A DNA stretch of 64,000 nucleotides from contig OZ024740.1 of the NCBI GenBank assembly GCA_964016885.1, forward strand, positions 285,634,001 through 285,698,000. Direction: 5' to 3'. The notes beneath the pieces were generated by a model, which saw nothing but the letters and a program-made list of their open reading frames with translations, searched no databases and was not told where the DNA came from. The position numbers were made by a program, and so were the translations under genes. Source of the DNA: Eledone cirrhosa. Lineage: Eukaryota. Of the stretch, positions 1 through 64,000 are shown piece by piece. How positions within the stretch are numbered: position 1 is the first letter of the stretch; the number at the start of each line of letters is the position of its first letter.

Positions 1-273
1 CCTTTTGCATTTAAATCGGCTGTATCCGGCCAGAATTCTCTCACTTCTTTCTGTTCAAAGCAGCCATAACCGGCTGCTTATATTTATGTTAAGGTATTGT
101 TCTCAAAATAAATAATTTCAAAATCTCATAGATTCAATATTATGCGAGATAATTATAGAAAATCTCAAATTTTATAGTATGTGGTTTAATATTGATTGAT
201 TGTTAAAATAAATAAAAAAATAAATAAATAAGGAAAAGAACCAAGTTAAATATATTATGATTATTATTATTAA

Positions 274-491
274 GGTGGTGGGTTGGCAGTATTGGTAGAG
301 TGTCGGACAGCATGCTTTTGGCATATAGTTATGGCTCTTTATGTTCTGAGTTTGAATCTTGCTGAAGTTAGCTTTGCCTCTCATTCTTACAGGTCAATAG
401 AATATACTACCAGTAACATGCTGGGGGTTAATTTAATTAATTTTTCCCTCCCCCAAAATTGTTGGCCTTGTGCCTAAATCAGAAACCATTA
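274..491 (+). mobile_element. tRNA-derived SINE, family 1 (diverged copy)
   Basis: A-box-like TGGCAGTATTGGTAG, B-box-like GAGTTTGAATC and tail GGCCTTGTGCCTAAATCAGAAACCATT; homologous to many copies in the window. Confidence 0.85.
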
Positions 492-667
492 TTAACCCTT
501 TAGCCTTTACATTACTCTATATTTGCTATTGTATTTTCGAATCTACGAGATTTTTATATTATTTATTTTGAGAACATAAGTATGAGCAACCAGTTATGGC
601 TGGTTTGAACAGAAAGAGGTGAGATCATTCTGGCCAGAAACAGCTGGTTTAAATGCTAAAGGGTTAA
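492..667. mobile_element. piggyBac-like MITE (family A)
   Basis: TTAA|CCCTTTAGC ... GCTAAAGGG|TTAA: terminal inverted repeats with TTAA target duplication. About 12 full or partial copies (also ~1-170, 3249-3455, 10070-10297, 13501-13720, 17019-17120, 21280-21471, 35016-35241, 48206-48419). Confidence 0.85.
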
Positions 668-797
668 GGCATTGGATTGACAAAAGGCCTTATGGTATTT
701 AATTATGGATCTTTACATTCTTTAGGAGACGATTTAATCAACAAATGCCTCCTTCCAAATTCTAGCCTTGTACCATTATTATTATTGTTGTTGTTAG

Positions 798-1016
798 GGC
801 GGTGGATTGGCAGTTTCGGTAGAGGGTCGGATGCCATGCTTTGCAGCACAGTTACGTCCCTTTATGATCTGAGTTCAAATCCCGCCGAGGTTGACTTTGC
901 CTATCACCCTTATGGGGTCGATAAAATAAAGTACCAGTCACGCACTGGGGTCGATTTAATTGACTTTCCCCTCCCCCCAAATTGCTGGCCTTGTGCCTAT
1001 AATAGAAACCATTATT
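798..1016 (+). mobile_element. tRNA-derived SINE, family 1 (full length)
   Basis: GGCGGTGGATTGGCAG head, B box GAGTTCAAATCC, central GGGGTCGATAAAATAAAGTACCAG domain and (ATT)n tail. Confidence 0.9.
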
Positions 1017-1933
1017 ATTATTGTTGTTGTTAATAAGGATGTGATTGGAATTGTGTTGCAGCAGAAAGTTGTCAGCAAATCAGTTTTGATTCCCTACTGT
1101 TGGAACTACTTCATTCAGATTGGAAGAACTCAACAATTCCCTAGAGTTTATCCTTTAAATTTTTGTATATTAATTTTTTTTTAATTAGATAATCCCAAAC
1201 AAGGTGTGAAACTGTTTAGTGTAAGGGACTCTGAAGAAGGAGAAATTAAGACAAAAGGAATGAATTTACTTTAGACTTGAAAGAGTTCAGGTCATAAGGA
1301 GGAGGACAGTTTCTCAAACTTTAAGAAAATACTATAACTGTATAATGAATGCAGTACATTTGATAATTATATAAATATATATAAACCATAGAGATATTAA
1401 TATGAATTATATATATTTGTTATTTATATCTTGAAAGTTGTAGTTTTATCTATCTTTTATTCTTCTCTTCATTAGTAGGATTGTGGAGAATTTCACCTTT
1501 TCCCTATAGTTCTTAGGTTTGGAGTGTCTGTGTTCTATTATGAAATCTGAATCTATTTCTAACCAGACAGCTATGTTTGTAGATAAACTTTGGAATATGG
1601 TATTTCTTCCATTCCAAAGCAGTCTATATAAAGTTTAGATATTTATGGTATCAGTATGAATATTGTAAGCTTTATTTGGTTGTTTAGTCTTTTATCATAA
1701 CTGCATTCTTCATATGTTGAAAGAAGGAAAACATATGTGAGGCTGTTCTTTTTTAATTTATATTTAAGTATGTCTTCCTCTGGCAATATCTTTCATATTT
1801 ATAAAAATAATGATAATACCTGATGTAGACATTTGTTTACATTTGTTTGCACATTTATTGATCTATATTTAATCATTTATCTATATTACTATAGTTCAGT
1901 CTATGTCTGTCTTTTTATATCTGTATACATATA

Positions 1934-2129
1934 TGAGGGTTGGCTGAAAAGTTCATAAGCTTACAAAGATACTCTCATGGGATGACCAAATGAGGTTTAT
2001 TTTTCAACATAGTCCCTGGAAAGAAACAATGCAGTTATTAATAAGAAGAGTTGAAATTAATGCATGCAAGATTTCACAGCTCTAGCATCAATCCTTCATA
2101 GTCAGCCCATGAACTTTTCAGCTGACCCT

Positions 2130-2131
<2 letters not shown>
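1934..2131. mobile_element. Tc1/mariner-type MITE
   Basis: TA|TGAGGGTTGGCTGAAAAGTTCAT ... ATGAACTTTTCAGCTGACCCTCA inverted termini; further copies at ~6421-6577, 21677-21868, 29075-29260 and partial 3120-3237. Confidence 0.85.
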
Positions 2132-2173
<42 letters not shown>

Positions 2174-2191
2174 GTATTTATGTATGTACTG

Positions 2192-2475
2192 TGAAGGCAA
2201 GTAGCTTAGTGGTTAGGGTTTTTGGCTCATGATTGTGGCATGTTGTGTCTTTCTGTTACCTTATTTTACATTGCTCCAGTCCACTCAGTTGGAAAAAATG
2301 AGTCATACCTGTAATTTAAATAGGCAGACCTACCACACACAATGTCACACTGAATTATATTAAGAATACATGTGTTTGTGAAATACTCAGTAACTTACAT
2401 GCTGATTTCTTGAGTAGACTGTTCTGTTGATCAAACATCTGAAACACTTGGCATCAGAACCAATGAAAATCCTGC
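2192..2475 (+). mobile_element. tRNA-derived SINE, family 2 (decayed)
   Basis: GAAGGC..GCTTAGTGGTTAGG head and TTGCTCCAGTCCACTCAG core shared with the copy at 9333. Confidence 0.7.
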
Positions 2476-2528
2476 ACATGTAGATATGTTATATGGAGGT
2501 GTATATAAATTAATATTAACTTATATTA

Positions 2529-2731
2529 CTGTATATACTCGAATATAAGCTGAGGAATATGTGACAAAAAAATCGATAGAAGGGTGGGCTCAGCTTATAT
2601 TTTGGGTCAATATTTTGATGATTTTTCACCAACTTCAAATTCTACATAAGTAAGGTTTGGATTTTTGCCCATTTCTCAGACATAGTGGGGTCAGCTTATA
2701 TTTGTCTTGACTTATAGTCGAGTATATATAG
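2529..2731. mobile_element. Tc1/mariner-superfamily MITE (single copy in window)
   Basis: TA|CTGTATATACTCGAATATAAG ... CTTATAGTCGAGTATATATAG|TA: 21-bp TIRs, TA duplication and internal TCAGCTTATATTT subrepeats. Confidence 0.85.
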
Positions 2732-3737
2732 TAAAAGAGCAGTACTTAGCCTGGTCACAGCCAACAGGGCAGAATTAGTAAAGGTTTCTTGTTTTGAATT
2801 TCAGCCATTGTTATTTTACTTTATTATAGTTTTAACTATTTTGTTTCCATATTTCTTATGAAAGACTATGATTTTCAAAAAATATTAAAAAATAATTGTT
2901 TGGAACTTAATGTAACAGAGATACTTACATAAAATTATGTTGATAAAGCTGGAGCGTCATCCACTAATGTAGAAACCATGTCAGCATGAATGTTCTTGGG
3001 GATTAAACCCATTTTCTACAAGTACTTGATAATACCACAATGTCAAATTTTGTCCATTTTCAAGAGAAGTCGCTAGTAGTTACTTTGAAGTCTTCTTTGA
3101 ACAGTCAGATGTCAGTTTAACTAGAAAGAAACAATGCCAGTTATTAATTAGAAGAGTTGAAATTAATGCATGCAAGATTTCATAGCTCTAGCATCACTCC
3201 TTCATAGTTAGCCTATGAATTTTTCAGTCTATCCTAGAATAAACACTTTAACCCATTAGCATTTAAACTCGCTGTATCTGGCCAGAATTCTCTCACCTCT
3301 TTCTGTTCAAACCAGCTGTAACTAGCTGCTCATACTGAATAAATAATATCAAAATCTCATAGATTCAATATTATGTGAGATAATTATGTGAGATAAAGCC
3401 TTTACCATGAAAATATAATAGTAAATGTAGAGTAATGTAAATGCTAAAAGAGTCAAATAAACAGTTGTATATTGTAAAACCATGGACAGTTCTAGGTGCT
3501 TTTCTATCCTGGCACTGTATTGGACAGATCTGTGATATCATCACTCATCTTGGTCTTTTTCATTGTCACATCTATGATAACATAAGTTCAAACATCTTGG
3601 AATCTGACCTCATCACTTCTGTGCTTGTTGGTACATGGCACTTTTTCACACAACACTCATCACTCATCCACATGACCTGTCCACACTAGCAGTCATCTCT
3701 CTCTATATATATCTACTGCTTTCTTCAATGTTCTACT

Positions 3738-3738
<1 letters not shown>

Positions 3739-3813
<75 letters not shown>
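3739..3813. repeat. (CT)n microsatellite
   Basis: Perfect CT run of about 75 bp. Confidence 0.98.
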
Positions 3814-3819
<6 letters not shown>

Positions 3820-4084
3820 TTTGTGCTTTGCCTTTCATACAAATTAATTTGTTACATTCAAAAGATTATAACTAACTTATTTCTTCTAGCCTTACCAGAT
3901 CTTTTACATTCAGCTCCCATGTCTCACTACCATGCCTTACACATGCTTCTATTGACTCTATCTTTTCATGCAGAGAGAGAAACTCTTTGTTGCTAGTAGA
4001 CGTTACAAACTCAGAACTCTGTTTCATGCCTCACTTACTCTAGTGGCTATATTTACACTACAACCACCTCTAGTAATAATTAGA

Positions 4085-4445
4085 TCACCTAGATGACAGA
4101 AACTATTCATTATATTTAGTGACCTTGCTGAACAGTTCAGACATCATATGTTTGTATGTTAGTTGTCATAAATATCCTGCTGCACTCAATATCAAACCCA
4201 GGTTTTGTTGCCTGACAAGTTGAAGATTGCAAGCTGTAGAAGTATCATCCACTTTCTGATAGGTTTGTCATTGAACTTCTAGTGGTGGAGACATCCTACA
4301 TTATTAGTCCACAAACAACCACCCTACTCACTGTTATTGGGATGGACTGAGCTCCACGAGTTGGAATGGTTATTTCAATTCATCTCCCTCTCTATACTCC
4401 AGGGTAATGCCTTCTCCATTCTGTCCACTGGGACCCTGAGGGAGT
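4085..4445 (+). mobile_element. Decayed CRE-like non-LTR retrotransposon, restriction-like endonuclease C-terminus
   Basis: Translates as QVEDCKL*KYHPLSDRFVIELLVVETS ... ELEWLFQFISLSILQGNAFSIL, matching the K..KY / P..VET / QR.S....RGNA pattern; contains a stop and deletions. Confidence 0.7.
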
Positions 4446-5207
4446 GTGCACCTTGGTTTCTGCCTACCAGAAATCATTCCCCCACACTGTCAACACATGT
4501 ATTCACACACACCAGCCTTATCTGTACAGAAATAATTTAATAACTCTGAAAAAAAAAATTTATTTAGAAGTTCCAACGACTTCGTTTTCTGACTCTTCCC
4601 TGGATACTAAAAACCTACAGTATATATACCTGATGTTAACTACTGCATATCCCTCACATTAAAAGTCTTGGTTCTCTGTCAATTTGCCACAGGTAGTAAA
4701 TATTTTGTTCGTTTATTGTTTGCATTGAGTACAGAGTATCAAGTTTCTACCTACTTCTGTCAAACATATCAACCCAGATGACATAACGTCTTTTGTTCAC
4801 TATTAATAGTTGGTACATTCTGGTGTATTAGTGTTCAGGTTTTTAAATAATACTCAGTTTTTCTATGTTATGTTCGGAACATATTCAATACCATTTCAGT
4901 AGATTCAGATTTAATGAAAACCAGATCAATGTATAAAAAAGTTTCCAAAGACATCAACACCTGAAATCCTGTATTTTGTCTATGGAGAAGTGACCGATGG
5001 GGTTAGTAGCATGTCACTTGGACACAACTTGTATCATTGTTTATTGTATCATTAACCTTGGTCAGGTCATCTGGATTAGGGTGTATGTTGTAAGACCCAA
5101 GACACCCAGTGACTCCAGGATACAACAGTGATGACGTATCCAAGCTTTGTATCTGTGGATATGTGAAGAACTTGAACATTATGTGTATATATGTATGTAT
5201 TATATAT

Positions 5208-5818
5208 AAGGTCAGGTCACCAGTTGGTGCTACTGGTAACATGTATCCCAGTACAACCTGTCTCATGGTCGGGTCGTTGGCGACTAAACTGGCAACCCCA
5301 CCAAGGTTTCTTGGTGAGGAGGGTGACTTTGGACATCCTGCAGGACTAAAAACAAAACCTGTCAAAGGGCAAAGGAGCTCTTAAGAGTCAATGGCCATCC
5401 AAAATCACCGGGAGAGATGACCCCTTAGCCTTTGTCAAGGCAGCATTCTAGGAGAAGGAAAACTCTGATATAATACCTGCAACCCTGATGGTATCCAATG
5501 ATGTTGACTTGTTCTTCTTTTTGGTAAATATCATCTTGGTTAAGAGAGTGGGACTGGCTTTGTGCAGTGCCTTTGCTCACTATAAAAGCTTCACGGCACA
5601 GGCATTGCTTTATATCTGGAGATCTCTCTGCACTTGTCGTCACATGGTACCATAGGTCCAGCACTATGTGTCAATAATTGTCACAAGTGTAGTGTTTGTA
5701 CCAGAGTTTTCAAGTCGCTGGCTGGACTAAAAAGTCACACTCGTTCAGCGCATCGGTAGGGGTTCTTCTGCATGGATATAAAGTAGTGGCCGTACTCGAA
5801 AACGAGTTGGCAGCCACC

Positions 5819-5820
<2 letters not shown>
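5208..5820 (+). mobile_element. Internally deleted RTE-clade element (5' UTR joined to C2H2 zinc-finger 3' end)
   Basis: RTE-type leader motif CTAGGAGAAGGAAAACTCTGA. 5682-5759 encodes HKCSVCTRVFKSLAGLKSHTRSAHR*. A 3' stem-loop CTCG-AAAA-CGAG is followed by (TA)n. Confidence 0.7.
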
Positions 5821-5872
<52 letters not shown>

Positions 5873-7159
5873 CACACACACATATATTCTAAGAATAGAA
5901 ATATTCCTTGCATTCATTCTTTGCTTTTTTTTTTATTGTTATCTATGTAATCTAAAGATGAAATTAAAATACTTAATTGCTCAGTTCAGACTAGCAACAA
6001 CAAAAATAATCAATTTATCATTTTCACATTGCTACATGGATTGTGTTAGTATGCTTATTTAAATAAAACAAATAATAATAATAGTGGGAATTTTAGCATT
6101 TGTAGACGACTGTACTCCGGATTTGGGAATTTGCATAGAAGTGAACCAAATATATAAATCATCATCATCACCGTTTTATGTCCATTTTTCCATGCTTGCA
6201 TGGGTCAGACGGGTTGTCCGTGTTGAGAGACAAGTTTGTCCAGGATTGGCCACAATGTAATTTGTTCTGATGGGAATGTAAATTTGACCAGGGTTTTTAT
6301 AGCTGGATGCCCTTCCTAACACCAACCCACATTTACAAAATATAAGAAAAAAGACAAACAAACAAAAACAATTTAGGACTACAAAGAGGTATAAAAAATG
6401 AAATTGTTAAGGACAGAAGCTACAAGGGTTGGCTGAAGGAGTGATGCTAGAGCTGTGAAAACTTGCATTAATTTCAATCCTTATTATTCCAGGGACTATG
6501 TTGAAAAATAAACCTCATTTGATCATTCTATGAGAGTATCTTGGTCAGCCTATGAACTTTTCAGCTGACTCTCATACCTTAAAATGATGAAACAGACATG
6601 AAACTAATTAAATTATGCTTGGTATAAAGTGTGTGCGAGTGTGAGTAAATCACCATCATCAGTTTATGTCCACTTTCCATGCTGGCATGGGCTGAATGGG
6701 TCATTTCAGACCAAGTTAGTACTTAATCAGAGCTATAGTCTTCCTACTCAATCATGGTTTCTAGAGGTGGATCTCCTTCCGAATGCCACCCCTTCTACAG
6801 TGTGTACTGAATACATCTTATGACATCAGAGAGAAAGAGAGAAGCACACACAGACACACACACTTGGGGGTGTGTGTAAATATATTTGTTTAACAGACAT
6901 AAGTAAAAGTGGCCTTTCTTGCTAGTGGTAAGTGAGGGCATGACATAAACGAGGTGTTTGTTGGAATTGAAGACTTTAATTGAAAAACAGATAAGCATAA
7001 ATGTTGTAAAGTTAGTGTAATTTGTAACACTGTTACCTGGCAAGCTGATTGATATGTAGTGCAGTTCATTAGTAGGTCTGTACTATTTTAATCCCAGTGT
7101 AAGCACTTAGACAGGTGTAATGTTTAATGCTTTATGTGCATGTTGGGGGTGGGAGTGGC

Positions 7160-7208
<49 letters not shown>

Positions 7209-7284
7209 TGGCAAATTTCAATAATCTATTCATATGCAGGTGTGTGTATGTGTGTGTATATATATATATATATGCACGTATGTA

Positions 7285-7560
7285 TCATCATCATCACCGT
7301 TTTACGCCTGTTCTTCCACGCTAGCATGGGTTAGACGGGTTGTCCTGTTGTGGGCAGAGTCCGGTCGGCTGACATTGTCTTGCTCATACGGGAACTGATT
7401 CTGGCTAGATTTCTACAGCTGGATGCCCTTCCTAACACCAACCTCATTTACAGTGAGTGCTGGGTGCTTTTTTTCCATGGTGCCTACACATCCACTTTAC
7501 AGTGTGGTCTGGGTGCTTTTTTACTGTGGCACCTCCACGACCACTTTGCAGTGGAATGAT
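7285..7560 (-). mobile_element. SINE family 3 (RTE-like 3' tail ending in (GAT)n)
   Basis: Reverse of GGAAGGGCATCCAGC...CATGCTAGCGTGGAA...AAACGGTGATGATG. Other copies at ~6160-6340, 11445-11770, 14850-14975, 23060-23285, 25030-25190, 34560-34910, 46600-46780, 51130-51570, 53525-53667. Confidence 0.8.
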
Positions 7561-8742
7561 ATGGACCCCAGTCCCTATCATCTCATTTCTACAGCTGAAT
7601 AAACTGGATGGAGCAATGTGAAATAAAGTGTCTTGCTCAAGGAAACAATACATCACCCGGTCCAAGAATTGAACTTGGACTGGATGATGTGTTGTTTCCT
7701 TGAGCAAGACACTTTATATATCATCATTATCATCATCATTTTCCCTGCTTGCAAAGGTGGGACGGGAACTGATTCTGGCTAGATTTCTACAGCTGGATGC
7801 CCTTCCTAACAGGAACCTCATTTACAGTGAGTGCTGGGTGCTTTTTTTTCCGTGGCGCCTATATGTCCACTTTACAGTGTGGGCGAGTGCTTTTTTGCCA
7901 TGGCACCTCCACGACCACTTTGCAGTGGAATGATAGGGAACCCAGTCCTATCATCTCATTTCTGCAGCTGAGTAAACTGGAGCAATGTGAAATAAAGTAT
8001 CTTGCTCAAGGAAACAACACAGTTTTCTAATGATAAGGGCCCTAGTCTTATTATAGGTTATATTGGTTAATGATACAATAGCCTTTGACAAGGCTGGACC
8101 TTTGAATTACAGGTACAACTTATGCCAACTGAGTGAACTGGAGCAATGTGAAATATAGTGTCTTGCTCAAATGCAGCATGCTGCCAGGAATCGAAGTCAC
8201 AACCTTAAAATCGTGAGCTGAACACCCTAACCACATAGCCAAGCACCTTTGCAAATTCCAATGCACACACACACACACTGAATAGTTGTTCACTAATACA
8301 TAGACCATGTATAAATACTCATGTTTTTTTATGTAAATATGTCTATGTATTCATTCACCCATGTCTACCATACTGAGAAAAAAAAAACACCTTCATAGTC
8401 ATTAAAATATCAAGTATATCATAAAAGCTTATATAGTTTCTTGGCATAATTCCTGTATGAACTTTATCTTAATGTTTTTTTAATATATGCGTCAGCCATT
8501 TAAAAAAAAAAGTTTGTGTAAGTATGGCTTTTGCATCTACAAGAAAGATAATTTAGATATCCTACACTAAAGAAATAAGTTAAGATTATTTTTACTGCAT
8601 CATATTTATATCTATAGATACACATGTATTTTTACAATATCCGGTTGGCAAATTTCAGGAATCTATTCATATCTGTTTGGCAAATTTTTTAAAAAGCAGC
8701 CTGTGTATCTGCAACAAAATTCATTTGCTTAGTATTTTAACC

Positions 8743-8775
<33 letters not shown>

Positions 8776-9037
8776 GTGTGTGTGTATGTGATTATAGTGT
8801 AGTGCGTCACTATTTTTGGGGGTTAGATGAGAGAAGCTCTATGAACATTACAGTCCTTTGTTGATCAGGAACTCAAAGTGAACGATTAAGTTATCGACAA
8901 TTAAAATATTCTGTTGTTAAGGGCGGTTCAGGTAGCAGAGCATTAAAATTCAAATTTAATTATATATGCATGTATACATATGTCTGTCCATAGAACAATA
9001 AAAAAAACAGAAGTCAGGTGTAGGTAAATAGTTAGTT

Positions 9038-9159
9038 CATTGATTTATGATCGTTTCAGAGGGTTGAATGATCGAAGATTGATGTATCGACTAGCGTGGT
9101 AGTGGTTAAGTAACTACCTAATTCTAGTCTTGTAATCCCTGTCCTTCTCAGAAACACTA
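9038..9159 (-). ncRNA. Decayed type I hammerhead ribozyme with long stem II
   Basis: Minus strand: CTGA-GA (1-nt deletion), AGGG/CCCT and GACTAG/CTAGTC stem II pairings, then GAAAC GATC ATA (palindromic tetraloop, GTA>ATA); abuts (TA)n. Confidence 0.55.
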
Positions 9160-9298
9160 TATATATATATATATATGTCTAAAGTCTGTCTCAAGCCTGG
9201 AGGCTCATCAGGATAGTGCTTATCCTGGTTTCCATGTTGTTACTGAGAGTACAATACTTCCCGCTGGACAGGACACCAGACCATCGCAGGGTTAAAAA

Positions 9299-9329
<31 letters not shown>

Positions 9330-9332
9330 TCG

Positions 9333-9650
9333 TGAAGGCACATGGCTTAGGGGTTAGAACATTGGGCTTGCAATTGGAAGGTTGTGAGTTCGATTCTCGG
9401 ACCGGGTGATGCGTTGTGTCCTTGAGCAAGACACTTTATTTCATGTTGCTCCAGTTCACTCACTGGTGTGAAGCTGTATCAGCCATTGCTTTTCCCTTGG
9501 ACGACATCGGTGTCATGAAGAGGGGAGACTGGTATGCATGGGCAACTGCTGGTCTTCCACAAACAACTTTGCCCAGACTTGTGCCTCGGAGAGAAACTTT
9601 CTAGGTGCAAATCACATGGCCACTCGTGACTGAAGGGGGTCTTTTATACT
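9333..9650 (+). mobile_element. tRNA-derived SINE, family 2 (best copy)
   Basis: A box TGGCTTAGGGGTTAG, B box GAGTTCGATTC and core GTGTCCTTGAGCAAGACACTT. Relatives at ~8090-8250(-), 18440-18740, 22590-22890(-), 26540-26765, 42335-42655. Confidence 0.85.
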
Positions 9651-10304
9651 TTTTATATATATATCTTTGAAGAAACAGCCAGAATGCTGCTATATATTTT
9701 TTTATCTGTTGTCTTTATTAATTGTAAGCCTTAAAGACTAAAGGTTTCTTACAGAAAGTTCCTTACGTACAAGTATGTAACTATTAAAAGTGAAAAGAAA
9801 AGCATTTAATTAGTTTCTTATGTCTCCTCCATAAGAGAACTGTAAATTAAATATTTCATTAGCTTGCAGTGCTGGTGGTTTTAAGAAAGCTACAAAGATA
9901 CTCCTCAATACTCAAATCATCTTGGTAAACCTTGTTATTGGATTTAGTTCTGATAACAGGTAGTATATGATGGTTTCACAATCCATTGATATCTTTTGTT
10001 GTTGTTACAGCTCATACCTATGTAGGTTTAGCTATGAGGTTGCATCATGTATGAAGTTTCTCAGGTATTTTAACCCTTTAGCATTCACATTACTCTATAT
10101 ATACTATTATATTTTCATGGTAAAAACTTTACCTCACATAATTATCACACATAATATCGAATCTATGAGATTTCGAAAGTATTTATTTTGAGAACAATAC
10201 CTTAACATCAGTTTGAGAAACCAGTTACAGCCAGTTTCAACAGAAATAGGGAGAGAATTCTGGCCGGTTTTGGCCGGTTTGAACATTAAAGAGTTAACAC
10301 ACAG

Positions 10305-10592
10305 GCATTTAGAACCAAATATATATTTTACTAAATACGAAGAATTCTGAGTTCCAATCTTGCTGAGGTGAGTTTTGTCTTGCATCCTTACAGGGTCGAT
10401 AAAATATAGTACCAGTAATGCATTAGGGTCAATTTAATCGACTTTCCCCTTTCCCAAAATAGTTGGCCTTGTGCCTATTAATAATTGTTTCTACTTTTGG
10501 CACAAGGTCAGCAATTACCCAGTACATTACTGGTACTTTATTTTATCAACCCCGTAAGGATGAAAGGCAAAGTTAACCTCGGCGGGATTTGA
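10305..10592. mobile_element. Two family-1 SINEs tail-to-tail
   Basis: A + copy ending GTGCCTATTAAT (~10482) is immediately followed by a reverse copy AATTGTTTCTAC...GGCGGGATTTGAA. Confidence 0.8.
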
Positions 10593-10737
10593 ATAATGGT
10601 AGGAATAATGGTTAGGTCAGGTCAGCTACACATTTTTTGTTGTCTTTTAGCAAGACACATTATTATTTGTCTCAAGTATTTTATAAACCATCATTATGTT
10701 TTAAATTCATGTTTTAATTTCGTTTGCTTATGATTTT

Positions 10738-11000
10738 ATTAATTCTTTTGATACCAAACAGCCTGACACCACTCCTGGTTCTGATAGTAAAATGTGTTTT
10801 AAAATGTTTAATGTTTATCTAAAAATCTTCCATCATAAATTTATGTAAGAACGTTTGTTAAATTATGCCTCAAACTCCAGCTTAATAATTAAAAACTTAA
10901 TTATATTACTAAATCTTTCCAAGTTTTTCATTCTTTTCAAAATTAGTTGAAAATAATAGACATTATCTTTCATTAGAAATAAGGTAATGGAAAGATTAAA
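10738..11000. mobile_element. Older piggyBac-like MITE (family B)
   Basis: TTAATTCTTTTGATACCAAAC ... GGTAATGGAAAGATTAA; relatives at ~24787-25270, 33510-33742, 41490-41733, 61600-62020, 62025-62365. Confidence 0.65.
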
Positions 11001-11084
11001 CTAGATTTTTTTTTTTTTAAAATTACAATATTGGAAATTTTCTTTCTTCATTACTAAAAGTGTTTCATTTATTTTATATTTCAG

Positions 11085-11340
11085 TTATTTTGGGGTCAAT
11101 TGCAGTTCAATGACACCTCAAAATGATGGCCTACCGCTGTCTGAGGAACTTTGTAACACTAATGAATTCCAGATATGTTTGGATGGATTTGGATTTATAA
11201 TTACTAACATCCAAAAACATAACTGATTAATATAACTCCTTGTCAAAAAGAACATTTTATATATTATAATCATGGCTTTGTATGGAAATTACCATTTTAC
11301 AGTATGTCTACAAAAGCCACCAGAAAGAAGGACGCAGAAG
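11085..11340 (+). other. Candidate exon (5' UTR plus start of CDS) of an unidentified gene
   Basis: Unique non-repeat sequence between acceptor TTTCATTTATTTTATATTTCAG and donor AAG|GTAAAA. ATG 11304 gives MSTKATRKKDAE(G) and ATG 11272 gives MALYGNYHFTVCLQKPPERRTQK; both are open to the donor. Product not recognised. Confidence 0.45.
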
Positions 11341-13921
11341 GTAAAACTTAACTTTTGTTTCTGTTTTATTTTTCAGAGTAGTGCTTGATTTACTGTATTT
11401 TATCATGTATAATACTAGAAATTTGAAATCAAAATGAAGGGTCGATCACCGTTTAACGTCTATTTTTCCACACTAGCATGGGTTAGATGAGTTGCCCCAT
11501 TGTGAGACAAACCAGGACAGATGACTCTCTTGCTCACACAAAATAGATTCTGACTTGGTATCTATGGCTGGATGCTCGTCCTAACACCAACCACATTTAC
11601 AAAATGGACTGGGTGCTTTTTGTCATGGCACCTACACAACCACTTTACAGTGTGGGCTGGGCGGTTTTTGTTGTGTGACTAACACGGCTACTTTATAGTG
11701 TGGGCTGGGCGCTTTTTGTTGTGTCGCCAACACGACCACTTTAGAGTGGGCTGAGTGCTTTTTGCCGGGACATATTTTCAGAAATTTGTACCAAGTTTTA
11801 AAATACTGATTTCAGATGGCAAGAGAGCAAATACACATTGATAACAAATGGTATTGTAACCTACCAAGGTCAACTTTACCTTTCATTCTTTCAGGGTCAA
11901 TAAATAAAGTACTAGGGTTGATTCATCCTCTATACCTCTTTCTCACTTCCCTTCATTCATTCTCTCTCTCTCTGTGGAAGAAATTGGTTGTGTTCAGACC
12001 CAGATAGGGGGTGGGCACCACCTGCTTAAATGCCTAAGACAGGAGTTATGGGTCCATGACATTGATGGAACAAATGTTATTTGATATAATGGCAATATTT
12101 ATTATTTGAGAATCAGTGTAATTGAGTCATTTGTTTTAAAGACAGGAAATTGATGCATTTAAAAAAAATTAAATTCAATAATTAGACAAAGAGAAGTATT
12201 TTCTTTTTCACTTGTTTAGTTTAAACTTGCTAAATTTGATCTTTCCTGCATATTTGATTTCCATCTTCTAAGTTCTATAGCTGTGTATGGTTTTAAAGTC
12301 AGATATGTATTTATCTAAATTTAAAAACCTTTGTTACTTTTTCTGTAAAGCGGCGATTTGGCAGTCATTAGAGTGTCAGAAAAGATGCCTTACGATATTT
12401 GTTCTGGCTCTCTGTGTTTTGAGTTTGCCTTTCCTTCTTTAGGAAACATTTTTTCACGCTCAGAGTTGCTGAAACATGAAACAAACCACCTGCATCAGTT
12501 GTTAGCTGTCGGGACACTGCATTCTTCAAAACTTCCATGCTTCCCAAAATTCGCCTACACTAGACCTGATATTCCCTCTTAATACACATCTACGCATATA
12601 TCTGTGTGTATATCATGACTCATACACTGTTCACTTTCCTAACATTTGTACATTATTCTATGTACGATACATGCATCTTTGATGCATTGTAGTGCACTTA
12701 AGTACTGTACACAACAATTTTCATTATATCAAAGGATGGTGGATTTGGAAAATTGTTAGAACTCTAGATAGGGTGCCTTGCAGAATCACTTTACATTCCG
12801 AGTTCACTTGCAATGACACTGATGTAAAGCAGTGTTAGCCCTTACCTTTTCCTTGGACAACATCATTGATATGGAAGAGGGAAACTTGCATGCTGGTCTC
12901 CCACAAAATAACTTACCCTGGCCTGTGCCCTGAAGAGGAACTTTTCAGATGCAGATTCATAGTCTCAGGAAACATGTGGCGTTGAATACTTTTTTGTTAT
13001 ATTGTAACTGCAAATTGCACATTTATATTAAAGAATATGAGGTTTATACATTTGAGCTCATTATCTGAACTTGTAACACTGAAAAATAGGAATTCTTTTT
13101 TTTGATTTTGATTTTTGGTCAATATAGTCATTTGCATGGATTCTCTTTTACTGATTTCTATTATTAAACTGCAGCCATACCAAGGCCCTGCCTCAAAGGG
13201 ATTTAATCAATCATAATACTTATTTTTTAAAGTTTGGAATTTATTTCATCAATCTTTTTTTTAACAAGGCGTAAACACAAACACAGTCATAAATGCAAAC
13301 ACACACACCCCGCATGACATGCTTCTTCAGTTCTCACCTCCTAAATTTCACTCACAAGGCATTGGTCAGCCCGAGGCTGTAGTAGACAATTGCTCGAAGT
13401 ACCACACAGTGTGACTAAACTTGGAATCACAAGGTTACAAAGTGAACTTTAACCATACACCCATACCTACACCTATGTTTATTTTGAGCTTGAGAAATCA
13501 TTAACCCTTTAGCATTTATATTACTCTATATATACTATTGTATTTTCATGGCAAAGGCTTTACCTCACCAAATTATCTTGCATAATATCGAATCTATGAG
13601 ATTTTGATATTATTTATTTTGAGAAGAATACCTTAACATAAGTATGAGCAGCCAGTTATGGCTGGTTTCAACAGAAAGCGGTGAGAGAATTCTGGCCAGA
13701 TATGCCCGGTTAATGCTAAAGGCAGTCAGTTGGCAGCGCTGTTAGAACATTGGCTACAATGCATTGCAATATTTGTTCTGGTTCTCTGCGTTCTGTGTTC
13801 AAATGTTGCTGAGGTATACTTTACCTTTTATCCTTTCGGGGTTATAATGGAAGTAGCAGCCGAGTGCTGCACCCCTCTTTCCCTCTAGCTGTCATATCCT
13901 GGATCTTCAAGTGAGTTGGGT

Positions 13922-14147
13922 TTAACTCTTTAGCATTTAAATCGGCCGTATCTGGCCAGAATTCTCTCACCTCTTTCTGTTCAAACCGGCTGTAACTAGC
14001 CACTCATTCTTATGTTAAGGTATTGTTCTCAAAGTAAATTTCAAAATCTCGTAGATTCGATATTATGTGAGATAATTATATGAGGTAAAGCCTTTACCAT
14101 GAAAATATAATAGTAAATATAGAGCAATATAAATGCTAAAGAGTTAA
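13922..14147. mobile_element. piggyBac-like MITE (family A)
   Basis: TTAA|CTCTTTAGCATTTA ... TAAATGCTAAAGAG|TTAA. Confidence 0.9.
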
Positions 14148-14729
14148 AGGGTGCCAGTGTCTGCTTACAACTATATGGGCACTTAAAACTAGTAGCAAAG
14201 GCATAGTACATACTACCAAGTTGTCCTCGATTATAAGTGATGGCTTTAGTACTTTAGTTTAGAGGTGACAAAACATAATCTAAGCAGAATCTTTATGGTA
14301 TGATTGTTCTAATTATAGATGTACTTTGGGGGTTATTGTGACCACAAGCTAGCATATAAATGTTTTGTGTCAGAATAGCTGGACATTTTAATCAATTGAT
14401 GATAAATTATGAATTTTAGTTAGACACAATGGTAAGAAAGTAAGAGACAGTTACATTTGTAATCTTCTGCTCCAGAATTAAATCTTCTACTTGACAGTTA
14501 GACAAACACAACCATATATTTACTTTGTTAGTCATGTTGTCTTATATAGAAAATTATTTTAACCACTTGTTGATGATATTGATTTACTTTCATCTTGCAT
14601 CTTCTGTTGGATTATTTTAGAATACCATAAAGACTCTGCTTTGGCAGTTTGGTCTCTGTTGTTAGTTGAGTCATCATTGCCAAACCTAAGGCAAATGATC
14701 TGGAAACGTTTTTCTGTATACATACAGTA

Positions 14730-14780
<51 letters not shown>

Positions 14781-14813
14781 AAATATATTTACGGAAAAGC
14801 AGATATTAAATGG

Positions 14814-14846
<33 letters not shown>

Positions 14847-17800
14847 ATCTCCACACTGTAAATGGTTGGCATTAGGAAGGGCATCCAGCTGTAGAAACCA
14901 AGCCAGAAATGGTTCTGTGTGAGCAATACAGTATCATCTGATCTGACTTGTCTCACATTAAATAGTGATGATGATATATAATGTGAACGAATTTGATAGA
15001 TGGAAATTGTAAGGAAGCCTGTCATATATGTGTATATTTGTCACTTCTCTTTGCTTTCAACATAACAGGCAATGTTATTTGTTTATGTTCTATGTAAAGA
15101 GACTCTGTTTCTTAGCAGTTAGACCTGAGGAAGATCTGTATCTTATTTAAAAATAATAATGTTGGCAACAGGAAAGGCATTTGGATATAGAAGTCTGTCA
15201 AACTATGCCAGCGTAGAAAAACATGTAAAACTGATAGTGAATAAATATGTATGCACAACTTTAATTATTCCTACATTAAATTATATTGAAAGTTACTGTA
15301 TTTATCTGGTCTAAAAAATACACTATATCCCTGCATATACTAAAAGATGACTAAAAGAGTTGGTACCAAGAAAGGCATTCAGCCATAAAACATTGCTTTA
15401 AAAAAATGATGAGTATAAAGTCCGTCATGGGGCTTGCAAGGCTAACTTCAGTTTTAGCAGGCAAAATGACCTTAAAACATTTGTGTTGTATCATTGACTT
15501 GAAAGCTTTAATATGTTTATCTACACGTTTTTTTTTTTTGTGGGGGGGGGGGGGGGGGGGGGTAAAAGTTCAATCATAAATAAATTTGATCATCCAAAAA
15601 TTAAACAACCAACTTCTGATTTTTATAAGACAGGAAAATGAGTGTTCCATTTTTTATGTTGAAATTTATCTTAGAATTCTGTTCATGTTTTGGGCTATGA
15701 TTAAATAAATAAAAAAAATTCTCAAGATTTGGATCTCAAGATTTGGAGTCAATCATATATTTAGATTGAATTAGAAATCAGATTTTGGCAATTTTGGTGA
15801 ATTCTCCATCAGTCTCAAGAACAATAAGAAATATTTAGTTTTTTGACCAACTGAATTTTTACTTATAAAATTATGTGTAAAAGGCTGAATATTTCACAGA
15901 CATGTGTATGCAATTCTCAAACTGAATCAGTTGGACACAACGATACAAGGCTGGATACTTGAATTACAGGTACATTTAGAGGAGAAAAGAAGAATTGATC
16001 TCAGCACTAGACTGCTACTTTAAAAGGAATGAAAGGTGAAATTGATCTGGGCAGGTTTTAAAAGAGTGCAGAAAGCTGGAATGAATATTGTAAAGTATTC
16101 TATCTGATATTCAGCCAATTTGCTGCTTTTCGTTTTGTAAGAGCAATTTTATACAATCTGAGAAATGCTTCCCATAATAATTATGTCCTTGAAAAACAGA
16201 AAGCTAGGCACAAAGCAGAGAAAGAGAGAGAGGATATTTTATCTTATATATCATATCTGAGCTTATATATTACAGTGTTGTTGCTCTTCTTGATATGAAT
16301 TATGCCTCTAATATCTATTTTGCATATTTCTTAGAAGTTTTAAATAGTAAAAATGTAATATATATTAAATCAATATATTTTTTAATGAATTTAGATACTA
16401 AAATTACTTAAAATGTCTACATGAACTCATTTTTCTTATACTGAACACTGCTGATTGGGAAACTTTAAAAAAATCTTTGTATAAGTTAATGAGGGGAGGA
16501 GGGGCAGTGCACATGATCTTTTCCAACCTACCCAATTTTGTGATGTACAACCTGAACTTTTTCAAGTCAATATCAGCTGGAAGAAATGTGGGTGATGAAA
16601 GAACTCCATAAAAGGCACTCAAAACCAGATGGTAGTGTTAAACTGGGTGGAATGTTAGAGGCATACAAGGATCAGATGGTGATGTTAAACTGAGTTCTGC
16701 AGTTACATTATATAAATGACTTGATTTGGAGATGAATGACTTGCATTTCTAACTTAAAGTTGGTATTAATTGTCATCTTCTCACAGTTTTCTCTTCCAGA
16801 AAAAATAAAATGAATAACCATGTGAATTTAACACAGTCCAGTTGTATATTAACTTTTTAGTTATATTTGAATCACAAGTCATTGTTATTGCATGACTAAC
16901 AATAAATGTATTTTTTAAAATTTAGTGTATAACTTCTACAGACATACACATAAATAAACATACACTTTTCTATTATTTTCAGCCTGTAGTATTTCTTAAT
17001 TCTACTTGCAGTTTTCCTTTAACCCTTTAGCATTTAAACCAACTGTATCCGGCCAGAATTCTCTCACCTCTTTCTGTTCAAGCTGGCTGTAACCGGCCAC
17101 TCATATTGATGTTAAGATTTTTTTTATATATATGTCACCTTTATACAAGCATGTCACTTACAAATCTTCAGGAGAGACTTTACACACTTCTTTAACAGGA
17201 AATTGCTACAGAACTTCGTTTAAGAAGCTGTAATGCAGATTAGCATCCTAGATAATAGATGAATCACTACCTCCTTATGGACATATGTGTTGAGAAAATC
17301 AATTGAGCAGTGAACAAAATGCTAGGCAATATTTTGAGTCGAAATCCTACATTTCATCCTTTCAGTGTTGATAAAATAAGTACCAGTAATATACTGAAAT
17401 CAATCTACTCAACTGTTTTCTTCTCAAAAGTTTTAGCTTCATGTCTATGTTACATATCAATATTTGAATGTGTCATAATTTTTATTTATATGAATTGAAA
17501 TAAATTAATATTTTTATTCATTAGCAAAGGATATATATTAGCTTAATTGCTAGTGTTGAGTAGTAACCCTGGCTAATTTTATTCAAGTGGTACTATAGTA
17601 GGGCAGTAATAGAATGAATGTTTAGAAGCAACCAACAAACATACAATGACTTCCCTCAGATATGTTCTACTTTTAGCACTGTCAGTGTATATACAATATA
17701 TACAGTGGTTACTTCTATGACGTGTTGCGGCAGTCAGAACATTTTACTGTCAAAGTCTGACTGTAAAATATACAAATAAAAGCAATCTGTTGCTTTCACA

Positions 17801-20800
17801 TTATTTTATAGTTAAAGCTGTATTTCCATGTGTTATATCTTGAAGCAGACTGAGAAGATAGCATAGATTGGTGGTTCTGAATATAGGGTGCATTCCCCAC
17901 AGGATTAGTGTGGGGTGGGGGATATTTTGAGAGACAATTAGACAATTACAAAATGCAAGAAAAATTTATTTTCATTTAGGTGTGTAAATTTAAAAAGGTA
18001 TGATTCGTTAAACTTTGATGGTGGTGGTGGGGGCATTCAAAGTTTTATATTATACATTTTACACACCAAACATATTTTTATATTGGTGGTGGGGTAATTT
18101 TTTGAGGCGTCGTGGTGGGGCATAGGTGTAATTCTTACCTGTATAGACTAATCAAAATATCAGGTGTATGTTTTTTTATATATAAAAAATACATCAGGCA
18201 ATAATTTAATATGTTTATAGAATTTTGTCTAAGTTATAACTCTTTTTAGTTTTTTATGTACAAATTAAAAATTAAAAAAATTGAACTCAATTGACAAAAT
18301 TATTATGAAATATAAAAGGTGACCTAAAACTAATTTCTTAATGGTACAGGAAAAATTGTTATATTTAAGTCTAAAATAGGTATGTTTTTATTTTATATTT
18401 GATAATTAGAAATTACTTGAATTAAAATATGATAATGAAGCTGTAAAAGCATGGTTAGGGTGCTGGGCTCATGATCGTAAAGTTGTGAGTTTGATTCCCA
18501 GATTAGGTTGTGTGTCATTGATATTTTATTTCAAATTGTCCAATCAGGTGGGGAATAAATGAGTTGTGACTACACTGGTATGAAGTTGTGCCAGCATTTG
18601 TCTTTTCTTTGGACAATATCAGTGTTGTTGAGAAGGGACACTTGCACACACAGGTAACTGCTGGGCTTCCACAATACACTTTGCCTATACTTGTATATCA
18701 GAGATGCAAACCCATGATCACTCATGACCAAAGAGGGTCCATTTCCAAATGAAAATGCTCAAAATACTGTTTCGGGCTCGATTTCAAATACCTTTTTATT
18801 TTGTATTAGGGTTAACTTTTCCTGGAAATCATTAAATTTGACCTATAAATTCCTACTTTGGAATAACGACATTATGGGATCAGACTTATTCACTCACATA
18901 TGGTTTCTCTTTAAACTATATAATCCCTAGTAAATCAAAGTTTTGCGAATTAATAGATTAAATCTTTATTTTTATTTTCTGTCTCCACCCTCTTCCAATG
19001 TGAAAAGCATTATGAGAGAAATTCATATTTTATTTGGTGTAATTTATCTAATTGATATGAATACTTAGTCATGCTTCAATAAAGTTAGATTTTTAATAAA
19101 ATTTGGTATCATTGTAATAAGGGTTAAATCAAAGAGTTAAAATAGCTAATCAATGAAAATTTCAAAGTATAAATTTCCCAGCATAGTGAAAATTTTGTTG
19201 GTAAAATAAGTAACAATTTGTGTCATTTTAAATTATAGTTCTGAAGAATTTAATTCAATTTTTTTCTAATTATTGAATCTGGGAAAGCATAATATGTATA
19301 ATCTTTCCAAGCTGACATTTTCAGGATTTCAACATTTAGGGTTATGATTTCAACATTTAGGGTTTTTCAGGTTTATGATCTCACCTGTATGCATATATCT
19401 GTCCGTCTGTCTATCCTGTCTGTGTATGTGTGAACATACATATTTATTTACCTTGTTCTTTTGATATTTGAGATACTGAATGAAATAGTGTATATAAAAT
19501 TTAGATATATCCTTGAATTGTTCTTGTCTATCTGAGAACAGGTGTTGAAACTGAAACAATTACTGCATGGAAATATCATTTTAGTCATTTAACCACCCCC
19601 CCCCCCCCCCCCCCAACTGTTAACTTTACTCTATATATATATATATTACATTTATTTTTTGGTGTTCTGTTTCTTTGCACTGTTTGAGATCTGATCACTG
19701 GTACACTTTCTCTATCACTGATCAAGATATAGACAGCATGACAAAAATGTTACATAAAGTTAATTTTTGTTTGTTTTTAAATTACTAAAATGACTCTTGC
19801 ATGCAGCAGTTGTTTTATCTATATCCATTACATTAAATTACAACTGCTACATATTATATTGCTGAAGAAGCCTAACCCTTATAATTCCAACTTGGTCAAA
19901 ACTGGCTCTGTGAAACAAAACCATCCATTTTTAAGGCTTCCTATTTGAATTGAAATCTTCCAGCATAATTTTAAAGAACCACCATATATAAAGTTATTAT
20001 TTCAGTAATGAAATAATTGACAATTTAGTAATTAATAAATTTAGTAAATCCTTCAAAATGCCTCATTAATTAATTAATTGAAATAGTGTACTTTGTTACA
20101 AATAAAGCTACAAAAAGGTTTGATCTGCTAAAAATAGCCACCAAACTGCACTTAAATCACTCTACCATATTGAAAACAATAACATGTTGGACAATGTATT
20201 TTTAGATATACAAAAGACAAGATGGTCATGGCTTGAACACCTTTAGTCACAGAATTGTTCAATCAGGACTGAATTGGGGACTAAACAACAACTACAACAA
20301 CAAAGTTTGTTAGATTTGTCATGAACCGATGTTTAATTCTTAATATTTAAAATTGTTGCAGCCTGAAATAGAAATTATTGAAGATTGCATTTACTGCATT
20401 TTTTTGTTTTTAGTCTGTTGTGATAAACTTAGTTTGACAGCTGTCTGACTTTTGCTGTCTTAAGCCAACAAGTATACTTTCTTGATAATCATTTATGAAT
20501 CCTAAATGTTAACAGAATTGTTGTTTGAAAGTAACCTGGCATGTTTGACAAGCTGAAATCAGTTTTCAGTGATAGAAGTAAAGGTTTCTCCTGTTAATCC
20601 ACCATGCCAAAACTCCACATAGATAATTTTCTGATGAGTGAAGAATGAGTAATAAGTAATTGCTTTAAAAGAAAAAAAAAATTTTTTTTAGAGAGATTTT
20701 ATGAATATTCACTGTGTAACTGTAGATTTTTGCTGGCAGGAGGTGTAAGAGAAACTGAACATATTGTATACCTCTAGTTATTTGTTGGCAATTCTTTGTG

Positions 20801-23800
20801 GTGAAGACATATGGTTTAGTGGTTAGGCTGTTAGGCTCATATTCACCAATGATCAATATAAACTGAAGTTAATGGTTTCTGTGTGTTTTTGAAGGGCTCA
20901 AATGCCTCTTCCTGTAATTACTTTAGTTTTAACACGCAATCTCAGATCAAGTCACTTGCCAAAGAGTAACTCTGAAATCAAAAATGTCATGTTAAGTAAA
21001 TGTTTACTTCAGAATATCTATGCACTCAAGAAGACTATTGATGTTGCAGCTGTTTCTGTGTGTATGCGTTCCTTATGCTTGTCTGGGCTGAGTGGGAGCA
21101 ATGGCATTTTCAATATATTATTGCACAAGTAGAAATGCTCCAGACTATTGCATGAGTGTACATATCTGGGGATAGTTTTTCATGTAGTGGCAATGACTTT
21201 ATTGGTGGTGGTTTGAAGCGTGAATTTAAAATGATAGAGGTCAAGAAAAATATAAATATTTTGATAAAATTGTGTACTGACCACTCTATATATATTATTA
21301 TATTTTCACAGTAATTATCTCACATAATATCGAATCTATGAGATTTTGATATTATTTATTTTGAGAACAATACCTTAACATCTGTATGAGTGGCCAGTTA
21401 CAGCCAGTTGGAACAGAAAGAGGTGAGAGAATTCTGGCCGGGTATGGCCGGTTTAAATGCTAAAAGGTTAAATATGTGACTAAATTTTTTTACAATATCA
21501 ATTTTGAAGCCTTATTGCATGGATTAACCGTTTATGTTCATATTTCTAACAAGAATATACTGCTTTTCTGTTTTAATGATGAGAATAATGAACAACTATG
21601 AGAAATTTAGTGAAATAACTTTCAACTTTATAATAAAAGAAAAATATTTTACTGAAATCTAATACTATCTGGTATGTACGTGGGTTTGCTGAAAAGTTCA
21701 TAGGCTGACCGAGATACTCTTATGGCATGACCAAATTAGGTTTTTTTTCAAGATAGGCTTTAGAAAGAAACAATACAGTTATTAATAAGAAGAGTTGAAA
21801 TTAATGCATGCAAGCTCTAGCATCACTCCTTCATAGGCAATCTATGAACTTTTCAGCCGACCCTCATAGTAATGAGATTTCAATCCGAGTTTGAAATATG
21901 TTTAAACACTTTAATTGAGGCAGTTTTTGGTGGGTTGGTATTTAAAGGGTTAAAATAGTCGGTGACATCTTAAAAGATTTATCACATGTTCAGATTTTCT
22001 GGTTTTGACATTTTTTAAAAAATTAACACAAAGGAATATTTTGTTAAATAATTAATTCTGTCATTGACAGTTCCTGAAAAATATAGTTTAAAAGAATAAA
22101 AATATATCATTACATCACTTTGTTGCTGCTGTTATTGTGTTTATAACATTTGCATTATTCTTCCTTTTCAAGTTTGTTATATTTTCCTTGGACATTAAAA
22201 TAGGTGGTGACTAAAAGGGTTGATGTCAGGAAGGACCCTTGACTGTAAATCATAACCTCAAAAAGGACCCTATGATGAGTATGATTAAGCCAGTTATGGG
22301 GTTTGGAAGGCTAGCCTCTACTTTAAGAGGAGAAATAGTTTCAAAATGCTTGTTATATTTTGTTCAAAATTCAAGATAGAAAGATATAATTGATGAGACT
22401 CTTTTGGGGCTGGATGAGATTTCTGAGGCAATATTTTATGGTTTGATGCTCTCTCTGATGTCAAGCACTTATTCCACTGGTCTTCACATTTTCACAACTT
22501 GTGAGCTGTGATATTGTTTATGCAGTGTCAATGAGAAGATACACAGGAGACACGTGCGTGCATGCGTGCGTGCGTGTGTGTGTGTGTTTGTGTTGGATCT
22601 CTGTTGGCCTGACACCAAGTGTTCCAGTTGCTTGATAAATGGAACAGTCTGCCCATGATATTGATATGCAGACACATGTGCTTTTAACATAAATCTCAGA
22701 GATTCAGTGTGATACAATGTGTGACATGGTCAGCTTTTTTAGTTAGAGGTACAACTCATTTTTTCCAGCTGAGTGATCTCAGTTGGAATAAGTGTCTTGC
22801 TCAAGGATGTGATGCCCCACCAGGAATCAAACTCATGACGTTACTATTGTAAGTCAAACGTCCTAATCACTATGCTATGCACTTTCACATTTATATGACA
22901 GGCCTTCTCACAGTTTCCACTTAAGAAATTTCACTCACAAGACATTTATCAGCCTGAAGTTATATTAGAAAATACTTGCATATGGTGCTATACAGTGGAA
23001 TCAAACCTGAAACCATTTGGTTGTAAACCAAACTTTATAACCACAAAGCTATGCCTATGCCTTATTATATGAAGTAAAAATGCACACAGTAAATTCTGTA
23101 AAGTGGTAATGCTGGTGCCACCCAAAACGTTCTGTAAGATGTTTGCTGTTAGGAAGGGCAACCAACCATAGAAAACATGCCAAATATGGGACATATGAGC
23201 AAGGTGAGTTCTCTCCAACCCATCTAGCCTGGGTCTGTGACAACCCATCCTGCCCACACCCGCTGGGATAATGAACACAAAATAATGGGGAGAAGGATGT
23301 AAATAAATGTATTTTAAGATGTTTTTGTGTTTTTCCTGAAGTATATTTTTAGGATTTTGATACTTGGGTTTTGTGGTTTATATAATATTTCGAGATTTTG
23401 GTAAAGGAGAGTAAACAGGATGTCTGAATGTCTGTAAGTTTGGCTAAGGTTGTCTGACATGGCAGAACAGGAATCTGATATTTTGAGACTGTCCCTTCTT
23501 TGCCTGAGAGAAAGAAAACATATTAAATTTAATTATGTATTAAATCTGGATTTAATTTGACAGAAATCTCTTTTTTTTTTCATTCTTGCTTATTGCAGGA
23601 CTTTCTTTCTGAAGCATTAAGAGAGAACTTTTTCTTAATAGTATAGAATATGATAATATATAAATGGATATATATATGTGTGTATATGTATATATATATA
23701 TATAGATATATAGATACATGCACATGTTTATGTTTGTATCTGTGTTTATGCCCCATAACTTAGATTGGAAAAATAAGTACTGGGGTCAATATGTTTGACC

Positions 23801-24044
23801 AAACCTCTTTAAGGTGGTGCTCCAGCATGGCCATAGTCTCATGACTGAAGCTGGTAAAAAAACAAAAGAATACTGGTTGATATAAGGCTGCATATGTGTA
23901 AGTAAAATATGGTACAGACAAGTAAATCAATCCAGTACATTATTAACCCTGGAGAAATCAAAGACAAAGAAAGAACTAAATACTACAGGGTCCTTCAATT
24001 TACCATCTCGTAAACACTCTACCATTTTCTTTTACTCAGCTACC

Positions 24045-24258
24045 TTAACCCATTAGCATTTAAACATGCTATAACTGGCCAGAATTCTCTCACTTCTTTC
24101 TGTTCAAACTGGCTGTAACGTGCCACTCATACTGATGTTAAGGTATTGTTCTCAAAATAAACGATATCAAAATCTCAGATTCAATATTATGTGAGATAAA
24201 ACTTTTACCGTGAAAATACAATAGTATATATAGAGTAAGGTAAATGCTAAAGGGTTAA
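24045..24258. mobile_element. piggyBac-like MITE (family A)
   Basis: TTAA|CCCATTAGCATTTA ... TAAATGCTAAAGGG|TTAA. Confidence 0.9.
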
Positions 24259-25509
24259 GTCTTCATTACAAATGTCTGATATTGTAAAAAGCAAGACAAA
24301 ATAAAAAGCAGCTTTATATATAGATAGATAGATATCATCATCATCATCGTTTAACGTCCATCTTCCATACTAGCATGGGTTGGTCAGTTTTGTCCCACTT
24401 GAGGTGAGATTGTTTGGGAGACCGTATCTCGCTTGTATTCATGGTACCTTGAGTGAGTGTCTTTACTATAGCTTCAGGTTGGCCAATTCCTTGTGTATGG
24501 AATTTGGTAGATAGAATCAGCAGAAGCCTGTCGTGTGTGTGTGTGCGCATGTGTGAGATCACATCTCTGTTTATGTTTACTGCTTGTATATGTCCCTTAA
24601 CTTAGTGGTTTGACAAAAAGAGATGGATAAAATAATTATCACATTTAAAACACTAAGTCAATATGATCAACTGATAAATTCTTTCATGGACTTGCTCCAG
24701 CATGGCTGCAATCTGACTGAAACCAGTAAAAGACAGTAGCTTTTTTTTTTATTTCATGACTTTAACATTTTATTCTTTAACACCATTAACCCTTTCCTGA
24801 TATATTTCACTGCCTATGATTTCCAAATAATTCTGAAAATAATCAAGAATTTGGAGAGATTTAATAAATAACAAACTTTCTCAATATTAGACTGGTGTTT
24901 AAAACATAACTTAACAAAGGTTCTTACATAAAATTATGATTGAAGGTTTTTAGATAATATAAACACTATACCTCCATCCACCCACTCCTGTCCACACCAC
25001 CCTTACACTGTGAACAAAACATATCCAACCCACACAAAAAGCACCCAGTACACACTGTAAGCATGGTTGGCATTAGGAAGGGCATCCAGCCATAGAAACC
25101 TAGCCAGAAACAGTCCTATATGAGTGAGACACAGTCACCTGACCCATCTAATCCATGCTAGCATGGAAAATGGATGTTAAACGATGATGTTCATGATAAA
25201 CACTTTAAAATTAATTGATTTGTTTCATAGAATCGGAGCTAGTTTTGGCAAGGTTAATATTAGTAGAGCTAAATTTTTGGCTTTATATTCTTGGTTTATT
25301 AATTTATTTCATCAAGGACAGTCGTAAAACCAAATAGAATTTCTGTTATATAGTACTGTATGTTCACTTTAGAAATGTGCTTAAATTAATAGGTCAAACC
25401 AACTGTGCAAATCTGGATTTAATTTGTCAAAAATCTTTTTCTTCTTTCCCTTACTTCAGGAATTTCTGAAACATTTCAGAAACATATCCATAGTACTGTG
25501 TGCAATGTA

Positions 25510-25805
25510 ATATACACACAGATACACAAACACATACAGATACACAAACACATACAGATACACACACACATACAGATACACACACACATACAGATACACA
25601 CACACACACACACAGACACACGCGCACACACGCACGCACGCACGCACGCACACAAACATGCACAGACATACAAACACACACAAACAAACCCACACGCTCA
25701 AACACATGCACAACCAAACCCACACCCATTGACACATACACAAAAACACATACACAAACATATATATAGACACATTCAGAAACACATACTCATACACACA
25801 CACAT
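25510..25805. repeat. Compound (CA)n-derived microsatellite / 18-bp minisatellite
   Basis: CAGATACACAAACACATA units grading into CA and CACG runs; explains the five overlapping spurious ORFs. Confidence 0.95.
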
Positions 25806-26867
25806 GTGTGTATGTGCATTAAAGAATATATTTGAGTTATAGGAAAGGTTTAACTCAGAATACATATTATCTTTGTGATTTCTTTTTTTTTACTTAAGGC
25901 AATGTATAATATGAAATTTGGCAGAACGCTGAATTTCCTTATAAATATAAATTGTTCTCTAATATAATTACTCAAATATTTATTAGAATAACATGTGGAG
26001 TCATCTTTTAGAAACTGATTAAGTTACATAAAATAGGGATAAAATATATTTCATATGAAGCATTATGAGATATGTGTTTATGATTGTTTTGGAAAAGCCA
26101 GTACAATGCAAACTAGATATACAAGAGTGAAACCCATAATTTAACTGTTATTATAGTTTATATAAAGTATTGTGAGATATGTGGTTATGCAAACAGAAAT
26201 ACAAGAATGAAAACTAGAGTAAATTATAGTAGAAAAAAACCAAAAAAAAGTAGTTTACACTTTTACTTTATATTTCATGATATTTTGAAGTTAGTGCCTC
26301 TTTTTCAAAAGAAAATATATGAAATGTGGTGTTGATGAATGGCACTGTAATGCTTTTCGCCAACACCATACACTATCTTTTTTTTCTTTTGAAAAAGTGG
26401 TTTTAACCTCAAAATATGAAATATATATAGTTTGTTTTGAATATATTGGTAATATGGAAAAAAAAGAGAAAAAAGATTATTGCATAAATCTACCTTAATT
26501 GCACTTTCTTTTAAATATATGTTACTCTTTAATGAAGATGCATAACTTAGTGATTAGGGTATTCAGCTCCTGATCATGGTGACTGTTGTCTTTGAGCAAG
26601 ACTCTTTATTTCCCATTGCTCTCGTCCACTCAACTAGCAAAAATGAGTTGTACTTGGGAATACATGTCTGTGGAATGCTCAGCCACTTGCATGTTAATTT
26701 CATAGGTAGGCTGTTCCATTGATCAAATTAACTCGAGCACTAATTGTCGAAACTGACAGAGGTCCAACACACACACATCATTTAGATTTTTTTCTTTTTC
26801 TTGAAGAATGTAAATTAAAACGTGTTGAAAATACAACCAATACTGGTATTTGGTTTACTATAGGTCT

Positions 26868-27087
26868 GTGGTAATAGGTCCAAGTATAAATGCAGGGCTT
26901 CAAAGCTGGTAATAGGCCTAGATGTAAACTGTTGGCCTCCAAAGCTGGTAATAGGCCCAGATGTAAACTGTCTGCTTCCAAAGCTGGTAATAGGTGCAGA
27001 TGTAAAATATAGGCCTCTAAATCTAGCAATAGGCCCAGATGTAAAAATGTAGGTTGCCAAAGCTGGTAAAAGGCCCAGATGTAAAAT
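26868..27087. repeat. 39-bp minisatellite, about 5.5 diverged copies
   Basis: Unit approximately CAAAGCTGGTAATAGGCCCAGATGTAAACTGTTGGCCTC. Confidence 0.9.
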
Positions 27088-29826
27088 GTCAGTATCCAAA
27101 CCTGACCTCCCACTCCTCTTCCTTTGATTAGTTTTAGTCATTAAACTGTGGCCCCTCCCCTACATACACACACAAGGGTTGGCAAGATTCTTTATTTGTG
27201 TCAAAGACATGACAACCTCTGTTGTGTTGGTGATCTGCATGATGTTACCAGTATACTCTGTAAAGTGGTTGGTGATAGGAAGGGCATCCAGCCAAAGAAA
27301 ATTTGCCAACACAAAGAGTTGGAAGGACTCTTCAGCTGTGTCAAAAGCATGACAACCTCCCTGGGGCTGGTGCCATGATAAAATGCACTTGGTAGAGCAC
27401 AGGAACAGTGAAATGCAGCCTGTCCTTCAGAACAGTTTAAAGAGTGCAGGAATGTATATTAATGAGATGTGACCCTAGCTCATCTTAGAGGTCAGAAACT
27501 CTGCTTGAGTACTGACTTGGTCTGTGACGACCCTTACTAGCAAGGAAAACATTAAATGATGATGATGATACAATAAGTTTTTTTTTTTTTTTTTTACAGT
27601 TTCCATCTACCAAATTTAATTCACAAAGCAGTGTTTGCTCTGAGGCTAAGACACTTGCTCATGGTACACATAGTGGGATTGTACCCTAAGTATTTGCAAA
27701 GCAAACTCCTTAACCACACAGCCATGTCTGCATAGAATATTTGATGTTGCTATCATATGAATTTATTTTAGTTAGGTTTTAGTATTTCTGTGATGGCATA
27801 TAGATAATGGAAAGTAATAAGGACTTCTTGAAATAGCTACTTTTATCTATAGAATTGATATATAGTGCTACATATAGATTTAATACAGGTGCAAACATGG
27901 CTGTGTTGTTAAGGAGTTTGCTTCAAAACCATGTGGTTAAGGAGTTTGCAGGTTCAGTCCCACTGTGTGCTGCATTGGGCTAGTATCTTCTTGTCTTGTG
28001 AGGGGAATTAAGAAATTGTGTGGAAACCTGTTGTGTGTGTGTGTGTGAGGAAAATGATTTTAAAAAAATGGGTTTGAAAAGTGCACCTGGTATATATATA
28101 AAGGGTTGTTATAACATGTACAAAAACTGATGTTAGCAAATCCTGCTTTCTCCGTTTTTCCATTATCAAAACTTTTGTTAGTAAGTTAAATATTTTTTTG
28201 TTAAAACTGCATGCTGATTCTCGACCACATCCACACTTTTTTCCACTATATATATATATATATATAGTGTGTGTGTATGTATTTACGGTTATGGTTTGTC
28301 CTGTGATTTACCAGGTTCAGCAAATAGAAATCAATTAAATAAGTATCGGACCTGAAGAAAAAAGTACTGAGGTCGATATGATCAACTAAAAATCTGGCTG
28401 CATTCTTATGATTTCAACAAGTGAAAAACAACAAAATGACTGAATCATTGAAGTTATATATGAATCCCCAGATATTAAGTTGTTTCTGTTTTGCAGCTGA
28501 ACATATTTTCTAAGTAGCTGGACTTAGAATGATGTTTAAGAATGATTTTGTTTAGCCAGCCCCAGGCCACCCTTGATCAACCATTCATATGACCAATAGG
28601 ATTTTAGACATGACCATCATGTCTTACTTCCAGACATAGTATAACTAGGGCTCCAATATATACTTCCTTGTTTAAGATGGTGCTGTGGGATTTGAGGCAG
28701 ATTTGGTTGTTATTTCTAGCACATTGAATGATCCTGTAAAGGCTTTCCTGGTTGGTTATTTGGAAAAATGTTTTCATATCATATATGGTTGTACATTCTG
28801 ACTGCTTGACTCATGGCTATATATTCTTATGTTTTGTTGTTTGAACAAACAAATATTTGTTTACATTTTACTTGCCATTCTATATCTTAGACACTATAGA
28901 TACTTTACTTTGGTAGATTTATTTATTTTTAATCACGTTTTCTTTCTTTATCATTGACTTTTTTTATTTTAATGTTAACAAATAGCATTTTTTTGCCTAC
29001 ATCTTTCTTCATATTAACAATATAATTATACTTGATTATAGGTACAAGCATGGCTGTTGCGGTTAATAATTTTATGTGAAAAGTTCATAGACCGACCAAG
29101 ATACTTTCATGGAATGACCAAATGAGGTTTATTTTTCAACATAGTGTCTGGAAAGAAACAATGAAATTATTGATAAGAAGAGTTGAAATTAATGCTTGCA
29201 AGATTTCACAGCTCTAGCATCAATCCTTCATAGTCTATGAATTTTTCAGTTGACCCTCGTGTGTGTGTGTGGGTGTGTTCATCTGTGTGTGTGTCTGCAT
29301 GTCTTCACACTTGATCAATCATTTGCAAGTGAAATCTGGTAGATTGAAACTGTAGAAGCCTATAATTCACATATTGTGTCATACTGACTTAGCTTGGGAA
29401 TTACATTAAGTGTACATGTGACTGTGGAACTCTCAACCATTTACACATTAATTTATAAGTTGGTTAGGCAGCTGATTGAACATCTGAAGGCCGATTGTTG
29501 AAACCAATGGAGAATCCATCATCATTAAAAGTATGAATTGCTTACTTAAAATGGTAATTCTATGGGTGACTCTCAGTTGTTTCAATTTTGTGATAGGACA
29601 AGAGTTTAGAAACCTATTTGGCTATGTATCTAGATTACTTCCTGGTTGTGAAGTAAGATCTTCGTTTATATACAAAACCTGTTTTCCCTCTTTTTCACCC
29701 CCACCGACCCATACACTCACATCTTCTCACCCCCACCCACACACTCTCACACTTTCACTCATCACAAGTGTTATACAGAAAACTCAAGACCCCTAAGTAG
29801 TTTCTGAAGTGTTTTCAACTTATATA

Positions 29827-30925
29827 TCATTATCTATAAAAGGCGGATTGGCAGTATCGGTAGAGAGTCGGACACCATGCTTTGAAGCATAGAGTTATGT
29901 CCCTTTATGATCTGAGTTCAAATCCCGCCGAGGTTAACTTTCTTTCATCCTTACGGGGTCGATAAAATAAAGTACCAGTAATGTACTGGGTAATTGCTGG
30001 TCTTGTGCCTAAAATAGAAACAATTATCTATAAAAGGCAGATTGTTGTTGTGTGTGTGTGCATGTTCCATGTTTATACATTTGCACAATTTCAAACCGAT
30101 TCAACTCAGTCTGTAAGAATGTTGTAAATGGTCTTACTTAGGTCAACGACTATTTATTTCATTCAAACTCACCCACAATTACGGAAATAATCGATAAAAC
30201 TAAATACATGACGCTTTACCCCTCTAATACAATCAGATAGCCTCTCTCTACTCTCCTTAAAATTCGATAAAACTACATACATGCTGCAACTTTCTCTTAT
30301 ATACGATTAAACTTACAAACTTTGAGAGAGGGAGAACGTTTGTTTTTCAGTGTGGAACGGTCAAACATTTATTTACTTCAATGACAAAGAGAACTTATTA
30401 GATTTCAAACGAAACAACAATTATTCAAAAGCAACAGATAAATTTATTCAACAACAAAAGAAATAGCGATAAATCTTTTTTAAAACATCTATCAATGAAC
30501 GTGAAAGAAAGTATCAGTTCATTTACTATACACAATAATATCCTCTATGAGGTCACTAAACCTGCTAGAAACAGCAGCTAACTCTCCCCCATATCACACC
30601 CCTCCCTACTGTCTTAAATTTAGAAAACACACATTAGACAACCATGCAGAACAACTCCATCGCAGCTCTGTTGTTCGGCTGGCAGAGTCTACGCGTGTGT
30701 TGCACAAGTACTGTGAAACAATAAATTTCAACACTTCTTTGCACAGAGATAATATCCATAGGCGAAACTACAATTGTCACTGCTGGCACAGCTCCTGCTT
30801 CGGCAGTCCAGATCTGCAATTCATTCACCCAGTGCCTGGCAGACAAAAAAGTGCTGCTAAAATGGGTGGTGCAACCTAACTTTGGTAACTTACTTACCCC
30901 AAGCAACGCCAGGCTTTAATGCTAG
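29827..30925 (+). mobile_element. Non-autonomous Helitron (family H1)
   Basis: 5' A|TCATTATCTATAAA; 3' imperfect GC hairpin CCCAAGCAACGCCAGG then CTAG|T; inserted in a TA context; homologous to 44122-45486. Confidence 0.8.
29841..30025 (+). mobile_element. Family-1 SINE inserted in the Helitron 5' end
   Basis: Full SINE flanked by the direct repeat ATTATCTATAAAAGGC(G/A)GATTG. Confidence 0.88.
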
Positions 30926-30943
30926 TATATATATATATATATA

Positions 30944-30985
<42 letters not shown>

Positions 30986-33900
30986 GATGTTGAAGGTTCA
31001 AATAGCACCTGAATGAAAATCCAATCCAGCTTTGAGTAAATGAACAACAGTTATTAAATGTATTGAGTACTTTTTCTCTCATTTGTAAACCCAAATACAG
31101 ACACATTCACACACTCCCTTTCTCTTATTCATTTCAAATATTTTTACACAAAATCAGAAGCAGATTTCTAAAGAGTGAAATTTAATAATTTGATTCATAT
31201 TTAATAATTACTAATACATCCAACCTTGGTAAACAAATTAAATAAAGCTGCAGTGGAGTAGTGGTGATGGTGAGCAGTGCACAGTTGTATTTAGTTGATT
31301 AATAGGGGTTGTCTAATTGAAATTGTATATAGTCCTTTAGTGTAGTTAAAGGTGTTAACAGTTGGTATTTAATGTAATATTTTATACTTTTTCGGTGTAA
31401 AGTAAGCTATTAGTTGGTAGTGTGGTGTCAGTCTTGCCGTAGGAGTTCTATGATATGTAGAAAGTCAATGAAAAAACTGTGTGTAATTCACAGATACACC
31501 TTCCAGGTATACCAAAGCTTCATCTAGACAATAGGAAAGGACAACTTCTCTCTGTTTCAAAGACGAGTGTTCCAATGGAGTAGCTTACTTGTAAAGTTAT
31601 CATGCTAGTGGCGGATCATTTCACAGACAGGTGTATCCTGATAGCAATTCTCAGGGAGATTCAGAGTGACACAGCTGGATCTCGGAATTGCAAGTACAGA
31701 CCATCCAAAGGCTTCCAAACAGTTTCCATTTACTTAAGGTTTAGATTGATCCAAGGCAATGATTAATGACACTTGCCTATGTTGCCATACAGTTGGATCA
31801 AACCTGGGACCTAATGATTGCAAAGCAAACTCCTTAACCATTCAGTCAAGCTGTGTCCACATCTATGCAGTAATCCATTATGTGGAACATAGTGTTTTGA
31901 TATGTTTTTGTTTAGTTCTTAGGTTGGGTTTCTCTCCTGACAAAAGCAGCAAAGTAACTTTTCCATACCTCTCTGTTCATCATTGCTATCTTCAATTCCT
32001 TGATAGATTTCAGGCCAGTATGCTGCTTCAGGTTGTCAATATGTGACATGATATCTACCACACGTGCCTACACCATACTGTGGGTCCTACTTTAATGTTT
32101 CTTCTTCTTCTTCTACTTGATGTCATTCTCAATGTCCTGATAGAGTTGAAATTTTATGATCTTACTTACTTTTGGGAGGTTTCATGCTGGCATTCACTTG
32201 TCATGTGCCATAGGTCTGCCTTGATTGAGCAGACCTAAGATCAAAGTTGTTCTAGGTGTGACCATTATAGTTTTCTTTTAGGGATATGTAGGACTACATT
32301 ATTTAATATATCCTTTCTTCATTTAAGGTGGTAGGGTTTGGTTTGAGGTAGATTTGGCTGTTATCTCCAGTAACTTGTGTGACAGAGCAGTTGTTCCCAA
32401 CCTTTTCACCTCAGTTTCTTTAAATTAATTTTCCCATGGATACCAAGCTTCTGAAAGTTTGGTCTATTCAACAAGCTCAAGGACCTCCAGTACTACCTTT
32501 ATAAACCCACCCCACAGAAATCCACAAAGCACAGATTAGGAGTCACTGATGTTGAGGCTCTATCATTGGCTCTTCTTAGCATGAGTTTCCTGCTGATATA
32601 ATGATTGCAGACAAAATTGACTTGGCTGGATCATAATAGTTGCTGTTCTTCTGCACTTATCTCTGTTTGTGTGCATTGCAACAAAGCATGTCAAGATAAT
32701 GAAGTTATTCTTGTGCTGATACTGCTATTTTTGTTTGTAAAAGTGCCTTTTGTGTTTGTCTAGACTGAGTGTGAAGATAGAGATCTTAAACTACTGTTCT
32801 GGGTAGTTGCGACTGTATCTGGGTATTGGAATATGTGAGAAGTACCACATTAGTTGGAACTTGCTGTGGTAACAAATTCAGTCTATTGCATATCCATATA
32901 ATATTTCATTTTGTGGGTTATAGTTTTATAGGTAGTCTTTATATGTGGTTTGTGATGATGCAAGTTCATTATTTGGTGTTCTTTGTTATTTCTTTAAGTA
33001 TATGAAGTGCATACAGGATTTGCTTAGTTCCTGATTAACCTAATCTACAACATAGTTTCTATGGCTAGCTTTGTTGATGTTTTTTGTTGTCTTTGAGTGC
33101 TATTAGTGTATTTGTTTGTGTGCTGTGCAAAACATTACTTAAAAAAAAGATCCCATAATAAGCATGAAACTTTTCATGCAACCACTTACAAGGCTAACCC
33201 CTGCTTTAGCAGTGAAAAATGGTCTTAAAATAGTGTATTTATGTATAATTTTGTATATCTGTTATGAATGCTGTGTACATTGTCTGTTCATTTGTGTGTT
33301 AGTTCATATGCCAGATGTAGGCATAAGCTAAACAAGCTACAGTTTAGGGCCTCACAATCTTCTTCAATACTAAAACATGTTTGGTGCTAAAAATATATAA
33401 TGTAAAGTTTAGAAAAATAGCTTTCCCAAACATTGTTCTTCCTGTGGGTCTACACAAGGCTCCTTTGTTGGCTGTGAGTGTTATTTTGTTGTGGAGACAA
33501 GAATTGTTGACACTTTTGATACCAAACCTCCTAAAGCAGACACTGGTTTTATGATATAAAATTGTTTTAAACTGTTTACATTTAACAAAAAACCTTCAAT
33601 CACAATTTTATGTAAGAACCTTTAAGTTATGTTCCAAACATCAGCTTAATAATGAGAAAGTTTGTCATGTTACTAAATCTCTCCAAATTTGAAAATCATA
33701 GGTAATGTTTTTTCATTAGAAATATGTTAAGGAAAGGATTAAGAGCATCTATCTTATAATGTTATGCAAACATGTTCCAACATCAGATACATTGTAATGA
33801 TGTTAGTGTCATATTGTAATGCCATGACATGAAATTAGTTTACTGGAGATTAACATTACAATACAGGCACACTTGAAATGTGGACTGCTTATCTGTAAAT

Positions 33901-36900
33901 GGGAGTTGATAGGATAGAAATCAACTAGTATTGAACATTGATCTAGTAAGGAAATGCATACTACTTAAATGAGATGAAAGTAAATGACAAGTCTCTCCCA
34001 CACTTTTTTCTTGTTTATTATTTGCCTTTTTCTTATGTTGGGTTGTCAGTGTTTTTTTGACCTAGTCTATTATTCTATGAAAATTGTTTTGAAAGAGAAG
34101 AATCTAATCCTGTTAGAGATATGTCTTTTGGCACTAACCTTACATTTGTAACATAAGGTCTGATTTACTGACCTAATTATTCTTTCTTTTTCTTATGTAT
34201 CCCAGTTAACTATATACTTTAAGTAGGTCAGACATATGAAGATATGGAATACTGAACTGTTGAAATATAATTATTCTATTTCTTTTTGGTTCAAAACTGT
34301 AAATATATCTATCCATAGACACATACATGTGCACAAATAACATGTACACAAACACAATTTTTAAACTTTGCATATTAATACAAGTATGCATTTATTTACA
34401 CAGACACACACACACATTGTGTGTATATATACACTAGAATGAGGACATGAATCAAATCTGAAGCACAACTAACTATATGATTTATTGTATTTGTGGTTTC
34501 ATATAAATTTGTACTTTGAATAGATTTATTTCTACTAGCTCATATAGTCAAATATTTATTTTCCATGCTTGTGATGTTCTGAGGCTAGGTAGGTTAAATG
34601 CCTGTCGTGTTCATATGTTCAGCCTTTGGCTTGGTTTCTATAGCTCGATGGCTTTTCTTATGCCAGCCACTTTACAGTGAGTACTGGGAGTATGGTTTCT
34701 ATGACTGGCTGGTCTTCCCAACGTTAACCACTTTACACCATATACTGGGAACATTTTATCGTGACTCTGGCATTACCACTTTACAGGTGGAATGGGTGCT
34801 TTTGTCCTGGTACCAGCACTACTGCCTTACAGTGTGGACTGAGTGCTTTTCATTGTGGCATTAGCACTACCAATTTACAGAGTGGGTTGGATGCATTTAT
34901 ATTATGGCACCATAACTGGGAAGGCATTGACAGGAATGGGGGAGGTGCATACCGCCATGGGAGAGAAAGTGTCAGATCATGGGGTTGGCCTTTTTATGTA
35001 CAAACTTTAGTTAAGTTAACCCTTTAGCATTCATATCAATCTATATTTACTATTGTATTTTCATGTAAACACTTTATTTCACATAATTATCTCGCATAAT
35101 AGCGAATCTATGAGATTTTGATATTATTTATTTTGAGAACAATACCTTAACATAAGTATGAGAGGTTGGTTATGGACAGTTTGAACAGAAAGAGGTAAGA
35201 GAATTCTGGCCAGATATGCTGGTTTAAATGCTAAAGTGTTAGCTTCAAATACCAGCACAATAATGAGCAAGTTATAATACTAAATTCCTCAAAATTCTTG
35301 ATTATTTTTCAAATGATTTGAAAATTATAGGCAGTGCCTTTCATAAGTAGAAATTGTAATGAAAAAGTTGTTTCTTTTGCTTACAACTTTGATTTTAAAC
35401 TATTCTATGCTTTTGAAGAGTCTTGAAAAATACTTACTGGTAGCAGCCTGCAGTTACATGATCAGTTCTTGACCAGAGTTAAATATGGACATAAGAATAG
35501 TGAATAATATTTAACATGATACAACCCATAATCTTGTTTAAACAGACATAGATATTGCATACAATTAAGCACAGATCTCTTTAATTAACAATTTCAAGAT
35601 TCTACATGCTGGAATCTATCATAAAAATCTGTTGCCCTTTCTATCAGTTCTGAGGGATCAACCAATCCTGAATTTATATGTTGATGGGTCAAATATTTAG
35701 ATGTAAGCATACTTGAGCTTTATTACACTTTAAAAAAGAGATTTAAAAAAATATTTAATATCACATTTGGTGAACAATAGTTACTAGTTTCCAACATACC
35801 AATCACTGGTTCATAACATTTATGACGGGAAGAGTGGTAAGGGATTGTCTATGCAACTCAGTGAAAAAAAATACCACACAGAAAATCTGTATTTGAAAAC
35901 ACTTGTTATTCAGTTTACTAACCAGTATTTTACCAGTTGCTGAACATTGTACAAGGTATACTCATGTATATTTATGATCTTAAATTTCTTCTCTAAATAT
36001 GTAAACTTTTGGTCCATTGATAGCTTTTAATAGTTGCTCAACAAGATCTATTGTCCACCTGACTACAACAGCTATAACCCTCATATATGCCAACTATAGG
36101 CTGCAATTGCTAGGTATAGTTATTTTCAACTCTTACTTCTCTTGTAAATGAACTGTATAGCTTCATACTGGCAGACAGTACTTGAGATAGTGGAAGCCAA
36201 AGGTTTAAGATAATATTGTACTTTTGGAGGGTCATGCTGCCAAATAAAATGCTTACACTTGTTATGTTTCACTTTGGGTCTTGTTAATCAGGTAATTAAT
36301 CCACTAATGAGTTGGTTTATCAATCAATTAATTGTTTCAGTCCTTTTGTCACACCCTGTGACCTTATTGATGACTCTTGCCCTCTGTGTTTCCTCTTCTT
36401 CTCCACTTCTTTTCTGGCTGAATGTCCCTCACAAATTACAACAGTATCTGTTTCAACACACAATTCAACATCAAGAATCTTGCAAAACAAATACAAAATC
36501 AAAGTTTAAGATAATGCATTGCCTTTTAGATGAAATAACATATTGACTCATTAATTCCATCCATGCTAACAAGGACAGATAGATATTAAACTGAAGAGGT
36601 GATGGCATTTCATTATGAATGTAGATTTGTGACCTCTGTATAGTATGTCACTTGAATTTGTTATAATATTTAATTGCTTTATTTTGTTTACTATATCACA
36701 CTTTACTTTGTAAAAATTGAGAATGCTGCCTACTCATCATTCATTGAAGATAAAAGCCTCTTTATAATTGGGTCAATTGAATGCACAATCTTTATATTGT
36801 TTTCACTAACATTCTTTAAAGTTTTGTAGCTATCTTAGTTTTTGTTTTCTAGTTTGATTTCTATATCAATAGTATTTCCAATAATATATAGGTGCATGTA

Positions 36901-37039
36901 GTTGCATGGGTAAGGTAAGCTTTGCAACCATATGGTTTTCAGTTCAGTCCTACTGTGTAACCAATGCGTTGAGTGAAATTTGGTAGACAGAAACTGTATT
37001 GTTTGTATATATGTGCAGTGACATAGAAATACTTGATTT

Positions 37040-37275
37040 GGGGCCAGAGCGCATGGTTAGGCCACCAGGTGTGAGAGACCCTACTTTTTGTTAGGACATC
37101 ATTCTAGAAGGAAAACTCTGATGTAAAACTTGCAATTCTATAGCAGCCATTGGTGTTGACATATTCTTTTTGGATACCTGTCACCATTGTTCAGAGAGTG
37201 GAATTGATCCAATGCAAGGCCTTTCTTCACTTAAAAAAAGCTTCAAGCACAGGCATCACTTGATCTAAACAATTT
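37040..37275 (+). mobile_element. RTE-like 5' UTR fragment
   Basis: Diverged homolog of 5400-5610 (ATTCTAGAAGGAAAACTCTGAT ... AGCTTCAAGCACAGGCAT). Confidence 0.7.
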
Positions 37276-38040
37276 TCATGTGTGTTGTGTGAGCATGGCC
37301 TTTTCTTTTTTTTCTTTTGCTGCAGCATATGCAGAAAGGAATCTAAGTTCTTGGATGGGTTAAAAGGTCATGTTTCATGCCACCCATGTATGAGAAAAAG
37401 GTCAAGGGATGGTAATTCTTGTATGCATGTACGTTATGTATGTATTTTATGCATGTGTGTGATGCATGCATGTGAAACAAACCATATAATAGGACAGCTG
37501 CAGCCTGTCAATGTTCATTGCCTCCATACCAGTAATTAAATTGAATTTTGGTATTGCTTCACATGGAAGGGGTGGATGTTTTGGGTGTGGTTCTTATAGA
37601 CGTAGTTATTATTAATTATATATTTTGTGTGGTGTGTACATACTAGTTTGGGTCAGGATTTGATTGTTTGTTTGTTTGGTTCATAGATAGCATTAGATTG
37701 GTTTGAAGTCACTCATTTGATTTCACATTTATGATATATAAAAGTTATGTGACAAGTAAATAGAAATAACAAAGCAAACAACACAGTACATTGAAGAAAT
37801 ATATTAGTTTAACACTTGGTATAAAAAGAAAAGAGTCCTTCATCTGAAGATCGAATTATAAATAAAAGATAAAGAGTGAGAAGAAGGAGGATATATATAT
37901 ATATATATAGTTGTATGGTTGCATGAAAAATGTGTCCATAGGCAGTATGGCGGTTGAGCACTCGATGCTCGCGCAGAACAGAGTATAATACTATAAGGAT
38001 AAGGAACAAGGATTCAGTGTTGCATCATAACATATTTAAT

Positions 38041-38134
38041 AACATATTACATGTGTTTCACTATCGATCAGCTCGCGGCAAGACCTATTATAGATCGAAC
38101 CTGACTCTGTAATCAAAAGGTCGTCAGATATACT
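38041..38134 (-). ncRNA. Type I hammerhead ribozyme (mirror copy, left arm)
   Basis: AGTATAT CTGACGA [long stem II] GAAAC ACAT GTA ATATGTT. Confidence 0.75.
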
Positions 38135-38156
38135 TAGTATATGAATTTGTATACTA

Positions 38157-38250
38157 AGCATATCTGACGACCTTTTGATTACAGAGTCAGGTTTGATCTA
38201 TAATAGGTCTTGCCTCGAGCTGATCGATAGTGAAACACATGTAATATGTT
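38157..38250 (+). ncRNA. Type I hammerhead ribozyme with extended stem II
   Basis: Stem I AGCATAT/ATATGTT; core CTGACGA (38164-70); stem II CTTTTGATTA/TGATCGATAG plus AGGT/GCCT and GATCTA/TAGGTC; GAAAC-ACAT-GTA; predicted cleavage after 38243. Confidence 0.8.
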
Positions 38251-38299
38251 ATTAAATATGTTATGATGCAACACTGAATCCTTGTTCCTTATCCTTATA

Positions 38300-38343
<44 letters not shown>

Positions 38344-38636
38344 GTAAGTCCAAAGAATCATTAGATAAAATATATACAGTGTTTCCTCTCCCAATCAGTA
38401 TAAATTAACCACACAAAAAATCATTTAAATGAGGCTATAAGTTTAAAATGTACTTATGAAGAAATAGTAGACAAGTGATACAGATTCGTTTCCGTGATGT
38501 ACAGTCATATACACTTACCTAGTATTTCTCCTAGCCTGTAGAAACTGACTAGACAAATAGTTAACTACACGGAATTAGGTACAAAATTGAAGTTAGAAGA
38601 AAAAATGCACATAAAGTTTACCAAAATTCTCATAGG

Positions 38637-38718
38637 CTCTACCAACCGGTGGTTTCGTTCAACTTTTTGGATAGATCTGGTCTTGGATAAATCCACGAGG
38701 CTCGGAACTCATCAGGAG
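38637..38718 (-). ncRNA. Type I hammerhead ribozyme, canonical core
   Basis: CTC CTGATGA GTTC...TGGAT...ATCCA...GAAC GAA ACCA CCGGT TGGT A GAG; G10.1-C11.1 pair, GUA triplet, short 3-bp stem I. Confidence 0.8.
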
Positions 38719-38904
38719 ATAGTCCAGTCTGGACTAAGATTCTTTTACCATGATTCTCATCAGAAATTAATTCAAAATGGCTAAGAACCATCACGTGGCC
38801 AGTGGTCAAGGCAGAAAGTTTGTGATTGGTGCTTGTCGGCGAGTAGGCTTGTTGAATACTGCCTAAAGTTTTACTCAACCTTACGGGAGTATATATTAAA
38901 TTCA

Positions 38905-38940
<36 letters not shown>

Positions 38941-39589
38941 TAGACAAAGTCACAGATACATATATGCGTTTGGCAACCATTCATGGTGTGGCTCAATGAA
39001 GAATTAATTAAATAATTATTAATCAGAGTAATATATATATATGTTTGTGCATTTATGTCTATACTGCTTAATAACTGGAGCCATTTGTTTATATCCTGTA
39101 AGTACCAGGCTTAAAAGTAGTGTTCCAGTATGGCCTCTATCAAATGATTGAAACCAATAAAAAAGTTGTCCTATAATCTAGAGTAAGGCTTCCTTCATTC
39201 TATTTATTACCATATACATTATCTTATTATGTGTGCCAGTATAGATAGAAAAAAAATATATATCATATTTAGAAAAAATACTCGTTTTGTGAATGTCAGT
39301 ATGTTCACATTTTTGTCATTTGGTTGAATAAATACTTCCATATAGTATACACGTATTTTTTTGGCTGACTTCAGTATCACATTCAAGAAACCTCACATTT
39401 CTCCTGCTTCAGTCTTTTTTAGATGTATTGGTCTTGTTTCTTTGTACTGAGCTCTGTGTATGCATCATACTCTCTTTCCCATTCTTCAAGCACTTTTCTT
39501 ACTATCAGTTTACCTTAAAATTTCTCAAGAAACAAAATGTAATAAAACCTGGCGACTGTGAAGTTTTACTGCTTCAACAAAAAGACTTT

Positions 39590-39990
39590 TATGTTAAGTG
39601 GAAAAACATGGCTACCTCCACAGATTTTTTAAAAAGTATTTTTTTAGAAAATACCAGAGAGCTCTTCAAGGGCAGGTAATCTCAAATGCTATAATATATC
39701 ATTCGAGATTGATATATTATCGATGGACAATCCACCGACTATTGAAGAAATAGAAAGGCCCAGGTAAACCCAAACAAGGCACCAAGGTTAGTTGGGATTC
39801 CAGTGAAATTATTGAAAGCTGCTTGAGTATTCATGTCATTGGCTATCCATGCACTTCTCATGAAATGTTGGGAAGAAGCACCAATATCACAAAACTGGGT
39901 TGATGAAATCTTGATCACCATCTACAAATGTAAAAGAAAAAAAAAACCAATTGTAACAATCTCTGTGGTATCACAATGTTGTTAGTTTGC
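39590..39990 (+). mobile_element. Decayed RTE-clade LINE reverse transcriptase N-terminal fragment
   Basis: NKAPRLVGIPVKLLKAA ... KCWEEAPISQNWVDEILITIYKCK ... CNNLCGITMLL, matching the KA.G.DGIP / W....IP..W / NYRGI.LL region; stops and frameshifts. Confidence 0.8.
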
Positions 39991-41964
39991 CAACAATTCC
40001 ACTATACTTTACATTGTGAACATTATGTAGAGTTCTTACCTACTCCTTTCTACATATTGATCAAGGTCCTGTCTTCTTTCTTACTGATTAAAATTTAGGT
40101 CTTTGCTAAGTTTACTCTGAACCTTTTTGATTCTAAGTTCTGTTTCATGGTAGAAATTCCTTTAGTTCTTCTACAGATTCAGCTATTAAACCTGTTTCAT
40201 AACTTGTAAAATGTTTTACTCAAGGGTATAATACACCTCCTGATCTGGCTATATGCCTTCACAATTGCCATATGTTAAAGTCCTCCTTACTTCAATCCAG
40301 TGAGGGAATCAGTGCCATTGATATGACAAAAACATAATAAAAACAGCATTGATGGCTTTTCTATATTGTTCAAGATGTTTTCCAGTTATGGTGCTGGTGT
40401 TTATGACAAACTATTTTTGTTTGGAGTTGAATGAGTGAGTGTTAGTTTCAATTTCATATCATGTGATCATGCTGGCATATATTCCTAAAGTGTGAAGTTA
40501 CCAAAAGAATAGGAAGAAAAAACAAACAAAAAACAAATGAACCAAAAATAGATTGTGCTGATTAAATCTAAAAATGCTTGCCAAAAGAATTGATTTCTTT
40601 TAAAATATTCTTAGGGAGAAAGAATAAACCTTCATCTATTGTTGTGAGCATATCTATCAAAGGAGCTGATCTCTCAACCAACATATCAAATGATTGTATA
40701 TGAATATAATTAGAAGTTTCTTAAAAGAAAATATACTTTATATGATGCTATTTTAAGCTAAGACATCTTTTTATCTTGGAAACTTGACCAATTTCTATCA
40801 AATTACTTGAAGGGTTAATATAAAGAATAGTGTGCTTATGTGCAGAGATGCTATAAAATAGGGTGAAGACCCTTGAAGAAGGAAAAGGAAGTTGCCATCA
40901 GTTGCTATAAGGAATTGAACTTCGTACTCCTCAGATACCAGCTAGGTGCTTCAAACCATTAAGCCAAGGGACCATGACAATTCTTACCTGCTTATATTAG
41001 ATAACTGAATCACAGCTTTTAAATGTCAACAAACATTGTGTATAAATAGCTGATCTTTTGAATTTTTACAAAGTGCTGAGGGAATAAAGTTAATATAAAG
41101 AATGGTGTACTCATGTACAGAGATGTTATAAAATAGGGTGTGGCCATGTATACTTATTTCTATTCATTGTTGTATTATTGAATTCATTTTTATGTTGACT
41201 CTAGAAGATTCCATAGAAATTCCCCTTTTCTTTTTTTAAATTCCTTTAAAATGTTTCATGTGAAATTTTAATTACTCTCTGTTAAGGTGAAACTTGGTGT
41301 CCCAATCAATCTAAGGTGTATAATAAATTTGACTTTACTACCAGTGTTCCCCCCAGCAAATGTTATGATATATGTCACATCACATTGGTGGTTTATATTC
41401 ACTTAAATATGATAAAAGTATTAGAGTGATTCTGCAAATTTAGGTATCTATTAATATTTATACAATGTATTTTTTGTAATCAGATGCAAAATGCTTTTGA
41501 TATCAAACTGCCTGAAAATGCCCATGGTTCTATGATACAGAATAATTTTTTTAAAAATATATTTATCTAAAAACCTTCCACCATGATTGTAAGAACCGTT
41601 CCAAACACCAGCTTAATAATGTGGAAATTAGTTATTTTACTAAATCCCTCCAAATTTTGTTTATTATTTTCCAAATTATTTTAAATTCAAAGGCAATGTC
41701 TTTCATTAGAAATATGGTAATGAAAGAGTTAAATGAAACCAACAGAGAGATTAAGTAGTGAACCTAAATGTAGCATACTAGTATACATGTTAATGTTATT
41801 CTAAGTTTCTCAATAGAATGTATTTAAAATTTCACATGAAAGATTTTAAGGGCATATTAAAGAAAAAAACAAGAGAAATGCTATGGAAATTTCCAGTGTC
41901 AGCACAGAAATGAATCTAATAAATAAACAATGATGATAGTTGTGATCCATTATTTTGCTCTCAG

Positions 41965-42184
41965 GGTGGTAGATTGGCAGTATCGGTGGAGCATCAGCCA
42001 ACATGCTTTGCGACATATAGTTACAGCCCTTTACTTTCTGAGTTCAAATTCCATCAAAGTTAACTTTGCCTTTCATCCTTACAGGACTGATAAAATAAAG
42101 TACCAATGACATACTGGAGTCAATTTAATCGACTTTTTCCTTCCCAAAATTGTTGACCTTGTGCCTAAATCAGAAACCATTATT
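41965..42184 (+). mobile_element. Family-1 SINE with target-site duplication
   Basis: Flanked by CCATTATTTT(G/A)CTCTCAG direct repeats. Confidence 0.9.
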
Positions 42185-43883
42185 TTACTCTCAGTAGTTC
42201 TGTTCCATAACCTCACTCATTCAGATTTTTTTATGTGCAAATATATGCTGCAGTTGACTGAGTCAGTTAGGCACTGCATAGTGGCTAAAGAGATGACAGA
42301 GTAGATTGTGTGATTAACATTTCACTATTTCGGGTGAAGGCGCATGGCTTAGTAGTTTGAGTGTTAGGTCAATGATTGTTGGGTTGTGAGTTTGTTTTCA
42401 GGATCAGGCAGTACGTTATCTCCTTGAACAAGACACTTTAATTCATATTGCTCCAATTTACTCAGTTTGAAAAAATGAGCTGCGATGACACTGGTGCCAA
42501 GCTGTATCGGTCTTTGCTTTTTCTCTAGACAACATTGCTGGCATGGAGAATGGGGTCTGGCATGTATGGGCGTTTGGTGGTCGTCCATGAAACAACTTGC
42601 TCAGGCTTATGTCTTGGAGAGGAACTTTCTAGGTGAAGCCCTATAGTCAGTCATATCTCTGACATTAACTTTTCCACTCATTGATTCTGTAATCCCAACA
42701 GTAAATACTTACAATAGGATGGATAGGCCAGTGTTGTTAGCAGCAAGAAGAGCATAATTAGTTAACAAGTGTATTTTTGTCTTACTGTCCTGAGTTCAAA
42801 TCTTCTTATGATCCCAGAGAAAGCAAGGAGAATTCATTCCAGTGTATTTTTGAAAGTGTTTCAGTAGGGCTTCAGAACACCATGAATTATAAGATATTAC
42901 ATTCATCATCATTGTCATCATCATCATTATCATTTTACAATCACTATCCCATGCTGGCAAGGATTGAACAGGTTATCATGGTTTGTGACTGGATGAGTTA
43001 GAGAACCTCATTTCACTTGTATGCCTCATTTTTGACATGGTTTCTGTGGCTGGATGCTTTTTATTACGGTACCAGCACTACCACTTTACAGAGCCTTAGT
43101 AAATCTATTATTTAGATTTGTAATTTATTTTGTGATGTATCACAGCATTGCATGAAATGAAATGTAGTATAAACAAGTAGAAGAAATTTAAACTGTTGAC
43201 TCCTAACTCTTGAAAGAAATGGGTTTATCTTTTACTGTATAGTAATAACAGATTTGTGACATTTGTGGCTTAAATTGTTGATCATCATTGGTACACAACG
43301 TTTTGAGTTGGTGGATAACAAAGATATGCGCACACTATCACCAACAATAACAACTACCCCACCCCCACCATCACCAATTATAATGCCTCTCACAATATCT
43401 TCAGATTTAAAAAATATACCTACTCCCGCCCCAACTCTTTTAATACTATCCCTGTTTCTATCATATGGTGCAGTTTGTTTTAAAATGTTTATCTATATAT
43501 CTAAAACAGAGAATGTCTGTCTGACTGACTCCATAATACTCGAGAACCACCCAACCGATTTTTTCCAAACTTTACACATGTAATACTTATGGTCATGTGA
43601 GTGTTTTGAGCAAAAAATTTTCAATGACCTAGGGACCGCATTAGGCGATTTAGCGATCTCTCTCTATACTTCTTAGTCTTTCTTTTTAGATAGATACATA
43701 GATATAACGTTGCGCCCTTATAATATCTGTCTGTATGTCTGACTGTCTGCATTACGACATTATGACGTCGCTATCTCTGTGTGCGTGTGTGTATATATGT
43801 ATACATAGTGTGTATATATATATATATAGTGTGTAACATTTTTCGAAATATTTACTTCTGCGTTCACAGATCGATTTTTTTTT

Positions 43884-43934
43884 AGTTTCAGAAGATCCCG
43901 TTAAGGGTGAAAGCAGCGATTCTTTGCTTAAACT
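43884..43934 (+). ncRNA. Hammerhead-like motif, CAGAAGA (U4A) variant
   Basis: AGTTT CAGAAGA T CCC GTTAA GGG T GAA AGCAG CGATTCT TTGCT T AAACT: three stems close around the core; followed by (TA)n. Confidence 0.65.
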
Positions 43935-43945
43935 TTAATCGGTTA

Positions 43946-43988
<43 letters not shown>

Positions 43989-44083
43989 CGTTTCTGAATT
44001 TGTTTAGCAAGATTCTTTATCTGAAATCGTGTGTTGAAACCGATATTGTTATACTTATTGGCAACATGACCCTCCCAAAGTAT

Positions 44084-44120
<37 letters not shown>

Positions 44121-44121
44121 A

Positions 44122-45486
44122 TCATAATCTATAAAGCTCAGTGTGTGGTCATGCTCCTTTCTTATAGAAATCTACGATATAGAATTTCTTCAATTGAAAT
44201 TTACAATTCAGTATTCGAAATAGCATCGATTGCGTCTTGGCACATCTAATTTTTTCAATTTCACCCACAATTACGCAAAAAATAGATAAAACTCAATATT
44301 TTACGATTTTCCTCTGTCATTTAAACTGCTAAACTCTTTCCACTACCATTCAAAATCTATACAACTTGATACTTTCTGCTACTTTCTCTTTCCAAGCTTG
44401 ATGGTGATACTGTCCGTTTTACTCTCTCATATCATCTGACAACGTGCGTGATTGCCGAAGAGAGAGAGAGAAGAGAGTGAGAGGGAGAGAGATAGAGAAC
44501 GTTTATTATTACATAAAGTACCAGTAATGTACTGGTTAATTGCTGGCCTTGTGCCAAAAAAGTAGAAACAATTATTACATTTCATACGAAACGACAATTA
44601 TTCAAAAGCAACAGATACATTTATTCAACAACAAGCGATAAATCTTTTTTAAAACCTCTTTTCCAAACGCATACAAACACACACTCACTTCAACAACAAC
44701 AACAACAATCTGCCTTTTATAGATAATGATAAACAATAATATCCTCTATGAGGTCACTAAACCTGCTAGAAACAGCAGCTAACTCTCCCCCATAGCACAC
44801 CCCTCCCTACTGTCTTAAATTTAGAAAACATATCTTCTATGAGGTCACTAAACCTGCTAGAAACAGCAGCTAACTCTCCCCCATATCACACCACTCCCTA
44901 CTGTCTTAAATTTAGAAAACACATATCCTCTATGAGGTTACTAAACCTGCTAGAAACAGCAGCTCACTCTCCCCCATATCACACCCCTCCCTACTGTCTT
45001 AAATTTAGAAAACATATCTTCTATGAGGTCACTAAACCTACTAGAAACAGCAGTTAACTCTCCCCCATATCACACCACTCCCTACTGTCTTAAATTTAGA
45101 AAACACATATCCTCTATGAGGTCACTAAACCTGCTAGAAACAACAGCTAACTCTTCCTCATATCACAACCCTCCCTACTGTCTTAAATTTAGAAAACACA
45201 CAGACAACCATGCAGAACAACTCCATCGCAGCTCTGTTGTTCGGCTGGCATCGTCTACGCGCGTGTTGCGCAAGTACTGTGAAACAATAAATTTCAACAC
45301 TTTTTTGCACAGAGATAATATCCATAGGCGAAACTACAATTGTCACTGCTGGCGCAGCTCATGCTTCCAGGTCTGCAATTCATTCACCCAGTGCCTGGCA
45401 GACAAAAAAGTGCTGCCATAAAATGGGTGGTGCAACCTAACTTTGGTAACTTAATGACCCCGAGCAACGCCGGGCTTTAATGCTAG
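44122..45486 (+). mobile_element. Inner non-autonomous Helitron (family H1)
   Basis: 5' A|TCATAATCTATAAA; 3' CCCGAGCAACGCCGGG..CTAG|T; lies between (TA)n runs; homologous to 29827-30925. Confidence 0.82.
44741..45198. repeat. Five-copy ~92-bp tandem array inside the Helitron
   Basis: ATGAGGTCACTAAACC-like units start at 44748, 44839, 44932, 45023 and 45116 (spacing 91/93/91/93). Confidence 0.97.
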
Positions 45487-45807
45487 TATATATATATATA
45501 TATATATATATTCGTGTACAGATATTTTTGCATACACAATAACAAAATATAAACAAACATTTATTTTACGAGGCTCGAGAAGGATAAATATATATCAAAT
45601 CCCGAGCAACGCCAGGCCATTCTGCTAGTATTAATCTAAAAAATCCTTCATAATTTTATGTAATAACTTTATGCTCCAAACATCTAGTAAATAATGAGGA
45701 AGTTAGGTATGTTAATTCAAATTTTTATTATTATTTTCCTTAGAAAATGACTATATCTACTTGATATATTCATTCATACATCAGTGTATTAACACATACA
45801 AACATGA

Positions 45808-46440
45808 ATGGTACTTTATTTTATCAACCCCGTAAGGATGAAAAGCAAAGTTAACCGAACTCAGATCGTAAAGGGCTGTAATTCTATGCTGCAAAGCCTG
45901 GTGTCCGACGCCTTTTATATAATTGTTTCTACTTTTGGCACAAGGCCGGCTATTACCCCAGTGTATTACTGGTACTTTATTTTATCGACTCCGTAAGGAT
46001 GAAAGGCAAAGTTAACCTCGGCGGGATTTGAACTCAGAATGGCAAGGGCCGTAACTCAATGTGTCGAAGCATGGTGTCCGACGCTCTACGATACTGCCAA
46101 TCCACCACCCTTTTATATAATTGTTTCTACTTTTGGCACAAGGCCAGCAATTATCTCAGTACATTACTGGTACTTTATTTTATCGACCCCTTACGGATGA
46201 AAGGCAAAGTTAACCTAGGCGGGATTTGAACTCAGAATGGCAACCACCCTTTTATATAATTGTTTCTACTTTAGGCACAAGGCCAGCAATTACCCATTAC
46301 TGGTACTTTATTTTATCGATCCCGTAAGGATGAAAGGCAAAGTCAACCTCGGCGGGATTTGAACTCAGATCGTAAAGGGACGTAACTATGCTGGAAAGCA
46401 TGGCGTCCGACCATCTACCGATACTGCCAATCCACCACCC
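45808..46440 (-). mobile_element. Tandem array of four family-1 SINE copies
   Basis: Repeated GGTACTTTATTTTATCGAC..GGATGAAAGGCAAAG blocks joined by CCTTTTATATAATTGTTTCTAC. Confidence 0.9.
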
Positions 46441-47769
46441 TTTTATATAATGCATGTTAATAATACTTATGACCATAATTTCATGAAATCTGATAATGAT
46501 CAATATCCTCATTGGGTCACATCTAAATATGAATAGAGATTGATGCACACTTATATAAACATGTATTTTTGTTATCTCCCTTTGCACTCATTCATTCATC
46601 ATCATCATTATTTTTATGTCCGCTTTCCATGTTGGCATGGGTTAGATGGGTTGTTATGGTCCAAGACTGAGTGACCAGTCGTGGTTATTTCATTCCATAC
46701 TTTCTATGGCTAGATGCCCTTTCTAATGCCAACAACCTTACAGGGTGTACTGGATGCATTTTTCGTGACACCAGCGCAATTCCATGTCACATAAAATACA
46801 GGCAGGAGTGTCAGTGTAGAAATGACCACAAGTAATATTTCCTGTTCTCTTCCCTTCATTTTCTATGTTTCTTGTTAATTTGGATTTAACTGCTACTTCT
46901 GCTTTCCTTCTTCTTCACAGGATGGTTGTCAGGGTACTTTTTATTTGCTTTTTGGTTTTCTTTTTCATTTGTTTGCCATTCTTACTTCCTCTACCTTTTA
47001 TCATTGACTTAATTTTGTTTGCCTTTTAATGATTCAGAGGTCAGCACTTGATTCATTTCTCTCTCTTCACCCCCACCCATCTTCACCTTTCTCTCTCTCT
47101 CTATCCTTCTCCCTCTCTCTCCACCCCTTCTCTCAAACCCCAGGTTTATAGTTTATGTTCGTTTGACATATATGTTTTGTATCATTTGCAATGCTTCTTT
47201 TTACTGGGTTTATGTTTAAATTTATCTAATATTCTGCTCCTGCTAGAGGTTATTGTTGTATTTATATAAATCAAGCCATTGTATAATGCTTACATTTACT
47301 TTTGCTAGGTGCCGGGTGTTTCCTTCATATGACACATTGTTTATTTTTATGCATTAATATGACCTTAGTAAAAGCTGGCTTGTTTGTGAAACAATGTATA
47401 AAGAAACAGTAATATTAATAAATATGAGTTCTTGCCTTGTAGTAAGTTAAATCTCAATTTCCTTTTCTTGTTTGTTTTAAAGGAAACTGGATTTGAAATT
47501 TATTTCTTTTTAACTAAGATTCAAGGGAAATATATGTTTACATATTTAAAACAGATTGTTTCTACCTCTATGTAAAGTGAACTTGGAATGAAAAGAAAAG
47601 TATGACAGTTCCTTTTCTTTTATGTTCACTTTGTACATGGATACAGTCTCAATTTAAAATGTATTTTTGTTTTGTTTTATTGTTTTACTGTTTAGTCAAG
47701 GAGGGAAGGGCAACACCCATGATCCTTTATTATTATTTGGGATTGGTGAGTGGAATGGGAGGAAGGAAA

Positions 47770-48000
47770 GAACTTATCCTCAAACCAAAGACGTGGTTGC
47801 AACAGAGTGAACTCTGCTAAATACAACCGATGACCAGCAGTGGTATGATCCTTTATATTTCAGGAACCCTGAAATTATTGGGAGAAAATTACCAGAGACC
47901 TTCTCTCTCAACCTGCCTGTGATCCCACTGAATCTCTTGTATGCCCATAGTTTGCATTGGCTACACCATATGAAATTCTTAGCTTTTTTTTTTTTAACCA
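47770..48000 (-). mobile_element. LINE (RTE-related) fragment with Cys/His motif
   Basis: NFIWCSQCKLWAYKRFSGITGRL resembles the NSI.C..C..WVHKRCSGI.GRL insert of some invertebrate LINE ORF2s. Confidence 0.6.
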
Positions 48001-48654
48001 TTTAGTTAGGGAAGGAAGGGCAGTACCTATAATCCTTTATTTTTTCCTCCCACTCCCTCCATACTAGTGAGTGGAATGGGAGAAAGAGAGAAAGAAAGAG
48101 AGAGAGAGAGAGAGAGAGAGTTACCGTGAAACTGAAGACAGACCTGGCCCAATTTCTTGCAATAGAGTGAACTTGACTAAAGGCATCATGGGTCAGGTGG
48201 TGATGTTAACTCTTTACCATTTACATTACTCTATATTTACTATTGTATTTTCATGGTAAACACTTTATTTCACATAATACCAAAGCCATGAGAGTTTAAT
48301 ATTATTTATTTTTAGAACAATACCTTAGCATAAGTATGAGAGGCCGATTACAGCCAGTTTGAACAGAGAGGTGAGAGAATCCTGGAGAGACATGGCCAGT
48401 TTAAATGCTAAAGGGTTAAACTGGGCAATAGATTAACTCGGGTACTTTATTTAATCGACTCCAAAAGGATGAAAAGCAAAGTTGACCATGACAGAATTTT
48501 AACTCCAGAGTGCAGTGAGCCAGAACAAATAAAGCAAGGCATTTTACTTTGTTATAATGATTCTGGCAATTTGTTGCATATATTGATTAACTCCCAGTTT
48601 ATTCATCAATAAATAGAAATAAACTTTAAATTCAGTTGTTAAGAATATAACTAT

Positions 48655-49002
48655 AAGAAAGCTTGCAGAGGAAAGGAAGATAAATTCCTGGGATTGTCCG
48701 GTTGCTTCCTCTTCGCACCAGTCACTGTTGAGACCTCAGGCACACTTGGACCCCATACTGATGAGCTCTTCCGCAAGATCGGAACATCAGCAGCCCGTCT
48801 GAGTAAAGAGCCCCGCAAGGTGGGGTGGCTTTTGCAGCAGGTGTTGCTGGCCGATGTCCGCAGGAATGCTTTTGAAGCCCTGTCCGCAAAGCGCAGCCCC
48901 AACACTGCTGCACCCTAGGCCTAGAGCCCACTCCCTCCCATTCTTCTGTGACCCTTGAGCTGTTGCTTTTCCCTTCCTTTTCTGTTTTTAATTAATAAAA
49001 AT
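48655..49002 (+). mobile_element. 5'-truncated CRE-clade non-LTR retrotransposon 3' end
   Basis: GC-rich island; open frame KACRGKEDKFLGLSGCFLFAPVTVETSGTLGP...EPRKVGWLLQQVLLADVRRNAF, stop at 48918, short 3' UTR and AATAAAAA. Confidence 0.8.
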
Positions 49003-49705
49003 CTTTAAGAATGAACTGAATGAATTGATTGATGTTACCATTTTCAGAATTTTATAAGGAAAAATGATTTGTAGTTAAATCTTTCTCATGACTTTAAGAG
49101 TGTAAATATAATAAAAACAACTTAAATTTTAATGTTTTATTCCACATGAAACATCAATTTTTTTCTGTATTTATTTTTCACACCAAAATGATTGTAATAT
49201 ATATATATATATATATTCTTGCAAGGAAAACATGTTCAATGATGCTAATAATGCTGGTATATATATATATATATATATACCAACCAAGGGTTCAGACAGA
49301 ATTTATAACATTTTTATTAGCCTTATGTACGTTTTTACTAATTAAAAATTAAAGATAGGGATGGTTAAAATGTTTTTTTTTATTTTTACAAAATTCATTA
49401 TATAGAAGTAAATCCTTATACTAGTTATCAGGCTTAAAAGAAAAGAATAAATAAAAGATTTCCCCACACATATTAATTTCATTTCATTTGTTTCTTTGGA
49501 GACTTAAAAATGCACGAATCCACATAAAATTGAAAAGTAAATCTCTTAAAAAGGAAATATCCAGATATTACAATGGAAATATCCAGATGTTACAATGTCA
49601 TATTGATAGCTGAAGAGAATTCTCGTGCTAAATAAGCTGTTACAATTACTTGAGATGATGGATCTAAAAGTAGACGTATAAAAAATACTAACCAAAGTAT
49701 ATATG

Positions 49706-49739
<34 letters not shown>

Positions 49740-49825
49740 CGTGTGTATCCCGGGTTCAATTGGGGGTAACCACAGTAAGTAAAGTACTCAATACATAGCA
49801 GAGTATAAATATTTGATATGGAAAT

Positions 49826-49876
49826 GGCTTCTACAGGACTAGAACTGTTTCATTCAGGTGAAATCATGAGGAAGCC
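49826..49876 (-). ncRNA. Type I hammerhead ribozyme with G5C lesion
   Basis: GGCTTC CTCATGA T TTCA CC TGAA T GAA ACAG TTCTAGTC CTGT A GAAGCC: perfect 6-bp stem I and 4-bp stem III; next to (TA)n. Confidence 0.78.
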
Positions 49877-52800
49877 CATATATATATATATATAGTTGAT
49901 AAATGAAACAACCAAAACACGGGGGGCTATTTTTACACACACACACACACGCAAATACACATACACTTAACATATGTGTGCAACCTTAGGCTTCAGGGTC
50001 CTGTCATGGCCAGCTCTATATAGTGGAGGAGTCATTTCAATATTGGCCTGTTATTAGGTGCCAGGACAGTGGTGGCCATACATGTTAAGTAATATGAAAT
50101 ACTGTATAGACGAAGAAAAGAATGTAGATGGGCCCATTGGGTGAACGTTTTAGAGATTGTAGGTAGTTTACAGAAGAGAACAATACAAAAGACAGAGAGA
50201 AGCAACAGTTTTTCTGTGGTATTGAAGTTGTATCATTTTTGGAAAACACTCTTGTATGTTGAGGGTGTATAGCTACAGTGTCATCCACTGAATTGTGGAT
50301 TCACTTCAGCTTTATAAAGGGTTATCAAAGGATGATTATCGTCATCATTATCATCCTTTTTTCATGCTTGCATGGGTTAGATGGATCTTTTCCACCCCCT
50401 CCACTTGTTTTTATTCACCATCTCTTCTGTGAGGTTCAGTGTTTTAAGATCCATTCTCACCAGCTTTACCCAAGTCTTCCATGGTTTTCTACTACAGCTA
50501 CATTCCACTGTGAACTCCTGGAATTTCTTCACTCAACAATCATCAACCATATGCATCACATGTCAATACCAATGCTGTTTTCTCTCTTACACAACAATAT
50601 TTGATTCCTCTTATACCTAGTTTCTCTCTCAGCTCATCCATACTTTGCCATTCATACACATTAATATCATACATGCATCAGAGTATGTTCACTCCAGTCG
50701 TTATATATCCTCTGCACTTATGGCTCATGCCTCACTACCATGTAGCATTACATTTTGCACTTAGGTGGTTTTCTGACCCCAAAGGAGATGCATAATTTTA
50801 GGGTTGTAGTTGTGACAATGTTTATCAATGTATAGTTACCATGAGTGTGAGGCCTTGTATTTGTCGTAACTGATGATTAATTTAACTTGTGCATTGTTCA
50901 TTCAAAATGGAGGCATATTTTAATATTGTCTCTTTAATATTGTAAAGTCTCAGGTCAGTCTTCACTGAACAGACCTATAATTAATATATTCTAACCATGG
51001 CCATCCCATGTATTTACTTCCAGATATAATATATCTAAGACAACATTATCCACTTAAATACAAAATGTACAGTGCAATCTTTTGAAAGTATTATTTTTTA
51101 GTGTGTCTTTATAATGAACATAATTTTTCAAATCACTTTCCAAGCCATCATTGGTTGAGTGGGTCATATCAATCTGAGACTATACAGATGAGTCTTGCTT
51201 ATGCATTTCATATTTGAGCATGATTTCTATGATTGGATGCCCTTCCTAATGCCAATCATCTTAAAGTGTGTGCTGGGTGCATTTTATCATCACACTAGTA
51301 TGAAAGGTGGTCGTGCTGGTGACATGGCAAAAAGCACCCAGTCCACTCTGTTAGGTGGTTGATCTGGTAGCACAATAAAAAGCACCCACTTCACCCTGTT
51401 AGACAGTCGTTTTGGTGTCATGATAAAAAGCACCCAGTCAACACTGTAATCTGGTTGGTATTAGGAAGAGCATCTAGTACCATATGAGCAAGACATGGTT
51501 GCCTAACCTGAATTATCTCAATGTCTACCCCATGCAAGTGGGAAAATGGAGATTAAACGATGCCGATGCTGACTAACATGATAAAATGCACCCAGTACAT
51601 ATAAAATTATAATTCTAGGAAATATGTTTATAAAACATTTAAAAACACACCAGCTCCGGCTTTTTTTTTTAGCATTGACAATTAATGGCTTATTTATTGC
51701 TTCTTTCTTTCTAGTTAAATATATTATTATTGAATTTGCCTTTCATCCTTTCAGGGTCAATAGTGCAGTTGATTCATCTATCTCTATCTCCCCATTGCTC
51801 TCCCTCTACCCCCCCCCCCCATCTCTCCCTTATCCTCTCTAAATTGTCTATATTGTACCATGAGAAGTGTCATGGGAGACCACTCACAGTGTCCCATTCT
51901 CTAGAAATGGAGATAAATTAAGTGAGGGGTGAATAACATATTCTCATAGAAAAACTCATATGCTACTGAAACCATCCAAGGATTGCCTGTTGTGTAGCAC
52001 AGTATAGAACAATAATTTTATTGGCATGTCTCAGTTCCAATAGTATTGATTTGTTTACATACAATCAATCATAGAGCAAAGATCATTATTCAGTGACTAA
52101 TACAACATTATCATTCATCTATTCATTCCCCCGTGAATTCTAACTTCGCACTTTAAACCAACAAGTTACTTTTGTATGTTCATTAAAAAAAAATGTTTCT
52201 TTGCTTTTAGTTGCTTGTGACACTAATTTGGCTCAAACTTGTACTTTTGATGAAATAATTATGTTTTATCAATTTATCCATAATGAAAGGGGAAAAAAGG
52301 AGCCAATTGCCATATCAGACCAAGGAAATAGTGTTTCCATTATTCTTTCCAAAGATATTACCTACCAGTCACAACTACTTGCAGAAGGAGGCAGGGTTTG
52401 AAATCTTAATGCATAGTATTGGATCAGATACCACAAAGTATACTGTCTGGCTCTTTAGCCATTCTGCCAATCCATCATACCTGCACTTTATTTATTTATC
52501 AACTCTAAACAGATGAAAAACAAAGTCGATTTTGGTGGGATTTGAACTCAGAGCATACTCAACCAGAAGAAATACTGAAACATTTAATCCGATGCCCTAA
52601 TGACTCTGCCAATATGATTATGAACTATTCTTCTTTAACTTGTTATTGAAAGGCGGGGATGATAAAATAATCTAATCTATCTTTTCATTGATCTCGCATA
52701 AAATAATGTTATTGGTGTTAGCTTTATAGCTGGCATTGACTGGGATTGCTCCAGGGTAGTAAGCTTGATACAAGAAATAAAACGCACATCTAACTGATTG

Positions 52801-53325
52801 TTAAATGTTTGTCTTCCCTCTGGACATTAATTTAATCCATTTTATATCTAATTTTATCGAAGAATTTCTATATTTTGAAAAAATATTTTTTGTCATTTTT
52901 CTTTTATACATCTTTTGATCTAAATCAAATAAAATTTATTTGAGAAGAATTTTATTTTCAAAGACCAAAATTTCAATTGAATTAACTTAATCAAGTTGTT
53001 ATGTAATTTATCTCTATTAGCTAGCTTGAAAAGATGATCTGTCTCTGTAAATATTGCTGTGCTTGTTGCTAAGCTACTATCTGACAAAGTTTCATAAAGT
53101 TATTCTTTTCTTTGTAATGATATTTTCTAACGCATTGTATTATATTATGCTTGGGTGGAAGATGTATTGAATATTGTAATATGTATACAGTGTTGTGGCG
53201 AACTGATGTGTTGTGTTGTCAACTACCTGTATAGTATTATAATCAATTCCTTTTGAGGCAAAAGGTAACTTTATTTTTATAGCACAAAAGCAGTGACAAA
53301 GAACAAACTCTAGTATATTATTATT

Positions 53326-53525
53326 GTGGATTGGCAGTATCGGTAGAGGGCCGGACGCCATGCTTTGACCCATAGAGTTACGGTCCTTTATGATCTGAGC
53401 TCAAATCCCGCCGAGGTTAACTTTGCCTTTCATCCTCACGGGGTCGATAAAATAAAGTACCAGTCATGCACTGGGGTCGATTTAATCGACTTTCCTCTCC
53501 CCCAAAATTGCTGGCCTTGTGCCTA
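53326..53525 (+). mobile_element. Family-1 SINE
   Basis: Full head, core and tail; abuts a reverse family-3 SINE tail. Confidence 0.9.
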
Positions 53526-53667
53526 TCATCAACGTTTAACGTCCGTGTTCCACGCTTGCATGGGTTTGGACGGGGGTTTTCCCACTTGAGGCAAGAGTGA
53601 TTGTCTTGCTCGCATAGGACTGTCTGGCAGGTTTTCTACAGCTGGATGCCCTTCCTAACTTCCAACA

Positions 53668-54133
53668 CTAAATACAAAGTAAAACCTACTACAGTCAGTA
53701 GGCATCTCTAACAAAATACACCCCCGTCCCACCACCCCCACCCCATCCACACCGCCCCCTTCTATGTAAAGTTATGTTGGTGCCACACCATCCAGGCCGA
53801 AACAAATGAGATCGTGTAGGTGTCACGACAAAAAAACACAGTCCACGCTGTAATGTGGCCGTGTAGGCAACACGGTAAAAACCTCCCAGACCCACACTGT
53901 AAATGTGGGTCTGGGAGGTTTTTACCGTGTTGCCTACACGGCCACATTACAGCGTGGACTGTGTTTTTTTGTCGTGACACCTACACGATCTCATTTGTTT
54001 CGGCCTGGATGGTGTGGCACCAACATAACTTTACATAGAAGGGGGCGGTGTGGATGGGGTGGGGGTGGTGGGACGGGGGGTGTATTTTGTTAGAGATGCC
54101 TACTGACTGTAGTAGGTTTTACTTTGTATTTAG
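53668..54133. repeat. 466-bp inverted repeat (229/230-bp arms, 7-nt loop)
   Basis: Arms appear identical apart from one C5/G6 homopolymer indel; loop CTGTAAA at 53897-53903. Confidence 0.97.
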
Positions 54134-54600
54134 GTAAGGCGGGTGCCTATATAAGAAACAATTATTTATATTTATATATCGGTGTAGGCATAGCTGGGTT
54201 CAATCCCAGTGGTTAGTATATTGGGTAAGGATTTTACATTATAGCCTCAGGCTAACTAATGCCTTGTGAGTGAATTTGGCAGATGAAAACTGTGTGGAAG
54301 TTTGACATGTATGTGTGTACGACTTCACTCTTGACACCATTTAGGCAAGTGGTGATGTTTATGTCTCACTCATATAATGTTCCATTGCTCAGCAATTCAA
54401 TGAAAATCAGCAATAAAATGTTCCATACTTAAGTGCTGGCATCAGGAAGGCATCTGACATTAGAATACTGCCCCCAAAAGTCTTGTCCAATCCATGCCAG
54501 CATGGAAAGTGGACATAAAAACGATGATGGTGACAACACTCAGGACTTGAACTCATAAGGAAGAGGAATAAAACCAAATGCTAAATTCTGTCACCAGATC

Positions 54601-55349
54601 TATCTCCACTATAGTTATTTAAGCCAAGTCTATCTCCACTATAGTTATTTAAGCCAAGTCTATCTCCACTATAGTTATTTAAGCCAAGTCTTTCTCCACT
54701 ATAGTTATTTAAGCCAAGTCTATCTCCACTATAGTTATTTAAGCCAAGTCTATCTCCACTATAGTTATTTAAGCCAAGTTTATCTCCACTATAGTTATTT
54801 AAGCCAAGTCTTTCTCCACTATAGTTATTTAAGCCAAGTCTATCTCCACTATAGTTATTTAAGCCAAGTCTTTCTCTACTATAGTTATTTAAGCCAAGTC
54901 TATCTCCACTATAGTTATTTAAGCCAAGTCTTTCTCCACTATAGTTATTTAGCCAAGTCTATCTCCACTATAGTTATTTAGCCAAGTCTATCTCCACTAT
55001 AGTTATTTAAGCCAAGTCTATCTACACTATAGTTATTTAAGCCAAGTCTATCTCCACTATAGTTATTTAAGCCAAGTCTATCTCCACTATAGTTATTTAA
55101 GCCAAGTCTATCTCCACTATAGTTATTTAAGCCAAGTCTATCTCCACTATAGTTATTTAAGCCAAGTCTTTCTCCACTATAGTTATTTAAGCCAAGTCTA
55201 TCTCCACTATAGTTATTTAAGCCAAGTCTATCTCCACTATAGTTATTTAAGCCAAGTCTTTCTCCACTATAGTTATTTAAGCCAAGTCTATCTCCACTAT
55301 AGTTATTTAAGCCAAGTCTATCTCCACTATAGTTATTCAAGCCAAGTCC
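54601..55349. repeat. 30-bp tandem repeat, about 25 copies
   Basis: Unit TATCTCCACTATAGTTATTTAAGCCAAGTC, very homogeneous. Confidence 0.99.
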
Positions 55350-56373
55350 ATATCCCCTACTCTTATTCTTATGTTAACTTTATTTCATCTCATTTTCTGT
55401 ATTATTCCTCCTAAATCTTGACAGTTTTAGTCCACTTGTTAGTCAAAATGTGGCATTTTGCATCTGACTGCTTCCTGCCTGTGAGTTACAACAGATGTGA
55501 TATTAACTAAAGAACGTGCACTGTTAACTATGTGTTAGTATGTGTGTGTGTGTGAAAGAGAAAAACTGAGGGGAGAAAATTCTTATTAGTGAAAGCAACT
55601 ATATGTTTGAATGCATATGTCAATAGTGTTTCAGACTTAAGAGTGTGGGGTTTGGATAATGTTTAAGAAAGAAAGCGTTTGTTTCAAATTGCTACTAGTT
55701 TGTAGTAAATTATTGGAAGTGGATGAGGTTAATACTCATGCAGAAAATCATGCTTAAAATATTTCTAAACCTGTCTTGAATATGTGGCGTTCTTGGGGGG
55801 CTTTTTGGCTCTGCCTGATTTCAGTACATTATTCAAATGAAACTTGTCAAGAGACACTAAGCCTATGAGTACAGTGCACTCATCCACAGTATGCTGATGA
55901 AGAAATTCATGTTTTTATGGTGCATATTCTCATGTATGTCATGTATGTATATACACAAATACATATAGGTTTTCATTAACCCTATTAACATCACATTGTC
56001 TGAAACTGCCCCTTCGTCATTCCAGTGAAATTCAACAAGGTTCTGTCCTTGAGATATTTAGATTTTCTTCAAATTTTTACCATTTATTGGTATTCATTGA
56101 AAATATCAGCTCCATAGCGCTAACCAATAACATTTTAAAACCAGTTAAAGATTTGGGTAATTTCCGAAATTTTGAAAATATTGAATTTATTTGATTCAGT
56201 TGAACTATTTCAGAAAGGATGCCTTCTTGTAACAGCCAAGATAATCAGAAAAGTACTTGAGGGCTGAATGGTATATGTACAGCATGGTATCATAGGTTAC
56301 AAGTAACAAGCCTGCTACTCGTGCTAAAACAGAATTTCCATCTAAGCCTGAGCAAAACCAAAATGATCATAAT

Positions 56374-56750
56374 AATTGTTTCTACTTTTGGCACAAGGCC
56401 AGCAATTATCCCAGTGTATTACTGGTGCTTTATTTTATCGACCCCTTAAGGATGAAAGACAAAGTTAACCTCGGCGGGATTTGAACTCAGATTGGAAAGG
56501 GCCGTAACTCTATGAATCAAAGCATGGCGTCCGACCCTCTACCGATACTGCCAATCATAATAATGATTTCTAATTTAGGCACAAGGTCAACGACTTGTGA
56601 GGAGGAGAATGGTGATTACATCAACCTCAGTACGTGACTGGTACTTCATTTTATTGACCCTGAAAAGATGAAAGGCAAGGTCGACCGACCGTGGCAGGAT
56701 TTGAACTCAAGATGTAAAGAACTGGAATAAATGCTGCCAATCCACCGCCA
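56374..56750 (-). mobile_element. Two family-1-type SINEs (young copy 56374-56555, older copy 56560-56750)
   Basis: Reverse-complement head, core and tail motifs. Confidence 0.85.
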
Positions 56751-57344
56751 AAATAATGATGATAATGATGATGATGATGATGATAATAATAATTCCTTAA
56801 CCACACACGTCTATACATAACCTCACATGCCTGTATCTATATATGTGATGAATGAGTTATTAAATAATACACTTAATAATATAATAAATAAAACCTCTCA
56901 AATATACTTCTATTCTTCTGAAGTGCAGCAAACATTCCTCACATTCAGGTATTTGTTTGTACTAGTTTCACTCTATAAACTGTGGCCATGCTGGGGCAAC
57001 ACTATGAACATATTGATGCCAGTACATATTTTTTTCTTTGTCAATCATATTAACCTTAGAACTTATTTTTTCAAGCTTGGTATATATATTTTTCTCTTTT
57101 CATCGAGCAGCTAAGTCATGAGACATAAATATTGACACAAATGTAAACATAGACATACATGTCGGTGGTGGCGTTTTAATGTCCACTTTCCCTGCTAGCA
57201 AGGGTTGGACTGGTCTACATAGACCAAGTCAGTACTGAACAGAAATGCCAGGAATTTGCATCTCACTTATGTATGGTCTCATATATTAGTTAAATATATA
57301 TGTATAAAAAAGAAAATTTTCGCTCTACATGGCTGAATACAATA

Positions 57345-57485
57345 AATGTAATCTGAGTTTTTCAAATATTAATAATAACATTCGATTCGTTTGTAATTAT
57401 GCAAACAAGCCTCATGACATGGCTATAAAATTGAGGCTTGTTTGCATAATTGTTATTATTAATATTCGAAAAACTCAGATTACAT
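57345..57485. repeat. Fold-back palindrome with hammerhead-like remnant
   Basis: ATGTAATCTGAGTTTTTC..ATTATGCAAACAAGCCTCA / TGAGGCTTGTTTGCATAAT..GAAAAACTCAGATTACAT. Confidence 0.85.
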
Positions 57486-57503
57486 AAATATATATGTATA
57501 ATT

Positions 57504-57629
57504 ATATAATTTATTTTAGATGAAAATAACTTCTAAAGGACTAGCATTGTTCCATTTGGTTGAAATCATCAACAAAATGAAATAGTGCTAGTCCTGTAGA
57601 AGTAATTTCCATCTAAAATAAATTATGTA
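57504..57629. repeat. Fold-back palindrome of the 49826 hammerhead family
   Basis: Arms contain GAAATAG-TGCTAGTC-CTGTA-GAAG and its diverged reverse complement. Confidence 0.85.
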
Positions 57630-57689
57630 CTGAATACTCTATTTAACTGTGGTCCCTTTCAATTGCTCTACAGAAAACTATTATATATA

Positions 57690-57867
57690 TATATATTTAT
57701 TAAAATAACAGATTAAAGTTTAAGCAAAGAATCGCTGCTTTCACCCTTAACGGGATCTTCTGTTTCAGAAGATCCCGTTAATATTTGCTCTACGGTTCTT
57801 ATATATTTGATATATATTTATCCTTATCAAGCCCTCTTTGGATTTTAGGCTTCAAATTTATTATTAT

Positions 57868-57872
<5 letters not shown>
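57690..57872 (-). mobile_element. (TA)n-flanked short element carrying the CAGAAGA hammerhead-like motif
   Basis: Reverse complement of 63716-63892; has a 16-bp internal inverted duplication TTAACGGGATCTTCTG-TTT-CAGAAGATCCCGTTAA. Confidence 0.85.
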
Positions 57873-57916
<44 letters not shown>

Positions 57917-58009
57917 TGGTAGAACACTGGAAGGTAATATCCGTAGTGGTAGAGCACTTAGTCATGGGACGAGTTAGGTAGAAGTGGTTACACAACAGTT
58001 AGTTCACCA

Positions 58010-58053
58010 TACCGAGAACAATTGTTTCACCATAGCGGATCCTCAGCTCGTTA
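58010..58053 (-). ncRNA. Minimal type I hammerhead ribozyme, intact core
   Basis: TAACGAG CTGAGGA T CCG CTA TGG T GAAAC AATT GTT CTCGGTA; palindromic AATT loop III; predicted cleavage between 58017 and 58016. Confidence 0.88.
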
Positions 58054-58342
58054 CTGTGTAACCACTTCTATATATATATATATATATATACTTAATACAT
58101 TAACAGAGAAAGCCATTAGCGATACTCTGACCAACTTCCAACTCGCTCAACAAACATTAGGAAATACCTAAGTATATTCCCAATTATACGTTTGGGGTGC
58201 TAACTATATTGTATTGTGTGGATAATCGGCTGTATTATTTTATATGAGACATAATTAAATATATATATATATATATACATCCATATGTAGTTGATGGCCA
58301 AGAGAAAAGAGTACTCAATACTGAAGTAGAGTTGTAGTATTC

Positions 58343-58440
58343 ATTTTATTAAGGTTAAATAGTGAGTCATATTACTCTGGAGTTTCACCTGTCATGTTAC
58401 TCCAGAGTAACACGATTCACTATTTACCCTTAAAAAAAAT
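58343..58440. repeat. Fold-back palindrome containing a hammerhead 3' half
   Basis: About 40-bp arms; the minus strand reads T GAA ACTC CA GAGT A. Confidence 0.8.
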
Positions 58441-59028
58441 ACGTGCACTCACACTCACTCTCTCTCTCTCACGATGGTCTTCTGAGTTTCTGCTCTTCTA
58501 ATTTCCACCCACAAGCCTTTCAAATAGATTTCTATTCCTCTGAACTTTAGCAAACACTCTTCATATTCAGGTAACACACATAATAAATATTTTAAAATTC
58601 CTCACAATTCAGCTAATAAAGAAATATAATGGAATGTTTCAGATCCAGAGACTGAATCAAATAAACATTTTTCCAGTTTCTTTATTTATTTATTTTTCCA
58701 GTTTCTCTACACTGATAATATATATATATATGAACAAAACAATAACAGTCAAATAAAAGCATATTCAAAACAACCCCCTCCCCCACTCCTCTCTTTCCTT
58801 CCTTCCTTTCTTTTGACTTTATCTCCTACAAAACTATGGTTTGAAGAAAAGAAAAAAAGAAGACTCTTTGTAGTTTAACCAACCATAATAATCTTTAAAC
58901 AAAATGGAAATCCTTAAATTATTCACCAAAATAGAAACTTAACAACAAGTGCCTCTAGAAAAGAATTTTTATAAAATTTTCTTCTGCATCCAATTTCTTC
59001 TCTATAATCATTATATCATCATCGTATG

Positions 59029-59227
59029 GTGAGTGGATTGGCAGTATCAATAGAGGGTCGGCCACCATGCTTTGACGCATAGTTACGGCCCTTGCCATTC
59101 TGAGTTCAAATCCGCCGAGGTTAACTTTGCCTTTCATCCTTACGGGGGGGGGGGGGGGTCGATAAAATAAAGTACCAGTAATGCACTGGATAATTGCTGG
59201 CCTTGTGCCAAAAGTAGAAACAATTAT
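59029..59227 (+). mobile_element. Family-1 SINE with target-site duplication
   Basis: Flanked by ATTATATCATCATC repeats; the internal GGGG is expanded to a long G run. Confidence 0.9.
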
Positions 59228-59714
59228 ATCATCATCATAACCCCTCCTCCATGTTGGTGTGTGGGTGTGTATTTTTCTAAATTTAAATTTTAGTTATTTA
59301 TGGATTTCTTTAATGGGGAGGGGGGGAGGGGGCTGAAGTGGGAAGTGTCATTGTCATCATCACCACCACCACCACCACCTCCACTAGCATCATCATTGCT
59401 GCCATCATCACCAGTATCATATGTCCACAATTCTCCTCCACCCATTGCAGTTTTTATAACCAGTTGTGGTCCTGTGGTCAGGTGATTAACTCTAAATATA
59501 GATGAGATTTGAATGCCAAGGCAGAATTTGAACTCAGAATATAATAATGCAAATAGTCACAGATATTGCAATGCATATCATCTGCAAATTTTAATATTTC
59601 TGCCAGTCCAATGACATGAATTAGTAATTATATTTTATCAACCTTGAAAAGATGAAAGGCAAAAATGACTCTGGTCAGAATTGAACTAAAAGAGCAGAGA
59701 GCCGGAATAAATAC

Positions 59715-60000
59715 AATACCATGAGTTATTTTGTCCTGTCAGAAGCAACCGTCTCCAACTAATCCAGCTAGGTCCCCAAGCGTGACAAGCCAAGTTCATA
59801 GATGTTAGCCAACCATCTTGCTTGGAGTGTACCCTGGGTCTCCTGCTGGTTGGTTTTGCCTCTAAAATCTGTCCTGTGATTCTTTCCTGAGACATTCTAA
59901 CCACATGCCCGTAGTATTGTAGCTATGATCTCTCAATTTGAAGAAGTAGCAGCTCTACTTGGAGTGACTATCTTTTCTCTGAGCTATGCACTCTATCGAG
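59715..60000 (-). mobile_element. RTE-clade LINE ORF2 C-terminal fragment
   Basis: GHVVRMSQERITGQILEAKPTSRRPR matches the GHV.RM...R / G.RPRGRP signature. Confidence 0.8.
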
Positions 60001-60064
60001 TGGAAGGAGTAGTAGTTGCGGACTTTGCCTCCATGGCTCTCTCAGGAATACATGGGTAAAGAAG

Positions 60065-60264
60065 NNNNNNNNNNNNNNNNNNNNNNNNNNNNNNNNNNNN
60101 NNNNNNNNNNNNNNNNNNNNNNNNNNNNNNNNNNNNNNNNNNNNNNNNNNNNNNNNNNNNNNNNNNNNNNNNNNNNNNNNNNNNNNNNNNNNNNNNNNNN
60201 NNNNNNNNNNNNNNNNNNNNNNNNNNNNNNNNNNNNNNNNNNNNNNNNNNNNNNNNNNNNNNNN
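60065..60264. other. Assembly gap
   Basis: 200 consecutive N. Confidence 1.
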
Positions 60265-60480
60265 GGTGATGGTTGTACGTTTTCCCTCTGTTTTTTTATA
60301 CCATAAACCCTGCATATTACCCAGTGTAAATATTACCCTACTCTATCATGCCTTGTTTTATATTCCTGGGGAGCTAATACTTTGCAACCGGAAACCAAGT
60401 GGTCAATGGTCTTAACATGCTTGTTGCAGAATCAACACTTTGGGTCAGTTCCATTTCTGATCATCATTATTATTATCATT

Positions 60481-60990
60481 GGCGGTGGATTGGCAGTATC
60501 GGTAGAGGATCGGACGCCATGCTTTGACGCATAGAGTTACGGCCCTTGCCATTCTGAGTTCAAATCCCGCCGAGGTTAACTTTGCCTTTCATCCTTACGG
60601 GGTCGATAAAATAAAGTACCAGTAATGTACTGGGTAATTTCTGGCCTTGTGCCAATAGTAGAAACAATTATTATTATCATTGGTAGAAGGGCAGTGGATT
60701 GGCAGTATCGAAAGAGGGCCGAACGCCATGCTTTGCAGCATAGAGTTACGGCCCTTTATAATCCGAGTTCAAATCTCGCTGAGGTTAACTTTGTTGATAA
60801 AATAAAGTACCAGTCACGCACTGGGGTCGATCTAATCGACTTTCCCCTCCCCCCAAAATTGCTGGCCTTGTGCCTATATAAGAAACTATTATTATTGTCG
60901 CTAGAGCATCAGACACCAAGCTTTGCAGCACAGAGTTATGGCTCTTTACGTTTTGAGTTCAAATCCTACCAAAGTTAGCTTTTCCTTTCA
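60481..60990 (+). mobile_element. Cluster of family-1 SINEs (two near-full copies plus a fragment)
   Basis: Heads at ~60481 and ~60689, each preceded by ATTATTATTATCATTGG; the two copies have different tail subtypes. Confidence 0.9.
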
Positions 60991-61692
60991 TAAATAATAG
61001 ACAGGGTCCAGGTTACTGGAAACTGAATGTGTGCTTTTCTGCATGGAAAAATTCTTCAGGGACCAGATTAATGAGCTATCATCAACAACAAGTGGTAGGT
61101 TACATTACAGAGTAAATATTGAGCAGTGTTGGTGAGTTTCTGGAAAGAATTAGCTACAGAAAAACACAGAGTAAAGAAAAAGCTAGTCGGTCATTTAGAA
61201 GAAGAGGCATCACAACTGGTATGCAACTGATGAGAATGGACCTCAACCATTTCTTTGATGTGAAACCTGAAGGATGTGTTGTCCTTGCTAGGTCATTAAC
61301 ACTAAAAGATGAAACTTCCAGAGCTGTTTAATGAGCCTAGATGGTGAAAGAACACCTTGGCAACAATGCTACAATTTGATTTCTGACAGACTGCAGTTGT
61401 GTGTATACGTATCTATGTCTTCACATCAACAGCAGTTAAAGCAAGTAGTTACGTTTGTTTATGTTCTGCATAAACAATATGTTCTGTTGCTAACTATTTT
61501 ACTAAAAATGAATGGTATATACTGTACTTAAAAAAATAAACTGCCTCAAATAATTCTGTGTGGTATGTTGAATTAAAGTAGACATAATATTAGGTGTTCA
61601 TTACCATATTTCCAATGAAATATATTGCCTGTGTTTTAAATAATTTTTAAATAATTTGAAGGAATTTGATAGTATAACTAATTTCTCCATTG

Positions 61693-61917
61693 TTAACCCT
61701 TTAGCATTTGCATTACTCTATATTTATTATTGTCTTTTTGCGGTAAAGGTTTTACCTCACATAATTATCTCACATAATATTGAATCTATGAGATCTTTAT
61801 ATTATGTTGAGAACAATATGTTAACATTAGTATGAACAGCCGGTTACAGTTGGTTTGAACTGAAGGAGGTGAGAGAATTCTGGCCAGATACAGCTGGTTT
61901 AAATGCTAAAGGGTGAA
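61693..61917. mobile_element. Family-A piggyBac-like MITE nested in a family-B MITE
   Basis: TTAA|CCCTTTAGCATTTG ... TAAATGCTAAAGGG|TGAA, interrupting family-B sequence at a TTAA. Confidence 0.85.
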
Positions 61918-63074
61918 GCTAGTGTTAAGAACATAACTTAACAAAGGTTCTTACATAAAATCATGATGGAAGGTTTCTAGAAAAATATAAACACTTTAAA
62001 ACAAATAGGTTTTAGGTGGTTTGGTAACCCTTTCGTTACTATATTTCAAATGAAAGACATTGCCTATAATTTTCAAATAATTTTGAGAATAAAGAATTTG
62101 AAAGGGTTTAGTAAGGATAATTACAACTTAAAGAAGATGCCTCACATTCAGTAAATATAGTCTTGGCAAAGAGGAGTTGATGTTATCAAACAGTGTCGAA
62201 TCCTGCTCCATAACCAAGTTGCTCTTTCTGCCCCCACCCCTCGCCTAAGCTGGTATTTGGAACATAACTCAGTAAATGTTTTGACATAAAATTATGATGG
62301 AAGGTTTTTATATAAATATAAACACTTCAAAATAAACAATTTCATATTATAAAACTCAAGGCGGTTTGGCATCAAAGGTGTTTAACTAAATGCAAAGAAA
62401 TGGTAACAAACTCTACATAGGAGCTTACAATAAGCAGTACAATGTCTGCATGAACATCAGCATTAAAATGAGATAAATATGAGTCATTGAACTATATGTG
62501 GTAAATAGCATCGAACTGTATACAGAATGATATATTAAATAGTACATACTTTCATAACATTAAACTGCAGACCCAGTATTATATAATCAGTATGTGGTGT
62601 GTGATGATCGTAAAGCTGAATCTGATACTTGGTGTCAAATTTAAATGGTATGTACATGGTATGTACATGGTATTAAACTGTACATGGTATTATTACATTG
62701 TCCAAGTTATTAAAACTGTATATGATATGTTGTATTAAACTGTTCTTGGTATGTGGTATCATGTATTTAATAAAATGTTTTGAATTTAAGCATAATATCT
62801 ATTATTATTATCGTCATCATTATCATCTAAATTTTGTGTATTTAGAAGTGAAAAGTAAATCTTCCCTTTGGCTATTTTACAATTGAGATCAATGCCTTAT
62901 CAGTTATTGATATCAGAAGCCATTTGGCATATGAGTGAAATTTAACTGTTCATTCATTTGCACGCAACCTGCTAATGCATTTTCACTAGTCTTCATCTCG
63001 TTTTTCATGTGGATGGCTGGCTTTCACTGTTGGATATATACAGTAGGCTTTGCTTTCTTTCCACCCCAAACTTC

Positions 63075-63355
63075 ATCTCTCTCTCTCCCTCATTCCCCCC
63101 ACTCTTTCTCTTTTTCCTTCCCCCCACTCTTTCTCTTTTTCCTTCCCCCCACTCTTTCTCTTTTTCCTTCCCCCACTCTCTCTATCCTTCTCTCTCCCTC
63201 ATCCCCCTCCTCTTCTCCTCTCTTTCTCTATCCCTCACCCTATCACTCTCCCTCACCCTCTCTTTCTATCTCCCTTCTCTCACATCTCTCTCGCTCTACC
63301 CCCTCTCCCATCTCTGCCCCTTCCCTCTTCCTCATCTCACCCCCTCTCTCTCGTA
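63075..63355. repeat. Polypyrimidine tract with a 25-bp subrepeat
   Basis: About three CCCCCACTCTTTCTCTTTTTCCTTC units followed by CT-rich low-complexity sequence. Confidence 0.92.
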
Positions 63356-63683
63356 CACTTCTCAAGGATTTAGTAAGAAAATTCTTGGAATATGATGAGG
63401 CTAGAAAGTCTTATTTCATTTGACACCTCTCACTGGTATCAGGGGTGAGACTGGAGTAGCTTTTTCTAGTCAGATTATTGGATATAACACCTAGTTTTAC
63501 AGGAACCTTCTTTCCACTAAACAGCTTAAACTGTACTCTTCTTTTTCTTTCTATTTCTTTTATTTCTTGCCAATAAATTTGGTTGTTTATATGTGTATGT
63601 ATATACCCCCCCCCCCCCACACACACATACGTACACACCCACACATACGTACACACCCACACACAATTTTTGGGGACACCCTC

Positions 63684-63715
<32 letters not shown>

Positions 63716-63892
63716 GTAATAATAATAATAAATTTGAAGACTAAAATCCAAAGAGGGCTCGATAAGGATAAATATATATCAAATATATAAGAACCGTAGA
63801 GCAAATATGACTGTTAGTTTCAGAAGATCCCGTTAAGGGTGAAAGCAGCGATTCTTTTCTTAAACTTTAATTTGTTATTTTAATAAATATAT
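63716..63892 (+). mobile_element. (TA)n-flanked short element with CAGAAGA hammerhead-like motif (63816-63866)
   Basis: AGTTT CAGAAGA TCCCGTTAAGGGT GAAAGCAG...TTCTT AAACT; one stem III substitution relative to the 43884 copy. Confidence 0.8.
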
Positions 63893-63912
63893 ATATTTTA
63901 TACACACACACA

Positions 63913-64000
63913 CAGGATGTCCCCCAAAATGTATACACACTTCAACAACATTCTAATAAATATCGGCTGTACAGGTAATCAAAGTGTGTATATATTTTCG
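63913..64000. mobile_element. Short palindromic Tc1/mariner-type MITE (cut by the window end)
   Basis: CAGGATGTCCCCCAAAATGTATACACACTT ... AAGTGTGTATATATTTTCG; a related terminus TTTTGGGGACACCCT lies at ~63668-63683. Confidence 0.6.

What the first reader, a model, noticed from the sequence alone, without database searches (positions are those of the whole stretch)
37990..38301. 312-bp palindrome encoding two mirror-image hammerheads
Each arm encodes a full hammerhead with a ~60-nt extended stem II and a C-U mismatch at 10.1/11.1. A transcript from either strand therefore contains one ribozyme preceded by its own antisense. Inference: this sets up competition between a ~150-bp duplex (ribozyme silenced; ADAR or Dicer substrate) and self-cleavage. 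The few arm mismatches argue for a real, aged duplication rather than a read artefact. Loop ACAT may be a CpG-decayed palindromic ACGT.
Basis: partly seen in the sequence, partly recalled or inferred. Interest (0 to 1): 0.78.

Follow-up and report, generated by a model that had tools for sequence, protein, structure and literature searches.

The report
Head-to-head Penelope-type retrotransposon stump insertion
The palindrome is real and each half carries a hammerhead-ribozyme motif, but it is one of hundreds of copies of a short repeat whose mirror-image layout is likely a routine by-product of how Penelope-type retrotransposons insert, so it is probably ordinary rather than a built-in antisense switch.

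Summary
In detail: 152-bp arms, 3 mismatches, each with a type I hammerhead motif and a 61-nt stem II. The unit is longer than reported (37910-38301), because the left arm carries an extra ~80-nt tail. It belongs to a ~700-nt non-coding, 5'-truncated family in (TA)n runs (at least 278 arms genome-wide) with two fixed 3' ends. Of 102 places examined, 42 are inverted pairs; all join 5'-to-5' and 37 have exactly one tailed arm. This is the published 'inverted pLTR plus tail' layout of Penelope-like elements (PLEs). An RT/endonuclease element in this genome shows the same layout, but no ORF was linked to this family. The family loop is ATAT (palindrome ACATATGT), not ACGT; this copy's ACAT breaks the dimer palindrome. 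The duplex (-262 kcal/mol) would swamp the ribozyme fold rather than compete with it. No expression data; no A-to-G excess among copies. One useful point: in 20 of 35 pairs each arm holds sequence the other lacks, which favours two separately primed cDNAs over fold-back copying. This scan noted a similar system in another genome. Interest is low.

The parts
37891..37909 (.). (AT)n run, left flank; inferred insertion target
   Evidence: sequence; 114 of 122 family 3' ends have a dinucleotide run within 24 nt, against 97 of 2666 window positions
37910..37989 (-). ~80-nt 3' tail, present on the left arm only; ends at the family's long end (L)
   Evidence: matches reference positions ~619-698; 57 of the family 3' ends listed lie at 694-698
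37990..38149 (-). left arm: 5'-truncated family copy; 38142-38149 is its 5' overhang beyond the right arm, not a separate loop
38041..38134 (-). type I hammerhead motif, left: core CUGACGA 38127-38121, GAAAC-ACAU-GUA 38059-38048, predicted cut after 38048
   Evidence: cleavage not tested
38150..38301 (+). right arm: 5'-truncated family copy ending at the family's short end (S)
38157..38250 (+). type I hammerhead motif, right: stem I 38157-38163 with 38244-38250, core 38164-38170, stem II segment 38171-38231, GAAAC-ACAU-GUA 38232-38243, predicted cut after 38243
   Evidence: cleavage not tested
38302..38340 (.). (GT)3(AT)n run, right flank; inferred insertion target
   Evidence: sequence

Best explanation
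This is one insertion of a short, non-coding, hammerhead-bearing repeat family, likely moved by a Penelope-like retrotransposon (PLE) enzyme, and its palindrome was likely made during integration rather than selected as a switch. Shown: the family is 5'-truncated, sits in (TA)n, has two fixed 3' ends about 80 nt apart, and forms 5'-to-5' pairs with one tailed arm. Inferred: a PLE endonuclease cuts both strands of a (TA)n run; reverse transcription starts on each cut end inside the element RNA, at site S on one side and site L on the other; each cDNA runs toward the RNA 5' end (about 25-40 nt before the hammerhead core) or stops early; the two cDNA ends are joined almost bluntly. When only one side primes, a solo copy results. 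The template RNA was uncut. In the family the hammerhead is predicted to work as a weak dimer through ACAUAUGU; this copy has lost that palindrome, and any read-through transcript would form a 152-bp duplex with the ribozyme off.
For: Layout census of 102 distinct places from 130 loci: 42 opposite-strand pairs, all 5'-to-5'; 37 long+short, 5 with one damaged end, 0 short+short, 0 long+long; 60 solos (32 short, 19 long, 9 other). 3' ends pile up at two positions. A sister family gives 19-20 long+short among 22 pairs. Seven of the 102 places also hold 5'-to-5' pairs of other hammerhead families. L150 holds an RT/GIY-YIG-type element with a 973-bp, 98%-identical inverted copy at its 5' side that carries the tail, and that tail is the start of the ORF. 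Same layout in print: PMC8557442, PMC3846280; opposite-strand hammerhead pairs in PMC4209133; both-strand cutting, two internal start sites and uncut template in PMC11167929. Arms share non-majority bases at 69 sites against 15 expected, so they come from one source. In 20 of 35 close pairs the short arm reaches more than 10 nt further 5' than the tailed arm (16 of 23 among pairs found only by 3' queries). 0 of 65 arms start at the predicted cut; 19 of 65 start at reference 441-460. Hammerhead core is less diverged than other non-CpG sites (3.1% vs 6.2%, permutation P 0.003), and the stem II geometry is kept with a different sequence in the sister family.
Against: No RT or endonuclease ORF was linked to this family: the longest copies start at a microsatellite and none of 65 tail-end matches runs on into family or ORF sequence (63 are followed by simple-repeat-like DNA, 2 were fetched and are a deletion product and a chance match). 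The tail is about 80 nt, against 30-40 in the papers. No direct tandem of this family was seen. Target-site duplications cannot be read in (TA)n. Pfam found no family in the two L150 fragments; the Atlas gave only HTH_animal/RVT_1 clusters, so its PLE label rests partly on recalled motifs. Loci were picked by similarity, so 42 of 102 is not a genome-wide rate (10 of 27 for the 60-nt 3' query, 22 of 30 for the tail query). Three of the 42 pairs are 108-1145 nt apart and may be separate insertions. The sister family has one long+long pair and probably one short+short pair. Later deletions at the palindrome centre could mimic unequal arms.
Confidence: 0.83

Rival explanations
1. Same PLE-type insertion, but the second arm arises by fold-back (self-priming) copying of the first, with the short end set by endonuclease resolution and unequal arms caused by later deletions at the centre. 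This is close to the self-priming model of PMC3846280. It differs from the best explanation only in the priming step.
For: Arms share rare variants (ACAT in both arms here; 69 vs 15 shared sites). Junction gaps are mostly -10 to +14 nt. Palindrome centres are deletion-prone (general knowledge).
Against: Short-ended solos are the commonest class (32 of 102), so S works as a stand-alone start. In 12 of 23 pairs found by 3' queries at least one arm reaches the 5' wall (441-467), and in only 4 do both; deletions across the centre should shorten both arms.
Confidence: 0.3
2. A selected ribozyme/antisense switch or editing/small-RNA substrate at this locus.
For: Arms are 98% complementary and both cores are intact, so a read-through transcript would be long dsRNA.
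Against: The layout is the family's routine product; the duplex is about 240 kcal/mol more stable than the ribozyme fold; stem III palindrome is broken here (self-duplex -5.2 vs -7.0 kcal/mol); no A>G excess in copies (0.017 vs T>C 0.020); the one RNA run laid gave 0 contigs (a different organism label, so weak).
Confidence: 0.04
3. A MITE-like or Helitron-derived DNA element whose internal deletions give the variable centre.
For: Inverted arms, TA-rich targets and an internal microsatellite-like segment.
Against: The two outer termini are not inverted repeats of each other; 60 of 102 places are one-armed and variably 5'-truncated; the hammerhead motif and tail are PLE features.
Confidence: 0.06
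4. Assembly or fold-back read artefact.
For: No record spans the whole stretch.
Against: Three arm differences, asymmetric ends at family-defined positions, the junction in contigs at flank depth, and 41 other pairs with their own junctions.
Confidence: 0.02

Closest known systems
Penelope-like element insertions with inverted 5'-truncated pLTR and tail (PMC3846280, PMC8557442; passages read)
   Same: 5' truncation, head-to-head inverted copy, tail on one end only, microsatellite targets, hammerhead near the 3' end
   Different: No ORF linked; tail about 80 nt rather than 30-40; no direct tandem seen; stumps of 150-250 nt dominate
PAc (Poseidon, Anolis) in vitro mechanism (PMC11167929; parts 1-2 of 4 read)
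   Same: Two fixed start sites that define a tail, AT-rich targets, uncut hammerhead RNA as template, both target strands cut and extended
   Different: There the tail is the start of the ORF; here related families keep the tail sequence with frame-shifting indels, so it looks like an RNA signal
PLE type I hammerheads with palindromic stem III (PMC4209133, parts 1-2 of 4 read; PMC6765202 and PMC3088659, passages)
   Same: CUGANGA/GAAA/NUH core, short palindromic stem III, opposite-strand pairs 100-700 bp apart reported
   Different: Stem II segment of 61 nt with bulges; C.U or U.U instead of G10.1-C11.1 (a U-U start is reported in PMC3088659); sister families have variant cores (CUGAAGGA, CUGAAAGA, CCGAAGGA, CCGAGGA)
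Non-LTR retrozymes (bioRxiv 10.64898/2026.07.22.740005; part 1 of 5 read)
   Same: Non-coding, type I hammerhead, proposed PLE derivative
   Different: Retrozymes are head-to-tail tandems; this family is dispersed, solo or head-to-head

Membership tests
Penelope-like element (EN+) | ORF with RT and GIY-YIG endonuclease | tested here: not met
   No ORF linked to the family in the loci fetched, including 16 wide regions round long copies. It can be at most a non-autonomous derivative or an orphaned pLTR.
Penelope-like element (EN+) | Hammerhead motif in the terminal region | tested here: met
Penelope-like element (EN+) | 5' truncation with fixed 3' ends | tested here: met
Penelope-like element (EN+) | Inverted 5'-truncated copy adjoining the 5' end | tested here: met
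   42 of 42 pairs 5'-to-5'; one apparent 3'-to-3' pair proved to be two such pairs back to back
Penelope-like element (EN+) | Tail at one end only | tested here: met
   37 of 42 pairs; about 80 nt, longer than the published 30-40
Penelope-like element (EN+) | Partial direct tandems forming pLTRs | tested here: inconclusive
   Not seen for this family in 102 places; seen in the L150 element
Penelope-like element (EN+) | Mobilisation by a PLE protein | not testable with these tools
   needs an in vitro or cell assay
Type I hammerhead ribozyme | Core CUGANGA, GAAA, NUH with stems I-III | tested here: met
   core more conserved than the rest
Type I hammerhead ribozyme | G10.1-C11.1 pair | tested here: not met
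   position 10.1 C 58/T 30 of 95, position 11.1 T 105/A 19 of 126
Type I hammerhead ribozyme | Self-complementary stem III for dimer cleavage (PLE type) | tested here: inconclusive
   Met in the family (ACAUAUGU) and the sister family (ACAAUUGU); broken in both arms of this copy
Type I hammerhead ribozyme | Match to an Rfam hammerhead model | tested here: not met
   0 hits at gathering thresholds; no E-value search was run
Type I hammerhead ribozyme | Self-cleavage | not testable with these tools
   no assay; no RNA reads of this organism
Non-LTR retrozyme | Head-to-tail tandem units each with a hammerhead | tested here: not met
MITE | Terminal inverted repeats at both outer ends | tested here: not met
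   left end is the tail, right end the short end

The most novel reading that the evidence does not exclude
These stump insertions are a natural record of PLE integration in which both ends of a double-strand cut prime cDNA on the same kind of RNA, one always at site S and the other always at site L, so the published inverted-pLTR-plus-tail layout is two independent cDNAs and not a self-primed fold-back. The clade's conserved 61-nt stem II and tail would then be the protein-loading signal, kept even where the catalytic core drifts.
Probability: 0.4. Interest if true: 0.5.

Novelty: new member of a known kind. Interest (0 to 1): 0.24.

Why it matters
As a locus it matters little: it is one copy of a common repeat layout. 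As a family it offers hundreds of short, young insertions with two fixed ends and measurable arm lengths. These can discriminate between models of how Penelope-like elements build their inverted repeats, a step the cited papers leave open. The pairs also seed the genome with 50-250-bp perfect inverted repeats, which would be dsRNA wherever transcribed; that is a family-level by-product worth checking against editing and small-RNA data. The long-stem-II hammerheads are missed by Rfam thresholds.

Tried and rejected
Rfam scan: nothing. Alternative core CUGAUCGA near 38220: no stem I pairing by inspection. Walking upstream to a parent ORF: three searches and 16 wide regions ended at (TA)n/(GA)n; nearby PLE ORFs (L013, L037/L150, L135-L137, L140) have their own ends and hammerheads and look like separate insertions in the same microsatellites. 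Walking downstream of the tail: 2 of 65 matches without simple repeats were fetched and led nowhere. Tail as protein start: related tails differ by frame-shifting indels. 5' ends at the ribozyme cut: 0 of 65. Editing trace: none. Pfam on L013, L037 and L150 fragments: no family; only an L140 ORF hit GIY-YIG. The sister-family query contained a fold junction, so its pair rate is inflated and is not used as a rate. The paper on dimer-cleaving PLE hammerheads (PMC5785218) was not held and is known only through PMC6765202. Searches for hammerhead+Penelope+octopus, and for non-autonomous+Penelope+palindrome+microsatellite+cephalopod, found no description of this family; the library lacks most subscription journals and Repbase/Dfam were not searchable. 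No supplements were read.

Full report
Observation. Each arm reads CUGACGA, a 61-nt stem II segment that opens with C.U, GAAAC-ACAU-GUA and a 7-bp stem I. A descriptor scan found 3 hits in the window and 1 hit in 20 shuffled windows. Rfam gave no hit at gathering thresholds. Contigs of 65 nt from 2 of 4 public runs cover the centre junction without a difference, at the same depth as a flank contig. These runs are one sample, perhaps the assembly's own, so they show the junction is in the data but are not independent.

Setting. The window lies in a 3.0-Gb, AT-rich, microsatellite-rich eukaryote genome. A cephalopod is my guess from genome size and repeat style; it was not tested. No long gene-like ORF was evident in the window, and whether the site is intronic is unknown.

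It is a repeat family. The right arm drew 2005 first-look candidates, of which 40 were scored. A 23-nt stem III motif has 278 exact matches; at 5-6% divergence this suggests on the order of 1000 arms (inference). The longest copies are about 700 nt: a microsatellite-like 5' part, a unique middle, the hammerhead, and a tail. Related sequence is in a second organism's run (144 contigs at 85-99%, deepest over the GAAA/stem III region).

Anatomy of copies. 130 loci from five searches collapse to 102 places. 3' ends fall at two positions, short (S, reference 616-620) and long (L, 694-698), and 114 of 122 are followed by a dinucleotide run. 5' ends vary, with a wall about 25-40 nt before the core (19 of 65 arms found by 3' queries start at 441-460, only 2 further up) and none at the predicted cut. 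Sixty places are solos. Forty-two are opposite-strand pairs, all joined 5'-to-5'; 37 have one L and one S arm, 5 have a damaged end, none is S+S or L+L. Three of the 42 are 108-1145 nt apart and may be unrelated insertions. Our locus is an ordinary L+S pair: the left arm runs 38149 to 37910 including the tail, the right arm 38150-38301, and the '8-nt loop' is just the left arm's longer 5' end. The loci were chosen by similarity, so these are not genome-wide rates. One apparent 3'-to-3' pair proved to be two L+S pairs duplicated back to back.

The layout is general in this genome. A sister family gave 20 L+S, 1 L+L, 1 S+other and 3 single among 25 loci; in one of the 20 (L178) the two nearest arms are both short, so 19 is the safer count. 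Seven of the 102 places hold 5'-to-5' pairs of other hammerhead families. [quoted passage not shown] Pfam did not name its fragments, the Atlas gave HTH_animal/RVT_1 clusters, and the PLE label rests partly on motifs I recall (YVDD, YIGET, CxxC linker). No ORF could be tied to our family.

The hammerhead. The family loop is ATAT: 28 of 37 arms (2 ACAT, 7 unmatched), and 92 of the first 100 rows (4 ATGT, 3 ACAT, 1 AAAT, 0 ACGT; 178 rows not listed). ACAT occurs 4 times in the genome, twice here. So the ancestral stretch is the palindrome ACAUAUGU, the sister family has ACAAUUGU, and this copy has lost self-complementarity. The core is less diverged than other non-CpG sites (3.1% vs 6.2%, P 0.003), on a sample biased toward good matches. 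The sister family keeps the same stem II geometry (mismatch, 2 bp, mismatch, 4-5 bp, 2-nt bulge) with a different sequence in 2 of 5 copies folded exactly and more loosely in the others, but its cores are variant. A single arm does not fold as a hammerhead at minimum energy. This fits reports that PLE hammerheads are weak, dimeric or protein-assisted (PMC4209133, PMC11167929, PMC6765202). The whole palindrome folds at about -262 kcal/mol on either strand, so a read-through transcript would be a duplex with the ribozyme off. Copies show no A>G excess over T>C. There is no RNA evidence for this locus.

Mechanism. Shown: two fixed 3' ends, microsatellite targets, 5' truncation, 5'-to-5' pairs with one tail, and arms from one source (69 shared non-majority sites against 15 expected over 33 pairs; no partner shuffle of 500 reached half the observed rate). 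Also shown: in 20 of 35 close pairs the S arm reaches more than 10 nt further 5' than the L arm, while the L arm has the tail, so neither arm as it stands is a copy of the other. Inferred: a PLE protein cuts both strands of (TA)n and primes one cDNA at S and one at L on uncut RNA, and the two are joined. This extends PMC11167929, which found both strands cut and extended and two internal start sites. The rival is fold-back self-priming (PMC3846280) followed by centre deletions; it explains shared variants but less well the common S-ended solos and the pairs with one arm at the 5' wall. Gene conversion between arms could also explain shared variants such as ACAT.

Comparison with what is known. 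PMC8557442 and PMC3846280 describe the inverted 5'-truncated copy, the one-sided tail and microsatellite bias as typical of PLEs; PMC4209133 reports opposite-strand hammerhead pairs 100-700 bp apart. The family works like a PLE terminal region but fails the ORF test, so I file it as a likely non-autonomous PLE derivative, not as a PLE. It is not a retrozyme (no tandems) or a MITE (no terminal inverted repeats). What differs from the papers is the ~80-nt tail, the 61-nt stem II with a 10.1/11.1 mismatch, and the variant cores of sister families.

Verdict. Real, explained, and a new member of a known kind. Interest 0.24. The most novel reading left open, two-site twin priming as the origin of PLE inverted repeats, has probability about 0.4 and would deserve about 0.5.

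Noticed in passing
window 38590-38910, - strand: A second, degenerate hammerhead-like motif with a long stem II and a near-palindromic stem III lies about 350 bp to the right; a decayed core also lies in the left neighbour (37741-37890). The (TA)n runs here collect nested hammerhead-bearing repeats.
   Followed up: partly
window 53668-54133: A 467-bp near-perfect palindrome (98.5%) made from the 3' region of a different repeat, which follows a LINE-like ORF in L040; no hammerhead core found in it.
   Followed up: partly
window 58017-58046, - strand: Small hammerhead-like motif with stem III stretch ACAATTGT.
   Followed up: no
L176-L200, L094, L142: Sister families with the same stem II and tail but variant cores (CUGAAGGA, CUGAAAGA, CCGAAGGA, CCGAGGA); 2159 first-look candidates. 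Possibly natural core variants or loss of catalysis with the fold kept.
   Followed up: partly
L001-L130 flanks: About ten other hammerhead families with stem II segments of 13-79 nt and mostly palindromic stem III turned up in the flanks, so this genome is very rich in such motifs.
   Followed up: partly
L150 3153-8339: Near full-length RT/GIY-YIG-type element with stop codons, terminal repeats with a hammerhead, and a tailed inverted copy; a candidate clade for the mobilising enzyme.
   Followed up: partly
L201 250-1350: Two long+short pairs duplicated back to back round a (TA)n run, with flanks included: a second-order palindrome.
   Followed up: yes
L026 237-1490: A family copy sits directly at the end of a 417-aa C2H2 zinc-finger array frame, on the same strand; it may interrupt a gene.
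   Followed up: no
window 38288-38302: The short end coincides with a pyrimidine tract ending in AG, which resembles a splice acceptor; may be chance.
   Followed up: no
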